Shown here: one piece after another, positions 1 to 64,000 of the stretch
Numbering within the stretch: the stretch's first letter is position 1
Layout of the letters: the number at the start of each line of letters is the position of its first letter
Translations under genes and position numbers: made by a program
Notes under the pieces: model-generated
The model's input: the letters and a program-made list of their open reading frames with translations, nothing else
Told to the model about the DNA's origin: nothing
Database searches by the model: none
DNA from: Candidatus Poribacteria bacterium
Lineage (GTDB): Bacteria; Poribacteria; WGA-4E; PCPOR2b
Direction: 5' to 3'
Length of the DNA stretch: 64,000 nt
Assembly: GCA_022822785.1 (NCBI GenBank)
Contig: JAJEAL010000117.1
Span: 4,747 to 68,746, forward strand

Positions 1-195
1 CCGTCTCTATTCTACACTATCAAGCGATGCTACGGAGATAACGAGGCATCAAGCTATCTCCATACCTACAAAGGAACGAAGGGTCGCCCAAGCGTTGTTT
101 TCATCGCGGGAGGCAATGCAACTCGTTTTTAGGGAGATTTGTCTGTGTTATTGGCACTTCTAACGATTAACCTTTAACTGTAAGGAAGTTTTGCC

Positions 196-429
196 ATGAA
201 ACGCTTTGCCACACTAACCCTGATATTTGCACTATCAATCGTTTGTGTAATTGATTCTTCTGCAGGTCTATATCCCCCAGGAACGTGGGATCACACTGCG
301 ATGGCAACTATATCGACACTTGAAGCGACGCATATCGTTGTCGGTGAAGTAACGCATGTCTCTTTTGTCTTTCGGCAAGACGGCTCTGAACCCCTCAGTT
401 TGGTAAATCTCAAAGGAGGAGTATCATGA
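196..429 (+). CDS. Short secreted hypothetical protein, probably a truncated remnant
   Basis: RBS 'taagga' upstream; N-terminal signal-peptide-like MKRFATLTLIFALSIVCVIDSSA; ends abruptly, overlapping a 22-codon signal-peptide-only ORF (426-494). Confidence 0.4.
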   Translation: MKRFATLTLIFALSIVCVIDSSAGLYPPGTWDHTAMATISTLEATHIVVGEVTHVSFVFRQDGSEPLSLVNLKGGVS

Positions 430-695
430 AAGCCCTAGCAATCGTAACCATCGCACTAACCATCGGATTCACTGTAATTACCCCCAAAAACTAGACAGTT
501 GACTAAGGTATATTTCTCACTGGGAAAGCGGTCGTCATCTGTGCGACAATATGGGTCAGATTTTACACCTTAAATATAGCCCGTGGCTGTCTAAAGGATG
601 GGGGTAAGCTCATCTATACCCAGCCACCAACATAGAGCTATTAACTTTCTGCTCGGTATCACCTAACAGGCCAATGTCATAAAGGAGAAACTCTC

Positions 696-3600
696 ATGTA
701 TGCACGGCACAAACAACCCATAGTCTTTATCCTATTTCTCTGCTGTTTTGTATCTGTTCTCTTACCGATTGCCCACGCTCAAGACGAAACGGTTGATGAA
801 AAAATCGTCATGCGCTATAAGCAGATGCTGGAGCGCAAACCGAAAGAGGGTAGTACGTTTGACCGCTTGTATCAGCTTTATCTTGAAGGGCAGGGCTTGG
901 ACCAGATGGTTGTTGACTATCAAACGGAGGCGGGGGCAAAACCGGAGGATCCGAACCTACAATTGATTCTGGGGCATATCTACAAGCGATTGGGCAAAAA
1001 TACGGAAGCAATCGCGGCGTATAAGCGTGCTGTTGATTTAGCACCGGACAATTACTATCCGCACTTTGCGCTTGGACAGATGTATGCGACGTTGCGTCAG
1101 CATGAGGAAGCAACAGCTGCGCTCACAAAGGCGGCGGATCTTGCGATAGCGTCACAGGCTGCCACGCCTGATGAATTGACAGCTACCTATAAAGCGCTTG
1201 GACGCGCCTATTTCCGTCGCGATCGGATAGATGAGGCGATTGCGGCGTGGGTCAAAATGGCTGAATTGGATCCGGAGAACCTCTTCTCCCGTATTGAGTT
1301 GGCGGATCTGTTTCGTGAGGGTGAACTTTACACCCAAGCCATCGAACAGCACGAGGCGATTGTCGAATTGAAGCGGGATGACCCGTATCGAGTCTGTTTG
1401 AGTCTGCGGGAGATTGGGAAGATTCAGGAGGAGATGAGGGGATACGATGCTGCCGTCCAAAGCTATGACAAAGCCCTTGCGTTGACAGGGCCTGGAAACT
1501 GGTTACGAAAAGACTTGCATCAACGCATCATCGGTATCTACGCCCACAACGGGGATTGGCCCGGCTTAATCACCTATTATGAGGGCAAACTCGCCCAAAC
1601 ACCGAATGATGTGGAATTGATTGGCTTGCTTGCCAGTGCCTATATCGAGAATGAGGAGATGGATGAAGGCATCGCCAAGTACAGGCAGGGATTGGAACTT
1701 GCTCCGACGGACGCTGGACTCCGCCTGAACCTTATCGCTGTTTTCCGTAACACCGAGAGATTTGAAGAAGCGGCAGCAGAATATGAAATCTTCAGCGAGG
1801 CGCAGCCGGACGATTTTGGGATCTACCGTGAACTCGGCGAATTGTACCTGCAACTGGAGGACGAAGATAGAGCAAAGGCAACCTATCAGCGGATGATTGA
1901 CCGTGATTCAGATAATGCAGGAACCCACCTCATCCTCGCTGAAATTTACACAGGGCATGGATGGACAGATGATGCTGTTGCAGCATACGAAAAAGCAATT
2001 TCGCTCGCGCCTGACAATCTCGATTACATCGAGTATTTCGGTGAATTCTACTTTCGTCAAGGAAATCGTGAGAAGGCTGTCGAGACGTGGAATCGGATGG
2101 TCGCCCCCCTATTTCCCCCCGCAAGCGGGGAGATAAAGGGGGGTAGTGCCGAGAATTATGACCGCCTCGCACAGTTGCTGGACACCAAGTATTTCCGGGG
2201 GGAAGCCATCGCCGCAAGTCGAAAGGCGGTTGAGTTGGGGCCCGGTGAGTATCGCTACCGTGAGGCGTTGGCGCAGCGGTTGATGGAAAACAAGGATTAT
2301 GAGGAAGCGTTGGCTGAGTACACGGAAGCTGCGAAGTTAGCACCGAACCCCTTCTTCGCAGAGCGGATGACCGATCAGCAGATTGAAATCTATCGGCGTC
2401 AGGGTATCTTGGCGGAGAAAATTGACGAGTTGGAAGGGTTGCCTGAAAGTTTTGAACAACAGAAACAGCTTGCCAAAATGTATCTCAAGCTGGGGAACGT
2501 GACAAATGCACTTGCAATTCTGATTCAGGCAAGAGGACTCAAACCAGATGATGTACAAGTCAATCGCTGGCTGGTGGAGCTGTATACCAGAAGTGGACGG
2601 CGTGACGAAGCGGTCGCTATTTACAATCATCTCGTTCAGGTTGATGCCGGGAATGCACGGGAATACTATTCAGATAACGCACGTCTCCATCTGCGTGCGA
2701 TGGACTTCGACGCCGCCATCACAGCCGCAAAACAGGCGATTGCACATAGCCCCCGGAATCCGGAGGGGCACCAACTACTTGCCACAATCGAGAAGCAGCG
2801 TGGACATTACGACGCGGCGGCCGATAGCCTCAAACAGGCAATCCGTTTGCGCTCCGACTCCACCGACATTCGTGCCGAACTTGCAGATGTGTATCAGCAA
2901 GCGGGCGATTATCGGCAGGCAATTGAGCAGTATTGGCGATGCTGGGATCTGAGCGACGAACTCAGTGATAAGCTCTCGTTCGTCAATCGGTTAGAGGGCG
3001 CATATTATGATCTTGGACGAAGCGATGAGTTGGAAGATACGCTCCGGCAGATAGCAAGGGTAAACCCAAATGACCGAGGTCCCGTGTTAGGATTAGCAGA
3101 ATTGTACCGGAGGCAAGGAGACCTACCCGCTGCGAGAGAACAATTGGCACGAGCATTGGAGCAAGAGACGCAGAATCCCGCCCTACTGACGCAGTTAGTT
3201 AAAATTAACCTCGAACTTGGTGAAACGCAGCAGGCGCTTTCGTATCAGCAGCGGCTTGTCAAGGCACAGCCTAATCCTTATCACCAACAGAAACTTGGCG
3301 AAATGCTCTTTGACATTGGTCGAGAGCAGGAGGCAGTTCAGACGTGGTCAAAGCTGCTGCACGTTAGAAATAAAGATGTCGAAGCGGAGATAAAACTGGC
3401 AGAATTACTCAGTCAACATGGGTTGCTTGATGAAGCGCTTTCTGCGTTAGATCGTGCCGGAGAGAAAGTAACGGAGGCGAAAAAACTGTATCATATAGGT
3501 GCGTTGCTGGTCGAGATGAACGAATTGGAGCGCGCTACATCACATTTCGATCGAATACTGGCGATGCCCGAACCGTCTTCAGAAGCTAAGAAAAATGTGG

Positions 3601-6600
3601 GACAGGCTGGCCGCCCAACTGTTGGATCATCTCAGAAATCGTTCCTACCCGATACACGCCGGTTCAACTTAGTGAGAGATCTCGTCCATCGAATTCAGCG
3701 ACCATATTGGGGCTCAACTGGCGCGAGGTGGCTGCCGAGCAGTTTTGAGGAAGCTCAAGTTGGAGCGTTGACCCAACTCGGACTCATCGCCCAGCGCGAG
3801 CAACGGCTTGATGATTTTATTGCAGGTTTTGAGGCGAAGGCGGAGGCACACCCCCAGGATCTCCGGGGCTTGGAAACTTTAGCGCAGGTCAGCATTCTGA
3901 TGGAGAACCCCGATAAAACGCTGCAAACTGTCGAGCGCCTGATTGCGTTGTCACCGAGCGATTTGTCCTATAGAGCGATCCAGCTTGATCAGGCATTACA
4001 GCGCGACTTGGATTACGAAGGGGCAAAGAGCTATCTCGATGGACTCAGCCAACTCTCTCTTGAAGCGCGGTTATGGTATACCAGCCAATTGGCAAACACC
4101 CTCTATCGGGGTGGCAATCAGGCTGATGCGGAGAAGTTGGTGCATGAAATCGAAGATACGGGTGTAACAGATGTGCAGGTTCTATCGGAGGTTGTCAGGA
4201 CATTGACACAGATCGGAGAGACAGACGCGGCAGAGCGAATCTTAGCGCAGCTGCCTGCTACTTCAAACGTTACCCGAGGGGCAAGCCGAGCGGGTCAGGG
4301 GGCACGGTCTCGCCGGACCATGTATTCAAACCTTTCCTACGCCTACGTGCGCGATGGACAGATTGACAAGGCAGTCACCGTCTTCCGGAAATTTTTCGAA
4401 CACACCAAAGCTGCCGTTGCCAACTCCCGTATGATCTCAATTGCATACAGTTCGCACAGCTACGGTGGGTATAATCCGGTGCAAACCAATTTCCCAGCGT
4501 CCAGCATCTACTATAATCAAGATCGGCTGCAATTCTTGCAAGAGTTTTTTCTTTATCTCTGGACGTGGAATCAACTGGAGCCGTTATATGCAAAGTTTCA
4601 GGCAGAATTTGAGGGGGCTAAAGGCGAAGATCGGATTTATCCCGGTTTGGCGTTGAGTTATTTTTATTGGTGGGAAGGAAAACGCGATAAGGCAGAGGAA
4701 ATTTTAGCGGAATTGCAAGCGGAGTTTCCTGATAATCTAACGCTGACGCTCCAGGCCGCCTTTGTCTCCCTCCATACTGGAAACCATCAAGAAGCAATGG
4801 AGGCTTTCACTAAGGTTGCCGATAAGGATCGGCGGAATCGCCAACAGTATAACGACCTTATTCTACAAGTTGCCATCTACACAGGCGATACAGTCAAGGT
4901 GCGCGAACTACTATCAAAGATCCTCAGTTCACCCGTTAGTGCGAGATCACTACAACAATTTGCTGAAAAGCTGCAGCAGAGCGGGTTGATACAGTATGCG
5001 ATTGTGGCATCGAAGGGCGCGATGAAGCTCGCCATGGGACAGCGTGATCCGAACTTTTTGATTCAACTAAGTCAACAGTTAGAAGAGCTCGGCAGAGGAC
5101 AGGATGCGGCAATCGTTGCAGAAAGAGCCTTGCGCTTTGCTAACCGGCGGGATCGGTACGGGCAGACGATGCACAATTGGTACTTCCAGCAGGCGTCAAA
5201 TATGGCGCGCCGTCGAGCGACCAAGGAACGGGAGGATCTACTTACTCTGGCTGCCGAGAAAAACCCAAACTCTTTTCGCGCACAGATTAATCTCGCCACC
5301 TATTATGAAGCCATGAATCAAATCGATAAAGCTTCAAAAGCCTTTGACACTGCGTTAGGTTTGCGCCCAAAGGATGGGGTGACCCGCCAGCGGTATGCCC
5401 AGATGCTGATGCGGGGTGGCCGTGCTGATGCAGCGGTCGCGCAATATACTATACTGCTCAGAGATGATCCCAACGCACTTGGTCACAATTTCTGGAACGT
5501 GATGCACACTTTTTTCCGAGCGGGAAAAGCAGCGGAGATTGCTTCTCTGGCGAAGGGAACGATCCGCCCTTCGATTGGGCGTGGCTTCGGTCCTCCTTTT
5601 GCAGAAAGTGTGGCGCAGGAATGTATTAGGTTCAATTATCCTGAAGGTGCGGTGGAGATTTATGAAAAGCTGCTGGCGGTCAATCCCAGTAATACTCGGA
5701 CCTATGATCAGCTTGCATCCGCGTACACTGCAGCCGGTGATCGGGACAAGGCTATCCAATTCCTGCGCACACAGTTGAAGGACAGTGAATCAGCAATCTT
5801 GAAAAATCGCAGAACGCAGATTCAGATGGTCCAGAAGTTAATTGAGTTATACAAGGTGTCGGGAGAGTTAGATGTGCTACGTGAAGAGTATGAGGGGCGG
5901 TTGGCAGAGAATCCCGATGACACGCTGCCGGTCTACTTGGTTGCGTTAATGCGGGTTGAAAGCGGGGCGATTGAAGGAGCTGAACCGCTTGTCAATCAAC
6001 TGTTAGATGATCCATCAGTAATAAATCAGGAATGGTACAACAAACTCGCGGAAGCCTATCGCACCGCGGGCGACCAAGAACGCGAGGTACGCCTGCTTGA
6101 GCGGGCAGTTCAAAAACTCAGTCCGTGGAATACCTATCAGAAGTCCGATATGTACGGAAAACTTGGCGCAGCGCAGGCACAACAAGGGGATAAGGAGAAG
6201 GCAGCGGACAGTTTTAGGAAAATGGGAAGTCTGCGCCTGCTGGTGTTTGGGGGTAGCAGCTATTGGGAAAAACAGGAAATCGCCAGTCGATTTATGCAGC
6301 ACGAAATGTGGGATGATGCCGAGGCGATGTATACGGAAGTCCTCAATGATCTATCGGTGGATCAGTACCATCGTGAACAGGCGCAGGAACGGTTGATGGA
6401 GATTAAGCGGCGAAAAAGTGGGCTTCAGACGACAACCCGTCTAGAAGAAAAAACGGGGAAGATGAAGGTTGGCATACAGCGGGTATTGGCGAAGCAGTAC
6501 ATGCAGCGCGACCAACTCAGCAAAGCAGCAACGCTCTACAAGCAGATCATCGCGGTGATGCCCGAAGACCTTGAATCCCGTGCGGAACTCGCCCGGATTT

Positions 6601-9536
6601 ATTCACGCCAAAATAAACACGAGGCGGCAATCACCGAATGGGACACGTTGCTAGAAGCGGATCCGGAAAACATGAAATATCAGGACGGACTGGTGAATGC
6701 CTATCAATCCGCTGACAGAACTGATGAGGCTATTGAGCTCGCACAAGGGTTCATCGAAGCGGAGGAGAGTGGCGTTCACTATGCTCGCCTTGCCAAAGTT
6801 TATGCAGCCATTGATCGGATTGATGAGGCGATTGCCACTTATCAAAAGGCAATCGAGATTAATCCCGGCGATAAAAATGTCTATCAAGAGTTGGCACAAC
6901 TCTACATACGGAAAGAGGATTTTGAGTCGGCAGAAAAGATGTTCCAGTACGCAATCCAATACACCGGGGAAGAGTGGGAACGGCAGGACATTGAACGACA
7001 ACTGATGGAGCTCTATCGTCGTCAAGGGAAGCTAGAAGGTATGCTTCAACAGGCAGAATCTGAAGGGCTGCTTTCTTTCGAGATGCAGCGGCAGCGGGCA
7101 CAGGATTATGCCAGTCAAGGTGAATGGGAACAAGCTGCGAATGCCTATAAGAAGGCAATGGACATGACCACACAGAGCTGGGAGAGGAATGAGGTTTCTA
7201 CAGAGTTGGTAAAAATCTATGCACAACTTGGACAGATCGATGCCGCTATTGATCTCTATAAAACCCTGTCCCGGTCCGGTCTAGGCGGTATGTCTATGAC
7301 TTGGTCGAGCCCAACAGGTTTCCAAATCTACTTTGCCGGTGACCAGGCGCGTGAATCCCTGATTAATACCTATCGGAGTCAGGGCAAGTTGGATGACCTG
7401 CTCGCCTACTTTGAGGCGCAGGGCTTGGAAACAGCTGAAAATCCAACGAGGCTTGAAATCACCGCCGAAATCCATCGAACTCGCGGCGATTATGCAAACG
7501 CTGCGAAAAGTTATCAAACGCTTGCCAAAGTCCAACCCGGGAACGTTCGGAGTTATTATTACGCTGCTGCGGCTCTTAATAAAAATGGTGAGCCGGAACT
7601 GACGCAAACGATGTTGGATGAGGGAGAAGCTGCCCTATCTGCCGACATGCAGTGGAATCAGGATATGTGGCGTTTGACAGCACTTGGGAGTATCTGCGTT
7701 GAGGGAGAGCTATACAATCCGGCAATTAAGCTCATTGAAGACGCTATCATGTATGCTGGACGTTACGGCGGCGGTGGTCACGAACGTCCACAACTGTATA
7801 ATATGCTCGCTCAAAGCTATCTCGGCATGGAACGCTATGAGGAGGCGATGAATGCCTATCAAGATCTGGAAAATGCTGCTCAGGACGATGGAATGCGACA
7901 GGTCGCGCGAGATGGGATGCGTCGGGCATACAGAGCCGGGAATCTGCATGAGAAGATGGCTGCCGAGCGGGTGCAGGCGGTTGAGAACAATCCCGAGGAC
8001 CCGGATGCCCACTTCGCCTTAGCGCAAACCTACGAATGGAGCGGTATGCACGACAAGGCAATCGCCGCTTACAAGCGTGCCGACGAGTTGAATCCTGACA
8101 GCACCATTATCTTAGACCGGTTAGCAAAACTGTATACCGATGCAGATCCTGAACAGGCGAAAATTCTCTACAAACGCCTCATTGCACTGGTAGATGAGCC
8201 TAGCGACCGCCTCCAAAAGCGGTGGCTGTTGATTGAAGTATACAAGAGGCTAGACGAACTCGACACTGCCATCGCAGAGCTGCGTGACTTTGTCGAAGCA
8301 GCTGCGGAAGAGTTTGAACGTGAGGCAGCACTCCGCTTGCTCTGGAACATCTACAAGGATGAAGAACGGAAAGGCGAAAGGGTTGCTATTTTTGAAGAGC
8401 TTGCATCGCAAATTGGAGAAAATGCAACCGTGTATGAACTGCTCGGAGATGCCTACGAAGCGGTAGGGAATCAAGAAAAAGCGAGCATAGCTTACACACA
8501 ATGGGTTGAATTCCGTCAAACAGAGATAAATCGGGGGGGACGCAATTGGGACTATTACCACCTTGCGGGCCAACTGCTCCGAAAGGGGATCATGCCCGAC
8601 AAAGCGCTTGAATTCGCCAAACGTGTGACGCAGGCACACCCTGACCCGCACTATGACGCGATGTTGGGAGAGGCGTACCTCCTCAATGAACAGTATGAGG
8701 AATCTGAGAAGAGTTTCAAACGGGCACTTGCCAACCCTGATTTACCTTTCGATACAGAGGCGATATGGCCCCATCTGAAGCGAGCGGGTAAAAATGTGAA
8801 GGACGAGGAACGTTTTATACAGTTGATGGAGGTATTAACAGGAACCATCCTCCTTAATACAACCGAACGGATGCACGCAAATTTGGTGTTGTCGACGTTC
8901 TACCACGAGCACAATCAACCCGAAGAAGCGGAACGATATATGCGGAAATCGGGCATTGTGCCTGAAAGCGCGTGGTGGGTTCTTGGGCCGTTTGACAATG
9001 CAGGGGATGTCGGCTATAATAAAGCTTACATACCGGAGGCCGCCGTGGAGATTGATAAAACCGCGGCATACGAAGGCACAGATGGACAAATCGGTTGGGA
9101 ACAGAGGACGGATGAGACCTTTGATGGCTTAGTTGATTTCGCACCAATCTTCGGTTTCGAGGGCTTAAATCCAGCGCTAGGCGACATGGAACAACCAAAT
9201 CCTCAGCTTGACACTGTACTTGCCTACACCTGGACGACAGTCGCCGCTCCCGATGAACGAGGAGCACGGATCTGGATCTCTACCCACAACCCCGCGAAAA
9301 TTTGGTTCAACGGGAAAGAAGTTTCCACAATCAACCAAGCCCAGCAACCTATGCCTGATAATCAACACATGGTCCCCGTGACGCTCCAAGCCGGGGAAAA
9401 TAGCATCCTCGTCAAACTCAGTGGACGGCAGTGGGGATGGAAACTCCAGTTGTGGTTCACAGACGTAGATGGCTTCCCGTTTGAGGATTTGGAGTTTATA
9501 AATTCACCGACAATCCAACAGGCAGTGGAGAAATAA
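696..9536 (+). CDS. Giant secreted tetratricopeptide-repeat (TPR) protein with a C-terminal beta-sandwich ('WWVLGPFDN...', PA14-like) domain
   Basis: 2946 aa; RBS aaaggag; signal peptide ending AHA-Q; dozens of TPR motifs (e.g. AIAAYKRAVDLAPDNYYPHFALGQMY). Confidence 0.9.
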   Translation: MYARHKQPIVFILFLCCFVSVLLPIAHAQDETVDEKIVMRYKQMLERKPKEGSTFDRLYQLYLEGQGLDQMVVDYQTEAGAKPEDPNLQLILGHIYKRLGKNTEAIAAYKRAVDLAPDNYYPHFALGQMYATLRQHEEATAALTKAADLAIASQAATPDELTATYKALGRAYFRRDRIDEAIAAWVKMAELDPENLFSRIELADLFREGELYTQAIEQHEAIVELKRDDPYRVCLSLREIGKIQEEMRGYDAAVQSYDKALALTGPGNWLRKDLHQRIIGIYAHNGDWPGLITYYEGKLAQTPNDVELIGLLASAYIENEEMDEGIAKYRQGLELAPTDAGLRLNLIAVFRNTERFEEAAAEYEIFSEAQPDDFGIYRELGELYLQLEDEDRAKATYQRMIDRDSDNAGTHLILAEIYTGHGWTDDAVAAYEKAISLAPDNLDYIEYFGEFYFRQGNREKAVETWNRMVAPLFPPASGEIKGGSAENYDRLAQLLDTKYFRGEAIAASRKAVELGPGEYRYREALAQRLMENKDYEEALAEYTEAAKLAPNPFFAERMTDQQIEIYRRQGILAEKIDELEGLPESFEQQKQLAKMYLKLGNVTNALAILIQARGLKPDDVQVNRWLVELYTRSGRRDEAVAIYNHLVQVDAGNAREYYSDNARLHLRAMDFDAAITAAKQAIAHSPRNPEGHQLLATIEKQRGHYDAAADSLKQAIRLRSDSTDIRAELADVYQQAGDYRQAIEQYWRCWDLSDELSDKLSFVNRLEGAYYDLGRSDELEDTLRQIARVNPNDRGPVLGLAELYRRQGDLPAAREQLARALEQETQNPALLTQLVKINLELGETQQALSYQQRLVKAQPNPYHQQKLGEMLFDIGREQEAVQTWSKLLHVRNKDVEAEIKLAELLSQHGLLDEALSALDRAGEKVTEAKKLYHIGALLVEMNELERATSHFDRILAMPEPSSEAKKNVGQAGRPTVGSSQKSFLPDTRRFNLVRDLVHRIQRPYWGSTGARWLPSSFEEAQVGALTQLGLIAQREQRLDDFIAGFEAKAEAHPQDLRGLETLAQVSILMENPDKTLQTVERLIALSPSDLSYRAIQLDQALQRDLDYEGAKSYLDGLSQLSLEARLWYTSQLANTLYRGGNQADAEKLVHEIEDTGVTDVQVLSEVVRTLTQIGETDAAERILAQLPATSNVTRGASRAGQGARSRRTMYSNLSYAYVRDGQIDKAVTVFRKFFEHTKAAVANSRMISIAYSSHSYGGYNPVQTNFPASSIYYNQDRLQFLQEFFLYLWTWNQLEPLYAKFQAEFEGAKGEDRIYPGLALSYFYWWEGKRDKAEEILAELQAEFPDNLTLTLQAAFVSLHTGNHQEAMEAFTKVADKDRRNRQQYNDLILQVAIYTGDTVKVRELLSKILSSPVSARSLQQFAEKLQQSGLIQYAIVASKGAMKLAMGQRDPNFLIQLSQQLEELGRGQDAAIVAERALRFANRRDRYGQTMHNWYFQQASNMARRRATKEREDLLTLAAEKNPNSFRAQINLATYYEAMNQIDKASKAFDTALGLRPKDGVTRQRYAQMLMRGGRADAAVAQYTILLRDDPNALGHNFWNVMHTFFRAGKAAEIASLAKGTIRPSIGRGFGPPFAESVAQECIRFNYPEGAVEIYEKLLAVNPSNTRTYDQLASAYTAAGDRDKAIQFLRTQLKDSESAILKNRRTQIQMVQKLIELYKVSGELDVLREEYEGRLAENPDDTLPVYLVALMRVESGAIEGAEPLVNQLLDDPSVINQEWYNKLAEAYRTAGDQEREVRLLERAVQKLSPWNTYQKSDMYGKLGAAQAQQGDKEKAADSFRKMGSLRLLVFGGSSYWEKQEIASRFMQHEMWDDAEAMYTEVLNDLSVDQYHREQAQERLMEIKRRKSGLQTTTRLEEKTGKMKVGIQRVLAKQYMQRDQLSKAATLYKQIIAVMPEDLESRAELARIYSRQNKHEAAITEWDTLLEADPENMKYQDGLVNAYQSADRTDEAIELAQGFIEAEESGVHYARLAKVYAAIDRIDEAIATYQKAIEINPGDKNVYQELAQLYIRKEDFESAEKMFQYAIQYTGEEWERQDIERQLMELYRRQGKLEGMLQQAESEGLLSFEMQRQRAQDYASQGEWEQAANAYKKAMDMTTQSWERNEVSTELVKIYAQLGQIDAAIDLYKTLSRSGLGGMSMTWSSPTGFQIYFAGDQARESLINTYRSQGKLDDLLAYFEAQGLETAENPTRLEITAEIHRTRGDYANAAKSYQTLAKVQPGNVRSYYYAAAALNKNGEPELTQTMLDEGEAALSADMQWNQDMWRLTALGSICVEGELYNPAIKLIEDAIMYAGRYGGGGHERPQLYNMLAQSYLGMERYEEAMNAYQDLENAAQDDGMRQVARDGMRRAYRAGNLHEKMAAERVQAVENNPEDPDAHFALAQTYEWSGMHDKAIAAYKRADELNPDSTIILDRLAKLYTDADPEQAKILYKRLIALVDEPSDRLQKRWLLIEVYKRLDELDTAIAELRDFVEAAAEEFEREAALRLLWNIYKDEERKGERVAIFEELASQIGENATVYELLGDAYEAVGNQEKASIAYTQWVEFRQTEINRGGRNWDYYHLAGQLLRKGIMPDKALEFAKRVTQAHPDPHYDAMLGEAYLLNEQYEESEKSFKRALANPDLPFDTEAIWPHLKRAGKNVKDEERFIQLMEVLTGTILLNTTERMHANLVLSTFYHEHNQPEEAERYMRKSGIVPESAWWVLGPFDNAGDVGYNKAYIPEAAVEIDKTAAYEGTDGQIGWEQRTDETFDGLVDFAPIFGFEGLNPALGDMEQPNPQLDTVLAYTWTTVAAPDERGARIWISTHNPAKIWFNGKEVSTINQAQQPMPDNQHMVPVTLQAGENSILVKLSGRQWGWKLQLWFTDVDGFPFEDLEFINSPTIQQAVEK
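2104..2143. repeat. GC-rich palindromic (REP/RPE-like) element inside the TPR coding sequence
   Basis: CCCCCCTATTTCCCCCCGC-AA-GCGGGGAGATAAAGGGGGG: 19-bp arms, 16/19 complementary; read in frame as PLFPPASGEIKGG. Confidence 0.7.
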
Positions 9537-9553
9537 GAGTACGAGGAGAAATT

Positions 9554-10231
9554 ATGAAATATCCAATCATTTTGACCACCGTTGGGTTATTTTTGTTAAA
9601 CCCAATCGCCTCACCGCAAGGAGAGAGCGGATCTGATTCAACGAAAACCCGCTGGAATGAGCGTTATGATCGCGATATGTATATCTACGGCAAAGAACCA
9701 GCAGCTTTTCTTGAGAAGAAAATTGAGAAACTAAAGAAGGGGAAAGCGCTCGTCTTGGCGATGGGGGAGGGACGGAATGCGGTCTATCTTGCCCAAAATG
9801 GCTTTGATGTCACAGGCGTAGATATTTCCGAAGTCGCTATCGAAAAATGCAACAAGCTAGCAAAGGAAAGAAACACAACGGTCAACGCTGTTGTCGCCGA
9901 TTTGACAGACTATGACATGGGCGAAGCGCAGTTTGACTTGATTACAAAATTCTACTACTACGAACCGTCAATCTTTCCACAGATTATTGACGCGCTCAAG
10001 CCGGGGGGCATGTTTATCCTTGAGCAGTTCTCAATTGACCACCTCAAATACAGGGAAACTAGCCGCTTTGGTCCGAGAAACCCCGACTACCTCATAAAAC
10101 CCAACGAACTCTTGGAACACTTCAAATCGTTGCGGATACTCTACTATGAAGACACCGTCGTGGAACTTGATGAAGGGATGCACAAAGGAGCGGCGGCAGT
10201 CATTCGACTCATCGCAGAGAAAGTGGAGTAG
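9554..10231 (+). CDS. Class I SAM-dependent methyltransferase (TehB-like) with N-terminal signal-like segment
   Basis: Motif I ALVLAMGEGRNAVYLAQNGFDVTGVDIS; RBS gaggag. Confidence 0.85.
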   Translation: MKYPIILTTVGLFLLNPIASPQGESGSDSTKTRWNERYDRDMYIYGKEPAAFLEKKIEKLKKGKALVLAMGEGRNAVYLAQNGFDVTGVDISEVAIEKCNKLAKERNTTVNAVVADLTDYDMGEAQFDLITKFYYYEPSIFPQIIDALKPGGMFILEQFSIDHLKYRETSRFGPRNPDYLIKPNELLEHFKSLRILYYEDTVVELDEGMHKGAAAVIRLIAEKVE

Positions 10232-10311
10232 TTGTTGAACAAAGTACACATTCTGATGTAAACGCAGTCCGACCTTTAATTGGTGTCCAAAATCAGAAAG
10301 GAACCGAGCAA

Positions 10312-11778
10312 ATGCCCGAAAAATTGATACTCGAAAAGATTCGCAGTGTACGTCGTCGTTTGGGCGTGCAAAGGATGTTTCAAACGTTAGCAAGATTTTT
10401 ATGCTACGGCTTACTGATATGCGTGCCGTTGTTTGTCGTCGATAGTTTCATTGCAACGTTTGATATTTCGCCCCTCACCCTACTATGGAGCGCGCTCGGT
10501 CTCTCCGCCATCGGGTTAATCGTGAGTCTGTTGCGCCCAATCAATCTCCACGAAGCCGCCCGGACAATTGACCTCAAAGTCTCCTTGAAAGATCGCGCTG
10601 TGAGTGGACTGGAGTTTATTCAGCGGCAGACCGATGAGATGTTGACAGCGTTACAACTCAAAGATACCTCTGACCGCCTGCAATCGGTAACCGCACAGGA
10701 GGTTGTGCGCTATTCCGTTCCACGCGAAACCAAGTTCATCGCTTTGATTGTGGCAGTGGCGTTGGCGTTCTCCTTCATTGAATTTTTCGATCCGCCCGAA
10801 GCACCGGCGACGGTTGACTTCTCCCCACAGATAGCCGCGGAAACCGATTACCTGTTAAAGCAGATTAAGGAATCCGAAAAGGCAGCCGAGGAGGTTGGGT
10901 TGGAAAATACACTACAGGAGATCGAAGAGAAGGCACTTGAACTCAAACGAAAAGGAATTACGCCGAAAGAAGCCCTCGCCAAGTTGACCGAAATGACTGA
11001 GATGTTATCGGCAAAGATGGATAAGGCAGGAGTTGCGAAGGTAGATGCACTTATGAAGGGGCTTGGAGAACAGTTTATTGCCAACCCCAACTTAAGCGAC
11101 TTCGGCTATGCTCTGAAGGAAGGGAAATACGAAAGGGCAGCAGAACGGCTGTATCGGTTGTCCAACAAACTCAGTGATCTCAATTCTGAGCAGCGTCAAA
11201 ACATTGCTGATGCGTTCCAACGGGGTGGTTCAAGTGTGCAGGGAACGGAGATAGGGGGTTTCGGAAACCAATTGACCAAAGCCTCAACCGCGTTAGCACA
11301 AAATAATTTAAAGGAAGCCGAAAAATCTCTCCAGGATGGATGTGAGAATTTATTAGCCTGTGCACTTGCGAAGGAACGTGACGGGCTGCTGGCAAAGCTA
11401 CATTCCCAATGCCAAGCTTGCAAAACAGGGATCGGTAAGGCGTGCAACGGCGGTGGTAGTTCAGGCAACGGCATAGGTGCCGGAACAGATTCCAATCCAT
11501 ACGGTGTTTTGACCAATCTTGATTCTTTCCGTCACTTGGAACAGATTACGGGTGTGCAGGGTGCCGGGGAGTCCACCGTTGAGACCACAGAAGTGCCTAT
11601 TGATGGAAATCCTGAAACCTCCACCGATGGACGAAGCGCGGAAGACAGTTATAAAGAGGTCTATACTAAATATCACAAGCTCTCTGAGGACGCACTTTCT
11701 CAAGAACAGATTCCGTTGGGTTACAGATTCTACGTGAAGCGATATTTTGAATCTATCAAACCGAATGATGAGAAATAG
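10312..11778 (+). CDS. Membrane-anchored coiled-coil protein of MoxR/VWA operons (DUF4175-like)
   Basis: N-terminal TM helices, long helical region, Gly-rich linker, C-terminal 'IPLGYRFYVKRYFESI' typical of these operon proteins. Confidence 0.7.
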   Translation: MPEKLILEKIRSVRRRLGVQRMFQTLARFLCYGLLICVPLFVVDSFIATFDISPLTLLWSALGLSAIGLIVSLLRPINLHEAARTIDLKVSLKDRAVSGLEFIQRQTDEMLTALQLKDTSDRLQSVTAQEVVRYSVPRETKFIALIVAVALAFSFIEFFDPPEAPATVDFSPQIAAETDYLLKQIKESEKAAEEVGLENTLQEIEEKALELKRKGITPKEALAKLTEMTEMLSAKMDKAGVAKVDALMKGLGEQFIANPNLSDFGYALKEGKYERAAERLYRLSNKLSDLNSEQRQNIADAFQRGGSSVQGTEIGGFGNQLTKASTALAQNNLKEAEKSLQDGCENLLACALAKERDGLLAKLHSQCQACKTGIGKACNGGGSSGNGIGAGTDSNPYGVLTNLDSFRHLEQITGVQGAGESTVETTEVPIDGNPETSTDGRSAEDSYKEVYTKYHKLSEDALSQEQIPLGYRFYVKRYFESIKPNDEK

Positions 11779-11842
11779 GAGGCGTGAAACGCAAAACGGT
11801 GCGTGTGAGATGATTTCATTGTTTTTGCGTTTTACGGGTCAA

Positions 11843-12856
11843 ATGGCACCAGATCAACCCCAATTTCATCCGGATTCAGAGCAACTTGAGGGGCAATACG
11901 AGGGATTTCGCGACACTTTTAATCGTATCCAGCGCGAGGTCTCAAAGCAGATTGTTGGACAGCAGGAGATTATTGAGGGTGTCCTAATTTGCTTGATGAC
12001 GGGCGGACACGCACTTTTAGAGGGCGTCCCCGGTCTGGGGAAAACATTGCTGATTCGGACGCTTCACGAAGTGCTCGATCTGGGGTTTTCCCGAATACAG
12101 TTCACGCCGGATCTGATGCCCGCAGACATCATCGGTACCAACGTCGTTGCCGAAGATGAAAGTGGTCGCAAGTTCTTTGAATTCCAGCAGGGACCTGTGT
12201 TTGCGAATCTGATTCTCGCCGATGAGATTAACCGTGCGACGCCCAAAACACAGTCGGCACTGCTTGAAGCCATGCAGGAAAAATCTGTGACGGTTGCAGG
12301 TGCACATCACGAATTACAGCGTCCGTTCTTCGTCATGGCGACGCAAAATCCACTGGAGATGGAGGGCACCTATCCGCTCCCCGAAGCACAACTGGATAGA
12401 TTCTTCTTCAAGCTCAAGGTCGAATATCCGAGCCTTGACGAACTGGACCTTGTTATGGAGCGCACAACGAAGCGAGAGATGCCCCTCGTTGAAAAGGTTT
12501 GTGACGGTGAACAGATTAACGGATTAGAGGAGATTGCGCGTGATATTCTCATCGCAGAAGAGGTCCGCAGATATGCTCTCCGCATTGTGTTAGGCACACA
12601 TCCCGAATCGGAGGACGCGCCGGAACTCACGAAAAAGTATGTCCGCTACGGTTCAAGTCCCCGTGGTGCCCAAGCGTTGATCCTCGCATCGAAGGTCAAA
12701 GCCATTCTAGATGGGCGTTACAATGTCGCACGGGCGGATATTCAAGCGGTCGCTCTTCCGAGTCTACGCCATCGGCTCATCCTCAGTTTTGAAGGCGAGG
12801 CAGAGGGGGTTGACCCTGATCAGATTATTGAGCATCTACTGGAGGTTACGGTATGA
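11843..12856 (+). CDS. moxR: MoxR family AAA+ ATPase
   Basis: Walker A EGVPGLGKT, RIQFTPDLMPAD, Walker B LADEINRA, ATQNPLEMEGTYPLPEAQLDRF; start chosen at ATG 11843 (ORF open from 11747). Confidence 0.95.
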   Translation: MAPDQPQFHPDSEQLEGQYEGFRDTFNRIQREVSKQIVGQQEIIEGVLICLMTGGHALLEGVPGLGKTLLIRTLHEVLDLGFSRIQFTPDLMPADIIGTNVVAEDESGRKFFEFQQGPVFANLILADEINRATPKTQSALLEAMQEKSVTVAGAHHELQRPFFVMATQNPLEMEGTYPLPEAQLDRFFFKLKVEYPSLDELDLVMERTTKREMPLVEKVCDGEQINGLEEIARDILIAEEVRRYALRIVLGTHPESEDAPELTKKYVRYGSSPRGAQALILASKVKAILDGRYNVARADIQAVALPSLRHRLILSFEGEAEGVDPDQIIEHLLEVTV

Positions 12857-12901
12857 GCTACTACATTATCCCGTTGCAGGCATCGTGAAAAACACTCAAT
12901 C

Positions 12902-12979
12902 CATCTCAGTCTCAACTTTGAAGGTGGGGTAGAAAGAATTGCCCTAGATCAAATTATTCGGCATCTGCTAGAGGTTGTT
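12902..12979 (+). pseudogene. Degenerate duplicate of the moxR 3' end
   Basis: Translates HLSLNFEGGVERIALDQIIRHLLEVV versus MoxR C-terminus RLILSFEGEAEGVDPDQIIEHLLEVTV (12773-12853). Confidence 0.75.
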
Positions 12980-13014
12980 TGGTCGGAATATATCATCAAT
13001 TGGAAGGGAAAGAT

Positions 13015-13482
13015 ATGAAACGGTTCTGTCTTATTCTAACCCTATGTGGTCTATGGGGCATCCTCCTCACAGCTGTGTTTGCCCAAGTCCCGAGAACGGG
13101 AACAGTTCGTGGTAATATTGTTGATACCTCAGAGGCACAACTCCCGATTGAAGGAGTCTTGGTTGTTATGGTCGATGCTAGCGGTTCCGAGCATGAAACA
13201 CTGACGGATAACAATGGTGATTACAAGATAAGTGGATTGACCCCGGGCCGTTACCTGCTTAGTATTTACAGGGCTGGATACGGTGACCGCACTGGCAAAC
13301 GGGTCACAGTTGTTGCCGGCGGAGACCACTACGTGCTGATGAAAATGACCAAAAAGGCAGGGCTGATTGACCTATTGCCAGAGGAATTTGACTCTTCGCC
13401 TTGGCTGTTCCTTCTCTGTTTGGGAGGTGCTTTTGTTCTAGGTTATCTCATTGGTCGAACCAGTCGCCGTTCAGACCACTAA
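13015..13482 (+). CDS. Secreted/membrane-anchored carboxypeptidase-regulatory-like (beta-sandwich) domain protein
   Basis: Signal peptide; GTVRGNIVD...PIEGVLV...TDNNGDYKISGLTPGRYLLSI; C-terminal TM helix. Confidence 0.8.
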   Translation: MKRFCLILTLCGLWGILLTAVFAQVPRTGTVRGNIVDTSEAQLPIEGVLVVMVDASGSEHETLTDNNGDYKISGLTPGRYLLSIYRAGYGDRTGKRVTVVAGGDHYVLMKMTKKAGLIDLLPEEFDSSPWLFLLCLGGAFVLGYLIGRTSRRSDH

Positions 13483-13519
13483 AGACTGCACAGCTAACTT
13501 GCCGCTGGAGTTTCCTGCC

Positions 13520-14416
13520 ATGAACAACGCTCAATCTACCCAATCTGCCTTCGATGGCGAGTTCCTAAAAAAGTTGGAATACCTTTATATCGTTTCCAAG
13601 AAGATTTTTGCGGGACGGATCAAGGCGGAGCGACGCAGTACGCGGCGCGGTGTCAGTGTCGAGTTCGCTGATTACCGTAACTACACCGCCGGAGACGATT
13701 TTCGCTATATCGACTGGAACGCCTTCGCCCGCTTAGACGAGCTTTTGCTGAAACTTTATGAGGAGCGGGAAGACCTGCACATCTACTTTCTCCTTGATGC
13801 TAGCCAATCGATGACCTACGGTGAACCGCAGAAGTTACTCTACGCCAAGCGCGTGGCTGCAGCACTTGCCTATATCAGCCTGTCCAACTTAGACCGTGTT
13901 AGTATCACCGCTTTCACGGATCGAGATCTGAATCGGTTACCGACTGAGCGTGGAAAGGGAAAAATCTTCACGGTGCTTGATTTTCTGGATCGGATTGATG
14001 GGGCAGGCGAGACCGATTTGGAAAACGCCTTCCGCAATTTTGTGCATACAACGAAACGGCGTGGGTTAATTGTGCTAATCTCCGATCTCTTTGATCCGCG
14101 CGGGTTTACAGATGGCCTCAACGTGTTGCAGTTCCAGAAGCATGACCTGTTCGTGGTGCACATCATTGACGACAAAGAAGCAGCGCCCAATTTGCGGGGC
14201 GATTACCATCTCGTTGATGTTGAGACAGATCAGCTCCGTCCAGTAACCATCAATGAAAATCATCTCAAACGCTACAAGGCGTTGTTCCAACAGTATTGCG
14301 ATGATCTCAGGCGATACTGCGTTCAGCGCGAAATCGGTTTCATTCGGACAAGCCCCCAATTGCCCTTTGATGAACTGATCCTACGCATCTTTCGGATGGG
14401 TGGATTTGTATCATGA
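13520..14416 (+). CDS. DUF58 family protein (MoxR-associated, VWA-like)
   Basis: GVSVEFADYRNYTAGDDFRYIDWN, LLDASQSM, LISDL; downstream of moxR. Confidence 0.93.
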   Translation: MNNAQSTQSAFDGEFLKKLEYLYIVSKKIFAGRIKAERRSTRRGVSVEFADYRNYTAGDDFRYIDWNAFARLDELLLKLYEEREDLHIYFLLDASQSMTYGEPQKLLYAKRVAAALAYISLSNLDRVSITAFTDRDLNRLPTERGKGKIFTVLDFLDRIDGAGETDLENAFRNFVHTTKRRGLIVLISDLFDPRGFTDGLNVLQFQKHDLFVVHIIDDKEAAPNLRGDYHLVDVETDQLRPVTINENHLKRYKALFQQYCDDLRRYCVQREIGFIRTSPQLPFDELILRIFRMGGFVS

Positions 14417-14425
14417 CAAAACGCT

Positions 14426-16300
14426 ATGAACTTCCTATCGCCGACTGCATTCTTGCTATTCGGGCTCGCGGCACCAATTGTGATGCTCTATATCCTCAAA
14501 TTACGCCGTCGCCGCGAACCGGTGTCCACCTTACTGTTTTGGGAACAGATCTTCAGAGAGAAGCAGACAACCTCGCTGTTTCAAAAACTGAAGCAGCTGT
14601 TGTCCCTTCTCCTGCAGCTGCTATTCCTTGCGCTTTTAGTCCTCGCGCTTGCCCGACCACAATTTGCGTTCATGACCAAGTCGGCACGACAGATTATCCT
14701 GATTATTGATCGTTCAGCGAGCATGAACGCCGCTGATGACACGCTCTCGCGTTTGGAATCAGCCAAGCAGCAGGCATTACACATGGTCGATAATCTCCGC
14801 TTTATCGACGAGATGATGGTAGTCAGCTGCCACACCCAACCTGTAATCCATAGCCCTTTCACCAATCATCAGAAATCGCTACGTAGTGCGATTGAATCAA
14901 TTAGTCCCACAGATGTAAAAACAGACCTCCAGCCGGCGTTGGCTGTCGCCCATTCTGTGGCACAGACGAAGCCTAACCCAGAAATTGTTGTTTTCAGCGA
15001 TTTTCATCAGGTTCCAGATGCGCTTCTCAGACAGCAGGAAAGCGTTCAGCCACATTTCTCGGATGCGAAGGTTCATCTGGTACCAGTTAATCTCGGCGTG
15101 GCAGACAACGTCGGCATCACACAGTTTCGGGTGCGGAAGAGTCTAGTCAACGCCTTTGATTACCAAACCTTGTTGACGGTTATCAATGCGTCAATCGAGG
15201 AAAAATCCTTCAACGTGGAACTTTATCTCAACGACGCTATTCTGGATGTCCGTCCTTACACCCTCGCGCCCGGTGAGAGCAAATCCGAACTCTTTACCAA
15301 CTTTACGATGGAGGGTGGTAGGCTAAAAGCTGCCTTGGATGTCGAAGATGCGCTATCTACCGATAACGTTGCTTACGCTGCGCTACCAAAGCGCGAACAA
15401 ATTCCTGTTTTACTTGTCACCCCGGACAACCCATTCCTCGAAAATGCGCTCGCCGTTGATGAAAAAGTGGATCTGACCGTCGTTGCCCCGGACCAATACG
15501 AACCCGGTGTGATGGACTATACAGTTATCATTTTTGACCGTTATAACCCATCGACACTCGGTGATGGCAACTATATGTTTATCTATCCTCCGAAAACAGG
15601 GGCGATTTGGCAGATTGGCGAATCACTAGAAACCCCAATCATCACAGAGTGGGAACGTGACCATCCCATTCTACGCCACGTTCATCTGGATAATGTCCAG
15701 ATAACCGAAGCGTATCAGGTCCGCGTCCCGGCTACAGCGAGCGTGCTTGTCCGTTCATTTGGAGATCCATTGCTCATTGTTGAGGAGGGTCAGAATCGAA
15801 GAATCGTTTTTATTGCCACCGACACCCTGAAATCGGACCTGCCCTTGCGAATCGCTTTTCCGCTGATTGTTGCGAATACGATTCAGTGGTTTCAAGGGAA
15901 ATCGGAGATTGAAGAATATCACCTTCAGACAGGGGAGGTTTTGAAAAAGTGGATCGACGAAGCCGCCACAGTAGAAAGCGTGACGGTTGTGGGACCGGTG
16001 GGTGAGTCGTGGGAAATTCCTGTTGAAAAGGGTGAATTGCTCTTTGATGAAACCTCAACGGTGGGGTTTTATGAGCTAAAAATTGGTGAAAATGAAGAGG
16101 TCTGGGCGGTCAATTTAACCGATTTAGCAGAATCACAAATCCACACGGCTGAAGGAGTGGCGGATCTATTGGAGGAAGAAGAGCTCGTATTAAGTAGTTC
16201 TGCGCTCTTGAATTATCCGCCGTGGGTTTATCTAATTTTGCTCGCGGTTCTGTTAAGTGCCGTCGAATGGTTTCTCTATCAACGGAGGCGAATTGACTAA
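14426..16300 (+). CDS. BatA N-terminal + VWA domain membrane protein
   Basis: MNFLSP...LYILKLRRRREPVSTL...LALARP (BatA); MIDAS IIDRSASM; C-terminal TM ...VEWFLYQRR. Confidence 0.9.
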   Translation: MNFLSPTAFLLFGLAAPIVMLYILKLRRRREPVSTLLFWEQIFREKQTTSLFQKLKQLLSLLLQLLFLALLVLALARPQFAFMTKSARQIILIIDRSASMNAADDTLSRLESAKQQALHMVDNLRFIDEMMVVSCHTQPVIHSPFTNHQKSLRSAIESISPTDVKTDLQPALAVAHSVAQTKPNPEIVVFSDFHQVPDALLRQQESVQPHFSDAKVHLVPVNLGVADNVGITQFRVRKSLVNAFDYQTLLTVINASIEEKSFNVELYLNDAILDVRPYTLAPGESKSELFTNFTMEGGRLKAALDVEDALSTDNVAYAALPKREQIPVLLVTPDNPFLENALAVDEKVDLTVVAPDQYEPGVMDYTVIIFDRYNPSTLGDGNYMFIYPPKTGAIWQIGESLETPIITEWERDHPILRHVHLDNVQITEAYQVRVPATASVLVRSFGDPLLIVEEGQNRRIVFIATDTLKSDLPLRIAFPLIVANTIQWFQGKSEIEEYHLQTGEVLKKWIDEAATVESVTVVGPVGESWEIPVEKGELLFDETSTVGFYELKIGENEEVWAVNLTDLAESQIHTAEGVADLLEEEELVLSSSALLNYPPWVYLILLAVLLSAVEWFLYQRRRID

Positions 16301-16301
16301 T

Positions 16302-18878
16302 ATGGAAATTGCTCGTCCCTTCGCACTTTTGCTACTTTTGCTGATACCTTTCCTTTATTATGGTCATCGTCGAAGCCTCGTTGATTTATCGCTGCCGCAA
16401 CGCATCGTCAGCCTGATTCTACGAGCCCTCATTATCGTTCTGCTCATTTGCAGCCTTGCCGGAATTCAATATCTGACGTCCGGTGGAAAATTGGCGGTGA
16501 TTTTCCTTGCGGATATTTCTGATAGTATCTCAGAAGAGGGATTAAAGGAGGCACAGGGTTATATTGATGAAGCGATAGATAGCCTAAGCGATCAGCAAGT
16601 AGGTGTGATGGCTTTCACAAATGAGACGCAAGTGATTCAAGAGCTCCAGTCGAAATCCGATGAGACATTAGATCTTACCGAAATCAAAGGGTATTGGCTC
16701 GATGAGAACGAAAAAGCAGGGGCTGCCACAAACATCGCTCAAGCAATTGAGACAGCATGGGGTATTTTTCCTGCAAATGTCAACAAGCGGATTGTGCTTA
16801 TCAGCGATGGCGTTGAGACACGTGGTGATGTGCTTCGTGCCGGATTGCGCGGAAAAGCTTTTGGTGTACAGATTGACACCGTGCCTATCTACCCCAGCGA
16901 TGCCCCCGAAGTCATGATTGAGCGCATTGATGCGCCGATGCAGGTCAAACAGGGAGAACCGTTTCATTTGGAGGTCTTTGTCCACAGCAATCGCGAGGAT
17001 TTCGCCGAGGTGCGACTGCACAAAAACAAATTTGAGGTGGCAAAGCAGACTGTCCGATTAGAGGTGGGTGAAAATCGTATCCGTTTCTCTCAGACTGCGA
17101 CCGAGAGTGGGATGCTGACGTACGATGCGATTTGTGCGGCAATTCAGGACACCCGTTATGACAACAACCACGCTCTGGGTATTGTTGTTGCGTCTGGTAA
17201 GCCCAAGGTGCTTCTGATTGACGAGAACGAGTCACAAGCCCGCTATCTGGCGCGTGTCCTTGAGGACGCAGAGATTCAGGTGAATGTCCGAAACGGCTTG
17301 GGGGTGCCCAGCGAGTTATCCGACCTACAGAACTACGATTTGGTCGTTTTCAGTGATGTTCCTGCCAACCGTCTAAACCAGAAGCAGATGGAATTGATTC
17401 GCACCTACGTCCAAGATCTCGGGGGCGGATTCATGATGCTGGGAAGTGAAAACAGCTTTGGACTCGGTGGGTACTACAAAACTCCAATTGAGGAGATTCT
17501 GCCTGTCCGCACGGATACGGAGAAAAAGAAGGAGACGCCGAGCATTGCGATGGTACTGGTAATCGACAAGTCGGGAAGTATGGACGGTATAAAAATTGAA
17601 CTGGCGAAAGAAGCAGCGCGTGCAACAATTGAGCTACTCGGCCGACGCGATAAAATCGGTGTCATCGCCTTTGACGGCTCGCCACACTGGATTACGGAAA
17701 TATACACCGCTTCTGACAAACTCTACGTCTCCGATCGGGTCGGGTCGCTCAAAGCAGGTGGTGGTACAAATCTTTATCCGGCACTCCAGCAAGCATATCT
17801 TGCTCTAACTGAGACCACTGCGAAACTCAAGCATGTCATTGTTCTAAGCGACGGTCAGTCACAGCCGGGCGATTGGTACGGCATCGTCAATTCGATGCGT
17901 GCCGAACGGATGACTGTTTCCGCCGTTGGTATCGGCAGCGGTGCGGACATGAATCTGCTGTCGAACATCGCCAATTGGGGCGGAGGGCGCGCCTATTTCA
18001 CACAGGACCCTTATAATATCCCGCAAATCTTTGCTAAAGAAACCGTTACCGCCTCCAAATCCGCTATCATTGATGAGCCGTTTATCCCGCAGATTATTAA
18101 ACTCACACAAGTCTTGCAGGGGATCGACCTTGAACTGGCGCCTTTTCTGCTTGGCTATATCTCGACCCAGCCAAAGCCGACCGCCGAGGTCTTTCTGGTT
18201 TCAGATCGCGGCGATCCGCTGTTAGCAAGTTGGCAGTACGGCTTAGGTAAATCCGTCGCCTTTACTTCGGACGCCAAAGCACGATGGGCAGCGGATTGGT
18301 TGGAATGGGCGGGCTTTGGCAAGTTTTGGACGCAGTTGGTACGCGACACGATGCGCAAGTCAACAGTCAGCAACTTTCAGGCCCGCATTGAACGGGAGAA
18401 GGGCACCGCCCATCTCACCATTGATGCCCTGAACGAAGCTGGGGATTTTCTGAACAACCTCGAAAGCGATATCTCCCTGATTCCGCCGAATCTAAAAAAG
18501 CAGCAACTTAACATCACACAGATGGCGCCGGGCAAATATGAAATTGATTTTGCCGTTGACGAGATGGGCCCATATTTCGTCAACATCATGCAGAAACAAC
18601 ACGGCAAATCGGTCAACACACAGGTCACCGGCACCGTCGTTTCCTACCCTGATGAATACCTTGTCCATCGCGCCAACGAAACCCTCCTGAAGCAACTCGC
18701 GTCTACCTCCGGTGGCAAGTTCGCGCCCTCGCCACAAGACGCGCTTCGTGCACCGGAGCAGCCGGTTGTCCGGCGCATTCATCTGTGGCGACCGCTGCTT
18801 ATCATCGCTGCGTTTCTGCTGTTAGCCGACATCGCATTGCGCCGAATAGATCTGATGAGAGAAAGACGGACGGATTGA
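16302..18878 (+). CDS. Double-VWA + glutamine-amidotransferase-like domain membrane protein
   Basis: MIDAS motifs DISDS and DKSGSM, LSDG; GGGFMMLGSENSFGLGGYYKTPIEEILPV; N- and C-terminal TM helices. Confidence 0.9.
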   Translation: MEIARPFALLLLLLIPFLYYGHRRSLVDLSLPQRIVSLILRALIIVLLICSLAGIQYLTSGGKLAVIFLADISDSISEEGLKEAQGYIDEAIDSLSDQQVGVMAFTNETQVIQELQSKSDETLDLTEIKGYWLDENEKAGAATNIAQAIETAWGIFPANVNKRIVLISDGVETRGDVLRAGLRGKAFGVQIDTVPIYPSDAPEVMIERIDAPMQVKQGEPFHLEVFVHSNREDFAEVRLHKNKFEVAKQTVRLEVGENRIRFSQTATESGMLTYDAICAAIQDTRYDNNHALGIVVASGKPKVLLIDENESQARYLARVLEDAEIQVNVRNGLGVPSELSDLQNYDLVVFSDVPANRLNQKQMELIRTYVQDLGGGFMMLGSENSFGLGGYYKTPIEEILPVRTDTEKKKETPSIAMVLVIDKSGSMDGIKIELAKEAARATIELLGRRDKIGVIAFDGSPHWITEIYTASDKLYVSDRVGSLKAGGGTNLYPALQQAYLALTETTAKLKHVIVLSDGQSQPGDWYGIVNSMRAERMTVSAVGIGSGADMNLLSNIANWGGGRAYFTQDPYNIPQIFAKETVTASKSAIIDEPFIPQIIKLTQVLQGIDLELAPFLLGYISTQPKPTAEVFLVSDRGDPLLASWQYGLGKSVAFTSDAKARWAADWLEWAGFGKFWTQLVRDTMRKSTVSNFQARIEREKGTAHLTIDALNEAGDFLNNLESDISLIPPNLKKQQLNITQMAPGKYEIDFAVDEMGPYFVNIMQKQHGKSVNTQVTGTVVSYPDEYLVHRANETLLKQLASTSGGKFAPSPQDALRAPEQPVVRRIHLWRPLLIIAAFLLLADIALRRIDLMRERRTD

Positions 18879-18970
18879 ACCGCTTAATGGCGAATCATGT
18901 GTGGGAGCTTATTGCTGCACAGGTTCTGAGCGAATAGTTATTGTGAGAATTTATCAGCATTCATAGGAGG

Positions 18971-20050
18971 ATGGATACTATGCAAGACACCACGTGGGCA
19001 AGTGTGAACGAAAGCGACTACGCAATCAAAGTCGAAACCGACAAACTCGAAGCGGTCATCCCTAAGAAAGACCCTAAACATTGGATGACTGGGATCGAAA
19101 AGGGATCGTTTCTCGACAAAGCCACCGGTTTCCGAGAAATCGGTGATGGCTTGATGGTTATTGATTGGCTGATGGAGGCGGGCAGCGACGAAGGCTACGG
19201 CGATCAGATAATTGCCCCGGACGGGCACGGTGTCGGCAGATACTCTTGGTATGAAAACGAGACGGAACCGGACCGGCAGTACTCCACACGCATGTCTCAC
19301 GGCAGCAGCCATCGTAAGCGCTTGGTTGAAGGTCCGCAACTCTGCCATAGAATGAAACCGGTGCAGCCGGAGGTCATCCACGGCGCAGATTTTATAGCGG
19401 TTACAACCACGTATCAGTACGAATACGCCGCTCCCGGGCGCAAAGCCGGCTCGCGGTGGACACAGCAGATTGTATTCCCCAAAGGCGAACGGTTCTTCGT
19501 GCTAATGGACAAAATTGACAGCGTCAACGATTCGCCGGAGATGTTCCTCCGCAACGACACGCCGGGCTGTATCCGTCATGAAAAGGGCGATACGTTCAGC
19601 GAGGTTTATCTCAGCTATCTGAGCGGTCCCAACGGGGTGCGTATACCGTCCAGTGAATTCTTCACGCCGTTCCCACCGGACCTGAAATTCGGCTATCGCC
19701 GCGACCTGAACAGAACCCCGGAACATTTTATCCGTGCATACCATTTGCGCGACAAAGAGACGGGTGAAGATGGTCCTTGGCTGGCAGGTCTGACGCTTGA
19801 ACCATCTGTAGTCTATGAGGCGTGGTGCAGCCAACGGCCCGGGGGCATCATTGTTATGATCGAAGAGATCCACGGGAAACCTGTGAAGGCGGGGGACTCC
19901 TTCAGTGCCGCCCACATTGTGGGTTATTTCGACACGATCGAGGAGATGCACACAGTATATGACCGTCATAAGGGGCACACGGCATTGGTTGCTGACGCAT
20001 CGGGTTGGCGGTTGATAAACGCAGCAAGTCAGTTAGCTACCTGTCCATAA
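18971..20050 (+). CDS. Conserved hypothetical protein
   Basis: 359-aa ORF with strong RBS (aggagg); no family recognised. Confidence 0.7.
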   Translation: MDTMQDTTWASVNESDYAIKVETDKLEAVIPKKDPKHWMTGIEKGSFLDKATGFREIGDGLMVIDWLMEAGSDEGYGDQIIAPDGHGVGRYSWYENETEPDRQYSTRMSHGSSHRKRLVEGPQLCHRMKPVQPEVIHGADFIAVTTTYQYEYAAPGRKAGSRWTQQIVFPKGERFFVLMDKIDSVNDSPEMFLRNDTPGCIRHEKGDTFSEVYLSYLSGPNGVRIPSSEFFTPFPPDLKFGYRRDLNRTPEHFIRAYHLRDKETGEDGPWLAGLTLEPSVVYEAWCSQRPGGIIVMIEEIHGKPVKAGDSFSAAHIVGYFDTIEEMHTVYDRHKGHTALVADASGWRLINAASQLATCP

Positions 20051-20059
20051 AGCTTGATT

Positions 20060-20932
20060 TTATTTATTATGTGCCGACATCACCCGTCGAGCAAGATCTT
20101 GCGCTTTATGCCGATCTCCCGCCGGTGTTGAAGCTAGACGCGCGAACATCCACAGCCAAACGCGTTCCCGATCCACACCGAGTAGGTCTGCAAATCTGTT
20201 AATTGTAGTCTTTGGTTTTGAGCGCAATCGTTCCCTACAATTGAGCAGGTGCTGGATCGCATCGTAAGCTGGATCGCCGTAAAACGGCTTGGGATCAATA
20301 ACAAGCCACGGTTGGCGTCCCGCTCGAAGCACATTCCCCGCGTGCAAATCCGTTGCTAGCAATACATCACGTGGCGCATCCTTTAGCAGCTCTTCAAGAA
20401 TTTGCACCCCCTCCTTAGCCAATCCCGGATCGGGCCAACGATCTGCCTGTTCTAGGGACTCCTTGGTCCACCATGCAATCATTTCTGACAGTGGCCGAAA
20501 CGGATGTATCTCAGGTAGCGTCTGCCACAATCTTCTCAACAGTTTGGCAATAACCTGATCCTGTTCATTTTCAGGTTGCTCTCGTAGCGTGGTGCCCGGT
20601 TCACACCGTTCAAGCAGCATCGCGTTCAGGTCAAGGTCTGCCTCTAAGACGAAAACGGTTGGATCACCGTCCCAGAACAGTAAACCCTCAATTTCGTTTT
20701 CTGCCTCCATATGCGGCAAACCAATCTTTAGCACAGCGGGTGTGCCATCTCGTCGGACACATGGTGCGACCCAAGAACAGCTCGCTTCTTCTTCAAAGGG
20801 CGGGCTAAGGTTCAATGACCACCGCTCCTTGAGATCTGTGATGGCTTTGGGTAGCTGTGCTAGCCAAGCAGCCCCCTCAACGGTTTGGCGGCAATTGGTG
20901 GCGACCTGTTCAGGGATATGAATATCGTACAT
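20060..20932 (-). CDS. Aminoglycoside/hydroxyurea resistance kinase (APH(6)/streptomycin 6-kinase-like)
   Basis: AVLKIG, MLLERCEPG, DLHAGNVL, WLVIDPKPFYGDPAYD; start could extend to 20974. Confidence 0.88.
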   Translation of the reverse strand: MYDIHIPEQVATNCRQTVEGAAWLAQLPKAITDLKERWSLNLSPPFEEEASCSWVAPCVRRDGTPAVLKIGLPHMEAENEIEGLLFWDGDPTVFVLEADLDLNAMLLERCEPGTTLREQPENEQDQVIAKLLRRLWQTLPEIHPFRPLSEMIAWWTKESLEQADRWPDPGLAKEGVQILEELLKDAPRDVLLATDLHAGNVLRAGRQPWLVIDPKPFYGDPAYDAIQHLLNCRERLRSKPKTTINRFADLLGVDRERVWLWMFARLASTPAGDRHKAQDLARRVMSAHNK

Positions 20933-21323
20933 TCGATAAGACCTCTGCTCTCGCTTGAGCGGCGCTTCTGCCACTCTTGAGACGGTGGATTTGTGCGCCG
21001 GTTTTAGTGTGACGGGTTGATATGAGCCACTATTTTACAAGGTTGGTGTGGGTTTGTCAATAAAGTTGCGGACATGAGTGGGTGTGTGAATCTATCAATC
21101 AGAGCGGTTGGTTTAAGTTGACCTAAAGTTTACCAATTTCCCCAAATCCTTCGTATATTTTCTCTTTTATTAAGAGACTATTTTTTATCGAATTCGTCAA
21201 ATTATAAACCTATTGATCTACGGGTTGAGCTGTGGTACTATTGTAGATAGGCGGCAGCTCATACACTTAGGCTGCGTTGCGTCAACATTGCGGGAAAAGG
21301 TGCTGGCAGAAAGGATAAAAAAA

Positions 21324-23561
21324 GTGAGATTGAATCGAACGACATTAAATATTGGAATAGTGACAGCATTGTGCTTTTGGATCTTCGTGAACGGTGTGCT
21401 AGCCAAAGAATTGACCTTGAACGATATCTTCCCCACTGATCGGGTGCTGGATGTGCAAATCACCGTCGCGGATAAGGATTGGGATACAATTCGCTATCAA
21501 TCACGAAATTTTTTCTCGGCACTGCATGAGAGCCGCAAAGTCGCCCCACCTGAGGCACCCTACACCTACGTCGATGCGAGTGTGACCATTGATGGCGTGA
21601 CATTTCCCAACATTGGACTTCGCAAGAAAGGATTCCTCGGATCGCAAAGCACCACTCGCCCATCGCTCAAGATCAAGCTGAATTACACCGACAAAGACGC
21701 TGGGATTGAAGGCTTGACCAACCTAACACTCAATAACAACCAACAGGACGTCAATCTGGTGAGTCAATTCATGGGGTATGCCCTGTTTAACGCCGCCGGC
21801 TCGCCTGCGCCTAGGTGTGCGTATGCGAAGGTGACAGTCAACGGGCAAAATCTCGGTGTCTATTCGCATGTGGAGACAGTGCGTAAATCATTTCTCAAGC
21901 GTGCCTTCGGTAATAGTGATGGTACGCTGTATGAAGGTCCCTACGTTGATTTTTACGAGGGGTGGTTGGGTAGTTTCGAGCACAAAACCGGCGCAGATGC
22001 AGCAGGACGGGAGAGGATTCAACAACTCATTAAGGTTCTCAGTGGTGATGGCAAAGAAATTGAGGGGGCGATTGGCGAACTAGTTGACCTCAATTCATTC
22101 TACATCTATTGGGTGATGGAGGGGCTGCTGGGATTTTGGGATGGCTACTCCGGCAACAACAACAACTTTTTTATCTACCTCAACCCGGCGACGGACAAAT
22201 TTCACTTCTTACCTTGGGGTGCCGACTCGCTCTTTACCAAGCACAGTAAACTCCAACACCACAACAGAGCCGGCGCACCTATCTCTGTGAAGACCCAAGG
22301 ATTACTCGCACACAAATTGTATCAACGGAAATCTGTTCGGGAGCGTTACGCCAAGACAATGATGGGTATTCTTGAAAGCTATTGGAATGAAGCAGAATTG
22401 TTAGCCGAACTTGACCGGATTGATGCGATGGTTGAACCGCACTTGGTCGAGGCCCAACGCTTCTTTGGGGATAGGGATGAGGGAAAAAGTTATTCACGTG
22501 CAATGGCACGGCAAGAGACACAGAGATTTATCAGTGAGCGTCGTGCCGATATAACGACAGAAATTGCGGGTGGACTGCCGGAATGGAGAGCGGTCCCAGA
22601 TGAGCCGTTCGTTACAAGGGGCGATGATTGGTCTAGGAGACGAGAAAATCCCGCTGGAAGCGATATTTGGAGCGCTATCGCAGCCGGAGATATCAAAGCA
22701 GTTAAGGGGCACTTGGCTAAAGGTGTGGATATCAATGCCAAGGATAGTACATTCGGTTCGACAGCTCTATCGTCGGCGGCGCTGTTAGGGCATACTGAAG
22801 TCATTGCGCTGCTGCTTAAGGCGGGTGCGGATGTCAACGCAATGAATCGGGATGGTAGCACGCCATTGCATAACGCGGCTTTTCTCGGTCAATATGAAGC
22901 AGCTGAACTGCTACTTGATAATGGGGCGGAGGTCAATATCAGGAATGGGGATGGGGCCACACCGTTGGAGGCAGCAGCGGCGGATTGGGAAACCACTCGT
23001 TTTATTCTTGGATTGTTGGAAATAAAGATAGATGAGGAAAAGATAGAAGCCGGCAGAACCAAAGTTGTTGAGCTGCTTCGTCAACATGGTGCAACGACAA
23101 ACGCAAGAAGTGTGAGTAATGTACTGTGTGACGCCGTCAGAAATGGAGATCTTCGGGCCGTCAAGAAGCAGTTGGCGAACGGTGCAGATATCAATGCCGA
23201 GGATAATGAATTTGGAGTAACTGCCTTGTCGTGGGCAACGCTTAGAGGCGATACGGCAATAGCGCAATTTTTAATCGCAAAAGGTGCGGATGTCAATGCG
23301 AAGAATCGAGATGGCAGTACGCCATTGCACAGTGCAGCATTTCTCGGACGCACCGAAATCGCTAAACTGCTGATTCAGAGGGGCGCAGATGTGAACCCAA
23401 AGAACTACAGAGGCGAAACCCTGATTGATGTCTCGATGGTGGATTGGGAAACCACTGCATTTATCGCAGGACTGTTACAGATAAATGTGGAAGCAGGGCA
23501 GGTAAAAGCTGGCAGAACCAAAGTTGTCAAAATCCTTCGCCAACATGGCTCAGAACACTAG
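21324..23561 (+). CDS. Secreted CotH-family kinase fused to C-terminal ankyrin repeats
   Basis: IGLRKKG...RPSLKIKLN, APRCAYAKVTVNGQNLGVYSHVE, WDGYSGNNNNFFIY, LPWGADSLF; then ankyrin repeats (GSTPLHNAAFLG). Confidence 0.9.
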   Translation: MRLNRTTLNIGIVTALCFWIFVNGVLAKELTLNDIFPTDRVLDVQITVADKDWDTIRYQSRNFFSALHESRKVAPPEAPYTYVDASVTIDGVTFPNIGLRKKGFLGSQSTTRPSLKIKLNYTDKDAGIEGLTNLTLNNNQQDVNLVSQFMGYALFNAAGSPAPRCAYAKVTVNGQNLGVYSHVETVRKSFLKRAFGNSDGTLYEGPYVDFYEGWLGSFEHKTGADAAGRERIQQLIKVLSGDGKEIEGAIGELVDLNSFYIYWVMEGLLGFWDGYSGNNNNFFIYLNPATDKFHFLPWGADSLFTKHSKLQHHNRAGAPISVKTQGLLAHKLYQRKSVRERYAKTMMGILESYWNEAELLAELDRIDAMVEPHLVEAQRFFGDRDEGKSYSRAMARQETQRFISERRADITTEIAGGLPEWRAVPDEPFVTRGDDWSRRRENPAGSDIWSAIAAGDIKAVKGHLAKGVDINAKDSTFGSTALSSAALLGHTEVIALLLKAGADVNAMNRDGSTPLHNAAFLGQYEAAELLLDNGAEVNIRNGDGATPLEAAAADWETTRFILGLLEIKIDEEKIEAGRTKVVELLRQHGATTNARSVSNVLCDAVRNGDLRAVKKQLANGADINAEDNEFGVTALSWATLRGDTAIAQFLIAKGADVNAKNRDGSTPLHSAAFLGRTEIAKLLIQRGADVNPKNYRGETLIDVSMVDWETTAFIAGLLQINVEAGQVKAGRTKVVKILRQHGSEH

Positions 23562-24448
23562 TCTTTCTTGTTCAAGGATCGGGCTAGGTTCGGCGGACTT
23601 ATTTGCTGTTGGCGCTTGAGCGCCGTGACAATTTCCGCATTGCCCTCACGCAACGCCATGTCGAGCGGTGTTTCTCCACCATAGGGCTGAAATAGGACTC
23701 TCTTAAATTCCCTGAGGGGCCAGACCAGCGTTGTGACCTCGATTGTCCATTCGGCGAACTGCTTCGGGTCACTTATTCGGCTGACTGTTTTGAGCGACGG
23801 GTTGGCGCCGTGGTCGAGTAGCATCCGAACCATCCGCAGATTGCCCAACCGGGCGGCGAAATGTAACGGTGTCTCCTTGCCGTATCGCACGAAATGTTCG
23901 TTATCCATAATAGGCTCATCATCAAGTCCGCTTAACGCTTGTGCATTGACATCTGCCCCTGCTTTAATTAGGGTATAGGCTTGTGCGAGGTGGGTGTTGT
24001 CATCGTGACGTGCCTGAACATGGAGCAAAGTTTCGCCGTTGTAGGTCCATGCGAAATTCGGATCCAGTCCATTTTCCATCATGAGTAGGAAGGAATCGAA
24101 GTTGGTGACCCCGATGGCATGGAACCCAAGATAGCACGGTTGGTTGATGTCCGTCCCTTGACTGAGGAGATACCGGTTAATCTCATAATCGGTGCTGGGC
24201 CAATGCGTGCCTAAATCACTGTTATTTACGTCCGCACCTGCTTCTACGAGCGCCTTAACTTTATTGAGATTTTTGAGGTTGATGCTCGCACTAAAGAGCG
24301 GTCCCCACTGCCGGATTCTTCCGTTCGGTGATGTGTGATTCACTTTCACGTTCACGAGTTCCGGTGATTCGGCGAGCATTTGTCGAACTGTCTGTGCATC
24401 TGCTTTTTCAAATTCTGTTTGCCAACGTTCGGTGAGTCCTTGGTTCAT
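23558..24448 (-). CDS. Ankyrin repeat protein
   Basis: GETLLHVQA, KETPLHFAARLGNLRMVRMLLDHGAN, GETPLDMALREGN; RBS aggag. Confidence 0.88.
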   Translation of the reverse strand: MNQGLTERWQTEFEKADAQTVRQMLAESPELVNVKVNHTSPNGRIRQWGPLFSASINLKNLNKVKALVEAGADVNNSDLGTHWPSTDYEINRYLLSQGTDINQPCYLGFHAIGVTNFDSFLLMMENGLDPNFAWTYNGETLLHVQARHDDNTHLAQAYTLIKAGADVNAQALSGLDDEPIMDNEHFVRYGKETPLHFAARLGNLRMVRMLLDHGANPSLKTVSRISDPKQFAEWTIEVTTLVWPLREFKRVLFQPYGGETPLDMALREGNAEIVTALKRQQQISPPNLARSLNKKD

Positions 24449-24585
24449 TTCTTCTCCTTTTTAACGGAAAACCGGTGGATTTTCAATAGGTGGTAACTTA
24501 GTTTACTGTGCACCAATCGTTGCAAAATGTGAAATGATAGATGCAATTATAACATAACATATGTTAAGTATCAAGGAAAAACCCC

Positions 24586-25320
24586 ATGAAAGAACTATTG
24601 GAATTTTATAAGAAGAACGATTACGTTATTGTCCCGGACGCTCTATCTTCTGATGAAGTTTGTACTATTAATGAAATCATAGATCGCGACCTCGTCGAGA
24701 ATCCGGCGATGTGGTTTGAGCGGGAAGACGGCCATTATCAACTCAATGTCCATCTGCTGATTACACATCCCGATATTGATTTCACCATGCGTCCGCCGCG
24801 GCTGTTGCCGTTGCTGGAAACGATTATGGGACCTGATTTATGTGCGGAAGAACATTCGGTACGCATTCGCAGGCCCAATCCCGATGGTCCCACCAGTTGC
24901 CGCTGGCACCGTGATGTCGGTCCCGGCGCAAATGAAATTCCCCACTCCACCCCGTATATCTCTGTTGTCTTTTACCTGAACGATGTAGATGATACGACGC
25001 ATACCTTTAGCGTACTGCCCGGTTCGGCGCATACGAGAGAGCAGCCGCTTGACGCTTATGACCTCACCCAAGCGCACCATATCACCGGTGCTGCGGGCAC
25101 CGCTGTCCTGTTCAACGCGATAATGTTCCACGCTGGCAATGTCCGGCAGACCTCCGCAGAACGTCGGACCATTCATCTTTACTGTGGTCGTACCACAGAT
25201 CGCTACTTAAGCAATTATACCATTTTCCCACGCCGACTGTCGGAAGGTAAGGACGAAGCCACCCAAAAATACTACAGTCGTCCCAATCCAATTACCAAAT
25301 TGCTGTTAAAGCGGTTTTAG
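24586..25320 (+). CDS. Phytanoyl-CoA dioxygenase (PhyH) family Fe(II)/2OG oxygenase
   Basis: WHRD iron motif, VLPGSA, FHAG...ERR. Confidence 0.88.
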   Translation: MKELLEFYKKNDYVIVPDALSSDEVCTINEIIDRDLVENPAMWFEREDGHYQLNVHLLITHPDIDFTMRPPRLLPLLETIMGPDLCAEEHSVRIRRPNPDGPTSCRWHRDVGPGANEIPHSTPYISVVFYLNDVDDTTHTFSVLPGSAHTREQPLDAYDLTQAHHITGAAGTAVLFNAIMFHAGNVRQTSAERRTIHLYCGRTTDRYLSNYTIFPRRLSEGKDEATQKYYSRPNPITKLLLKRF

Positions 25321-25403
25321 ATAGAGAACAGCATTCATTTCTTATAAAGCGAGGAGTTCGTTCGGATAAATCGTTACACCTATTTAGTCTACGGAGGAAT
25401 CAG

Positions 25404-26291
25404 ATGGCAACATCAGATGTGATGTCTATAATTCAAGATGTTACGGCTCAGACAGAAGGGGTTATCGGAGTCGCCGCGAAACATCTGGAGACAGGGGTGC
25501 ATGTTCACTATAACGCCGATACAGTATTCTTCACGGCTAGCACACTGAAAGTGCCGTTATTAGTAGAATTGTACCGGCAGGTCGATGCGGGCATCATTGA
25601 CGTGAACCAACGCATTGAGCTGACCGAAGCTTTACGGGTGCCTGGGTCCGGTGTTCTCAAGGAGCTTTCATCGGGGCTTAAACCGACCGTTCACGATTTG
25701 GCGATGCTTATGATTATCATCAGTGATAATACCGCTACCGATATACTTTACAACCGGGTTGGAGGAGATAACATCAACAGTACAATGCGGCAGCTAGGGC
25801 TGCACCACACCCATATCCCAATGACCTGTCGTGAACTGCTCTACAGCATTACTGGACTTGAGGTAGAAAATCCCGCGCACACCTATCAGCTAGCGTCGGA
25901 TCGTTTGAAAAAGGGGGAGTTTGTCTTAGAGGGTAATGGCTTCTCCGAAGATAAGTCCGATGTGTCGTCACCGAACGATATGTGCCGTTTGCTGGAGCTG
26001 ATTTACGAGGGCGATATCCTCTCGGCCCAGGCACGGGAGGCAGTTTTGGATATCCTCAAGCGTCAGCAGTTGAGCACGGTTATTCCGCACGCTCTTCCGT
26101 CGGGAACGGTGGTTGCCCACAAAACTGGCAGCTACCGCAGCGTCCGGTGCGATGTGGGTATCGTATTTTCCCCTACAGGTCCATATACCGTAGCGATCAT
26201 GGCGAAACAGATAGCAGCTGGCGATCGATTGAGCGTAGATACCGGTCTTGCTGCTGTCTCTAAAGCGGTGTACGACGAATTGGCTGGATAG
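25404..26291 (+). CDS. Class A beta-lactamase-like serine hydrolase
   Basis: ASTLK (SxxK), SDN, HKTG; no signal peptide. Confidence 0.9.
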   Translation: MATSDVMSIIQDVTAQTEGVIGVAAKHLETGVHVHYNADTVFFTASTLKVPLLVELYRQVDAGIIDVNQRIELTEALRVPGSGVLKELSSGLKPTVHDLAMLMIIISDNTATDILYNRVGGDNINSTMRQLGLHHTHIPMTCRELLYSITGLEVENPAHTYQLASDRLKKGEFVLEGNGFSEDKSDVSSPNDMCRLLELIYEGDILSAQAREAVLDILKRQQLSTVIPHALPSGTVVAHKTGSYRSVRCDVGIVFSPTGPYTVAIMAKQIAAGDRLSVDTGLAAVSKAVYDELAG

Positions 26292-26328
26292 CCAATCTAC
26301 CCCCCGCTCGGTGAGGAGATGATTAAAT

Positions 26329-27144
26329 CTACTCTAGAACCGGACGGTCTAGCCGTGTGTGATAGGGTGGTTCGAGTACGGCCCTTTGTTCCGGCGTTAA
26401 TCCTTCAAGCATTGACTGGGGCCAATTGGGGAAGTAACCTTTGGCGTATGCCAAATTGCCCGGCGAGTATCGGAAGAGCAGAGAACGCCGTTGGTGGTCT
26501 GCCTTCCAAGGCAGCGTTCCATGCGTAGTGGCTTCCGTAAAAATAACAACGTCGCCGGCTTTGCCTGTAACCTGCCGAATGTGCTCTTGATACATTTCAT
26601 AGCGTTTCATTTCGGGAGGGCAGGCAAGGTTGCCCTTGTGACTCCCCGGAATTAAGCAAAGCCCACCATCTCCCGGATTGACATCAGCGAGTTGCCACGC
26701 CACAACGGTTAATCCACAGTGCATCCTTCCATCTTTGAAGATGTAATACTGGTGTGGATCGAAGCCGGGCCCAGAAGAACCGTGGAATACATGTCCTTCT
26801 GCTCCCTTGCGCATGGTGATTAGTCCGGGGTTGTGATCCATACGGAATCCCTTTCCTAAGATACCGTGAAGATAGGGCACAATTTTCGGATGGGCAAGCA
26901 TATTCCGGAAAGGTTCGCACCACGGTTTTTCCCAGCTCAACATTCCGCCGAGGTCGCCGCGTCCGGTGATGCCTTCCAAGGATTTGGAACCCCCTGACAA
27001 CGAAAGTTCTCCGACACGCTCGCGGATGCTGTCTGCATGATGGTCAATTGCTTCATTGCACGACGTTACTTCATCGGGAGTTAAGACGTTCTCGACAACT
27101 AGATAACCGTTGAGGTCAAAAAGATATTTTTCATGTTCGTTCAT
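26329..27144 (-). CDS. PhyH family Fe(II)/2OG oxygenase
   Basis: YLFDLNGYLVV, FHGS, GGLCLIPGSHK, AGDVVIFTEATTHG, RRSLLFRY. Confidence 0.88.
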   Translation of the reverse strand: MNEHEKYLFDLNGYLVVENVLTPDEVTSCNEAIDHHADSIRERVGELSLSGGSKSLEGITGRGDLGGMLSWEKPWCEPFRNMLAHPKIVPYLHGILGKGFRMDHNPGLITMRKGAEGHVFHGSSGPGFDPHQYYIFKDGRMHCGLTVVAWQLADVNPGDGGLCLIPGSHKGNLACPPEMKRYEMYQEHIRQVTGKAGDVVIFTEATTHGTLPWKADHQRRSLLFRYSPGNLAYAKGYFPNWPQSMLEGLTPEQRAVLEPPYHTRLDRPVLE

Positions 27145-27211
27145 TGTGGTATTCCTCTATGAGCGTTGGGGTGATTAAAAGTATGTTATGATGTCGCTTG
27201 TGGATAGCTCT

Positions 27212-28063
27212 TCAGGGAGCTTGGGGACAGTGCTGATTCCAACCGGGTCTTGGCATGAAACCGAGCATCCGCTGCGCCTTTTTTGTACTGATGACACTTG
27301 CGTTGTCCTTAAGCGCTCCACGAATCTCGACGCGGTCCCCAAAGTTTTGCTGAATCAGCTCGACTGTCGGTTCGCGGAATCGTGTGGTCGGTTGAGCGAG
27401 CAGGAATGGTTCGTGTCCCTCTAGGTCTGCCTGAAGTGCTAGCACATGGGCATCGGCCACGTCGCGGGGATCGGCGTACGCCCACATCACGAGTGTAGTT
27501 GGATTGTCTGGTGTGGGTGCGGGCAAGGGAAACTCGGTCTGTCGCTCTGGGGGAACGACATTCGTGAAGCGTAGGCTTGCCACAGAGGTCGTTGAGCTTC
27601 GGGCAACCATTTCGCCGATGCACTCGCCGATTTGCTTCGACAATCCGTAAGGTTCAAAGGGCATCATCGGGTGTTCTTCGTCGAGCGGTAGGTACACCGG
27701 CACGAAGGCGCGTGGATCATGCGCCCATCCCATGGCGAACGCACTGGAGGAGAACACCACCCGGCGGAGCTTTTTTTCTGCCGCTGCCCAAAGGACATTA
27801 AATGTGCTCTGGATGTTGTTTTCAAAAACCTCGTGCGGAGTATCGCCCCTGGGCCCCGGAATCGCGCCCATGTGAATCACCGCCTCTGCGTCTGCCAACA
27901 GCTGCGTTGTCTGTTCAGCGTTGCAGAGATCCGCTTGAACAAATGGCGATCGCGACTCACTGTAGGGCACACGGTCTGTTCCTAATACGTCATATCCCTT
28001 TCCGATGAGACGTTGGACAACGCGTCTACCAAGTCGTCCCGCGGCTCCTGTGACTACAATCAT
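27212..28063 (-). CDS. NAD-dependent epimerase/dehydratase
   Basis: VTGAAGRLG Rossmann motif, FSSS, YGLSK. Confidence 0.92.
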   Translation of the reverse strand: MIVVTGAAGRLGRRVVQRLIGKGYDVLGTDRVPYSESRSPFVQADLCNAEQTTQLLADAEAVIHMGAIPGPRGDTPHEVFENNIQSTFNVLWAAAEKKLRRVVFSSSAFAMGWAHDPRAFVPVYLPLDEEHPMMPFEPYGLSKQIGECIGEMVARSSTTSVASLRFTNVVPPERQTEFPLPAPTPDNPTTLVMWAYADPRDVADAHVLALQADLEGHEPFLLAQPTTRFREPTVELIQQNFGDRVEIRGALKDNASVISTKKAQRMLGFMPRPGWNQHCPQAP

Positions 28064-28300
28064 AATCTTTGCCCTTCTCGCCTTAGATAGATTCTCGTTT
28101 GAAACCGTTCACGTAATGTAAATTGTACCAAACACAGGATCTATGATCAATCAAAAAGGGCATGTTGGTGGAGAGATGCCAATACTTGGATAAGCGTAAG
28201 GACGGTATTAGCGGCTTGAAATTTTGAGGTTTTCCTTCTATGATATAAGGGAATCGGGCAGTTGAGTGAGTACAGTGATATACTGATTCTAGGAGATATG

Positions 28301-29296
28301 ATGAAAAATTCAGCGAATATGTCCTATAAAGTGTTTCTGATTCTTAGTGTGTTCCTGTTTATTTGGTGTATGTTTGTCGGGCGGGTATATGCTGAAGCGG
28401 AGATCGACAAAATACATTTCCTCATCCCTGCTGGCGCCGGTGGCGGGTGGGACGGAACCGCTCGGGGTGTGGGTGAAGCGCTAACGCAATCGAAGCTCAT
28501 CAAACGCGCGTCATATCAGAATATGTCCGGCGGTAGTGGCGGAAAGGGAATTGCGTATCTTATCAAAACGGCGAGGCGGCAGCAGGAAACATTGCTGGTC
28601 AATTCAACCCCAATCCTTATCCGCTCTTTGCAAAAGGTTTTTCCACACACCTTTCGGGATTTGACACCTGTTGCCGCTGTGATTGCGGATTACGGTGTGT
28701 TTGCTACCCGTCACGATTCGGAGTTTCAGCGTTGGGAAGATGTCCTCGTTGCTTTTCGAGCTAATCCGCGTCAACTCAGGGTTGGAGGCGGGTCGGGGCA
28801 GCGTAGTATGGATGGCTTGGTTGCTGCACTGGCGTTTAAGGCAGCGGGGGGTGATCCCAAAACGGTGCGATACATTCCTTACGATGGCGGCGGTAAGGCA
28901 CTCGCTGGATTGCTTTCGGGAGAAACAGAGATTTTATCGACCGGGTTGGGAGAGGCACTGGAGCAGCACAAGGCAGGACAGGTTCGCATCCTTGCTATCA
29001 CTGCGGAGAAGCGATCTGCCGCTGTTCCTGATGTGCCGACTTTGAAAGAATTGGGATACGATTGCACTTTTGTCAACTGGCGCGGTTTCTTCGGTCCACC
29101 GGGGTTAGCTGAGGCGCAAGTTGCCGACTATGCCGACCTGCTTAAAAAGATGTATGAAACGTCGGCTTGGGAGACAGTGCGCGTGCGTAACGGTTGGGAG
29201 AATCTCTTCAAGCCGGGGAAGGAATTCTCGACCTTTTTGGAAGCACAAGAGAAAGTCATTGGTGAGCTGATGGGGGAACTTGGTTTTCTTGAATAA
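28301..29296 (+). CDS. tctC: Tripartite tricarboxylate transporter substrate-binding protein
   Basis: IPAGAGGGWDGTAR, PDVPTLKELG, NWRGFFGPPG; first of tctCBA; RBS aggag before ATG 28301. Confidence 0.93.
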   Translation: MKNSANMSYKVFLILSVFLFIWCMFVGRVYAEAEIDKIHFLIPAGAGGGWDGTARGVGEALTQSKLIKRASYQNMSGGSGGKGIAYLIKTARRQQETLLVNSTPILIRSLQKVFPHTFRDLTPVAAVIADYGVFATRHDSEFQRWEDVLVAFRANPRQLRVGGGSGQRSMDGLVAALAFKAAGGDPKTVRYIPYDGGGKALAGLLSGETEILSTGLGEALEQHKAGQVRILAITAEKRSAAVPDVPTLKELGYDCTFVNWRGFFGPPGLAEAQVADYADLLKKMYETSAWETVRVRNGWENLFKPGKEFSTFLEAQEKVIGELMGELGFLE

Positions 29297-29391
29297 TATA
29301 ATCTGTTCAACCGTCTGATAACGATTCGGGGAGTGGCTCTCCCGGTTAAGAAATTATATGGAAGGCGATACAACGCTCAAAGCGGAGATTA

Positions 29392-29880
29392 ATGACACGA
29401 GATAAAACGGGAGCACTGGTCATCCTCATCTTTTCAATAGTTTACGGCGCGATGGCGCTGAATATTCCAGAGGCACCCGGAGTCGAAAGCTCCGGCGTGA
29501 CCCCTGCTAGCTTGCCGCTAGCGCTAAGTGTAACAGGGGTTGTTGCCTCTCTGCTGATATTAATACTTCCGGCCGCCCGGCATAGCAATCGTGATGGAGA
29601 TGGAGCTGCTTTCACGGCTGCCTTTAAGGGACTGAACTGGAAGTGTACAGTTTTTCTCTTTTTATTCATGATCGGTTATGGATTGATACTCAAACCCCTT
29701 GGATTCTTAATTTCTACGATCCTTTTTCTTTGCGGTGGATTTTGGGCGATGGGGGAACGGCGAATCAAGCTGATGCTGTTGGTTTCAATCGGTATGGCCG
29801 TCAGTTTCTGGTTCGTTTTGACACAACTGTTGCGAATCTATCTTGAACCCGGTTTATTGCGTTTCTTGGAGATAAATTAG
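29392..29880 (+). CDS. tctB: Tripartite tricarboxylate transporter small membrane subunit
   Basis: 4-5 TM helices, LGFLIST motif, lies between tctC and tctA. Confidence 0.88.
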   Translation: MTRDKTGALVILIFSIVYGAMALNIPEAPGVESSGVTPASLPLALSVTGVVASLLILILPAARHSNRDGDGAAFTAAFKGLNWKCTVFLFLFMIGYGLILKPLGFLISTILFLCGGFWAMGERRIKLMLLVSIGMAVSFWFVLTQLLRIYLEPGLLRFLEIN

Positions 29881-29937
29881 CCCGTGTCGTTTTTGAATCA
29901 ATAGGATTAGACTGGCTAACAGCTTGGAGTTAAATCA

Positions 29938-31452
29938 ATGGTATTAGAAGGGATAATGACGGGGTTCTCAACGGCATTTACCCTCACCAATATTTTGATG
30001 GTGGCTCTGGGCGTTTTTGCTGGTACATTCATTGGCATGTTACCCGGCTTGGGTCCAATTTCAGCAATCGCTCTGATGATTCCAATAACTTACGGTTTTG
30101 AGCCGTCATCGGGGCTGATTCTGATGTCGGGTGTCTATTACGGGGCGGTTTTTGGTGGATCAACTTCTTCAATACTGCTGAATGCGCCGGGGGTTGCTGG
30201 GACTGTTGCGACAGCGTTTGACGGGTATCCTCTCGCACAAGCAGGGAAGGCCGGGAAGGCGCTCGCCACCGCCGCGTACTCATCATTTGCCGGCGGAACA
30301 ATTGGTGCGATGTTTTTGCTCTTTGCGGCGCCGGCGCTTGCTGTCGTCTCGCTGAGCTTCCAATCTGCTGACTATTTTGCGTTGATGGTCATGGGACTCA
30401 CCGCTGTCTCGGCTTTTACGGGAAAGGGGCAATTCCTAAAGGCTGCGCTGATGACAGTTTTGGGGGTGATGTTATCCACTGTCGGTACCGATAATTCAAC
30501 AGGGATTCAACGTTTCACACTGGGCCAACTTGACCTAATCGACGGCATCAGTTTTCTGCTTCTTGCTATGGCAACGTTTGCCCTTTCCGAAGCGCTCACT
30601 GCTGCGTTAAGACCGGAGGGTACATCTGACACTACCCGTATCGTAGTCAAAGAAAAATTTGGTAGCCTTAAGGTTTCAAGACAGGAATTTACGGAAATCG
30701 CACCGAGTATTGGTCGGTCTTCTGTGTTAGGTTTCTTTATCGGTGTGCTACCGGGCGCCGGCGCAACAATCGCCTCTTTTCTGGCTTACGGGATGGAGCA
30801 AGCACTCGCAAAGGGGAAAGCAAAGCTCCAATTTGGCAAGGGGAGCTTAAAAGGGCTCACAGCACCCGAGACGGCGAATAATGCAGCCTCAACAGGGTCA
30901 TTTGTGCCGTTACTCACTCTGGGTATTCCAGGATCTGGGACAACCGCTGTGATGTTGGGGGCGCTAATTTCTTACGGGGTGCAACCGGGTCCGCGGTTGT
31001 TTGCGGAAAGCCCCGAAGTATTCTGGTCAGTGATTGTATCGATGTATTTGGGGAACATTGTTTTATTGATTCTGAATCTTCCCTTGATTCCTTATATTGC
31101 TCGGCTGCTCACCGTGCCGAAACCGCTTCTCGTTCCGTTTGTCCTTTTCTTTTCCCTAATCGGTGTTTACTTGGTTTCTTTCAATAATTTTGATATTTAT
31201 CTGATGGTGGGGTTTGCCGCCTGTGCCCTCTTTTTTCGGCTCCTCGATTTTCCGATGGCACCGATGTTGCTAGGGTTTGTATTGGGCGGGCTGCTTGAAG
31301 AAAATCTGAGGCGTGCACTTCTCATTAACGATGGGGCGCTCTCTTTCCTATGGACTCGCCCTATCACGCTGAGCATTCTAATTATTACGGTAGTTGTGCT
31401 ATGCTTGCCCTTGTACCGGTCCTTAGTGGAGAGACTCAGAGAGCGTTCCTAG
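29938..31452 (+). CDS. tctA: Tripartite tricarboxylate transporter large permease
   Basis: GMLPGLGP, GVLPGAGATIASF, APETANNA, PLLTLGIPGS. Confidence 0.95.
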   Translation: MVLEGIMTGFSTAFTLTNILMVALGVFAGTFIGMLPGLGPISAIALMIPITYGFEPSSGLILMSGVYYGAVFGGSTSSILLNAPGVAGTVATAFDGYPLAQAGKAGKALATAAYSSFAGGTIGAMFLLFAAPALAVVSLSFQSADYFALMVMGLTAVSAFTGKGQFLKAALMTVLGVMLSTVGTDNSTGIQRFTLGQLDLIDGISFLLLAMATFALSEALTAALRPEGTSDTTRIVVKEKFGSLKVSRQEFTEIAPSIGRSSVLGFFIGVLPGAGATIASFLAYGMEQALAKGKAKLQFGKGSLKGLTAPETANNAASTGSFVPLLTLGIPGSGTTAVMLGALISYGVQPGPRLFAESPEVFWSVIVSMYLGNIVLLILNLPLIPYIARLLTVPKPLLVPFVLFFSLIGVYLVSFNNFDIYLMVGFAACALFFRLLDFPMAPMLLGFVLGGLLEENLRRALLINDGALSFLWTRPITLSILIITVVVLCLPLYRSLVERLRERS

Positions 31453-31588
31453 TTGAAGGCAAAACGATGGGAGGGTTTTAATGGACTCTCTCTTTTATTG
31501 TTGACTAATTTTTCGGATTGATGTTTGTTTAACCGTTTGCTATCCTATAGATAGCCGTGCCAGATTGGTATTTAGTGAGGAAGCCCGT

Positions 31589-32923
31589 ATGCGTATTATC
31601 GGACCCCAACCGCAAATTTCCGTTGATCCCGCCGCAAGGTCTGTGCGTCCTCCTGACGCTTATCTCGATCTGTTGACACAAAATGAGCAGGAGTTTCAGA
31701 AATATGTGCGGCAGGTCGAATCGCAGCAAGCCTTCCAGCGTTTGGTTGACGAAGGTTATGTCCGAAAAACTGTCTTTCAAGGGCGAATTCCACGTCATCT
31801 GTATGAGGAGTTTCAAGACCGTCAGTTTGTGGAGTTTATGCAGGAGTTTGAGATAGAGGCACGCGGCGATTGGCAGCGCGATTTTTTTCGCGAGGATGCG
31901 CGGCGGCGTATCATGGAATTGTCGGTTAAGTATCGCGTACCGCGTGGACGGCTTCTTCACGCGCTTGAATACTGTCGTTACCTCAAGCGATCTTGGGCGG
32001 GATATGAAGATAATCTTGAGTTTCATCTACGCCTCGATGATCCGGAATTCCACGAGCCACCAACAGCGCAAATCCCGCTTGAATCGGCGGAACCGTATGA
32101 AGCACTTGCCAAGTTGACAGAGGCGTACGACATTACGCAGTCGGAGTTTGTCGAATATTTTATGGATGCGGGTGCCGAATCAGAGGATATCGCTGATGAG
32201 TTGGGAATTCCACTAAGCGCGATTCGTGAGATTCGCGATCTTGTAGATCGGGTACAAATTGCGAGCTCGGCGCAGGTTACGGTTATCAGTACACCGTCGT
32301 CGTCAGGTCAACCGTCTCAGGCAGTGGCGACGGTACGGCAACTTAACAACCCGCCCCGCGCGGAAATTTACGTTTCGTCGGAAATTGAGTATAATTCTCG
32401 CTATCAGATCCAGATCCCTAGCGATCAGGAAACCGACAAAGAAACAGGGCATCTCCTCGACCAGCTGCGCCTCATCAATCAGCGCAAAAGCCTTACCTTC
32501 CGTATCGTTATGTTCATCTATGAATATCAGTATCGTTTCTTCGTCAGTGGGGAGGAGCTGCATCTTAAGCCTTTGAGTCAAGCACAACTCTCTAGAGAAT
32601 CTGGCGAGCATGAGTCCACTGTCAGCCGCATTCTACAGGACAAATGTATTGATACGCCCACAGGTATCCTGCCGCTCAAGTTCTTTTGTCAGAGTAAGGG
32701 GGAGGTTGTTCGCCGCTTGATTGCTGTGCGAGAGCGCCAAGAATTGGCATCAGGTAAGCGTAAGAAACCGTACAGCGACGCTGAACTTGCGGATATCCTT
32801 GAACGGGAATACGATACCAAGATTGCCCGACGAACCGTCACCTACTATCGCAATAAATTTCAGGAGACCCCAAAGTTCTATACGCGCCGAAAAAAAATCA
32901 GTCAGAACAGTAAGAGCAGGTAA
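31589..32923 (+). CDS. Divergent sigma-54 (RpoN)-like protein
   Basis: C-terminal sigma-54 DBD: LKPLSQAQLSRESGEHESTVSRI...TPTGILPLKFF, PYSDAELADIL, RpoN box variant IARRTVTYYR; N-terminal half poorly recognisable. Confidence 0.8.
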   Translation: MRIIGPQPQISVDPAARSVRPPDAYLDLLTQNEQEFQKYVRQVESQQAFQRLVDEGYVRKTVFQGRIPRHLYEEFQDRQFVEFMQEFEIEARGDWQRDFFREDARRRIMELSVKYRVPRGRLLHALEYCRYLKRSWAGYEDNLEFHLRLDDPEFHEPPTAQIPLESAEPYEALAKLTEAYDITQSEFVEYFMDAGAESEDIADELGIPLSAIREIRDLVDRVQIASSAQVTVISTPSSSGQPSQAVATVRQLNNPPRAEIYVSSEIEYNSRYQIQIPSDQETDKETGHLLDQLRLINQRKSLTFRIVMFIYEYQYRFFVSGEELHLKPLSQAQLSRESGEHESTVSRILQDKCIDTPTGILPLKFFCQSKGEVVRRLIAVRERQELASGKRKKPYSDAELADILEREYDTKIARRTVTYYRNKFQETPKFYTRRKKISQNSKSR

Positions 32924-32982
32924 CGCGGTTTTGGGGTGCTATTTTGTAAGGATTCAGTTCATCTAAAAGGTTGGGGGAATGG

Positions 32983-33143
32983 CTACGGGGTTTCGGCAAA
33001 AACCTGTGAACTGAACAGATATATCTCTGTCTCTGGGTCCTGCCATGCGCCCTCCGGCAGCTGCGCTTTTTTGCAAACCTGCTGGAGGAATTGGTTCCGG
33101 TTCCAGTTATGCGCTGTTGCAGCTTGGACAGTAGCAATCCGCT
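32983..33143 (-). pseudogene. Frameshifted C-terminal fragment of an AMMECR1-domain (AmmeMemoRadiSam protein A) gene
   Basis: Minus strand reads SGLLL-(frameshift)-QAATAHNWNRNQFLQQVCKKAQLPEGAWQDPETEIYLFSSQVFAETP*, matching the family C-terminus GLLLPQV..E..W....FL...C.KAGL...W. Confidence 0.8.
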
Positions 33144-33286
33144 TTATACAGAACATTGCGGTTCATCTCTCCGTTTTTTAGAGACTTGTCCATTTCTTCA
33201 TTGACACTCACCATCTCGTGTGCTACACTTGAAATCCATAGAAACATGCAGCTGTTCTGTTTATCAATCAGATTGGGGGTAATCGC

Positions 33287-33994
33287 ATGCAAACCGACGC
33301 AATCCAAGAACTCGCTGAAGATGAAATGCCCCTTTTTCCGTTGGAGGTTGTGCTGTTTCCGGGGGGTGTCTTGCCACTTCATATTTTTGAGCAAAGATAT
33401 CGATTAATGATCCAATACTGCTTGGACAATAATCGACTTTTCGGCATCGTCCTCATCAAAAGGGGGGACGAAGTGGGTGAACATGCCGAACCGTATCTCG
33501 TTGGAACTGCGGTCAAAATCCTAGAGGTCGATCGTCTCGAAGATGGCAGGATGAACCTCATAACGCTTGGACAACACCGGTTTGAAATTATGAAAATTCG
33601 GCGGGATCTGCCTTATTTAGTTGGTCAGGTCCGGGCGTTGGAAATAGATGATACAGAAACCTCCGAGGACGCAGAGACGCGTGTTGTTAGAGCCATCCAA
33701 TTATACCGAACTTACGAATCGTTGTTAGCTGATTTGGTTCCCGAATGGAAAACTGTGGACGAAATTCCAACGATACCTGACCATCTATCGTACCAGATTG
33801 CGACACGGCTCCAGATTCCCTTGACAGACAAACAACAGTTGATAGAAACATTGTCTATACATCAGCTTTTGGACAGAGAAATCGAACTGCTTGAACGAGA
33901 AAATAAAAGATTAAAAATAAGCTTACTTGCTCGAAGAAGTTTTGAGAAACATGACACTAACATATCACCGTGGAAAAACGCCTTTCTGAATTAA
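33287..33994 (+). CDS. LON peptidase substrate-binding (N-terminal) domain protein
   Basis: MPLFPLEVVLFPGGVLPLHIFEQRYRLMI; no AAA or protease domain. Confidence 0.92.
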   Translation: MQTDAIQELAEDEMPLFPLEVVLFPGGVLPLHIFEQRYRLMIQYCLDNNRLFGIVLIKRGDEVGEHAEPYLVGTAVKILEVDRLEDGRMNLITLGQHRFEIMKIRRDLPYLVGQVRALEIDDTETSEDAETRVVRAIQLYRTYESLLADLVPEWKTVDEIPTIPDHLSYQIATRLQIPLTDKQQLIETLSIHQLLDREIELLERENKRLKISLLARRSFEKHDTNISPWKNAFLN

Positions 33995-34037
33995 ACGGCG
34001 ATTCTTTTCGTCGCCTCACTTGAAATCGAGGACAACG

Positions 34038-34661
34038 ATGCAACGTCAACTTGCTTCAAATTGCTCTCCTCAAACACCTGGTTCTTTTATTCCAGCCCGA
34101 AATTTTTTCTATGTCAGCAACCTGTTGTCGATAGTACGACTTGGATTGACTCCATTTCTTTTTTACACCATCATTCGTCAATCTCACTTCGCGGCTCTGA
34201 TAATAGGGGCGTTAGCAATCCTAACTGACATGCTTGATGGTTACTTCGCACGCCGTCTGAATCAGCGCACCAATCTGGGTAAGGTTCTGGATCCAATTGC
34301 TGATAAGGCGATAATCAGTGCGGTCATTATCGCTCTCATTTTATCAAATTCAAGTCTCCCGCTGTGGGCTTTTGGCATTGTAATTGTTCGAGATATTTTG
34401 ATTGTGATTGCCAACATCTTTTTGTTCCATCGGACGCAAACGATTGCCCGATCTAACGTATGGGGTAAATGTACTACCTTTTTCCTTGCAACCGCGTTGG
34501 TCCTTTACATTCTAGCGAACAGCGAATTAATTCCTTCATTTGCTCCTTTTTACGTTTTGTGTGTCGGTTTGGTGTTTGCGTTGATTTCAATCTCGAACTA
34601 TGGTTGGCATCTGTTGCGCGTGCTACAGGAGAACAAAACCCAAGCTAAAAAAGCAACGTAA
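34038..34661 (+). CDS. CDP-alcohol phosphatidyltransferase (PgsA-like)
   Basis: NLLSIVR, TDMLDGYFARRLNQRTNLGKVLDPIADK. Confidence 0.92.
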   Translation: MQRQLASNCSPQTPGSFIPARNFFYVSNLLSIVRLGLTPFLFYTIIRQSHFAALIIGALAILTDMLDGYFARRLNQRTNLGKVLDPIADKAIISAVIIALILSNSSLPLWAFGIVIVRDILIVIANIFLFHRTQTIARSNVWGKCTTFFLATALVLYILANSELIPSFAPFYVLCVGLVFALISISNYGWHLLRVLQENKTQAKKAT

Positions 34662-34685
34662 CCGTCAAATCAAAGAACGGAAAAC

Positions 34686-35174
34686 ATGGCAACTCCGCTC
34701 ACCGTAGCCGAAATTACGAATATGATTGGCGTTGAAGAGTCTATCATCCGACAAACGCTTGAACGCCGTGACGAAGATCTCGTCCCTTATTTGCGTGACC
34801 CTGACGCATCTAGAAAAGAAGCGGATGCCAATGTTCCCCGCCCTCAGACGTTGCTTTTAGAACGTGAGGGGCTGCCCTTACTTATCACCAAACTCGCTTT
34901 TAATATTCCGACCTCAGACATTATTGAAAACCTCGCCTGTCAACTGTTGCACCTCACACTTGTTCAAGAACAGAATGCCGATCTAACAAGTAAACACCAA
35001 GAGCTACAGGAACAGAGTGAGCGGTTGCAACACCACATCAAAGAGTTACAGCTGAGGGTTGATTCCCTAGAGAGTGAGCTAGCAGAGCAAATCCAGCTAC
35101 GGGAAAAGGCTGAAGCCGAATCTCGCAAAGGCTTTTGGGGCATCTTCGGACGACGGGCATCCAAAGGTTCCTAG
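34686..35174 (+). CDS. Hypothetical protein with C-terminal coiled coil and amphipathic tail
   Basis: Heptad-rich C-terminal half ending KGFWGIFGRR. Confidence 0.7.
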   Translation: MATPLTVAEITNMIGVEESIIRQTLERRDEDLVPYLRDPDASRKEADANVPRPQTLLLEREGLPLLITKLAFNIPTSDIIENLACQLLHLTLVQEQNADLTSKHQELQEQSERLQHHIKELQLRVDSLESELAEQIQLREKAEAESRKGFWGIFGRRASKGS

Positions 35175-35216
35175 GAGTTTTCTGGCGAGCTACACCCGTT
35201 TCAGAAGAGTCAGCCA

Positions 35217-35810
35217 ATGGGAAAGCAGCGTCGTAATCAGCTACTTGTTATCGGGACACTCATTATCGGTTTAGTACTACTTTATCAACCGTATTCAGTC
35301 CTGCTTCGGGGAGCTGCTTTACTGCTACTGATTATTTCCGCTATCTTATCCGCTCTCTCCTTTTCAGAAAAGCGAATCATCGAAGTTATCGCTGGGTTAG
35401 GACTTATCGCCGGTTTTTCATTTCTCTATCTGCCCGTTCCCGCCGTTTTACACAGCTCTGCTTTTCACCTCCTTGCTGCGGGTGCAATCGCTTTTGGCAT
35501 GACAACAAGCCTAATCAGATTCTCTGAAATTGCAGCAGGAGTTGTCGTGATAGCCGGGCTTGTGTCGCTCTACCAATCCCTTAGCCAACTCTTGCAAAGC
35601 AGCGGATTACACCTTATCTTGACGGGTATAATTGTGCTCGCTATTGTTTCCCCACGAAAACTGCTAATCGAGCGTGTCTCAATCGGCGGAATTGTGCTTG
35701 GATTGGTCTTCCTTTGTCAGCCTTTTGCCATCTTGCTGTATCAAACAGGCTTTCAGGTTCTCCTCGGCGGCTTGACTGGGTTTATTGTTGTTGCACATAG
35801 AGCGGCGTAA
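35217..35810 (+). CDS. Hypothetical multi-pass membrane protein with internal repetition
   Basis: Highly hydrophobic; repeated LYQP/LYLP/LYQS/LCQP units. Confidence 0.7.
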   Translation: MGKQRRNQLLVIGTLIIGLVLLYQPYSVLLRGAALLLLIISAILSALSFSEKRIIEVIAGLGLIAGFSFLYLPVPAVLHSSAFHLLAAGAIAFGMTTSLIRFSEIAAGVVVIAGLVSLYQSLSQLLQSSGLHLILTGIIVLAIVSPRKLLIERVSIGGIVLGLVFLCQPFAILLYQTGFQVLLGGLTGFIVVAHRAA

Positions 35811-35824
35811 TGCTATATCACAGC

Positions 35825-36559
35825 CTAACGGAAACTGCGTTTTATCTGCCCCCAAGTAGCTGTGAGTTTTCTCTGGGGCTGCACGGCAAGGTCATCCCAT
35901 CGAGCTTCAAAGTTGTCGAAGTGAGCGATATTACCGCCCCCAGTCGATAGGTAAATTCTACCCTCATCGTAGCTATTATCAAGGAAATCTAGCATTTTTT
36001 CGCCATCAACAAACATTTGAAACCGATTGCCCTTTGCAATGACCTTCAATCGATACCATGTATCCAATTGAACATTAAAAGGAGAAAATTTGAGAACTTT
36101 TGGTACGATAAGTACGCGTTGTCCTCTTCCCCGACGAGGTAGTAGGTCTCCTACATGCCAAATCACTGCTCCAAGCCCCTTGGTTTTATCTGCGTTTCTA
36201 CCTATCAAGAAGTTATAAGTTAAGTCATATTGAAGTGTTGGGTGCTTATCGTTCTCAAATAAAGCATGCGCGCGCAGCCCAATGAGCGGACCATTGGCAA
36301 CGGCCCCAGCCACTAACTTGCGGATTTTCACAGATACTGTTATCTCATAATCTCTTGCAACCACACCATCAACAGCAATGATAACCGTGGATTTGCGAGA
36401 ACCGAGAACCAATTCACCGTTTTGAATACCTCCATCTTCGGCATCTTGTACAAACGTCCAGCCTTTTAAATCACCATCGTTGAAATCATCACGAAATATC
36501 CCTGCCCATGTTGATGATGCGAATAACGTAAGTATCAGCATAACCATTATGTACTTCAT
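35825..36559 (-). CDS. Secreted concanavalin/DUF1080-like beta-sandwich protein with C-terminal 'AVxPxxKLTATWGxIK' motif
   Basis: Signal peptide; FRDDFNDG, DTWYRLKVIAKGNRFQMFVDG, AHFDNF; tail LAVQPQRKLTATWGQIKR. Confidence 0.8.
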   Translation of the reverse strand: MKYIMVMLILTLFASSTWAGIFRDDFNDGDLKGWTFVQDAEDGGIQNGELVLGSRKSTVIIAVDGVVARDYEITVSVKIRKLVAGAVANGPLIGLRAHALFENDKHPTLQYDLTYNFLIGRNADKTKGLGAVIWHVGDLLPRRGRGQRVLIVPKVLKFSPFNVQLDTWYRLKVIAKGNRFQMFVDGEKMLDFLDNSYDEGRIYLSTGGGNIAHFDNFEARWDDLAVQPQRKLTATWGQIKRSFR

Positions 36560-36664
36560 GTCGCATCACCTGTGTTCAGATAGAGTCAGTTCTATTTGGA
36601 GTTTAGACTTCCAAAGCCTTTGAAATTTCGGAAGCCTAAACGGATATAATCATCGATCTGCTCC

Positions 36665-38200
36665 CTAAGGTGCATACAAATTCCGTGACCGGTACTGGAA
36701 GAAGATCATCCGGCGGTTCTGTTCTCCGGTCCAGGGATATGCTCCGTGGGTTTGGGCGGAGGCGAGGAAAAGGAGCACATCGCCTGCCTTCATCTCTATA
36801 TGCCGTACCATGTCCATCTCGTTATCGCACGTCCGGATTCCGTCAGGCATGGGATAGTGTGTCTTATGACTACCCGGCACACAGACAAAGCCGCCGTCCG
36901 CCAAGGTAACATCGCGCAATTGCCAAGCGACATTGAGGTACTCACTATAGACGCGGCCATTTTGTTGGCGGTAGTGGTTTGCCACCCGTGGTGGGTAGCC
37001 GTTGGCGTGTAGAGCATGTCCGGATGATCCTTTTCCCGACAGGAACCCATTGCACATCATACACTCATACCCGCTGCCCATGATCCAGTTCATGCGTTGA
37101 ATCAGGGCGGGATGAGCGATCATCCTTTGGAACGGCTCGCCATACGGTGCGGGCAGCTGCCACGGGTTACCCATTGACGATCTGCCGACCCCTGTTCCCG
37201 CTAACGGTTTTGAGTCTCCAGCCGCGGAGCCGCCTGTGCTGATTTGGTCGGGGTTGGCGTCAATCGCTTCGTTAGCGGCTGCTAGCCAATCCGCGTCCAT
37301 CACTCCCCGTAAGACGAGGTGACCACACAGATCCCAGTGAAAAAATTCCTTCTCATCAATCCCCGAATCCGGGTCCCGTTTATAGATCGAAGGGTGAAGA
37401 ATACCGGGCTCCGCTGACAGCGAGACTGTCTTACCATCCGAATGCACTACAGGCGGCGGATAGCCTCGATTCGGGTTGTGCAACACGGCGCGCTGCACGG
37501 GGGTTAGTTCCGCGGTCCATTCGGGCATCGTGTCGTCCTCGCCCGTAATTTCAGACGCTGCGGACGGTCGGACGCCGGCGCTGATATAGCCACATTCGAG
37601 CAAGCGTTGTGGTCCTTGTCCTTGCCATGGACGTATCCCCCACATCACGGACTCGGCGCACAACAACAGATCGCCTGCCTGTAAGGTCGGCTGCACGACT
37701 AGTCCCATATCGTCGTCCCCACTCACAAGATCTTGAGGAGCATCAACCGAACTGTTATGGCTCGCTGAAACCACCACCAACCCGCCATCGTCTTCATTTA
37801 CATCCGCTATCGCCCATATCGCTCGCAACCCCTGACAGAACCGGGTTCCACTGTGGTGACGATAAGCTCGGGACCAGTCTTGCCATTCGCTGCCGCCCGA
37901 CAAGGGCACCCTAGCGTCTTCGGAGCCATTGGTGTTCACCTCAAGCAGGTGCGGGGAACGGTCGAGAAGGAAATCTTCGCCGCAGATTGCCTCCACATAT
38001 TGGGTCAGCACGGGGTGGTCGCGCAGGAAGTGCAAACCAGCGCAGGAAGATACGCACGATGGGGATGCAGTGTTTCCTAACTGATCGAGCGCTTCGTTGC
38101 ATGCCTTTAGTTGATCAGGGGTCAGCACGCCGGGGATGATTAGATAACCTGTTACGTCGAAATGATAGTTTTCTTCGTTAGTCATTTCTCTTTTATCCAT
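36665..38200 (-). CDS. Tandem two-domain PhyH family protein
   Basis: Two units beginning YHFDVTGYLII and FHWDLCGHLVL; SASHN / PGSHK; start ATG 38200 with RBS aagga. Confidence 0.85.
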   Translation of the reverse strand: MDKREMTNEENYHFDVTGYLIIPGVLTPDQLKACNEALDQLGNTASPSCVSSCAGLHFLRDHPVLTQYVEAICGEDFLLDRSPHLLEVNTNGSEDARVPLSGGSEWQDWSRAYRHHSGTRFCQGLRAIWAIADVNEDDGGLVVVSASHNSSVDAPQDLVSGDDDMGLVVQPTLQAGDLLLCAESVMWGIRPWQGQGPQRLLECGYISAGVRPSAASEITGEDDTMPEWTAELTPVQRAVLHNPNRGYPPPVVHSDGKTVSLSAEPGILHPSIYKRDPDSGIDEKEFFHWDLCGHLVLRGVMDADWLAAANEAIDANPDQISTGGSAAGDSKPLAGTGVGRSSMGNPWQLPAPYGEPFQRMIAHPALIQRMNWIMGSGYECMMCNGFLSGKGSSGHALHANGYPPRVANHYRQQNGRVYSEYLNVAWQLRDVTLADGGFVCVPGSHKTHYPMPDGIRTCDNEMDMVRHIEMKAGDVLLFLASAQTHGAYPWTGEQNRRMIFFQYRSRNLYAP

Positions 38201-38222
38201 AACGGTTTCCTTTCTTATCTCT

Positions 38223-39017
38223 TTATTTAACGGGTGGTCTACGAGGTGTGATTGGTTGGACAATTGCTCGCCGCTCCGGTGTGAGTCGCGCCAGTAACCC
38301 CTCAGAAGGGACATAGGCAAACCGATGTGCGTACAGCGAGGGGAGATAGCGAAAGATAATCATGCGCCGCTCGCCGGGATTCCTTCGCTCTGCGGAACCG
38401 TGGCACAAACAATCATTGAATAACAGAGCATCGCCAGCGTTCAGATATACCTCCGTAGCGCCTTCAAGCATTTCGCCCGGACCGCTAGAGATACCTGAGT
38501 TTTGGTTTTGCATGGGGTGTGGAAGGTCTGACTTGTGGCTGCCGGGGATTATGACCGTCGGTCCATCGCCCCAAGCCACATCGGTCAAAGGGACCATTAA
38601 GGTCAACAGACAACAACACCATTCGCCTTTACTGCGACCCGTGCGGTTGCGGCTGTCGGGGACATGGCCTCCAGAATGGACGCCGATATATCCACCTTTA
38701 CCACGTATGTTAATGAATCCTTCGTTGATGAATGGTCGATCGCGGGGACCGATATAGTGGCGGACCAGATCAATCCAAGCGGGGTGATCGATGAGTCGTT
38801 CAAAAATCTCTCCGCCTTCGATGATATTTTGCAGGTTCATCCCATCAATTCCGCCATAGGTGTGGACATCTATATTGCCGTACCACTGATCGATTTGCAG
38901 GGGGGGCAGCGCATCAAGAAAATCGTTCATCGCACGGAGGTGATCGGGATCAATTGCCCCCTTGATAACTGTGTAACCGTGTAGATCAAACAGGTATTCT
39001 TCCATCGGAGTTGGCAT
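38223..39017 (-). CDS. PhyH family Fe(II)/2OG oxygenase with HSG iron motif
   Basis: YLFDLHGYTVI, VHSGG, IIPGSHK, AGDALLFNDCLCHG, ERRMIIFRY; RBS aggag. Confidence 0.88.
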   Translation of the reverse strand: MPTPMEEYLFDLHGYTVIKGAIDPDHLRAMNDFLDALPPLQIDQWYGNIDVHTYGGIDGMNLQNIIEGGEIFERLIDHPAWIDLVRHYIGPRDRPFINEGFINIRGKGGYIGVHSGGHVPDSRNRTGRSKGEWCCCLLTLMVPLTDVAWGDGPTVIIPGSHKSDLPHPMQNQNSGISSGPGEMLEGATEVYLNAGDALLFNDCLCHGSAERRNPGERRMIIFRYLPSLYAHRFAYVPSEGLLARLTPERRAIVQPITPRRPPVK

Positions 39018-39202
39018 GTTCTATCTCCTTGACTCGAACAGTGAGCGGAAAGGGATTGAACGTTTCAATGTCTGCCGATATTGTAAATGAACTTTTGGGA
39101 AAAAGCAATAACTGATTTCGCCGGAGGTCCTTCCATTTTACTCGTTGCTTAAAATTTCAATGTGCTATATAATCGGATATCCTGAAGGAGTGAAGAGTTA
39201 TT

Positions 39203-39958
39203 ATGGCCACTAAATCAAGCATTGAATGGACCGAAGCCACTTGGAATCCGGTGACAGGCTGCACAAAGATCAGTCCCGGCTGTAAACATTGTTATGCGGA
39301 AAGAATGTCCTTTCGTCTGAAAGCAATGGGGCAACGGAACTACGTAAACGGATTCGATCTCACACTCCATGAGCGGATGTTAGAAAAACCCCTTTCATGG
39401 AAAAAGCCGCAGTTGATTTTTGTCAATTCAATGAGTGACCTATTTCATGATGAGGTTCCTATAGACTTTATCCTGAAAGTCTTTGGTGTGATGCGGTGTG
39501 CTTCTTGGCATCAGTTCCAGGTTCTGACAAAGCGTTCTCAGCGGTTGCTGGAGTTGAACGATCAAATTGATTGGCCAAATAATGTATGGATGGGCGTCAG
39601 CGTTGAAAACCAAGACTACACCTTCCGCATCGATCATCTGAGAAAAACGGATGCCGTAACCAAATTCCTCTCTCTTGAACCGTTGCTCGGTCCACTTTCA
39701 GGTTTGAATTTGGGGCAAATTGATTGGGTGATTGTTGGCGGCGAGTCGGGACCAGGGGCGAGGCCGATGTACGAAGAATGGGTCATCCAGATTCGGGATC
39801 AATGCAATGCGGCGGAGGTTCCGCTTTTTGTCAAACAGATGGGTGAGTCTTGGGCAAAGATTAAGAAAGTGAAAAGCAAAAAAGGCGGCAATATGGAGGA
39901 ATGGCCAAAAAATTTACAGATACGAGATTATCCCTCATCAATTGTTGCTGCAGGATAG
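39203..39958 (+). CDS. DUF5131 (phage Gp37/Gp68-like) radical-SAM-like protein
   Basis: [45 protein letters not shown]. Confidence 0.93.
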
Positions 39959-39985
39959 GCGTATAGTGTTTCGAGGAGGTCCGTA

Positions 39986-41044
39986 ATGACACTAAAGGTC
40001 GGTATCATCGGTTGTGGACGTATGGCGAACACCATTGAGGACGAACAGATAGCAAGAAGGGAGCAAGGGAACCACCGGGGCGGCTTGGTGTTACCCTACT
40101 GCCACGCCGGCGGTTATGCGGTCGTTGAGGAGACAGAAATGATTGCCGCGTGCGATATTGTGGAGGAGAAGCGGAAGGCATTTCAAGAACGTTGGAACGT
40201 GCCGCGGGGGTACGCGGATCATCGTGAGTTGATTGATGTGGAGAAACCCGACATCCTCAGTATTACAACCCGCCCAGAGCAGCATGCGGAAGCGATGATT
40301 TACGGGGCGGAGCACGGTGTCAAGGGGATGTATGCTGAGAAACCGCTCTGCTGTTCGCTCCTTGAGGCAGATGCCATCAATGAGGCATTTGAGCGAAACG
40401 GCGTTTTCCTTGAGTTTGGACCGATGCGTCGAAACTGGGCGGTCTATCGACAAGCACACAGCATCGCGCATAGTGGAGAGTTGGGAGCGGTGCGGTCGGT
40501 GATTGGCTTTGCTGGAAACAGCATCGGCGGACACTTTCTCGACACGTTGCTCTATCTGTTGGGTGATCCCGAACCGATTTCTATTCGTGGGACGTTGGGG
40601 GAGCTGCATCCCGACGAAGGGGATACCACCAATATGCGATTTATGCGCGATGCAGCTATCCTATCGGCGTTTGTCGAATTTGATAACGGGACGGCCCTCC
40701 ATGCGGCGGCGACCGGGGCAAGCCGAGAGTATGAACTGGTTTGCGAGGCGGGGATTATCCGAATCCAGAACGATGGCGAGTCCTTGTATGTGCGTAAAGG
40801 CGAGGAACAACAGCGCGCCTACGACCCGATTGACGTCGAGCCGGTAACGCCGTGGAGCGGCACCGAGCGCAAGGTTCGTGAGTTGGTGGAGTCGATAAAA
40901 ACAGGGGTGCCGGGGGTCAGCAATCTGCGCGCAACGATGTTGGGGACGGAGATTGGATTCGGTATTTATGAGTCACATTTACGGGGCGGCGTTGCTGTCC
41001 ATCCACCGGTTCCGACTCGTGAACGTTGGGTATCGAGTTGGTAG
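39986..41044 (+). CDS. Gfo/Idh/MocA family oxidoreductase
   Basis: KVGIIGCGRMA, YAEKPL. Confidence 0.9.
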   Translation: MTLKVGIIGCGRMANTIEDEQIARREQGNHRGGLVLPYCHAGGYAVVEETEMIAACDIVEEKRKAFQERWNVPRGYADHRELIDVEKPDILSITTRPEQHAEAMIYGAEHGVKGMYAEKPLCCSLLEADAINEAFERNGVFLEFGPMRRNWAVYRQAHSIAHSGELGAVRSVIGFAGNSIGGHFLDTLLYLLGDPEPISIRGTLGELHPDEGDTTNMRFMRDAAILSAFVEFDNGTALHAAATGASREYELVCEAGIIRIQNDGESLYVRKGEEQQRAYDPIDVEPVTPWSGTERKVRELVESIKTGVPGVSNLRATMLGTEIGFGIYESHLRGGVAVHPPVPTRERWVSSW

Positions 41045-41260
41045 GGAATCCGATGAATATACCAAATAAAATGAGAGAAACTGCTTAAGCTTCAGTGTAC
41101 AGGCGGCATTGGAGCTCATTGTGAACCACCGCCCGGCTAGGAAACAGTGGATTCTTATGCGGCAGTGGTTAGGTTGAACGACATAATATCAAGGTTGCAG
41201 GATTAGAATCGTTAGGTTTCGTACTTCAATGTGTAGACCGAACTGTGAACATTTAAGGAG

Positions 41261-43219
41261 ATGAATGTTATGAAAACAGATCGTCGTCCCAGCGATTCAG
41301 AATTATTCGCTTCGTATGCACAAAACGATTTGGGTAAATGGCAAAAACTCAAAGGACTTCAAGTGAAGCATAAAACTTTGGGAAACGGAATTATCACAGG
41401 AGTTGATCGGGCGTTTAATAACCAGATCGATGTCAGAGTCCAGTTTCATAGTGATAGTTATTGGACAAGATCGGATCCGTTCAAGGATGAGTTCGTTTCC
41501 AATCTTACTGAGCTTGTCCTTACCGATCGGTTGAAACTAAAAATACTCAAAGGGTGGAAGACAACTCATCAAAAATGGGAACGCACGAAAAAGGATTGGA
41601 AAGAAAAACAGCAGAGAGAATGGGAAAGGATACTGGAACAAAAGTTAGAAAGACAAAAGGAGTGGGAACGCCCGAAAAAGGATTGGAAGGAAAGACAGCA
41701 GAGGAAAAAGAAAAAGATACAGGAACAAGAGTTAGAAAAACAGAAAGAGCTTGAATTAAGAAAACAAAAACGAGAATCCGAAAAACAAAGACAACTTGAG
41801 TTACGAAGACGGGAAGAAGAAGAAAAAAGGATTCATCGTCGCCCTTTGGAACCATTTATTCAAGCAGCTAAACAAGTCTTTAGCACACAAATGAAAGTGA
41901 CAGTTGACAGCCCAATTTTAAATGCACAGGATATACAACTTGCACTGGAATGGTACCGAGGACTAAAGAAACCGGTAATCCTACAACAATCCGGAGCAAA
42001 TAGTCTCAACAAGGATCTTCTAATAGAAATAGCAAACGATGATGACGAGTTAGAGCGTGTTCTCTCAGCACGTGCTGCCGAGAAATCTGTCATGGAGTTT
42101 TATCAACGTAATGGATACTATGTCGAGGATGTATCGATACATGGAGTTACATCTGAGAGTCCTGACTGGAAACAGTACGACCTGAAAATTAACGGATCTT
42201 CTTTTGACGTGAAAAACTCGCGCTGTTCAGAACAGAACCCTAATAGTTATGTCGAGCATTGTGTTCCTAGTTTTAAGCGGGATCGAAGCAATCGAGACGT
42301 AACTATAGCTGGAGTCCTTTCACCCAACCTCCCAACATCTAAAATACTGAATCCAGAAAGTCTAATGAACCAAAACACACCAATTCTATTTCTTGGGCTT
42401 ACAAGTATCAAGGAGTTGACTGAAATAAGAAATGAGTTTGAAACCCGTGATCTGCTCGAAATTAATCTGCAACGTCGAAATAGAAGTGGATACTTCCTCC
42501 CGCCATGGATGTTCAATTATCCAAGATTTCTGTATGGACAACGAGATACTGAACTTAACAAGATTGTTGAACAGACCGTTCCTGAATACGGTCTATGGAA
42601 AGAGTTCAATCTGAATCCAACTCCCTTATGCACAGCAGCAGGAATAGATCTAGGACAACTTTGGAGTTCGGAGATTTTAATAGACTGGGAACGGTCATTT
42701 TTATCAACAGTTGTGAGTCGCCCCAAGAAGCATAGGCTATCTTTACCATATTTGTTTTTGAGCATGCTAAAGCACTTCCTTCAAATGGTGTCTGCGAACG
42801 AGGGCATCAGTTATCGCCCCACTGGATATATGAAGTTGATTTATGATCCCAAGATAGATCCAAGTTATAATATGCCTTTGGGCATCTATGACCCGCTGTG
42901 TACGATTTATAACTTAATTACTTCGTTGGATAAGTTATGGAAGGCTGAACCTGAGTTAATACGAAGTTTTAAGATGTTTAGACTTTGGGGATTGAATATC
43001 TTGAGGGGACGCAGAGAGGAAAATGAACGGTGGAAAACCCTTATTGCATACTGTGGAGGTCCAAAGTGTGGCAAAGATCCGTTGGTTCTGGGTGATTGTG
43101 AGCACTGCCGTGAGTGCGGTATGCTAATCTGCTCTGATTGCAAATTCTGTAGTAAAAACTGTTCTGAGTACGATTTGAGGAGGCATGAATTTGAAAACTC
43201 ACAGTCAGGGCAATCATAA
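41261..43219 (+). CDS. Hypothetical protein: charged coiled coil + putative PD-(D/E)xK nuclease + C-terminal Cys cluster
   Basis: AEKSV...YDLKINGSSFDVKNS resembles E..D..(D/E)xK; C-terminal CGGPKC..CEHCRECGMLICSDCKFCSKNC; AT-richer than neighbours. Confidence 0.6.
   Translation: MNVMKTDRRPSDSELFASYAQNDLGKWQKLKGLQVKHKTLGNGIITGVDRAFNNQIDVRVQFHSDSYWTRSDPFKDEFVSNLTELVLTDRLKLKILKGWKTTHQKWERTKKDWKEKQQREWERILEQKLERQKEWERPKKDWKERQQRKKKKIQEQELEKQKELELRKQKRESEKQRQLELRRREEEEKRIHRRPLEPFIQAAKQVFSTQMKVTVDSPILNAQDIQLALEWYRGLKKPVILQQSGANSLNKDLLIEIANDDDELERVLSARAAEKSVMEFYQRNGYYVEDVSIHGVTSESPDWKQYDLKINGSSFDVKNSRCSEQNPNSYVEHCVPSFKRDRSNRDVTIAGVLSPNLPTSKILNPESLMNQNTPILFLGLTSIKELTEIRNEFETRDLLEINLQRRNRSGYFLPPWMFNYPRFLYGQRDTELNKIVEQTVPEYGLWKEFNLNPTPLCTAAGIDLGQLWSSEILIDWERSFLSTVVSRPKKHRLSLPYLFLSMLKHFLQMVSANEGISYRPTGYMKLIYDPKIDPSYNMPLGIYDPLCTIYNLITSLDKLWKAEPELIRSFKMFRLWGLNILRGRREENERWKTLIAYCGGPKCGKDPLVLGDCEHCRECGMLICSDCKFCSKNCSEYDLRRHEFENSQSGQS
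41573..41746 (+). repeat. Two-copy 87-bp (29-aa) tandem repeat within CDS
   Basis: KWERTKKDWKEKQQREWERILEQKLERQK / EWERPKKDWKERQQRKKKKIQEQELEKQK; 'tgggaacgc' at 41576 and 41663. Confidence 0.85.
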
Positions 43220-43227
43220 AAGTCAAA

Positions 43228-43342
43228 GGCTCATGTAAAAACAGAGCGCAATTACAATGAAAGCGTTGAGGGCGGGGCAAGATGCCCCGCCTACGGTTTT
43301 TGAGGCAAGGCGGTGCTGTCGCACTAATTCTTAACATGAGCG
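43228..43342. mobile_element. MITE with GGCTCATGT...ACATGAGCG termini and 8-bp target-site duplication
   Basis: Imperfect TIRs; AAGTCAAA directly repeated on both flanks; internal hairpin gggcggggc-aagat-gccccgccta. Confidence 0.85.
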
Positions 43343-43373
43343 AAGTCAAATTATTTTTTTGAAGGGTTTGACT

Positions 43374-43622
43374 ATGTTGGGTAAAATTCAGAGATGGGGA
43401 AACAGCCAGGGGCTTCGGTTTACGGAGGCACTTCTCCAAGAAGCTCAGATGAACGTGGGTGATGAAGTAAACGTTTCAGTCGAGAAAGTGCGGATTATCG
43501 TTGAATCCGTGACCAAAGTGCGAGGCAAGTATGATTTGAAGGATCTGGTATCGAAGATACCCCAAGAGTGTCAAGTTGAAGAACTGGACTGGGGTGAGTC
43601 TGCTGGAAAGGAAGAGTGGTAA
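43374..43622 (+). CDS. mazE: AbrB/MazE family antitoxin
   Basis: KIQRWGNSQGLR, YDLKDLVSKI, LDWGESAGKEEW. Confidence 0.9.
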   Translation: MLGKIQRWGNSQGLRFTEALLQEAQMNVGDEVNVSVEKVRIIVESVTKVRGKYDLKDLVSKIPQECQVEELDWGESAGKEEW

Positions 43623-43631
43623 ATACCCCGA

Positions 43632-43715
43632 TATATTCCGAAGAAAGAGATTTTCGTGATTGTGGGTTTTGATCTGTAGGCTAGGCGGGACCAACAAGGT
43701 GGCCCCGCCTATCAA
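43632..43715 (+). pseudogene. Remnant of mazF/pemK toxin 5' end
   Basis: Reads YIPKKEIFVIVGFDL*ARRDQQGGPA, versus the MazF N-terminus YIP..GD...V.FDPQAG.EQ.G.RPA; in-frame stop and truncation. Confidence 0.7.
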
Positions 43716-43734
43716 AATTCGCTGATTTTTATAA

Positions 43735-44667
43735 TTAATCCGGGTGCAATTCTCCCAGAGAAGTTTCGTCAGGCGCTATGAAATCAACAGCGGGACTTTC
43801 GACGCGACCGTAGGCGTTCCACACCTTAAAGCCGAGCAACGCCAACAGTTCTGGAGGCGCATTCTCCAAGACCTCTTTTGATGTGCCGAGCGTGAGATTC
43901 TCTTGTGTTCGGAATTGGGGACCACAGAATGTCGACAGCACCCCTAGCCGCGGACCATCGCTCACATTCGCGCCTGTGCCGTGCCACATACGACCGTCGA
44001 ACACCATCGCCGTACCTGCGGGACCTGCGGCAGCAATCGGTTCAACATCCTTATCTCGCTCTTTGTCTGGGTGCCGTCCCGTCAGATGGCTTCGGGGCAC
44101 GAGTCGGGTGCCGCCGTTTTCAGCGGTGAAGTCAACCAACATCCACATAACGTTGACAACGACAGCCGGTGCAATCATCGACGGTGGACCGGCGTCATCG
44201 ATATCTCGACGTTCGCGTGTAATTGAACCGACAGGGAGCGGAGAGCGATTTCGCCGGGTCGGTGGCGGCATCCACCACTGATCGGTATGCAGATTCATTG
44301 CCACGCCGCCCGGCTTGGCGATGTTGGCGGTATAGCACGACAACAGGTATTGCTCGCCGAGGACATGCCCAATCAATTCACGGACACCCTTGTGGAGCAG
44401 CGGTTCGTGAAAAATCTTTCCCTTATTAATCAGCATCCAGACCCGTTGATTGATACCGCTGTCCCTATCCGTGCCGCCATCCTCAAAAGCGAGCCCCTGT
44501 TCCTTTTCCGCGGCTGCCTGCTCTACCAGTCGAGTGCGTAACGCCTCAACCTGTTTTGGGGTGAGCGCGTTAGCGAGTAGGCAGTAGCCGAACTCGTCTA
44601 AATGTGCCTTCGCTAGATTAAGATCAGTTGTCGGTTGAGGCAAATCATTTTTCGTTGTGCTTGTCAT
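43735..44667 (-). CDS. PhyH family Fe(II)/2OG oxygenase
   Basis: LHTDQ, NGGTRLVPRSH, FDGRMWHGTGAN. Confidence 0.9.
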   Translation of the reverse strand: MTSTTKNDLPQPTTDLNLAKAHLDEFGYCLLANALTPKQVEALRTRLVEQAAAEKEQGLAFEDGGTDRDSGINQRVWMLINKGKIFHEPLLHKGVRELIGHVLGEQYLLSCYTANIAKPGGVAMNLHTDQWWMPPPTRRNRSPLPVGSITRERRDIDDAGPPSMIAPAVVVNVMWMLVDFTAENGGTRLVPRSHLTGRHPDKERDKDVEPIAAAGPAGTAMVFDGRMWHGTGANVSDGPRLGVLSTFCGPQFRTQENLTLGTSKEVLENAPPELLALLGFKVWNAYGRVESPAVDFIAPDETSLGELHPD

Positions 44668-44754
44668 GACATTATCTCCAATAATGAAACGTGGTGTGCA
44701 AGTTGGGTCATCTGTTCACTAGTAAACTAGTTTATTGATGAACCAATGAACTAA

Positions 44755-45522
44755 TCAACTATCGGTGAATTTCCACACCGCTAGTGCGGTACGGCCGAAA
44801 ATCCACTCACGGTCTTCCTCGCTCAAATCGGAGAAGTAATCAAGCGGAAACTGAAGTGAATGATGATAGCCTTCCCTGGAGCTGACCGGTGGATAATCAC
44901 TCCCCCACATCACCCGTTGCGGTCCAAACGCCTCCACAACCATACGCGCTAGCGGCGGAACATCCTCGAATGGATAAGGCAGGTTACAGAATTCTCCGAA
45001 GCCCGGCAATTTTATTGTTAGATTAGGGTGTTTCGCCAAACCGAGAACGCGCTTGAACTCATCGTAAGGTGGTGCCGCATTGGTGCCCACACCGCCTAAG
45101 TGTTCGATAACAATCTGGAGGTCAGGAAAGAGCTTCAGAACCTCGGCAAATTCATCGCTGAGGAGGGTTGATGGGTTTGAGGGAGCACTGACAACAAGAT
45201 TGAGCTCGGCAGCGGTACGCCACTGTGCCAGCGGATCCGACGCTTCCGCGCGTGAGTTTGCACCGAGACGAATTCCCACAAGCCCTTGGTCCGCCCAGTA
45301 ACGCATCCGCTCTCCATCGTCGGTGCTTTCCACAATCATTGCCGAAGCGAGACGGGTTGGATGGGCCCCCAAACATTCGACGTGGTAACTATTGTCGGTG
45401 GTTCCCTGATGTTGTATTAAGACCGCCCGGTCGACGCCAGATTGCGCCATGTGGTAAAGGAGGGATTCGACGGGTTCGTATTTATTCAGTCCGGCATGAC
45501 AGTGGGTATCGACAATGATCAT
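44755..45522 (-). CDS. Amidohydrolase_2 family protein (lactonase-like)
   Basis: VDTHCH, IEHLG, RVMWGSDYP. Confidence 0.9.
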   Translation of the reverse strand: MIIVDTHCHAGLNKYEPVESLLYHMAQSGVDRAVLIQHQGTTDNSYHVECLGAHPTRLASAMIVESTDDGERMRYWADQGLVGIRLGANSRAEASDPLAQWRTAAELNLVVSAPSNPSTLLSDEFAEVLKLFPDLQIVIEHLGGVGTNAAPPYDEFKRVLGLAKHPNLTIKLPGFGEFCNLPYPFEDVPPLARMVVEAFGPQRVMWGSDYPPVSSREGYHHSLQFPLDYFSDLSEEDREWIFGRTALAVWKFTDS

Positions 45523-45668
45523 TGGACAGATCCTTTCTCTGTCATTTGGTTCGTGTCTGTGGGTCGATTTTCCACAATTGACAGTTTTGTGTTGAGATAT
45601 GAATCTCGACCTACGGGTTCTGATGGATTGCTACTAACTGGTAACTTAGGTTATCTTAGGTGTGCTGC

Positions 45669-46343
45669 TTAGAGTCGCCCGCCGGGTGAGTAGGCAACTC
45701 CTACCTTGACTTGAGTTCCCTCCATCTGCTCCACGACATGCTGGAAGCACTCTTCAACCGTTTTGAATGGAGGATTTGGATATGTTTCGAGACTAAATCC
45801 CAAGTCATTCGCACCAAACATGAGCATATCAACGCCGGGTTTTGCAAGTTTTCGGGCATTGATAATCGCATCAACAGATTCGAGTTGCAGGCTGAGGATA
45901 CCGTTGTTGTTCCACCATTCCGCGTATTCTAAGCGGTCCATCTCTGGCTTGAAACCGTACCCTGAACTGGGACCCCAACTCCGTTTTCCAACTGGCGGAT
46001 AATAGAAGGCGTCGATCGCTTCTTCAACGGTTTCCTCTGTTTCGACCTGCGGTACGCAAATTGCCAGAGGACCCAAGTCGAGAATATTTCCAATGAGATA
46101 AGCGTTTCGGGTATGTTTGATGCGTAACTGAACGGGCATCCCTAGCTCTTCCAGGTTGGCGCAAAATGCAACGAGTTTCTCTTCATTGAATGCTGAATGT
46201 TGGGCATCGGTCCCGATTAAATCGTAGGAGTCCTGGCTGAGAATCGCTTCGAGTTCATCTTTTGAGGCGCTTGTGGATGCGCCGCCGATGTTAATCATTT
46301 CACCCCTGTGTATCCGTTGCTTCAACGTGAGTTGTTCTGACAT
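45669..46343 (-). CDS. HpcH/HpaI aldolase family protein
   Basis: DAQHS, YYPPVGKRSWG, QLES, MFGANDLGFS. Confidence 0.85.
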   Translation of the reverse strand: MSEQLTLKQRIHRGEMINIGGASTSASKDELEAILSQDSYDLIGTDAQHSAFNEEKLVAFCANLEELGMPVQLRIKHTRNAYLIGNILDLGPLAICVPQVETEETVEEAIDAFYYPPVGKRSWGPSSGYGFKPEMDRLEYAEWWNNNGILSLQLESVDAIINARKLAKPGVDMLMFGANDLGFSLETYPNPPFKTVEECFQHVVEQMEGTQVKVGVAYSPGGRL

Positions 46344-46414
46344 ATCTATACGACCTCCTGAAATTGTTGATTATGTTATAACCCAAGCTGCCACCAAACT
46401 GGAAAAAACATTAT

Positions 46415-46539
46415 GGCTCATGTAAAAAGAGAGTGCAAAACACGAAGAGAACTGTAGGGGCAACCCTTGTGGTTGCCCTTTTGGGCAGGCACAAGACCTG
46501 CCCCTACAGTTTCTGTTACACGATTTCTTAACATGAGCG
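46415..46539. mobile_element. Second copy of the GGCTCATGT...ACATGAGCG MITE with 8-bp TSD
   Basis: Same termini as 43228-43342; AACATTAT duplicated on both flanks; internal REP-like palindrome tgtaggggca...tgcccctaca. Confidence 0.85.
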
Positions 46540-46618
46540 AACATTATTTGTGTAGTAACGTGCTTCGCACCTTTGCGTTAAAATAAACGCTCTTACGCCC
46601 AACGTAGGATAAGCAAAT

Positions 46619-49600
46619 TTACTTTAGTATCAGCATCCGTCGCGTCGCTGTGAATTCTCCTGTTGTCAGCGTGTAGAAATAGAGACCGCTGGCGAGGGGC
46701 TCACCGAGTTGATTGCGTCCGTCCCAATAGGCTGCCCGGCTTCGACTCCGATACATGCCCGCTGCTTGATGCCCTACCGCTAAATGTCGAACTAGCTGCC
46801 CGTTTATATCATAAATCGTCAGCGTGACCTCCCCCGGTTCTGCCAGTTGATACGGAATCCACGTCTCCGGATTAAACGGATTCGGGTAGTTTGCCAATAA
46901 CGCAGTTTCTTCAGGAATTAGCAAAGCTAGCAAATTTTGGAGATTTTCGATACCTTGTTTGAAGGCGAGTGACCCATCATCTTCCAACCGTGCCTGTGCT
47001 ATCCACGCTTCTATCGTCGCAGCATCTATGCTTTCTGTCCCCACCGATGGCGCAGCGGACGCTGTGGTGTTGCCGAGACTTCGTGCCGTGAGGATGAGGT
47101 CGAGGATACTGACGACGCCATCGCCGTTGAGATCCACCGGTGAGCCAGCGGGTACTCTCCTCCCCAACTGCTGTGCGATGAGAATCAGGTCCAGAATGCT
47201 GACCACACCGTCTCGATTGACATCTCCTGTGGCAAGTTGTGCCTCCACAACGATGGTAATTTGATGTGGTCCTGCGGGAATAGCTACCCCTGTGGTGGAG
47301 CCGAATTGGAAGTTCTGCAATGCCAACTCTGTTTCACCGGCGGATTTTGCCTTGAACCTCACCTGAAGCAGTGTGCCGGTGCCATCCACACCTTGGGTGG
47401 ATAAGCGCGCCGCGTTGAGTCCTACAATTTTACCCACCGCGTTATCAATGGTCCCACCCTGAAAGAAGGTGGTTCCGCCATCGTTCTTTAGGAAATCGCC
47501 TTCACTTACGCTGATAGCTTCAAGTACAGTAGAGTCGAAGGCGATATCAAACTGCCATCCTGCCAAATCGGTGATATTTTCGGCGCGGATGTCGAGGGTA
47601 AAGGTATCGCCTGTATGAATTGGTATTTGGGAAAAAGTGTAGCCTATACCAGTTGACAACGTATACTCAGTTCCGGTTTCAAATCCAAAAAAGCCGTTAG
47701 CATGGGTGTAAACTGCAACTAACAAGACATTTCTCCCCTGCTGAAGTGTGACCGGTAAAAAGTCGGTGTAATCCTCACTTCTGCCCAGATGAAAGTTTTC
47801 GTAAACCAAAGCCCCGTTCAGCCAGACCTTTACACGCCCTGAGCTGCCAACGTACATCGTTGTGTTCTGTTCGCGTGGTGAATAAAGGGAGACAGAACCG
47901 TAGACAGTGCCGTCATGGATAATACTTTTCAGCATATCCTCAATGTTATTCTCCCCCGTAGGCGGAAGTCTGTGGAAGGTCCAAACACTATCCCCAACAG
48001 AACCTTCCACTATTGCCCCGTGGGTAGCAATATCCATCTCTGTCACTGTGCCTCCACTCATTTCTGATAGTAAATCCGTGCTGCTATCTAGGTCTGTCTG
48101 CGGCAGCACGACCCAAAGCCACGGGCCCTCTATCTTCGGTCCTCCTTCCGGGAACGCTGGATTGCTGTGCCAAAGGAGTGTTATATTTTCGCGTAACCTG
48201 TCCAAAGGTGAAAAGTCGGGAATCTTGTTGTCGTAGACCGCTAGCCATTTCAAGTTGTTCAAACCCGCAAGGGGGGATATATCCGATATGTTATTGTGGG
48301 AGAGGTGTATCCATGTCAAACTAGCTACTCGCGCAAGGGGGGATATATCCGATATGTTATTAAACGAAAGATTCAAACGAGTTAACCCGGTTAACTCCGC
48401 GATAGGTGATATATCTGATATTTCGTTACGACGAAAATACAGTTCCTTCAGACCTGTTAAGCGTGCTAAAGGCGTAAGGTCCGATATCTCTGCGCCACAA
48501 ATATCTACCCTTTCCATTTTTGTTAATCCCGCAAGGGGCGATAAATCGGAAATAGGGTTACCCCACGTGAGAATGTCTTTCAGATTGATTAGTCCTGCAA
48601 GCGGCGATAAGTCAGATACGTTGTTACGGTTAAAACCTAAAGACTCTAGGTTCACTAACCCTGCAAGCGGTGACAGATCCGATACATTACAATCAGTAAA
48701 ATGTAAATACTTCAGATGAGTCATTCCTGCAAGTGGTAACAGGGACAGATCTGATACAGTGTCAAAGGAAAAGTCTAAAATCTCCAAATTGATTAGCCCT
48801 ACTAGCGGTGAGAGATCAGAAATACCGGTAAAATTATGATCAAGCCTAAGTTCACGCAAGTTTATTAACCCTGTCAGCGGTGAGAGATCAGAGATTTGAT
48901 TATCCCTAAGATTCAACCGCATCAGATTGGTTGCGAACTGAATGCCCGTCAAATCTTGGATGCCTCTGTCCCGTGCTTCAACTCTTGTCAACTGCTTCAT
49001 CTCCTGCACAGTAATCGGGGTATTGGGGCTTTTGCCAAGTGCCTCTGCTATTGCAGTGTGCAGGTTGGGATCGGGGATCTGAACAATAGTCCCCGGTAAC
49101 ACTTCCGGCTGTGACGGACTGTCTACCTGGTCGTCAGGGAAGTCCAAAGCGTAAATAATCGCTGGAAAATTAGACCTCCAGGCGTCCCGTTTCATGCTGC
49201 CACTGGGACTGTCCAATACCAATAATCCTGCATTCTGTAATCCTACATTCTCCCGTATCTTCTCTTGGAAGGTTTCCATCTCTAACCCAACGACTGCGGC
49301 AGCATAAGCAGCGCCCACAGGACCTTGGTACACCTCATGGAAACGGGAGATTGGCTCTATATCATCAACCGCACCGCCCGTCGCTTCCAACGCCTCTTTG
49401 TACGTATCCATATCCTCCTGTAAGAGTGCGTCCATCTTTGACTGCTCGACGTAGAGACGGAGTGCCTGCGCCTTGTCGTACGTTGGATTGGTATTTGCCT
49501 CAATCACCGAACGCACCTCGTCTTCAAAGGTCTTCATGCCTTCGGTGTGGCAACCGAAACAGGAGAGTCCGTTCCGCACCCTCGGATCACTCGCTGCGGG

Positions 49601-50812
49601 ATTAGAAACAATCCCTATCGGTGCTGCGTCTAGCCGAGAACCGGACGCATTGGTAATGTAGTAACCTTGTAACCCGTTAGGCAGATTGAAGATAACCTCG
49701 CCGCCGTCATGCGTAAAATCAAGAGGGTAGTTGAAAATGTTCTGTGTGCCGACACTGCCAGCAAAGTCGTAGCTCTTCCAGTACGCACCATAGCGGGAGG
49801 CGTGTCGTTCTATCACCCGGTTGTGGTTGGAGACGCCTGAATTATTCGTGCCTGCTCTCCAGACACGCACCCCCGGTGCATTTTGTAGGTTGCGGACCAC
49901 ATCAACCTCCAGTCGGGTCTCCAACTCCCTGTCGGTCAGTGGTAGAGACAGTAGGTCGTGGTATAACGGGGGTAGAGAGGCATTTGCAAGAAACCAATCG
50001 ACATGCACCGATGGTATATCAGTTGTCATCTCCGTCTGTAACCGCGTCAGTTGTGCCTTCAGTGCGGTCTGTGCGGGTGCGTCAAACGAGATGTGATAGG
50101 GATATTCTGCTTCTATTGTCGTCCAGCCGTCATTGACATCCCACTCGTAGCGTCGCAGGTCGATGTAGAGGATTGTTTCTTCTGGGTCAATGGGTTGTGG
50201 GTTGGTGACTGTCGCACCCCATGAGAGGCTATTGATCAGTTTGTAGAGTCCTTTACGATATTCTTGGAGTATACTCGGTGTTTCGCCTGCGTTATGGAGG
50301 TGTGTCATTGTGAAGTATCGGGCAAAGGCACGGTCAAAAGATGGGAGGGACATCAGGTGTGTTTCGATGGTATTAAGTACCTCACCGGGAGAGATGAAAT
50401 CGCCATCGGTTGTGGAGGTTGTCGTCCAATCGGGTGCACCGGCTAATATCCAATTCCGGATTGTGTTAATTGACTGAGGGGGCAGTTGGGGTTGCCCCAG
50501 TGGCATCTGTGCACCATTTTCTGTGCTTCCAAGTAGACGTTTATACAATTCTGAGGCATCGGGGTTGCCCGGGACGACGGTTCCGTTTTCAATGAGTGCG
50601 TTGTGTTCTATTAAGAGTGTCTCTTTATAGGCACCGTCGGGGCCGTGACAGATGAAGCAGCTTTGTTGAAAGATGGCGTAGGTGTCTAGGGCAATCTGTT
50701 GTTGGGCGGATATGTTTTGAGAACCAACGATGAGGATTAATAGACAGATGAGTGCGATGAGATGCTGCTTACGAATACCAATCAGATTCGGGACGAAATA
50801 ACGCTTAAACAT
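46619..50812 (-). CDS. Large secreted protein: cytochrome c domains + internalin-like LRR + cohesin + dockerin-like + FlgD-Ig-like C-terminus
   Basis: Heme motifs CFICH and CFGCH; IPDPNL cap and about a dozen 22-aa ISDLSPLAGL repeats; LAGWQFDIAFD cohesin; GDVNRDGVVSILDL twice; LLANYPNPFNPETWIPY tail; RBS aggag before ATG 50812. Confidence 0.88.
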   Translation of the reverse strand: MFKRYFVPNLIGIRKQHLIALICLLILIVGSQNISAQQQIALDTYAIFQQSCFICHGPDGAYKETLLIEHNALIENGTVVPGNPDASELYKRLLGSTENGAQMPLGQPQLPPQSINTIRNWILAGAPDWTTTSTTDGDFISPGEVLNTIETHLMSLPSFDRAFARYFTMTHLHNAGETPSILQEYRKGLYKLINSLSWGATVTNPQPIDPEETILYIDLRRYEWDVNDGWTTIEAEYPYHISFDAPAQTALKAQLTRLQTEMTTDIPSVHVDWFLANASLPPLYHDLLSLPLTDRELETRLEVDVVRNLQNAPGVRVWRAGTNNSGVSNHNRVIERHASRYGAYWKSYDFAGSVGTQNIFNYPLDFTHDGGEVIFNLPNGLQGYYITNASGSRLDAAPIGIVSNPAASDPRVRNGLSCFGCHTEGMKTFEDEVRSVIEANTNPTYDKAQALRLYVEQSKMDALLQEDMDTYKEALEATGGAVDDIEPISRFHEVYQGPVGAAYAAAVVGLEMETFQEKIRENVGLQNAGLLVLDSPSGSMKRDAWRSNFPAIIYALDFPDDQVDSPSQPEVLPGTIVQIPDPNLHTAIAEALGKSPNTPITVQEMKQLTRVEARDRGIQDLTGIQFATNLMRLNLRDNQISDLSPLTGLINLRELRLDHNFTGISDLSPLVGLINLEILDFSFDTVSDLSLLPLAGMTHLKYLHFTDCNVSDLSPLAGLVNLESLGFNRNNVSDLSPLAGLINLKDILTWGNPISDLSPLAGLTKMERVDICGAEISDLTPLARLTGLKELYFRRNEISDISPIAELTGLTRLNLSFNNISDISPLARVASLTWIHLSHNNISDISPLAGLNNLKWLAVYDNKIPDFSPLDRLRENITLLWHSNPAFPEGGPKIEGPWLWVVLPQTDLDSSTDLLSEMSGGTVTEMDIATHGAIVEGSVGDSVWTFHRLPPTGENNIEDMLKSIIHDGTVYGSVSLYSPREQNTTMYVGSSGRVKVWLNGALVYENFHLGRSEDYTDFLPVTLQQGRNVLLVAVYTHANGFFGFETGTEYTLSTGIGYTFSQIPIHTGDTFTLDIRAENITDLAGWQFDIAFDSTVLEAISVSEGDFLKNDGGTTFFQGGTIDNAVGKIVGLNAARLSTQGVDGTGTLLQVRFKAKSAGETELALQNFQFGSTTGVAIPAGPHQITIVVEAQLATGDVNRDGVVSILDLILIAQQLGRRVPAGSPVDLNGDGVVSILDLILTARSLGNTTASAAPSVGTESIDAATIEAWIAQARLEDDGSLAFKQGIENLQNLLALLIPEETALLANYPNPFNPETWIPYQLAEPGEVTLTIYDINGQLVRHLAVGHQAAGMYRSRSRAAYWDGRNQLGEPLASGLYFYTLTTGEFTATRRMLILK

Positions 50813-50837
50813 AGGAGAGTATCTCCTGAAATGCGAG

Positions 50838-51090
50838 TTTGCGGAGGTTACGGCACGCGGAGTGTGCCTACTACTTTGTAACAACGGTTTAGTGTTGAGA
50901 TGTGAATCTCGACCTACGGGCTGCCCCATTTCAGCATAGGTGGTGCGGGGCAAGATGCCCGCCTACGGTTGGATGCGTAAGTCCTAGCTTTGTAGTCTGA
51001 TGATTTATCATCGCTATACATCATTCCCAACGCCCGATGAAGCCCCGATTATCGTTCGTCTGAACGCGCAATAAATTGCGCTACTACAAA
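50838..51090. repeat. Cluster of short palindromic intergenic repeats
   Basis: gttgagatgtgaatctcgacctacggg (near-identical copy at about 45590-45618); gcggggcaagatgcccgcctacgg (as in MITE 43228); tgcgtaagtcct terminus; ttgtagt...actacaa pair. Confidence 0.7.
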
Positions 51091-51111
51091 CTGAAGTGCA
51101 CTCACTCCTAT

Positions 51112-52452
51112 CTAGTAAAGCCCAAGGTAATTATCGGTTTCCCACTGACTGATGCTTTGGTGATAGCTTCGCCACTCCTCACGCTTAACTTCAATGTAAT
51201 AAGGCGCATATTCAGGTCCAAGTGCGCTCTGAATAACCGCGTCCTCTTCTAGGCAATCGAGTGCTTGACTGAGTGTTCTCGGTAGCACATCAATACCGCG
51301 TCGTTGCAGCTCGTCCAGTGGTACTTCGTAGAGGTTATCGTCGTTGCGCGTACCGGGAGCAATTTGGTTTTCGATACCATCGAGTCCGGCGGCGAGCGTT
51401 GCTGCCATAGCCAAATACGGGTTGGCGGCACCGTCCCCTGAACGGTTTTCAATCCGTCCGGCATCGGGGATACGGATCATCTGGGTCCGGTTGCTCCCGC
51501 CATACGTGATATAAACGGGTGCCCACGTCGCACCGGAGCGGGGTGCCCCGGAGATTAGGCGTTTGTAGCTGTTGACAAGGGGATTGGTGACGGCAACGAG
51601 TGCTTTTGCATGGTGCAGAATGCCGCCCATGAACCAGTAGGCGAGTTGTGAGAGACCGTTTTCATCGGATTCATCGAGGAAGTGATTGGTCTGATTTTCC
51701 GTATCCCACAGGCTCATGTGAAAATGTGCGCCGTTGCCGGTTAAGTTTGCAAACGGCTTGGGCATAAAGGTCGCCGTCAGTCCCTGCTCTTCGGCGACGG
51801 TCTTGACCATCCACTTGAAGAACGTGTGTCGATCTGCGGTGGTCAGTGCATCGGAATAGAGCCAATTGAGTTCAAACTGACAGTTAGCGTCCTCATGGTC
51901 GTTGGCGTATGGATCCCATCCTAACTCCTGTAGATACTTGATTAAGGTGGTCATTGTATCGAGGTTACGGTGGAGTGCCCGCAGATCGTAACAAGGCTTA
52001 CCGAGCGTATCGAGTGGATCCCACGGCGCGTAGCTGCCGTCCTCACCCCGTTTTAGCAGCATAAACTCTGCTTCGACGCCGACGTTGAAGAGATAGCCTT
52101 TTTGTTTGGCTTTTTCCAGTTCTCGCTGCAAAATGGTGCGTGGACAGTAGGGCCATGCGTCGTCGCCCACGTGCACATTTCCCGCCAACCACGCCACGTT
52201 TTCGCGCCACGGCACGATTGTGAGCGAATTAAAGTCGGGAAGGCTTGCCATATCCGGGTCATGTGGTCCCTGGCCCATCTCACCTGCTGCAAACCCTGCG
52301 AAACCAGCGCCCTCTTCTGCCATATCATCGATATGTGTCGTTGGCACTACCTTTGCTTTTGGCGCTCCAGCCATTTCTACAAAGGAACAGAGGAAAAACT
52401 CGATTCCCTTCTCTGCGACTAACGCTTTAACCTCATCTAACGTCATTATCAT
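51112..52452 (-). CDS. glnT: Type III glutamate-ammonia ligase / gamma-glutamylmethylamide synthetase (GmaS-like)
   Basis: EGAGFAGFA, NDHEDANCQFELN, TFMPKPF..TGNGAHFHMS, SGATWAP, NRTQMIR; clustered with glxBCD-like genes. Confidence 0.9.
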   Translation of the reverse strand: MIMTLDEVKALVAEKGIEFFLCSFVEMAGAPKAKVVPTTHIDDMAEEGAGFAGFAAGEMGQGPHDPDMASLPDFNSLTIVPWRENVAWLAGNVHVGDDAWPYCPRTILQRELEKAKQKGYLFNVGVEAEFMLLKRGEDGSYAPWDPLDTLGKPCYDLRALHRNLDTMTTLIKYLQELGWDPYANDHEDANCQFELNWLYSDALTTADRHTFFKWMVKTVAEEQGLTATFMPKPFANLTGNGAHFHMSLWDTENQTNHFLDESDENGLSQLAYWFMGGILHHAKALVAVTNPLVNSYKRLISGAPRSGATWAPVYITYGGSNRTQMIRIPDAGRIENRSGDGAANPYLAMAATLAAGLDGIENQIAPGTRNDDNLYEVPLDELQRRGIDVLPRTLSQALDCLEEDAVIQSALGPEYAPYYIEVKREEWRSYHQSISQWETDNYLGLY

Positions 52453-52556
52453 GGCTCCTTTCTCATTACCCTTCGATTTATTTCAACGCAAGGACGCAAA
52501 GTTTTTTATTATTTTATCTTCGCATCTTTGCGCCGTTGTGCCTTTGCGTTAAAAAT

Positions 52557-52664
52557 TATGGTAGATTTTAGAATTACTTAGACACTGCCAATCGGCGCAG
52601 TTGGAAACAGCGCCTACCCAACACGGGGACCGAAAGTGTTTATTTATTTTTAGAATTCACTATA
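52557..52664. repeat. MITE-like element with imperfect TIRs and internal hairpin
   Basis: tatggtagattttagaa ... ttttagaattcactata; internal ggcgcagtt-ggaaacagcgcc. Confidence 0.55.
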
Positions 52665-52673
52665 AAATAAATA

Positions 52674-54017
52674 TTATTCCCGTTCTTTCCACCCCGGTCC
52701 GTCGCCAAACACACGGTTCGTCCCGACGAGCGGGATGTCGCAAATCATTGATGCTTCCAAATTCAGTGCCCTGAGGTCTTCGGGATCGAGGTCGTGTACA
52801 TCTGCCTTGCCGCAAGCGCGGGCGAGGATCTGGATCTCCGAAGTCATCGCTTGCAGCAGGTTGGCGACGCGCTCTGCCGCCTCGTCGATGTCAAGGCGTT
52901 TCATCAGGTCGGGATCTTGGGTTGTAATCCCGACAGGACAGCGTCCTGTGTGGCAGTGGTGGCAATGGTACGGCTCGGTGCCGAGTTCGTGGTAGTCCTC
53001 GACATAGATAGGTTTGTTACAGTTTAGTGCCATCAGCCCTGCTGTGCCGATATAGACCGCATCCGCACCGAGCGCCATCGCCTTTGCTGCATCCACACCG
53101 TGTCGGATGCCGCCTGCGATGATGAGCTGCACTTCGCCGTACAGTCCGAGGTCTTCGAGTGCCGCGCGTGCCTCACATACGGCGGCGAGCGTCGGAACCC
53201 CTGTGTGTTCCTGACAGATTTCGGCGGATGCGCCGGTGCCGCCTTCCATCCCGTCCACGACGATGACATCAGCACCTGCCTTTGCCGCCAATTTCACATC
53301 ATCGAATACTCGCGTCGCGCCCATTTTCACGAAGATTGGCACCTGCCAATCGGTTGCCTCCCGTAATTCTTCAATTTTGATAATCATGTCGTCGGGACCG
53401 AGGAAGTCGGGATGCCGTGCCGGGCTGCGCTGATCAACGCCAAGGGGCAGATCCCGTTGTTCCGCGACCGTATCCAACACCTTTGATCCGAGCAGCAATC
53501 CTCCCGTTCCCGGCTTTGCGCCCTGTCCAATCGTCAACTCAATGCCGTCCGCCATCTGTAGATGGTGCACATCAATGCCGTAGCGGGAGGGTAGCACCTC
53601 ATAAATCAGCGCCCGGCTGTGCTCACGCTCCGCCATCAGCATCCCGCCGTCGCCCGTGGTATTGGACGAACCGACGATATTCGCGCCCTTTGCGAGCGCG
53701 ACCTTCGCGTTGTAGGAGAGCGCGCCCCAACTCATGCCGGTGATCATGATGGGAATATCAAGTTCAATCGGCTTTTCGGCGAAACGGGTGCCGAGAACGG
53801 TTTTGGGTGAACAACGTTCTCGATAGCCTTCGAGCGGAATGCGGGTCAGGGTGCAGGGGATGAAGGTGAGGTCGTCAAACGTCGCCCATCGCCGTTCACG
53901 CAACGTCCCAAATCCGCGGATACGATATCGCCCTAACTCCGCTTTGACTTGGATATCTTCAATGATGTCAGGGGTGAATGTTCCACTGGTTCGGAGGTTA
54001 TCTGATTTGTCTGGCAT
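52674..54017 (-). CDS. glxD: FMN-binding glutamate synthase family protein (N-methylglutamate synthase subunit C, MgsC/GlxD)
   Basis: GMSWGALS, GQGAKPGTGGLLLG, SPARHPD, CHHCHTGRCPVGITTQDP. Confidence 0.9.
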   Translation of the reverse strand: MPDKSDNLRTSGTFTPDIIEDIQVKAELGRYRIRGFGTLRERRWATFDDLTFIPCTLTRIPLEGYRERCSPKTVLGTRFAEKPIELDIPIMITGMSWGALSYNAKVALAKGANIVGSSNTTGDGGMLMAEREHSRALIYEVLPSRYGIDVHHLQMADGIELTIGQGAKPGTGGLLLGSKVLDTVAEQRDLPLGVDQRSPARHPDFLGPDDMIIKIEELREATDWQVPIFVKMGATRVFDDVKLAAKAGADVIVVDGMEGGTGASAEICQEHTGVPTLAAVCEARAALEDLGLYGEVQLIIAGGIRHGVDAAKAMALGADAVYIGTAGLMALNCNKPIYVEDYHELGTEPYHCHHCHTGRCPVGITTQDPDLMKRLDIDEAAERVANLLQAMTSEIQILARACGKADVHDLDPEDLRALNLEASMICDIPLVGTNRVFGDGPGWKERE

Positions 54018-54118
54018 TATAAAAAAGTTTCTCTCTCATGACTGTGGACGAATGAAGGCTGCCAAGTGTCCAGTTGTTGCCCACGCTTGCTGAAAATTCG
54101 CCAACGATGTCTGAGCGG

Positions 54119-54454
54119 TTAAGCCAGCCATTCGGCATTGGCATCGATCCTTTCTACTGTGTCTGTATCTGCTAGCAGTTCGCCCGTATCTGCGTCCACC
54201 AAAATTTCACCGACACGCCCAATGGTGCCTTTGGCAGGTGATGTAAGTACGACAGGTACTGACCAGCACAAGCGTTCACCGACATTCAAATCAGGGGTGT
54301 CACCGCAAAGTTGATTACTGATTTCACTGATGACAAATTGGGTAACCTTCTGCTGTGCTACAAAAGCTGTGATGTTTACTTGTGTTGTTATTTCAATTTT
54401 GAGGTCCACCGTTGCCCCTTCGGGGACTTGGACACCTTGAACATTCGTGGACAT
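54119..54454 (-). CDS. Small hypothetical protein inserted in the mgs operon
   Basis: RBS aaggagg; 111 aa; WSVPVVLTSP..G.VGEILVDADTGEL. Confidence 0.7.
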   Translation of the reverse strand: MSTNVQGVQVPEGATVDLKIEITTQVNITAFVAQQKVTQFVISEISNQLCGDTPDLNVGERLCWSVPVVLTSPAKGTIGRVGEILVDADTGELLADTDTVERIDANAEWLA

Positions 54455-54478
54455 TATATTACCTCCTTCTACAACGAA

Positions 54479-55189
54479 TTACAACGCTTCCCGCCACACC
54501 GCTCGCTCGTCCTTATCGAAGTTCCACAGCTTGCGCCCAGAGACAACTTTCTTAAAATTGCGGATAGCGGTCTGTGAATTGCCATCTGTGGAAGGAAGAT
54601 GCTGAGAGAGCGTGGATTCGAGGAAGGTGAGGTCTTCTTCGGTCGGTTCTTCAATTATGGCATCGTTGCCGAGTTCAGCGATATTACCACCGACAAAACA
54701 AACCGCTTCATACATCGAATCGGCGAACGCTTCACCGGTATCTCCGCAGACGATGATTGTCCCCCGCTGCGCCATGAAACCCGCCATATAACCGCAGTTG
54801 CCGCCGACGATAATCAGGCCACCTTTCATCGAAACGCCCAACCGCGCAGCCGCATCGCTGCGAATAACAACTGTCCCACCTCGGATTGAAGCTGCTGCGC
54901 CGTTGCCCGCATTCCCTTTGACAATAACAGTACCACCCATCATGGACTCCGCCAATCCCCAACCCGCGCTCCCTTTGATCCCGACGGTGGGACCGTCAAC
55001 CATCCCTGCACAGTAGTAGCCAACACTCCCGTTGAAGGTCAACTTCACCGGCTGTAGGATCGCCACGCCGAGATTGTGCCGTGCGCCAGGATTTCTCAGC
55101 CGGATGTCAGTCTTACCGTCCGCGATGAGGCGTTTGATTTCCGTGTTGATGTCGCGGGTGGTTTTACCGTCACAGATTATGTCTGCCAT
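54479..55189 (-). CDS. glxC: GXGXG-motif protein (N-methylglutamate synthase subunit B, MgsB/GlxC)
   Basis: NPGARHNLGV, GSVGYYCAGM, repeated GxAG units, DSMYE, SGRKLWNF. Confidence 0.9.
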   Translation of the reverse strand: MADIICDGKTTRDINTEIKRLIADGKTDIRLRNPGARHNLGVAILQPVKLTFNGSVGYYCAGMVDGPTVGIKGSAGWGLAESMMGGTVIVKGNAGNGAAASIRGGTVVIRSDAAARLGVSMKGGLIIVGGNCGYMAGFMAQRGTIIVCGDTGEAFADSMYEAVCFVGGNIAELGNDAIIEEPTEEDLTFLESTLSQHLPSTDGNSQTAIRNFKKVVSGRKLWNFDKDERAVWREAL

Positions 55190-56085
55190 ACACTCACATC
55201 CTTTGCTTGTGCTTCGCGCACCTCAGAGCCGTCCCCGAAGGCAGCCCGGATCGCGATCTCTTCAGTTGCGACAGCGACAAAATCATCTGTTTCGGTAAAG
55301 AGTAGCGGTTTGAAGGCGAAGGGATCTTTGGCAAATCCAATATAATCCGTTGTTGCTGCGAGATAACTGAAGGAACCGTCTAAATCGGTAAGCGACGCAT
55401 CTAACGCTTCTTTGAACCCCAGTCCTTGGGACAATTGATCTGCGAGGTAAACACCGATGACTTCGGAGTCGTTTTCCGTGTAGAATCTGACACCGCGTTG
55501 TTCGTAGATGCAGCGTAATTTGTGGTAGTTTGTGATGTGTCCGTTGTGGACAATGGCGAGGTCAGGATAGTTGTGCGCCCAGAAAGGTTGCGAGTGACTC
55601 AGATCGACACGGCTCTCTGTCGAAAGGCGGGTATGTCCCAAGCCGTGTGTGCCTCGGAATGTCGAGACGCTGTGGGTTTCATCGAGGTTCTGGGGTGTGC
55701 CGACCTGCTTGACAATTTCGAGTTCGCGTCCCATGCTAACAACTTCGATGTCTTCATCTAAGGACTCAATGAATTGTGTTAATGGTATTGCCTCTCCTCG
55801 CAGATCGATGACGAGCCGTAAATACTCAGCAGTTGTTTTCACTTCGTGCACGGAGCCGAATGCCTTGACCCCCTCTGCGATCGAAGTGCCCCTCTCAGCT
55901 GCGCCATCAAGTTCCCCCAATTTTATCTGCAGCGTGAACGCGCCATTTTCTGGAGGATGATAGAGTGCCACACCTGCCGAATCCGGTCCCCGCACTCCCA
56001 GTGCCGTGAGCATTGTGAGAACGGTCTTGCCCACAGGCGCGTTGCTATTTTGTGTTTTGTTTAAAAAACCAACGATACCACACAC
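55177..56085 (-). CDS. glxB: Class II glutamine amidotransferase (N-methylglutamate synthase subunit A, MgsA/GlxB)
   Basis: MCGIVG, RGPDSAG, GHTRLSTES, VHNGHITN; RBS aaggag. Confidence 0.9.
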   Translation of the reverse strand: MCGIVGFLNKTQNSNAPVGKTVLTMLTALGVRGPDSAGVALYHPPENGAFTLQIKLGELDGAAERGTSIAEGVKAFGSVHEVKTTAEYLRLVIDLRGEAIPLTQFIESLDEDIEVVSMGRELEIVKQVGTPQNLDETHSVSTFRGTHGLGHTRLSTESRVDLSHSQPFWAHNYPDLAIVHNGHITNYHKLRCIYEQRGVRFYTENDSEVIGVYLADQLSQGLGFKEALDASLTDLDGSFSYLAATTDYIGFAKDPFAFKPLLFTETDDFVAVATEEIAIRAAFGDGSEVREAQAKDVSVWQT

Positions 56086-56137
56086 CCTTAATTTCTCCTT
56101 AGTTGTGGTTCAGGCTATCACGTTCAAATGTGAACGG

Positions 56138-57073
56138 TCACAATTTATCAAGTTCCTGTCTTCTAATCGTGCTATTGATAACCGCGAAATATTCGTGTGG
56201 ACTTGGGTCATGGTCTTGATAAAACATAACCGCTGTTGGGAAATCTTGATTCAAAAGGTATGCCACATTTATCTGACGCACGTTCAGGTCGTACTTTGCC
56301 GCGAGGGCGGTCGCCTTTTCCCGAATCGCAAAATTTTCATCGGTATACCAGCGGTTCAATCGGCGATCTTCCGGCACGGAATCTCGGTTAAGCTCTCTTG
56401 GAATGAAGAATGATTGGTTGAAATCGGAACCCCACGCGAGGACTGGCAGCTGCTTCTGTGTGATCAGTTCCTTCATTGAGGCGTCAAAGGGGGTGTAACC
56501 CTCCCATACCCCCGACGTAGGCGTTGCAAGCGATAGCTCCGTCGTATTAACAAAAGAGAACCCACTGAGTTCCTTATTTTTTGCGTAATCCTGAGCTGCT
56601 TGAATCCTCGCAGGCGACCAATTGAATGGACCGTAGGCAGAAATCCGACCTTTCGCCTTCTCGACCTCTAGCACATCAATGATTTCGGCTGCTGGAATAC
56701 CCTCATTATCTCCTCCGAGCACCACAAGGTCGAGATAATCGATTTCCAGAAGGTTAAGATTCTCTTCGATGTCGTTGGAGACCGATTTTGGGGAAAAACG
56801 GCTCTCTTCCAACACTGAGGTGACCTCATCATGTCCGTGGCAGATTTGAAAAAAGAGAACGAGGTCATCTCTGATACCAAGACGTTTCATCCAGGAGGCG
56901 ACATGCTTGCGGGTCTGTGTCTCGCCTCCTTCGCCGTGCATATAGAAGCAATTACCGCCCAATTCCACAAACTCATCGAAATCTTTATCATCATGCGCTT
57001 TGCTTACACAATGCGGACCAATAATCAGGGGAGAAATTAAGCGTCGACAACCCTGAATTGGGATTGGTTTCAT
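56138..57073 (-). CDS. Divergent aldo/keto reductase family protein
   Basis: IEENLNLLEIDYLDL, GRISAYGPFNWS, QINVAYLLNQDFPT; catalytic residues appear degenerate. Confidence 0.75.
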   Translation of the reverse strand: MKPIPIQGCRRLISPLIIGPHCVSKAHDDKDFDEFVELGGNCFYMHGEGGETQTRKHVASWMKRLGIRDDLVLFFQICHGHDEVTSVLEESRFSPKSVSNDIEENLNLLEIDYLDLVVLGGDNEGIPAAEIIDVLEVEKAKGRISAYGPFNWSPARIQAAQDYAKNKELSGFSFVNTTELSLATPTSGVWEGYTPFDASMKELITQKQLPVLAWGSDFNQSFFIPRELNRDSVPEDRRLNRWYTDENFAIREKATALAAKYDLNVRQINVAYLLNQDFPTAVMFYQDHDPSPHEYFAVINSTIRRQELDKL

Positions 57074-57150
57074 CGCGTTTCTCCAACTTGCAACCATTTG
57101 TGGCGTATCTTATCACACTATCAGCGTCCTGTCAAACGTCGTAAAGACAT

Positions 57151-58344
57151 CTATTTGTCCCGCAAATCTTTGACGTCCACAGCCAATCCTGAAAACTTGT
57201 TCTTTTCAAGAAGGATTTTGGCGGTCTTTTCGCCGATCTGCACACCAATATGTTCGCCACCTTCTCGCGATTCGGCAATCTGATTTCCCCGAATCATAAT
57301 TGATTGGGTCTCACCCTGAATGTCAACGCCGATTCCATCTTTGTCCGATCCGCTGTTCGTAATCCGGTTGTTCTCCACTATGTTCCGATGCGGGCTGCGC
57401 CCTTCGTTTGGTTCGTTGCGGAAGGTAATGCCGACCTCTCCGCTGTCCTCGATTTGGTTGAGTCGGATAATATTGTCGGTGTCTCGATGCCCAATGGAGA
57501 TGCCATACTGATGGTTGTTGAGAATTTGGTTATTCTCTGCGATCCCGTGTTTCACGCCCCAGCAGAAGAAAAGCCCCAACCGATTTCCTGCAAGGTAATT
57601 ATCCTGCATGATCGGACGTTGGGAACCGGAGCCCGGATGCAACCCCAAATCAGCGTTGTTCAGGCTTCGGCAATTCGTCACAGTTACGTCGTGGCAAATC
57701 TGCCATGAGATGCCGTCGCCGTTATAGTTTCGCGCTTCGACGTTATCAATTGTTATCCGCTCACAGTCCTGCATGAAAATGCAGCCGGCATAATTCCCAT
57801 CGAGGTGTCCATTGTTAGGTTTATTGCCATCGAGGCCGAGATCTCGGATCTCAACGTCGCAGATATGTTCGCCGCTCAGGATCGGAAACAGGGTCGAGAT
57901 CTGTGCGTCATGGTCTGCCCAGAAGTTCTTTTCAAGCGATTTATCAAGCCAGAGACGGTTTCCTTCTTTTGCGATAATCGTGCGCTTGATGACATTCGAT
58001 CCACCGTGATGTGGGGTCTTTGCTCTGAGGCAAATCCCGTACCCTACCTCAAAGCCGTTGCTATTGGTGAGGGTCACGTCTGAATCGTACCAATCTGAAT
58101 CGAGGGCAAGCGGTGTGCTCACAGAAGGGTTTTTAATCAGCACCGTTTCATCGCCGCTCCCTTCGATCCGGATGTTACTTCGCAGATAGATCGCGTTGTT
58201 GAGATGATAGACACCGGGCAGGAGTTTCAGTGTACCCCCGCCGAGTGCGGCAAGATAATCAATGCCCGCTTGGATAGCACGATCATCGCTGCCGTTAATC
58301 TGTCCTTCATCTCTACCTACCGTCATTGATAACGAATTCTGCAT
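57151..58344 (-). CDS. Right-handed parallel beta-helix (pectate-lyase-like) protein
   Basis: DRAIQAGID..GGGTLKLLPGVY; repeated N.I.NN...GI coils; RBS aaggag before ATG 58344. Confidence 0.85.
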   Translation of the reverse strand: MQNSLSMTVGRDEGQINGSDDRAIQAGIDYLAALGGGTLKLLPGVYHLNNAIYLRSNIRIEGSGDETVLIKNPSVSTPLALDSDWYDSDVTLTNSNGFEVGYGICLRAKTPHHGGSNVIKRTIIAKEGNRLWLDKSLEKNFWADHDAQISTLFPILSGEHICDVEIRDLGLDGNKPNNGHLDGNYAGCIFMQDCERITIDNVEARNYNGDGISWQICHDVTVTNCRSLNNADLGLHPGSGSQRPIMQDNYLAGNRLGLFFCWGVKHGIAENNQILNNHQYGISIGHRDTDNIIRLNQIEDSGEVGITFRNEPNEGRSPHRNIVENNRITNSGSDKDGIGVDIQGETQSIMIRGNQIAESREGGEHIGVQIGEKTAKILLEKNKFSGLAVDVKDLRDK

Positions 58345-58410
58345 ACAAGACTCCTTTCGCCTCTGCCGACTTGTACGAATCATATCTTTTTTTCATTCTA
58401 AGGCAATCCG

Positions 58411-59367
58411 TCATTTCTCCTGCATTGATTGTTCGGCGGACAAACTCACCCGTATAGCTTCGAGGGCGGTGGCTGCGTCTCTATCTGCTGCGCTTGTCTC
58501 CTGAGTCTGGATTTCCTGTATCCACCGTTCCTGAAGCGAAATGTGTGGGGCCTCAACCGGGGGAATTTCCTCTACCCCTGCCCCGGTTGAACAGCGCCAC
58601 CTGCCACCACTATCGCTGATTGTGCCACCTGTCAGTACATAGCGGGCGTGCTGTTCGGATTCGTGGATTTCCACTCCTCCTGCCCAGACCCAACTCCCTA
58701 CCCCGCCGTTTCTGAACTCGACATTGACGGTATTGACAAATCGGTTATAATTGCCCTGATCGGTTAATCCTTCGTAGACTGCAGAACCTTCGACTGACCT
58801 GACACCTCCGAAGATATCGACAATGGGATAGATGTGGTAGACGAAAAAGTGTGCTGGTGGACCAGAAATGGGCAGATTAAACAAAATCTCCGGACGAACG
58901 CCGCGCCCCGGTGTCAGGCGCAGAAATGTGGTCAACAGTAGATCTCCGAGTTCTTCTGCTTTCTGTTTAATTGCTCGGTGTGAATTGGACACGGTTTCGG
59001 AGTGGTTGATCCGTAGAACACGTTGATTCCTTTGTGTGGCTTCAACTACGGCTTCACCCGCGTCAATTGACCGTGCCAGCGGATATTCCATAAAGACGTG
59101 TTTATCACAACGGAGCGCCGCGAGCGCGATTTCGGCGTGGGTGTCGTTGTGGGTGCAGATAACGACGCCATCCAGATTATCGCGCTGGACAAGCGTGTAC
59201 CAATCGGGGATAAACTCTGCGCCATGTTTTTCAGCAAGCGTGTTGCCTGTCTCAGTGTTTCTTGAAGCGATTGCTACAACCTCGACGGTTTCCATTTCAG
59301 AGAATCTCTCTGCATGGCGTGTTCCAGTACCACCAGATCCTATAATACCAATTCTTATTTTTGACAT
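58411..59367 (-). CDS. Gfo/Idh/MocA family oxidoreductase
   Basis: RIGIIGSGGTG, VVICTHNDTH, HVFMEYPLA. Confidence 0.88.
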   Translation of the reverse strand: MSKIRIGIIGSGGTGTRHAERFSEMETVEVVAIASRNTETGNTLAEKHGAEFIPDWYTLVQRDNLDGVVICTHNDTHAEIALAALRCDKHVFMEYPLARSIDAGEAVVEATQRNQRVLRINHSETVSNSHRAIKQKAEELGDLLLTTFLRLTPGRGVRPEILFNLPISGPPAHFFVYHIYPIVDIFGGVRSVEGSAVYEGLTDQGNYNRFVNTVNVEFRNGGVGSWVWAGGVEIHESEQHARYVLTGGTISDSGGRWRCSTGAGVEEIPPVEAPHISLQERWIQEIQTQETSAADRDAATALEAIRVSLSAEQSMQEK

Positions 59368-59633
59368 GTTCCTGACCTAACATATTGTGTGATGTATAAC
59401 ACCTGCATCTTATCACATTTCTACCCATTCACGCCACCCAAAATCCGAAAACCTAAATCAGGATTCGATGAAAAATCTAACGCAAGTTGCTTTGAATCCC
59501 GATCTTATCGGGGGCGCTATGACGCCAAGACATAAAGTTATTTTTCTTGGCGACTTTGTACCTTCGTGTTTTTGCGTTTTATTTGATCTGATTCTGAAAG
59601 TTCTATCATTCTGAGTATCTTTATTCAGAAAAT

Positions 59634-59661
59634 GAACTTTTATCTCTCCTGCGGTGTCATT
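59634..59661 (+). promoter_or_regulatory. Putative ECF-sigma-dependent (autoregulatory) promoter
   Basis: GAACTT (59634-59639), 16-nt spacer, GTCATT (59656-59661), ending 17 nt before the ECF sigma start; fits the generic ECF -35 AAC / -10 GTC-TC consensus. Confidence 0.6.
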
Positions 59662-59678
59662 CACAGTGAAAGTCTTTT

Positions 59679-60293
59679 ATGATGGAACAGTCAGACCAAA
59701 CCCTCATTTGCAAGATTGTGAAGCGCGATGCTGCTGCCTTTGAGATGCTTTTTGCCCGACATCGTGCGTCCGTTCGCCAGCATATCCTTAGCATCGTGCG
59801 GACTGAAAGTGCCGCTGAGGATCTGGTTCAAGAGGTGTTTTTGCGTGTCTGGACGCGCGCTGAACAGTGGAATGGTCAAGGCGAGTTCCAGGGTTGGCTT
59901 TTCCGCATCGCAACGAACCTCGCCCTCAATCATTTGCGCACCGTGCGGCGCCGGCGACAGGAACCCCTTGAACCACCGCCTGACGAATTCGACGATGAGA
60001 ATGAACGGCCGGCAGATCCAGATTGGATGATTGATACTTCGTCGCACGGTCCTGACGTGATAGTGGAGCAAACCGAGCGGTCTCAGCTGCTCTGGCAGCT
60101 TATTGATGGGCTGCCTCAAGAGAAACGAGAGGTGCTTCACCTCATATATGAGAAAGAAATGGCACTTCGAGAAGCTGCCATAGAGCTTGGCATTCCAGAA
60201 GGCACCGTGAAGTCGCGTTTACACTACTCCATAAGACATCTCGCCCGCGAATGGAAGGAAATCGCAAGCGATTGGGAAGAAGAGAAAGAGTGA
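59679..60293 (+). CDS. ECF (sigma-70 group 4) RNA polymerase sigma factor
   Basis: Region 2 AEDLVQEVFLRVW...WLFRIATNLALNHLR; region 4 LPQEKREVL...EAAIELGIPEGTVKSRLHY. Confidence 0.95.
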   Translation: MMEQSDQTLICKIVKRDAAAFEMLFARHRASVRQHILSIVRTESAAEDLVQEVFLRVWTRAEQWNGQGEFQGWLFRIATNLALNHLRTVRRRRQEPLEPPPDEFDDENERPADPDWMIDTSSHGPDVIVEQTERSQLLWQLIDGLPQEKREVLHLIYEKEMALREAAIELGIPEGTVKSRLHYSIRHLAREWKEIASDWEEEKE

Positions 60294-60318
60294 GCAGGCG
60301 GCAACGTTTTACACTTTC

Positions 60319-60484
60319 AAGACTTACGCAAATTTAGCACACAAGGGGTAGATTTTTGATTTTTAACCCCTTAAATCCCCCAACTCCCCTGACAAGGGGG
60401 GAAGATAAGAGGGATCTTCTTCCTTGTCTTTCCCCTCTTATCAGAGGGGTTCAGGGGGACTTATGAACGCGCTGCGTCTGTCCT
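60319..60484. mobile_element. Degenerate MITE (AGGACTTACGCA-type termini) containing nested long palindromes
   Basis: aagacttacgca ... tgcgtctgtcct; internal taaatccccc...gggggactta enclosing an imperfect ~30-bp inverted repeat. Confidence 0.65.
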
Positions 60485-60532
60485 AACTTTATAACTTACA
60501 CAAACGCAGTAGGAAGGAGATAGGAGGGTAGC

Positions 60533-63500
60533 ATGTCACACAACGTTACTGCATTTTGGCATAAGGAATCCTTTGAAGGATTGATGAAAGAACGGTTACC
60601 AGAACTTCTCGCTGACCGGATGCCGCTCGCCGGTTATCATTTTGAGTCAACCGATACGTACACCTGTCGAGTCAGAGTTGTAATAGCGTCAACCGGGGGC
60701 TATATTGAGGTCGAATACACTGACATTCCGCAACCTGATACAGACGGTGTGTTCATGCTCAACGGTGAATCGTATATTGTCGTGCCGACCGCTTCGACTG
60801 TGAAACTGAAACAAGCGAAGATCGAATGTGTAGGCGATCAACTGTACGACTACTTCAAAGCACGTATCAGGGAAGCACCGCCAGATCTGGCATGGAATAC
60901 GTCGCTAGTCCACTTGTGGCTTCCGATTGATAGATGGGTGCGTGAATTTTTTAGCGATACATACACCGCTCAGAAACTCGCTCAGACCAACTGGCTTGAC
61001 AAGCATTCACATCTGCGTAGGGTACGGATTTCACAAGGGAATCAGGTGTTTAGCCCTGGACACTTTGGGCGGACTTGTCCATTTGAGACGCCAGAGGGAC
61101 CCAACGTTGGCAAGATTCTAACGATTGCGAGGGGTGCAGAGATTCGTGATGGAAAATTGGTTATCGTGGATGATACTCCTGAAGCGACGCTTGGTTTATC
61201 TGCAGCGCTGATCCCTTTTCTCGAACACAACGACCCATCGCGAATACTCATGGGTGCAAACATGATGCGCCAGTGGTTATCCCCGTCTACTCCAGAGACT
61301 GCTCCGGTTAGGTGTTCCAACGAAATGTCAAGATCGGCTGCCTCTCCAGAACCTGCACTTGTCCAGACAGGTTACGAGCCCGATGTCCCCGACTTTTGGT
61401 GTGGGCGTAATCTGTTGACCGCTTTTATCTCTTGGGGCGGGGATACTTTTGAGGATGGCATCGTGATTAGCGAGTCGTGTGCCGCACGTCTAAATTTTCC
61501 CTATGCCGTTGAACCGGGCGATAAGATTAGTAACCGTCACGGAACGAAAGGGGTCATTTCACGTATCATCCCTGACGATGAGATGCCTCATCTCGCCGAT
61601 GGTACGCCGGCAGAGCTTGTTTTCAGTTTTGGTGCTTTGCATGGACGGATGAACTTTGGTCAGATCCGTGAAGCGGTCATGAGCCGCATTGCGCGGGCGG
61701 AGGGGGAAGTCGCTATTGTGCCTCCATTTCAAGCACCTAGTGCCGATCAACTTCGTGAGCGACTCCAAAAGGTAGGATTGCCTGAAGATGGGATGGAAAT
61801 CCTCACCTTTGGGTCCAACGGTAAGGAACTGGATCGGCCAAGCACGGTTGGTTGGGTGTATTGGGGGAAGACGGTTCACATCGCGCTCGATAAGCTCAAG
61901 GTTTCCGAGCCTATCGTTCATGACGAACCTATATACCATCAGGGACTTGGCGAACTGGAATACTATACACTCCGTAATGCTTCAGCATTTGAGACTTTGC
62001 GGGAACATTTCAACACCCGCGCTTCGACGCGGGTAGATGCGGGGACACTTCCCGATCGCGTTGCAGCAGGAACAGTTGAGCAGGCGGGACCACCGACGCC
62101 GATGTTTGCCAAAATCAGGGGACGACTGTCGGCAGCAGGCATCCACGCCAACTTTGATGGTGACCAGCTGACTTTCCAATTTGCGCGTCCGACTGGGGAT
62201 ACACTTCAGCTTGTCCAGCCAGTTGCCCATCCGTGGCTACATGCTCAAACCATTGATGAAGTTGGTATATGTGAAGGCATTTCCGAGTATCGTGCACTTG
62301 CCGATGTCAATACTAGAGCAGAGCGGATGTTTGCAAATGATGCACCGGAAAGTCTAACCCTTCAAGTCCTGAAGCAACTCCAAACACGTCTTGCGGAATA
62401 CTTCGACGCGCTTCTAAGTCCCGCGGACATGCGCTTTACGGCACAAACGCTTTTCAGCGGACGCAGCGTCATTGTACCAGATGCAGAGTTACGCGCCGAT
62501 CAGGTTGGCATTCCGGAGCAGATGGCATGGGCGCTTTTCGGGCCTCAGGTTACAAAAGAACTCGGTGATGCCAAAGCAGTGCGAGGACGCAGCCAAAGTG
62601 CAACACAGGCACTTGATGAACTGATGGCGCGTTCATGGGTGATTGTACATCGAGCTCCGGCGTTTACGTCTACCACCCTTCTTGCATTCCATCCGGTGCG
62701 CCAACCGGACCGCACCATCCGTGTTCACCCCTTTGTTTGTGAGTTGATGAGTGCTGACTTTGATGGGGACCAAGCGGCGGTTTTTCTGCCCATCACAGCG
62801 GGGGGGCAACGGGAAGCCGGTGAGCAGCTGTCTATCGCCGGACATCTCAAACGAGATCCAAATGTGTGCACAGCGTTAGCCCCAGGGCATGACGCGATTT
62901 GGGGGTTGGCAAGTTTGAGTCTTACCCCTGAAGGATGTGACGAACTTTCAGAAGTTGTCGGGATGGAGATTGCTATCCCTGAGGGTTTGGTCACACGGCG
63001 CTCATTGGCAGATACGCTAAAAACACTCCTCAAACGCGAAGGAATTGATCGCACCATTGAAGTTGCTGAACGGCTAATGCAGCGTGGACTCGAAATTGTA
63101 AAGGAATCGGGAGCCTCCATGAGTCCGTTCCTCAGTAGGAGCGATGGTAGTCCTTCCATTCCTACGGACTCCGAGGATGTAACAGCATGGAACGCCTACG
63201 CGGAAGAACTTATGGAGTGGATTGCTGCTTACGAAGACTTTGCTGATAACAACTTGGGATCGCACATCCTCGCGGTCAAAAGCCGCGCCTTTACGAGTAG
63301 ACTTTATCGACTCGCTTGTGTTGTTGGGGCGCGAGGAGCGGTTTCAGATATTCGAGGCGGAGATATTGTGATTCGTAACGGGTATTGTGATGGTTTAACG
63401 TCTGATGAACTCTACACGCTATCTGTCGGCTCACGGGAAGGGCTTGTTCGCCTCAACTTGGAAGTGCAACGCGTTGCGTGGGAGTTCCGAGATAGCAGCC

Positions 63501-63652
63501 AATCGAAAGGGTTTACCGTTCTGTCTCGTGCGATGCGAGCCAGACATCCCGGCATCGTTTTCGCCCGTGCCGCAGCCTGCGGTGAAGTCGATCCGCTTAC
63601 AGATATTGATAGCCGGCTTTTCGTTGGGCTGCCTGTAGCAAGAACCGAGTGA
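60533..63652 (+). CDS. Single-chain miniaturised RNA polymerase beta-beta' (RpoB-RpoC) fusion protein
   Basis: Collinear RpoB motifs (GRTCPFETPEGPNVG; LIPFLEHNDPSRILMGANMMRQ; FEDGIVISE; GDKISNRHGTKGVIS; GRMNFGQ; VGWVYWGKTVH; QGLGELE), then RpoC motifs (PVAHPW; clamp helices; FSGRSVIV; HRAP; SADFDGDQ; GSREGL; C-terminal VFARAAACGEVDPL); RBS aggagg. Confidence 0.9.
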   Translation: MSHNVTAFWHKESFEGLMKERLPELLADRMPLAGYHFESTDTYTCRVRVVIASTGGYIEVEYTDIPQPDTDGVFMLNGESYIVVPTASTVKLKQAKIECVGDQLYDYFKARIREAPPDLAWNTSLVHLWLPIDRWVREFFSDTYTAQKLAQTNWLDKHSHLRRVRISQGNQVFSPGHFGRTCPFETPEGPNVGKILTIARGAEIRDGKLVIVDDTPEATLGLSAALIPFLEHNDPSRILMGANMMRQWLSPSTPETAPVRCSNEMSRSAASPEPALVQTGYEPDVPDFWCGRNLLTAFISWGGDTFEDGIVISESCAARLNFPYAVEPGDKISNRHGTKGVISRIIPDDEMPHLADGTPAELVFSFGALHGRMNFGQIREAVMSRIARAEGEVAIVPPFQAPSADQLRERLQKVGLPEDGMEILTFGSNGKELDRPSTVGWVYWGKTVHIALDKLKVSEPIVHDEPIYHQGLGELEYYTLRNASAFETLREHFNTRASTRVDAGTLPDRVAAGTVEQAGPPTPMFAKIRGRLSAAGIHANFDGDQLTFQFARPTGDTLQLVQPVAHPWLHAQTIDEVGICEGISEYRALADVNTRAERMFANDAPESLTLQVLKQLQTRLAEYFDALLSPADMRFTAQTLFSGRSVIVPDAELRADQVGIPEQMAWALFGPQVTKELGDAKAVRGRSQSATQALDELMARSWVIVHRAPAFTSTTLLAFHPVRQPDRTIRVHPFVCELMSADFDGDQAAVFLPITAGGQREAGEQLSIAGHLKRDPNVCTALAPGHDAIWGLASLSLTPEGCDELSEVVGMEIAIPEGLVTRRSLADTLKTLLKREGIDRTIEVAERLMQRGLEIVKESGASMSPFLSRSDGSPSIPTDSEDVTAWNAYAEELMEWIAAYEDFADNNLGSHILAVKSRAFTSRLYRLACVVGARGAVSDIRGGDIVIRNGYCDGLTSDELYTLSVGSREGLVRLNLEVQRVAWEFRDSSQSKGFTVLSRAMRARHPGIVFARAAACGEVDPLTDIDSRLFVGLPVARTE

Positions 63653-63681
63653 TGCAACATGAGTTAAAAATTATGTAGGGG

Positions 63682-64000
<319 letters not shown>

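Follow-up and report, generated by a model that had tools for sequence, protein, structure and literature searches.

What does a bacterium with a complete housekeeping RNA polymerase gain from a second, miniature polymerase encoded directly behind a sigma factor gene? The question is raised by a two-gene unit in the 64,000-nucleotide stretch of Candidatus Poribacteria DNA analysed here (termed the window). The analysis confirmed that, on a bacterial chromosome, an ECF sigma gene is followed by a gene for a miniature one-chain RNA polymerase, both on the plus strand, as the first-pass annotation had described. The unit and its surroundings comprise:

59633-59658, plus strand: predicted ECF-type promoter TGAAC-N14-CGGTGTC, 20 nt 5' of the sigma start codon
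59679-60293, plus strand: dedicated ECF sigma factor gene (204 aa; ORF list, Pfam and TIGR02937)
60294-60532, no strand: intergenic spacer with a hairpin repeat and the ribosome-binding site of the polymerase gene
60533-63652, plus strand: gene for the single-chain miniature beta-beta' fusion RNA polymerase (1039 aa; intact 1039-codon frame)
Neighbours, strand opposite to the module: GFO_IDH_MocA oxidoreductase, beta-helix protein, aldo/keto reductase, glutamine amidotransferase and BioD-like AAA_26 protein

The neighbours are metabolic genes, syntenic among related Poribacteria, and no phage genes were found flanking the module, in line with the earlier description. The spacer contains a dispersed hairpin repeat (about 60317-60485; fold z-score -5.2) with 48 more partial copies elsewhere in the genome; it is peculiar to the lineage of the window, the two genes abutting or overlapping in most phyla. 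Full-length rpoB and rpoC, proposed earlier as a check, lie apart from the module on contig C106 of the same genome, both above their cut-offs (1475.7 and 1653.5 bits, respectively).

Pfam domains of the mini-polymerase follow the order Rpb2_3 (RNA_pol_Rpb2_3, aa 148-204, E 2.7e-9), Rpb2_6 (RNA_pol_Rpb2_6, best stretch aa 326-457, E 4.8e-40) and Rpb1_2 (RNA_pol_Rpb1_2, aa 697-764, E 3.6e-18). RpoB-type blocks are therefore N-terminal and RpoC-type blocks C-terminal, which, together with the alignments, bears out the RpoB-then-RpoC frame first proposed. The NCBIfam models for rpoB, rpoC and full-length beta/beta' fusions all match, each far under its cut-off, and the bacterial models (172.8 and 89.1 bits) outscore the archaeal ones (110.9-136.4 and 34.9-40.5 bits). 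This supports, at the level of sequence, the view that the protein is a paralogous RNA polymerase chain of less than half size, nearer to bacterial than to archaeal rpoB/rpoC. Its parts were delimited as follows:

60533-62122, plus strand: beta-derived half (about aa 1-530), aligned to PDB beta chains and to the genome's own RpoB
61517-61552, plus strand: beta-type active-site lysine motif (aa 329-340)
62282-62413, plus strand: clamp-helix-like helical hairpin (aa 584-627; AF2 helices 584-601 and 606-627)
62750-62770, plus strand: Mg-binding motif SADFDGD (aa 740-746; family consensus NADFDGD)
63401-63499, plus strand: long helix equivalent to the bridge helix (aa 957-989; AF2 model)
63500-63649, plus strand: family-specific, very conserved C-terminal segment (aa 990-1039)

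The beta half contains the fork/Rpb2_3 block, the LMGANMMRQ block, FED, the beta barrel with GDK...RHGTKG and GRMN, switch 3 and the beta C-terminus; the lobes and flap are deleted. The catalytic motifs fall where they had first been located (FED aa 306-308, GDK aa 329-331, GTKG aa 337-340, GRMN aa 371-374, and SADFDGD). Among 61 full-length members, lysine-motif residues G329, D330, R335 and G337 are invariant, with H336 in 60, G340 in 59, K339 in 57 and K331 in 56; in the Mg motif, G745 is present in 60 members, D744 in 59, and D742 and D746 in 58 each. The protein retains both catalytic barrels, the clamp helices and the bridge helix, and lacks the lobes, flap, rudder, beta' N-terminus and everything beyond the bridge helix. 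At the flap, alignments to the genome's own RpoB and to PDB beta chains skip about 250 host residues between about aa 316 and 324; at the rudder position, some 25 residues are missing in alignments to the genome's own RpoC. Both hmmsearch and hhalign match the aa 584-627 hairpin with the clamp helices of that RpoC (hhalign probability 99.9%, E 7.4e-32), and hhalign pairs residues up to 976 with its bridge-helix region. The same hhalign comparison detected no trigger loop or other post-bridge-helix homology, so catalysis may be slow or unusual, and left the C-terminal segment unaligned, no beta' counterpart being detected. That segment is nevertheless nearly invariant at several positions (P1006, A1013 and L1022 in 61/61 members; R999, A1000, A1014 and G1032 in 60/61).

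The AlphaFold2 model of the mini-polymerase is compact and confident (pLDDT 93.3, pTM 0.90), and Foldseek returned bacterial and plastid beta and beta' chains as its top matches (E about 1e-22). The failure to fold that had been named as a refutation was thus not seen.

The sigma factor comprises Sigma70_r2 and Sigma70_r4 by Pfam and passes the TIGR02937 ECF cut-off (109.9 versus 42.9 bits). In an alignment of 16 orthologues, regions 2 and 4 are connected by an acidic linker bearing a conserved P-x-W-M-I-D motif, and D48, Q51 and E52 of region 2 are invariant. Identity is 37-56% across phyla, and paralogues in the same genome reach at most 31% (best one 77 bits); judged from these identities, the module sigma represents a dedicated lineage. 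Of 37 distinct loci (16 + 21 + the window, minus one duplicate), 36 have it upstream in the same orientation, a stronger synteny than first inferred. Among the 80 matches listed, all 16 family loci carry it directly upstream on the same strand. The 21 further upstream regions include 15 with abutting genes, 2 with gaps of about 250-600 nt, 3 with one intervening ORF and 1 from a genome that has the mini-enzyme and no dedicated sigma (best match 90 bits); linkage is looser in one subclade. Sigma and polymerase are the only genes common to the window and 15 full loci. The two gene trees have every supported group in common with no supported conflict, and the sigma lineage accompanies the polymerase gene through at least five phyla.

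The promoter-like site first put at 59634-59661 is real and occupies 59633-59658. TGAAC-N14-CGGTGTC is conserved across phyla upstream of the sigma gene, with identical spacing in 14/16 related loci and in 10/17 additional loci, the remaining 7 of which have one-base variants. This site is the best PWM match genome-wide (30.1 bits; runner-up 23.1). No convincing copy was found outside the operon in the genome, the other two strict and the two next-best PWM matches lying inside long ORFs, and five other carrier genomes gave 1-4 strict matches each versus 0-4 in the reversed control. Strict-motif and PWM genome searches thus revealed no target of the sigma/mini-polymerase pair beyond the operon's own promoter.

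The family exceeds 150 clusters at 50% identity, and full-length homologues with the same deletions are numerous, placing the module far beyond chance. Purifying selection acts on both genes (dN/dS 0.11-0.19 for the polymerase, 15 pairs; 0.09-0.28 for sigma, 10 pairs), and neither evolves neutrally, the outcome that had been named as a refutation. An assembly chimera, also considered at the outset, or a decaying pseudogene has a negligible likelihood: in-frame stops or splits close to the beta/beta' junction do occur in a few relatives (G054, G015, G293), and the idea is refuted by the identical architecture in many independent assemblies, including single-contig chromosomes, and by the intact frame, the dN/dS of about 0.15 and the confident fold.

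The best reading, which we give about an even chance of being right, is that the operon is autoregulated and encodes a single-chain RNA polymerase that depends on the sigma. The dedicated ECF-type sigma and a catalytically competent miniaturised beta-beta' fusion would work beside the housekeeping enzyme, driven by the conserved predicted promoter, which the module's own sigma most likely recognises. Contact between the clamp helices and sigma region 2.2 is the main sigma-core contact, and sigma region 2 would dock on the retained hairpin; the two proteins together would constitute a promoter-specific DNA-dependent RNA polymerase. The module thus looks like a private transcription device, although catalysis, sigma binding to the mini-enzyme and promoter recognition by the module sigma are what we infer. 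Prediction of the complex, proposed in the first-pass annotation, gave weak support. With mini-enzyme residues 1-808 and sigma residues 5-194, the score was 0.39 (runs 0.42, 0.37 and 0.39; best of three controls 0.00); agreement between runs covered at least 29% of contacts, and partner pLDDT was at least 62. The score mark is reached by 58/80 solved complexes and 2/110 mismatched pairs, but only 7 of those 80 complexes, along with both of the mismatched pairs that reached it, scored 0.60 or less. Since sigma-polymerase holoenzymes have already been solved, the pass may reflect likeness rather than binding. A natural sigma-polymerase fusion, weak evidence as a test, was not found among longer proteins.

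Several observations count against this sigma-dependent reading: the deleted flap, the weak complex pass, the missing fusion, extra promoter copy and trigger-loop homology, the looser linkage in one subclade, the genome without a dedicated sigma, and the dispensability of the module, which follows from the absence of the gene from some complete genomes of the same genus. The deleted flap, the weak complex pass, the missing extra promoter copy and the genome without a dedicated sigma would equally suit a rather unlikely division of labour in which sigma serves only the housekeeping core, switching the operon on, and the mini-enzyme acts without sigma, for instance to make primers or short RNAs, to form R-loops or to synthesise on RNA templates. 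The beta flap is the normal dock of sigma region 4, and the promoter geometry is canonical for ECF factors, so the housekeeping core with the module sigma could be what fires it; nor was a regulon found outside the operon. Other single-chain two-barrel enzymes, YonO (PMC5467207) and QDE-1 (PMC9508822), are likewise described as acting sigma-free, QDE-1 having DNA-dependent as well as RNA-dependent activity. Against such a division stand the co-travel of the sigma lineage with the polymerase gene, the abutting or overlapping genes in most phyla, as expected of partners made in fixed proportion, and the survival of the clamp-helix hairpin when most other accessory elements were lost. The main known role of this hairpin is to hold sigma region 2.

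That same hairpin, the position of the gene where an anti-sigma gene normally sits and the lack of a separate conserved anti-sigma gene would fit a regulator that sequesters sigma as a decoy for the core enzyme. We consider this decoy-only role, raised earlier, improbable because catalytic residues are conserved: the Mg aspartates and beta lysine motif persist in 56-61 of 61 members, needlessly for a decoy. Purifying selection also maintains a polymerase fold of about 1000 residues, and no regulon is evident for such a switch to control. It is similarly improbable that the unit belongs to, or is a remnant of, a mobile or conflict system, whether a transcription module of phage or plasmid descent or an anti-phage defence that steps in with a polymerase on which inhibitors of the host enzyme have no effect. 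Its spread is patchy (32/176, 53/151 and 2/201 sampled genomes of three phyla) even within a genus, neighbourhoods vary beyond close relatives, Chloroflexota members do not form a single clade in the polymerase tree, and the missing flap, jaw, trigger loop and beta' N-terminus are targets of many bacterial-polymerase inhibitors. Searches of 50,697 phage and 72,556 plasmid records, however, turned up no family member (query coverage of at least 80% in none), PADLOC gave the polymerase no match, the compared loci have no integrase, transposase or effector gene consistently alongside, and the flanks are the syntenic metabolic genes noted above.

The module resembles ordinary ECF/anti-sigma operons as described (PMC7826278, PMC8999054) in that the sigma consists of regions 2 and 4 alone, the -35 element is of the GAAC type, the promoter is probably autoregulated and a co-transcribed partner follows immediately 3' of the sigma gene; in the module the partner is a polymerase chain rather than an anti-sigma factor, and no regulon outside the operon was detected. 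Full-length beta-beta' fusions, reported in Wolinella succinogenes and Candidatus Adlerbacteria (PMC11515920), have the same gene order in one chain. Their models (NF011417, NF007172), about 2840-2890 positions long, represent a housekeeping enzyme that is the only one in the cell, whereas the mini-polymerase, at 1039 aa, reaches 171 and 149 bits (cut-offs 4632 and 5372) and occurs alongside separate rpoB and rpoC genes. The YonO enzyme of the Bacillus subtilis SPbeta prophage is likewise a single chain, of about 100 kDa, whose active site has two barrels and in which no trigger-loop homology is detectable, but it is prophage-encoded and reported to have only a few catalytic residues in common with cellular enzymes (PMC5467207); the mini-polymerase has long blocks alignable to beta/beta', is not in phage records and has a dedicated sigma. 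Jumbo-phage polymerases (phiKZ, AR9) are likewise reduced beta/beta' relatives reported to lack alpha and omega homologues, but consist of several phage-encoded polypeptides described as independent of the sigma-70 family (PMC4666361, PMC5449584, PMC7598289), in contrast with the fused, chromosomal, sigma-linked enzyme described here. The earlier claim that no such architecture had been described stands in part: a bacterial, chromosomal, sigma-linked form was not found in the literature searched, whereas a miniature fusion as such is known from the cytoplasmic linear plasmids of yeasts, which are virus-like elements, in Kluyveromyces lactis. This closest analogue, pGKL2 Orf6 (about 980 aa), is one chain with Rpb2/beta followed by Rpb1/beta' in which about half of the coding sequence is deleted, as in the mini-polymerase; the rudder is missing in both, and the lid is also reported missing in Orf6 (PMC2919709, PMC6211774). 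Orf6 is described as eukaryotic, plasmid-borne and of proposed poxvirus-like origin, with a small subunit (Orf7), a capping enzyme and a helicase as partners and an ATNTGA upstream element (PMC2919709, PMC6211774); the mini-polymerase is set apart by being bacterial, chromosomal and paired with an ECF sigma factor and a sigma-type promoter.

The promoter-like site and the two genes of the module lie in the window as follows.

59633-59658, + strand: promoter-like site TGAAC-N14-CGGTGTC, with the sigma start codon 20 nt past it
59679-60293, + strand: ECF sigma gene, 204 aa, Pfam Sigma70_r2 and Sigma70_r4
60533-63652, + strand: mini-enzyme gene (fused beta-beta' protein), 1039 codons, starting 239 nt past the sigma gene

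The window belongs to contig C21 in an assembly of 5.6 Mb, and the genes flanking the module are metabolic and located on the opposite strand. Pfam domains are arranged along the mini-enzyme in the order RNA_pol_Rpb2_3 (aa 148-204), RNA_pol_Rpb2_6 (best stretch aa 326-457; E 4.8e-40) and RNA_pol_Rpb1_2 (aa 697-764; E 3.6e-18). Bacterial NCBIfam models score higher than archaeal ones, and the protein falls far below the cut-offs of the housekeeping RpoB/RpoC models (TIGR02013/TIGR02386; 172.8/89.1 bits, cut-offs 801.15/963.5) as well as of both models for full-length fusions (NF011417, 171.3 bits, cut-off 4632; NF007172, 149 bits, cut-off 5372), a class of chains of about 2800-2900 residues, compared with 1039 aa here. 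The first-pass annotation had taken the mini-enzyme for a paralogue of the cellular polymerase; separate full-length rpoB and rpoC genes, both past the curated cut-offs, are indeed present on contig C106 of the same assembly, and a check located all of the motifs it had listed exactly where it had placed them. The sigma scores 109.9 bits against TIGR02937 (cut-off 42.9), corresponding to an ECF (group 4) factor with regions 2 and 4 only. In the window and 15 full loci no anti-sigma gene lies beside the sigma gene; the mini-enzyme gene is found downstream and no third gene is conserved.

Catalytic residues of the mini-enzyme are kept in 56-61 of 61 aligned family members. The Mg-binding D-x-D-x-D motif of the beta'-type barrel is SADFDGD (aa 740-746), with D742, D744 and D746 present in 58, 59 and 58 of the 61, respectively. 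The beta-type barrel displays the lysine motif GDK...RHGTKG (aa 329-340; K331 in 56/61 and K339 in 57/61), in a region that aligns with E. coli beta 1057-1147. The AlphaFold2 model, for which 61 full-length members were aligned, is confident throughout, reaching a mean pLDDT of 93.3 and a pTM of 0.90; pLDDT is at least 90 at 892 of the 1039 residues. Its top Foldseek matches in the PDB are beta and beta' chains from bacteria and plastids (E about 1e-22).

The anatomy of the chain was derived from alignments to PDB chains and to the full-length RpoB and RpoC of the same genome (hmmsearch; hhalign probability 99.9%, E 7.4e-32). The beta part comprises the fork/Rpb2_3 block, the LMGANMMRQ block, FED, the two-lysine barrel, GRMN, switch 3 and the C-terminus. 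The beta' part retains the clamp helices (aa 584-627), the Mg-motif barrel, the helical region after it and the bridge helix, the latter corresponding to a modelled helix (aa 957-989) that hhalign pairs, up to aa 976, with the bridge-helix region of RpoC. Lost, according to the alignments, are some 380 residues from the beta lobes, roughly 250 in the area of the beta flap, some 286 from the N-terminus of beta' and a stretch of about 25 at the rudder and part of switch 2. No alignment backed a likeness noticed between aa 563-569 and the beta' N-terminal region. Nothing matched past the first half of the bridge helix, the hhalign alignment ending at residue 811 of the 1436 of RpoC; residues 812-1436, which include the trigger loop and jaw, are absent. 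No trigger-loop match was obtained with hhalign against this RpoC, and the final roughly 60 residues of the mini-enzyme align to nothing. Its C-terminal 50 residues are family-specific and constitute the most conserved part of the protein across the 61 members; a resemblance of this segment to the first trigger helix was dropped, as hhalign gives no alignment.

A word-indexed protein search revealed at least 120 homologues; those listed are all 990-1106 aa long (identity 50-100%), nearly all are named "hypothetical protein", and Rpb2_6 and Rpb1_2 occur in all of the 120 and Rpb2_3 in most. An exhaustive search of 1.84 billion representatives returned 9798 proteins at E <= 0.001, of which 539, probably with housekeeping RpoB among them, reach E <= 1e-30; the best 150 score at least 237 bits each and many are fragments. 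In whole genomes, where occurrence was counted at E <= 1e-100 and the counts are samples, the window's own phylum has the mini-enzyme in 32 of 176 genomes (families f1 21/28, f2 9/11, f8 1/8 and f4 0/112); several complete genomes from the same genus are without it. It also occurs in 53 of 151 sampled Latescibacterota (the phylum of locus L016) and in 2 of 201 Chloroflexota (that of L017, centre genome counted). Nei-Gojobori dN/dS was 0.11-0.19 for the mini-enzyme (six Poribacteria orthologues) and 0.09-0.28 for the sigma (five orthologues). The first-pass annotation had named neutral dN/dS and a lack of intact homologues among the results that would refute its reading; purifying selection and the spread of numerous full-length homologues exclude an assembly artefact or a pseudogene.

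Three copies contain in-frame stops (G054:C2:821092-824204, G015:C330:4242-6365 and G293:C156:41147-44257). The G054 copy consists of two overlapping frames split near the beta/beta' junction, the outcome of decay or else a naturally occurring two-chain version. A 1948-aa protein of the representative library, P0263, combines RpoA-type (RNA_pol_L, RNA_pol_A_bac), RpoB-type and RpoC-type Pfam domains in one chain and is apparently an alpha-beta-beta' triple fusion of reduced size, distinct from the mini-enzyme family.

The association of the mini-enzyme with its sigma was analysed in two sets of loci. The 80 loci listed from species-representative genomes comprised 16 family members and 64 housekeeping rpoBC loci. 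A sigma homologue is located directly upstream, on the same strand, in 16/16 family loci (L023 being cut by a contig end). All-against-all clustering of ORFs identified the sigma and mini-enzyme as the only genes common to the window and 15 full loci, other common clusters being antisense shadow ORFs inside the two genes. Flanking genes are common only to close Poribacteria, and outside this phylum the two genes abut or overlap. The second set covered 1.5 kb upstream of 20 further members (from 56 places, long contigs preferred) plus locus L088, giving 21. The sigma gene abuts the mini-enzyme gene in 15/21 and is about 250-600 nt off in 2/21; in 3/21 it lies 1.3-2 kb upstream with one ORF between, one such sigma matching only positions 65-192. 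Genome G327 (locus L100, G327:C1:3661099-3664236) has a mini-enzyme without a dedicated sigma anywhere in the genome, the best match (90 bits) being at paralogue level. In total, a dedicated sigma is found upstream in 36 of 37 distinct loci (window counted; one region duplicating L018 dropped). The L100 mini-enzyme gene is preceded by opposite-strand genes. The intervening ORFs of L103, L104 and L106 (genomes G247, G250 and G213; one subclade) encode an ABC transporter (ABC_membrane and ABC_tran) in two cases and, in the third, a 381-aa protein lacking any significant Pfam match.

Across phyla the sigma displays 37-56% identity, versus at most 31% (77 bits) for 16 same-genome paralogues; judged by sequence, it is a lineage of its own. 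The sigma and mini-enzyme trees (16 loci) have the supported groups Poribacteria, L012+L013 and L018+L019 in common and present no supported conflict, resolution of the sigma tree being poor; in the mini-enzyme tree L017 stands apart from other Chloroflexota. A longer protein joining sigma to polymerase was not found at E <= 1e-20 among 1859 candidates, a search that is itself weak evidence. In region 2, residues D48, Q51 and E52 are invariant in 16 orthologues. Regions 2 and 4 are joined by a linker, a segment that usually varies among ECF sigmas; here it contains a conserved P-x-W-M-I-D...G-P-D (residues about 112-125), in which D119 is invariant and P114 and P125 occur in at least 90% of the 16 orthologues; an acidic W-E-E tail is also present. 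Linker motif and tail may provide contacts specific to the mini-enzyme. Genome G242 possesses two full modules (G242:C1:1427408-1430581 and 3368600-3371734; L092 and L093), each with its own sigma and with unlike promoters (TGAAC-N13-TGGTGTC versus TGAAC-N14-CGGTGTC), which could be mutually orthogonal pairs.

The promoter-like motif occurs with identical spacing in 14 of the 16 first loci, L020 displaying a variant and L023 being truncated. In the second set, 17 loci have the sigma upstream region in view; ten present the motif and seven one-base variants (CGGCGTC, CGGAGTC, or TGGTGTC with spacer N13). The GAAC-type -35 and GTC-type -10 cores of the sigma-gene promoter are separated by about 17-18 nt, a geometry that is that of ordinary ECF promoters. 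A weight matrix built from ten non-redundant sites was scanned over the 5.6-Mb genome and gave 30.1 bits for the own site and 23.1 and 22.7 bits for the next two, both within long ORFs (contigs C17 and C36). The two other strict TGAAC-N14-CGGTGTC matches in this genome (C72 and C90) are likewise inside long ORFs, and five other carrier genomes contain 1-4 strict matches each, own site included, versus 0-4 in the reversed control. As the remaining strict and matrix matches are intragenic, the own operon is the only recognisable target of the sigma in the window's genome, the one covered in depth, where weaker promoters may also exist. The sigma of the module most likely recognises this promoter, which would make the operon autoregulated. 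Only some 11-20 nt separate the -10 element from the start codon of the sigma gene in every phylum (59659-59681 in the window), so that the sigma transcript can have only a very short leader, if any. A strong ribosome-binding site stands ahead of the mini-enzyme gene, whereas none is clear ahead of the sigma gene.

The intergenic region 60317-60485 is a G+C-rich palindrome that folds into a long hairpin (MFE of the 239-nt spacer -86 kcal/mol, z-score -5.2). Its Rfam matches, of the microRNA-hairpin type and all sub-threshold, were taken as a shape artefact. With 48 further partial copies in the genome, and occurrences in many unrelated contigs of sponge metatranscriptomes, the element resembles a dispersed repeat of the REP or MITE type that was inserted into the operon in the window's lineage only. 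The RNA search covered one study of sponge metatranscriptomes, three runs of which were compared with the module. Run X1 alone yielded contigs (153-228 nt, 0-1 differences, depth 2-3; DNA carry-over possible), at 59696-59915 for the sigma gene and at 62073-62287, 63044-63250, 63343-63495 and 63518-63745 for the mini-enzyme gene, leaving most of the genes uncovered. The deep metatranscriptome cover at 60317-60485 arises because this region is a dispersed repeat.

The simplest interpretation of the mini-enzyme is a working polymerase, given its conserved active site, the confident two-barrel fold of the model and purifying selection. In the mechanism proposed, sigma and mini-enzyme would form a holoenzyme in which region 2 is held by the clamp-helix hairpin. 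Holding sigma region 2 is the main known job of this hairpin, and its retention in an enzyme that shed most accessory elements, together with the invariant region 2 residues and the adjoining genes in most phyla, argues that the pair forms a holoenzyme. A complex prediction combining mini-enzyme residues 1-808 and sigma residues 5-194, each with its own alignment, and run with three controls, scored 0.39 versus 0.00 for the best control (verdict "weak support"), the runs having at least 29% of contacts in common and a partner pLDDT of at least 62. The mark applied is passed by 58/80 solved complexes and 2/110 mismatches, and scores of 0.60 or below comprise 7/80 solved complexes and both passing mismatches; since sigma-polymerase complexes have already been solved, the prediction shows likeness at best. 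Four observations count against the holoenzyme: the beta flap, which normally carries sigma region 4, is gone; a natural sigma-polymerase fusion was not found; G327 keeps the mini-enzyme without the sigma; and the promoter could equally serve the housekeeping core with the same sigma. An explanation that ranks second, and that we consider rather unlikely, is a sigma-independent polymerase whose operon the sigma only switches on.

The evidence leaves a sigma-dependent private polymerase evenly balanced between acceptance and doubt. The bolder proposal is tentative and leans towards doubt: that a ~115-kDa chain and a 23-kDa ECF sigma constitute the smallest sigma-dependent RNA polymerase known, a complete orthogonal promoter-specific system operating beside the normal enzyme, which starts transcription at TGAAC-N14-CGGTGTC, controls its own operon by feedback and needs no lobes, flap, trigger loop, alpha or omega. 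It is highly improbable that the mini-enzyme is a decoy regulator, an option the first-pass annotation had raised from its place downstream of the sigma gene, given the same conserved active site. A conflict or mobile system is every bit as improbable. PADLOC-DB 2.0 has no family for the mini-enzyme and a single marginal match for the sigma (E 0.0037), and the PHROG matches of the mini-enzyme are to generic beta/beta'-type families only. Collections of phage (50,697) and plasmid (72,556) records contain no family member; none of the 37 matching phage records spans at least 80% of the mini-enzyme, and the matches listed are beta/beta'-type genes.

If the sigma and mini-enzyme are active as a pair, they represent a natural experiment fixing the minimum bacterial-type polymerase still able to use a sigma: both barrels, fork, switch 3, clamp helices and bridge helix would suffice, and flap, lobes, rudder, trigger loop, alpha and omega would be dispensable. 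This bears on the mechanism of sigma-dependent initiation and on the evolution of multisubunit polymerases. Many environmental Poribacteria, Latescibacterota, Planctomycetota, Chloroflexota and Myxococcota would then run a second, private transcription device, and a compact two-protein system with a defined 26-nt promoter would lend itself well to orthogonal gene expression. Should the sigma do no more than turn on the operon, there is still a conserved miniature polymerase of cellular type, a new enzyme that calls for explanation.

Neither the literature searched nor term look-ups in PMC2919709, PMC6211774, PMC7826278, PMC5467207, PMC11515920 and PMC3417536 yielded an account of a miniature fusion that is bacterial, chromosomal and sigma-linked. 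Prior mention could exist in Iyer and Aravind 2012 (PMC3769190; J Struct Biol 179:299) or in the supplements (gene context per ECF group) of the 2021 ECF reclassification. The chain architecture has an analogue already described in Orf6, the fusion polymerase of the yeast cytoplasmic linear plasmid pGKL2, which is reported to be a eukaryotic, plasmid-borne 982-aa Rpb2::Rpb1 fusion of proposed viral origin, working with other partners and another promoter element (PMC2919709, PMC6211774). By that description, Orf6 and the mini-enzyme are alike in joining a beta part to a following beta' part in a single, heavily deleted chain of some 1000 aa (PMC2919709). In contrast to Orf6, no Orf7-type subunit, capping enzyme or helicase is conserved with the mini-enzyme, the sigma and polymerase genes alone being conserved together, and the module sits on bacterial chromosomes instead of a linear cytoplasmic plasmid. 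Full-length beta-beta' fusions are housekeeping enzymes, whereas the mini-enzyme falls below their cut-offs and exists beside separate rpoB and rpoC. YonO, the single-chain polymerase of the SPbeta prophage, and the jumbo-phage enzymes are phage-encoded and have no sigma link; unlike YonO-like enzymes, the mini-enzyme lies outside any phage or prophage context, between metabolic flanks, and is chromosomal and sigma-linked.

Follow-up and report, generated by a model that had tools for sequence, protein, structure and literature searches.

How might a sigma factor work with an RNA polymerase that has kept only one of the two sites on which sigma factors are held? The clamp helices hold region 2 of a sigma factor and the flap tip holds region 4, and the core enzyme itself consists of five subunits. 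The question is raised by a locus of a Candidatus Poribacteria bacterium (assembly GCA_022822785.1, contig JAJEAL010000117.1), at which a polymerase that retains the clamp site, and lacks the flap site, is accompanied by its own sigma factor and promoter, and which constitutes a natural experiment on the contacts needed for promoter-specific initiation. The window is the whole stretch of 64,000 nt that was analysed, between positions 4,747 and 68,746 of the contig on its forward strand; positions given below are those of the window, with genes and domains on the plus strand. The host genome is that of a sponge symbiont.

The mini-polymerase gene (P0001; 60,533–63,652) is an uninterrupted open reading frame of 1039 aa that carries the Pfam domains Rpb2_3, Rpb2_6 and Rpb1_2 on one chain, with matches of E = 4.8e-40 for β and 3.6e-18 for β′. 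Using hhalign, it was matched to the organism's own RpoB (E = 2.2e-55) and RpoC (E = 2.5e-32, with a probability of 99.9% over the whole β′ alignment). The gene is additional to canonical rpoB (1449 aa) and rpoC (1436 aa), which the genome also has, and the scores of its product fall far below the NCBIfam cutoffs for the canonical subunits (172.8 against 801.15 for TIGR02013, and 89.1 against 963.5 for TIGR02386). The canonical β and β′ comprise approximately 2900 aa over two chains, and share with this much shorter single chain the catalytic motifs, the clamp coiled coil, the bridge helix and clear sequence homology, whereas their flap, lobes, Zn-binding domain, rudder and trigger loop are missing from it. 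Unlike the canonical core, the mini-polymerase is accessory, and missing from most sampled genomes of the phylum. No α or ω partner was evident in the inspected neighbourhood, and PADLOC returned no match for the protein.

The β-like half (residues 1–522; 60,533–62,098) could be aligned with hhalign from residue 89 to 522 against residues 563–1428 of the organism's own RpoB. Within it, the motif FEDGIVISE (306–314; 61,448–61,474) is separated from the catalytic motif GDKISNRHG (329–337; 61,517–61,543) by a linker of 14 residues (315–328; 61,475–61,516). By phmmer, residues 284–319 correspond to RpoB 915–950 and residues 326–523 to RpoB 1201–1407, and hhalign placed a single gap at residues 323/324, opposite RpoB residues 952–1198 or thereabouts; hence approximately 245 residues are missing from the mini-polymerase. 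The first-pass annotation, which had described a flap of about 250 aa reduced to about 14 residues, was accurate on this point, its flap size being valid for this organism's RpoB as well as that of Escherichia coli, and its coordinates correct to within one codon. The 14-residue linker was found in all 19 aligned family members. The catalytic motif beyond it is strongly conserved, with G329, D330, R335 and G337 invariant in 78 members, and K331, N334 and H336 kept in at least 90% of them. As the flap, and hence the usual docking site of sigma region 4, is missing family-wide, these enzymes would be unable to place region 4 in the usual way, as had been proposed.

The junction between the β C-terminus and the β′ N-terminus (523–579; 62,099–62,269) bears out the earlier claim that the N-terminal Zn-binding domain of β′ is missing at the point of fusion, as nothing in the mini-polymerase aligns to residues 1–283 of the organism's RpoC, and the junction contains no cysteine, the next being C580, which is not conserved. 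Beyond the junction, residues 580–628 align with RpoC 284–332, including the clamp coiled coil (586–628; 62,288–62,416), which was delimited through hhalign to RpoC 290–332 and column conservation, and is followed by a 22-residue alignment gap at the position of the RpoC rudder. The β′ catalytic motif DFDGDQ (742–747; 62,756–62,773) has D744, G745, D746 and Q747 invariant in 19 members, with D742, D744, G745 and D746 at 90% or more in 78. Both double-psi barrel catalytic motifs (GDK..RHG.KG in β and DFDGD in β′) are thus kept. The bridge-helix region (930–976; 63,320–63,460) aligns with RpoC 763–811, and RpoC 812–1436 has no aligned counterpart according to hhalign; only 63 residues remain after the bridge helix, relative to 625 in RpoC, a stretch too short to accommodate a trigger loop. 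Judged by its conserved motifs, the mini-polymerase is likely to be catalytically intact.

The partner of this enzyme is unusually constant. An orthologous ECF sigma gene was found just upstream, on the same strand, at 99 of 103 informative loci, comprising 64 of 68 metagenome loci and all 35 informative genome loci; the 36th genome locus was uninformative, with only 52 nt of upstream sequence. The conserved pairing with a neighbouring sigma factor, on which the first-pass annotation had staked its proposal of a remodelled sigma interface, is therefore clearly present, and the linkage held across at least seven phyla. The distance from the sigma stop codon to the polymerase match was 0 nt or less at 30 of the 99 loci, and at most 30 nt at 66, with a median of 14 nt, such that sigma stop and polymerase start often overlap. 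No third conserved neighbour accompanies the pair, and the gene downstream lies on the same strand at 32 of 66 loci and on the opposite strand at 34. The two genes are also lost together: in the five checked relatives without an intact polymerase, the sigma gene either was undetected or survived only as a fragment or pseudogene. No protein fusing the sigma factor to the polymerase was found at E ≤ 1e-20, which is weak evidence.

The sigma factor itself (P0002; 59,679–60,293) is a protein of 204 aa, with Sigma70_r2 at residues 24–91, Sigma70_r4 at 142–188, and a TIGR02937 score of 109.9 (cutoff 42.9). Its closest solved relatives are sigma factors of the AlgU/RpoE/SigW type, and its region 2.2 motif (D48, Q51, E52, F54) is the ordinary ECF version; hence it should be able to bind the host core. 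Nevertheless, the paired sigma factors conserve residues that are not common to the 14 other sigma-like open reading frames of the genome, namely W58 (100 of 102), W64 (95), P114 (96), W116 (90) and W192 (90).

An ECF-type promoter can be read from the sequence upstream of the sigma gene (59,633–59,658), consisting of TGAAC (59,633–59,637), 15 nt and GGTGTC (59,653–59,658). The pattern TGAAC-N16-G(T/C)GTC was found 5′ of the sigma gene at 30 of 34 genome loci, compared with an average of 0.05 in each shuffled control set, and at 54 of 56 metagenome loci. Within the organism's own genome, the module promoter was the best match to the position weight matrix, at 40.3 bits, with the runner-up at 23.5 bits; this and the other matches (21.5, 18.0, 17.2 and 14.8 bits) were all inside open reading frames, with none outside. 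Neither alternative spacers of 0–40 nt between the −35 and −10 elements, of which none was enriched in this genome, nor the −10 element alone, with 8 of 1231 occurrences upstream of genes (a ratio of 0.0065, versus 0.0107 for permuted motifs, and hence no excess), extended the set of candidate targets. One such site adjoined the module in all 16 relatives in which both were located. Across loci, a conserved block (consensus RGTAGAGGGC) lies approximately 7 nt 3′ of the −10 element, represented here by the purine-rich AGTGAAAG (59,665–59,672), 6 nt 5′ of the sigma start codon. From its position, this is probably a ribosome-binding site, the leader being very short, and that explanation fits best; a role as a special initiation element was considered and dropped.

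The reading that we favour, at a probability of roughly 0.4, is that the two genes are a self-contained module, in which an ECF sigma factor and a single-chain mini-polymerase are driven by the sigma factor's own promoter. The two proteins would form a 1:1 complex, with sigma region 2 docking on the retained clamp coiled coil, and this minimal holoenzyme would initiate at the module's promoter. Without a flap, region 4 would have to rely on DNA and on elements of the sigma factor that are peculiar to the family, the candidates being the P114-x-W116-M-x-D119 linker motif, W192 and the acidic tail. The fuller version of this proposal, which we hold more tentatively, is a two-protein, sigma-programmable machine, in which a polymerase of approximately 115 kDa, devoid of flap, Zn domain, trigger loop, α and ω, carries a 23-kDa ECF sigma factor on its coiled coil and reads a −35/−10 promoter independently of any flap. 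Counting against a holoenzyme of this kind is that, if it reads only the module promoter, it transcribes only itself.

It is also possible, although we consider it somewhat less likely, that the sigma factor serves the host core only, and that the mini-polymerase is the single output of its regulon, acting without sigma. Such an enzyme might carry out unspecific or structure-primed RNA synthesis, form R-loops or primers, or transcribe while the host enzyme is blocked, with the coiled coil retained for clamp structure or for NusG. Several observations favour this alternative. Firstly, in ordinary RNA polymerase the use of −10/−35 promoters is lost without the contact between sigma region 4 and the flap, according to the accessible part of PMC7403470; the module's promoter has the canonical ECF −35/−10 geometry, with a spacing that requires this contact in the ordinary holoenzyme, and the mini-polymerase is flapless, so the sigma factor may act on the host core. 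Secondly, both region 2.2 and the overall similarity of the sigma factor are those of ordinary RpoE/AlgU-like proteins. Thirdly, the regulon is limited to the module's own operon, which is common for ECF sigma factors with neighbouring effector genes. Fourthly, another reduced single-chain enzyme, YonO, elongates without any added factor in vitro, as reported in the available text of PMC5467207. Fifthly, the polymerase gene of the relative designated G121, which stands 690 nt away from the sigma gene, carries its own separate copy of the promoter. At loci with gaps exceeding 60 nt, a second promoter between the genes was found in none of 29.

The coiled coil bears on this choice in both directions. 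It remains recognisable, as the first-pass annotation had stated, in that hhalign pairs it with the organism's own RpoC, at 11 of 43 identical positions over residues 586–628, and most of the 78 members keep the A-P turn, the hydrophobic core and the canonical polar positions N593, R595 and R598. The counts of residues matching canonical RpoC were 63 of 78 for N593, 55 for R595, 52 for R598, 74 for P605, 72 for L608 and 69 for L616, and this preservation of the polar side of the first helix in its canonical form argues against a sigma factor that serves the host core alone. In favour of that alternative, conservation of the stretch was below the protein average (0.463 versus 0.540), with a window rank of 767 of 997. 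The E. coli residues R275, E295 and A302, which are critical for binding of sigma-70, correspond to A/V592, A/V612 and R/A619 in the mini-polymerase. NusG, too, docks on the clamp coiled coil, so that retention of this element need not concern sigma factors at all. Covariation (MI/APC) across 102 sigma–polymerase pairs, with an effective number of 81, was at the level of noise, the highest-scoring pairs involving columns that vary or align poorly; coiled-coil windows ranked 7, 23 and 24 of 199 for sigma region 2, and the pair of sigma E43 and polymerase E606 ranked 12 of 180,872.

Further evidence against a sigma factor working solely through the host core is the attachment of its ortholog to the polymerase in no fewer than seven phyla, with stop and start codons that frequently overlap, a linkage that is tighter than would be expected of a mere regulator. 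The module also contains no anti-sigma factor or other control element, and the paired sigma factors conserve linker and C-terminal residues of their own, which an ordinary host-core sigma factor would not need.

The lack of a dedicated brake leads to another, rather unlikely, explanation, by which the mini-polymerase is the keeper of the sigma factor, binding its region 2 through the coiled coil in the manner of an anti-sigma factor, curbing the feedback, and freeing the sigma factor when it engages a template. ECF operons usually have the anti-sigma gene at +1, and here that place is taken by the polymerase gene, with no anti-sigma domain found; translational coupling suggests production at 1:1, and, if unchecked, an autoregulated promoter would presumably run away. 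However, sequestration is purely conjectural, and the conservation of the catalytic motifs speaks against the protein being a mere decoy.

The distribution of the family disposes of the remaining possibility. Mini-polymerases are widespread, occurring in Poribacteria, Chloroflexota, Latescibacterota, Armatimonadota, Planctomycetota and others, and the 78 aligned members, from many phyla, have intact full-length open reading frames with 37–70% identity. Roughly 3000 genome stretches, canonical rpoB-rpoC loci among them, and 1400 metagenome stretches fitted the patterns used in searching. Of the genomes sampled, 23 of 121 in the phylum carried the gene, as did 9 of 13 in the genus, with broken or remnant copies in two relatives (G093 and G062). 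Such dispensability and decayed copies would suit a functionless relic, or an artefact of assembly or annotation, but this is highly improbable and already contradicted by the conservation data, given the intact genes with invariant catalytic residues across phyla and a partner sigma factor and promoter that are conserved too. No member was found in phage, plasmid or IMG/VR viral-contig collections, the IMG/VR contigs yielding only split β′/β viral polymerases and no sigma matches.

No published description of the family was found in full-text literature searches, and it is not described in the accessible portions of PMC2919709, PMC5467207, PMC6211774, PMC11515920, PMC7826278 or PMC8999054. 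The ECF reclassification in PMC7826278, in its main text and part of its supplement, includes neither a polymerase context nor a group with the module promoter. The module is nevertheless assembled from familiar parts. Its sigma factor is an ordinary two-domain ECF protein with an ECF-type autoregulated promoter, and the arrangement resembles that of ECF sigma/anti-sigma operons, in which the promoter is autoregulated, the sigma gene comes first, and the +1 gene is tightly coupled and co-inherited. The difference is in that +1 gene, which encodes an anti-sigma factor in those operons, and here a polymerase with Pfam polymerase domains alone.

Fusion of β to β′ is likewise familiar, Helicobacter having a full-length example. 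Both subunits are also on one polypeptide in Wolinella succinogenes and Candidatus Adlerbacteria, as the available part of PMC11515920 describes. However, these full-length fusions are the sole polymerase of the cell, of full size and with all domains, whereas the mini-polymerase is a reduced extra copy.

Two reduced enzymes, compared by description, offer further parallels. YonO, from the Bacillus subtilis prophage SPβ, is a single chain of approximately 100 kDa related to the multi-subunit polymerases; it elongates in vitro on assembled scaffolds, and the accessible text of PMC5467207 leaves open the need for a promoter-recognition factor. Like the mini-polymerase, YonO has both barrels on one chain with no detectable trigger loop, and is described there as lacking the flap, lid, rudder and lobe. 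Yet YonO is prophage-borne and has few active-site residues in common with cellular polymerases, whereas the mini-polymerase is plainly derived from bacterial β and β′, chromosomal, and tied to a sigma factor. K2ORF6p of yeast cytoplasmic linear plasmids, as presented in parts of PMC2919709 and PMC6211774, is similar in its size (approximately 980–1040 aa), in its order of β then β′ with roughly half of each subunit deleted, and in its lack of lid and rudder. It differs in residing on a eukaryotic plasmid, in resembling poxviruses in its affinities and promoters, in having lost nearly all of the clamp, and with it the coiled coil that the mini-polymerase keeps, and in requiring a second small subunit and having no sigma factor, where the mini-polymerase is paired with one. 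This type of fusion was termed unknown in any other polymerase in the accessible part of PMC6211774; on such a comparison of descriptions, the bacterial family represents another such case, independent of the first.

Were the favoured reading of a sigma-dependent module true, no smaller sigma-dependent polymerase of the cellular type would be known, and this one would be an accessory module shared by many bacterial phyla. A pair acting as a holoenzyme would provide a compact orthogonal transcription system, and a new reference for the limit to which a cellular polymerase can be reduced. Should the sigma factor use the host enzyme only, there is still an uncharacterised second polymerase under a dedicated one-operon sigma factor. 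A weak hint that both genes are expressed comes from RNA-library contigs that match them exactly at a depth of 2–3, at which carry-over of DNA is possible. In this genome, the two genes are separated by dispersed short repeats (60,329–60,475, unstranded), which have 54 matches in the same genome, with high depth and loose contig ends. These repeats are an insertion, absent from the module in other phyla, and include a 10-nt inverted repeat at 60,404–60,413 and 60,433–60,442.

The last large open reading frame (ORF) of the window (60533-63652, + strand) encodes a chain of 1039 residues on which Pfam domains represent both large RNA polymerase subunits: Rpb2 domain 3 (residues 148-204), Rpb2 domain 6 (326-457) and Rpb1 domain 2 (697-764). 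Among solved structures it most resembles bacterial beta and beta' subunits, at E 2e-43 and 9e-21 respectively, and it falls far below the NCBIfam cutoffs for RpoB (172.8 against 801) and RpoC (89.1 against 963.5). The same genome, which is 96% complete, encodes a normal RpoB of 1449 aa and RpoC of 1436 aa on a different contig and has a single copy of the fused gene. Hence this mini-polymerase is an extra, reduced polymerase. Just upstream lies a two-domain ECF sigma factor of 204 residues (59679-60293, +), whose closest solved relatives are sigmas of the AlgU/RpoE/SigW type. The two genes constitute a widespread, self-promoted unit in which an ECF sigma is paired with a cellular-type polymerase reduced to one minimal chain. 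The flap-less polymerase noticed in the first-pass annotation is real, and part of something larger than was seen there.

That annotation had proposed that the flap and the beta' N-terminal Zn-binding domain were missing and that the clamp coiled coil was still recognisable; all three are borne out by alignment to the full-length RpoB and RpoC of the same genome, and its coordinates were accurate to within a codon. In the beta half, 14 residues separate FEDGIVISE (306-314, nt 61448-61474) from GDKISNRHG (329-337, nt 61517-61543), the flanking blocks aligning by phmmer to RpoB 915-950 and 1201-1407, and hhalign places one gap opposite RpoB ~952-1198, the ~245 residues of the flap region. All 19 aligned relatives have the short linker in its place. 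The beta lobes are mostly missing, with residues 1-88 opposite RpoB 1-562 in hhalign. A 78-member family alignment matched RpoC by hhalign (probability 99.9%) only between mini-polymerase residues 580-976 and RpoC 284-811. As this left RpoC 1-283 with no counterpart, and there is no cysteine in the junction (523-579), the Zn-binding domain is gone. The clamp coiled coil (RpoC 284-332) has its match in residues 580-628, where 11 of 43 positions from Y586 on are identical, and is followed by a 22-residue gap at the position of the RpoC rudder. The bridge helix (930-976) matches RpoC 763-811, and since only 63 residues come after it, against 625 in RpoC, a trigger loop cannot be present. Both catalytic signatures are retained across the 78 sequences: G329, D330, R335 and G337 of beta are invariant, and D742, D744, G745 and D746 of beta' are each conserved in at least 90%. 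Conservation in the bridge-helix segment (window 63320-63460) is among the lowest in the family (0.406; overall 0.540), in contrast to canonical polymerases, a feature that may be tied to the missing trigger loop. Also diverged are residues ~143-166 (window ~60960-61030; ...TAQKLAQTNWLDKHSHLRRVR... in the mini-polymerase, ...LSQFMQQANPLDELTHKRRLS... in RpoB), a stretch we take to match the rifampicin cluster I region, or rifampicin pocket.

Conserved gene pairing, the lack of which the first-pass annotation had listed among its refuting observations, is seen across genomes. Of 36 genome loci, 35 have a sigma ortholog (E 1e-29 to 1e-121) upstream and in the same orientation, the remaining one having only 52 nt of upstream sequence; so do 64 of the 68 metagenome loci in which 650 nt or more precede the polymerase. 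No sigma was found over the 710-2500 nt upstream in the other four (L095, L114, L116 and L139); L114, with an IS200-like transposase ORF (~1390-1821) upstream of the polymerase and no sigma within 2.5 kb, may be a rearranged locus. In 30 of 99 loci the stop codon of the sigma gene overlaps or directly adjoins the start of the polymerase gene, and in 66 the two are no more than 30 nt apart (median 14 nt). As no third conserved neighbour was found around the module, and the downstream gene is co-directional in 32 loci and opposed in 34 (of 66), the unit comprises two genes. Three loci from Poribacteria and Latescibacterota (L018, L027 and L030) have one extra same-strand ORF between sigma and polymerase (801, 598 and 381 aa respectively), that of 598 aa resembling a membrane transporter by eye. 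Unlike in other phyla, where the two genes abut or overlap, the spacer in the window is 239 nt long and holds dispersed short repeats (60329-60475; 54 matches in the genome), which include a 10-nt inverted repeat and show high depth and loose ends in contigs from both DNA and RNA.

Both genes are also lost together, as in the five congeneric or confamilial genomes checked that have no intact polymerase, the sigma is a pseudogene, a fragment or not found. Stages of decay are visible among relatives (with loci L168 and L169). Genome G051 has the promoter, a sigma pseudogene with two stops and no polymerase; G084 has only a sigma fragment; G062 keeps the promoter and a C-terminal remnant of 153 polymerase residues; in G093 the polymerase is in two pieces, with a TGA; and G122 has a family-type promoter site and no polymerase match. 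The sigma was not found in G062, G090 or G101, none of which has an intact polymerase. Across the phylum, the polymerase gene turned up in 23 of 121 Poribacteria genomes (14/18, 8/9 and 0/82 by family; 9/13 in the genus of the window), with one broken copy and one remnant. The gene is accessory and dispensable. Within the genus, the module has a stable chromosomal context, since the four genes upstream (55177-59367, -), including by eye a Gfo/Idh/MocA-like oxidoreductase (58411-59367), are syntenic with L001, L002 and L009.

The sigma gene is preceded by a promoter, TGAAC-N15-GGTGTC (59633-59658, +). In 30 of 34 genome loci, the pattern GAAC-N15/16-G(T/C)GTC is present no more than 150 nt from the sigma start, against a mean of 0.05 loci (maximum 2) in shuffled controls. 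Of 6020 further 150-nt windows from these loci, 45 contain it, true sites still being counted among these 45. One-base variants were present in all three loci missed by a looser pattern, and the promoter recurs in 54 of 56 metagenome loci. Conservation extends beyond what the pattern demands, to the flanking T of TGAAC and a CGG before TGTC, and a third block, RGTAGAGGGC, ~7 nt past the -10 element, is best read as a ribosome-binding site on a very short leader. A weight matrix from 19 non-redundant sites scored the window site at 40.3 bits and the next sites in the 5.6-Mb genome at no more than 23.5 bits, the five next-best all being inside ORFs. No alternative -35/-10 spacer length was enriched in this genome, nor was the -10 element alone upstream of its genes. 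In all 16 relatives in which both were located, one family-type site adjoins the module and the remaining matches are chance-like. Hence the recognisable regulon of the sigma is its own operon. In G121 (L250, G121:C35:74000-84000, reverse strand), where 690 nt separate the two genes, a second promoter copy (TGAAC-N16-GGTGTC) stands directly before the polymerase gene, an arrangement that none of 29 further loci with gaps above 60 nt shows.

Because the flap is missing, region 4 of the sigma cannot be placed in the usual way, as the first-pass annotation had reasoned and as follows from the comparison with RpoB. In an ordinary polymerase, breaking the contact between sigma region 4 and the flap leaves -10/-35 promoters unusable, while extended -10 promoters are still used (PMC7403470). 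Yet the module promoter is of the classical -35/-10 type with canonical spacing. With a probability of about 0.42, the mini-enzyme itself reads this promoter, with region 4 held without a flap; something else, perhaps the linker and tail peculiar to this sigma, would keep region 4 at the usual distance. Multiple observations favour docking of the sigma on the mini-polymerase. Firstly, their pairing is near-obligate and translationally coupled. Secondly, the coiled coil retains canonical polar positions of its first helix (of 78 members, N593 in 63, R595 in 55 with lysine in 9 more, R598 in 52), the A-P turn (P605, 74) and the hydrophobic core (L608, 72; L616, 69). Thirdly, paired sigmas have family-specific residues (of 102, W58 in 100, W64 in 95, G68 in 97, W192 in 90), conserved linker residues (P114 in 96, W116 in 90, D119 in 87) and a short acidic C-terminal extension; the 14 other sigma-like ORFs in the genome lack the residues specific to paired sigmas.

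Other observations are neutral or count against docking, and the rival reading, only somewhat less probable, is that the sigma instead reads the promoter on the host core. Conservation over the coiled-coil stretch as a whole is 0.463, below the 0.540 average of the protein (rank 767 of 997), and an Arg and a Glu of RpoC are replaced by conserved small residues, A592 (58/78) and A612 (56/78); in E. coli numbering these positions are R275 and E295, both known to matter for sigma-70 binding. The region 2.2 motif of the sigma is of the ordinary type, the clamp coiled coil is also the NusG site, sigma-polymerase covariation over 102 pairs was indistinguishable from noise, and no sigma-polymerase fusion was found. 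That the polymerase is a keeper, or anti-sigma-like partner, of the sigma is improbable, although such a role could accompany either reading of the promoter. The remodelled sigma interface of the first-pass annotation is partly supported, and reading of the promoter by the mini-enzyme is mildly preferred. A weak hint of expression comes from one sponge metatranscriptome library, with contigs identical to 59696-59915 (sigma) and to four polymerase stretches at a depth of 2-3, which have no transcript ends and could reflect DNA carry-over.

The module is so far uncharacterised: a full-text literature search found no description of such a family, the main text and the supplement's earlier groups of the ECF reclassification (PMC7826278) contain no polymerase-like neighbour and no group with the module promoter, and PADLOC has no model for the mini-polymerase. 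In architecture, the nearest proteins are YonO, from the SPbeta prophage, and K2ORF6p, a fusion encoded by yeast linear plasmids. YonO likewise consists of one chain and has no trigger loop, but its sequence bears almost no similarity to those of cellular enzymes, and any factor requirement for promoter recognition is left open (PMC5467207). K2ORF6p shares the order of beta then beta' and a length of ~980 aa, whereas it lacks the clamp coiled coil and a sigma and has a poxvirus-like origin, according to PMC2919709 and PMC6211774, the latter stating that such a fusion is not known from any other polymerase. Full-length beta-beta' fusions are noted for Wolinella and Candidatus Adlerbacteria in PMC11515920.

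A word-indexed search returned full-length relatives (~1000-1100 aa, 50-90% identity, labelled hypothetical) from Poribacteria, Hydrogenedentes, Chloroflexi, Ktedonobacteraceae and Anaerolineae, and an exhaustive representative search many more, down to ~38% identity. The family accounts for 36 of 80 genome loci, from Poribacteria, Chloroflexota, Armatimonadota, Planctomycetota, Latescibacterota, Gemmatimonadota and Myxococcales, the remainder being ordinary rpoB-rpoC loci. A quick tree recovers Poribacteria and Latescibacterota each as a supported clade, with Armatimonadota and Phycisphaerae scattered. The phage and plasmid collections searched yielded no family member, with no record covering 80% of the query, and viral contigs only split beta'/beta viral polymerases with no sigma match; in the viral loci (L170-L249), genes of ~900 and 1000 aa are paired in the order beta' then beta, and no sigma homolog accompanies them. 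The ESM Atlas contains two clusters of about the mini-polymerase's size, with 135 and 73 members, annotated as hypothetical or as 'RNA polymerase family protein', and further single-chain clusters, their taxa unrecorded, that combine Rpb2_6 with Rpb1_2 over 1164-1787 aa.
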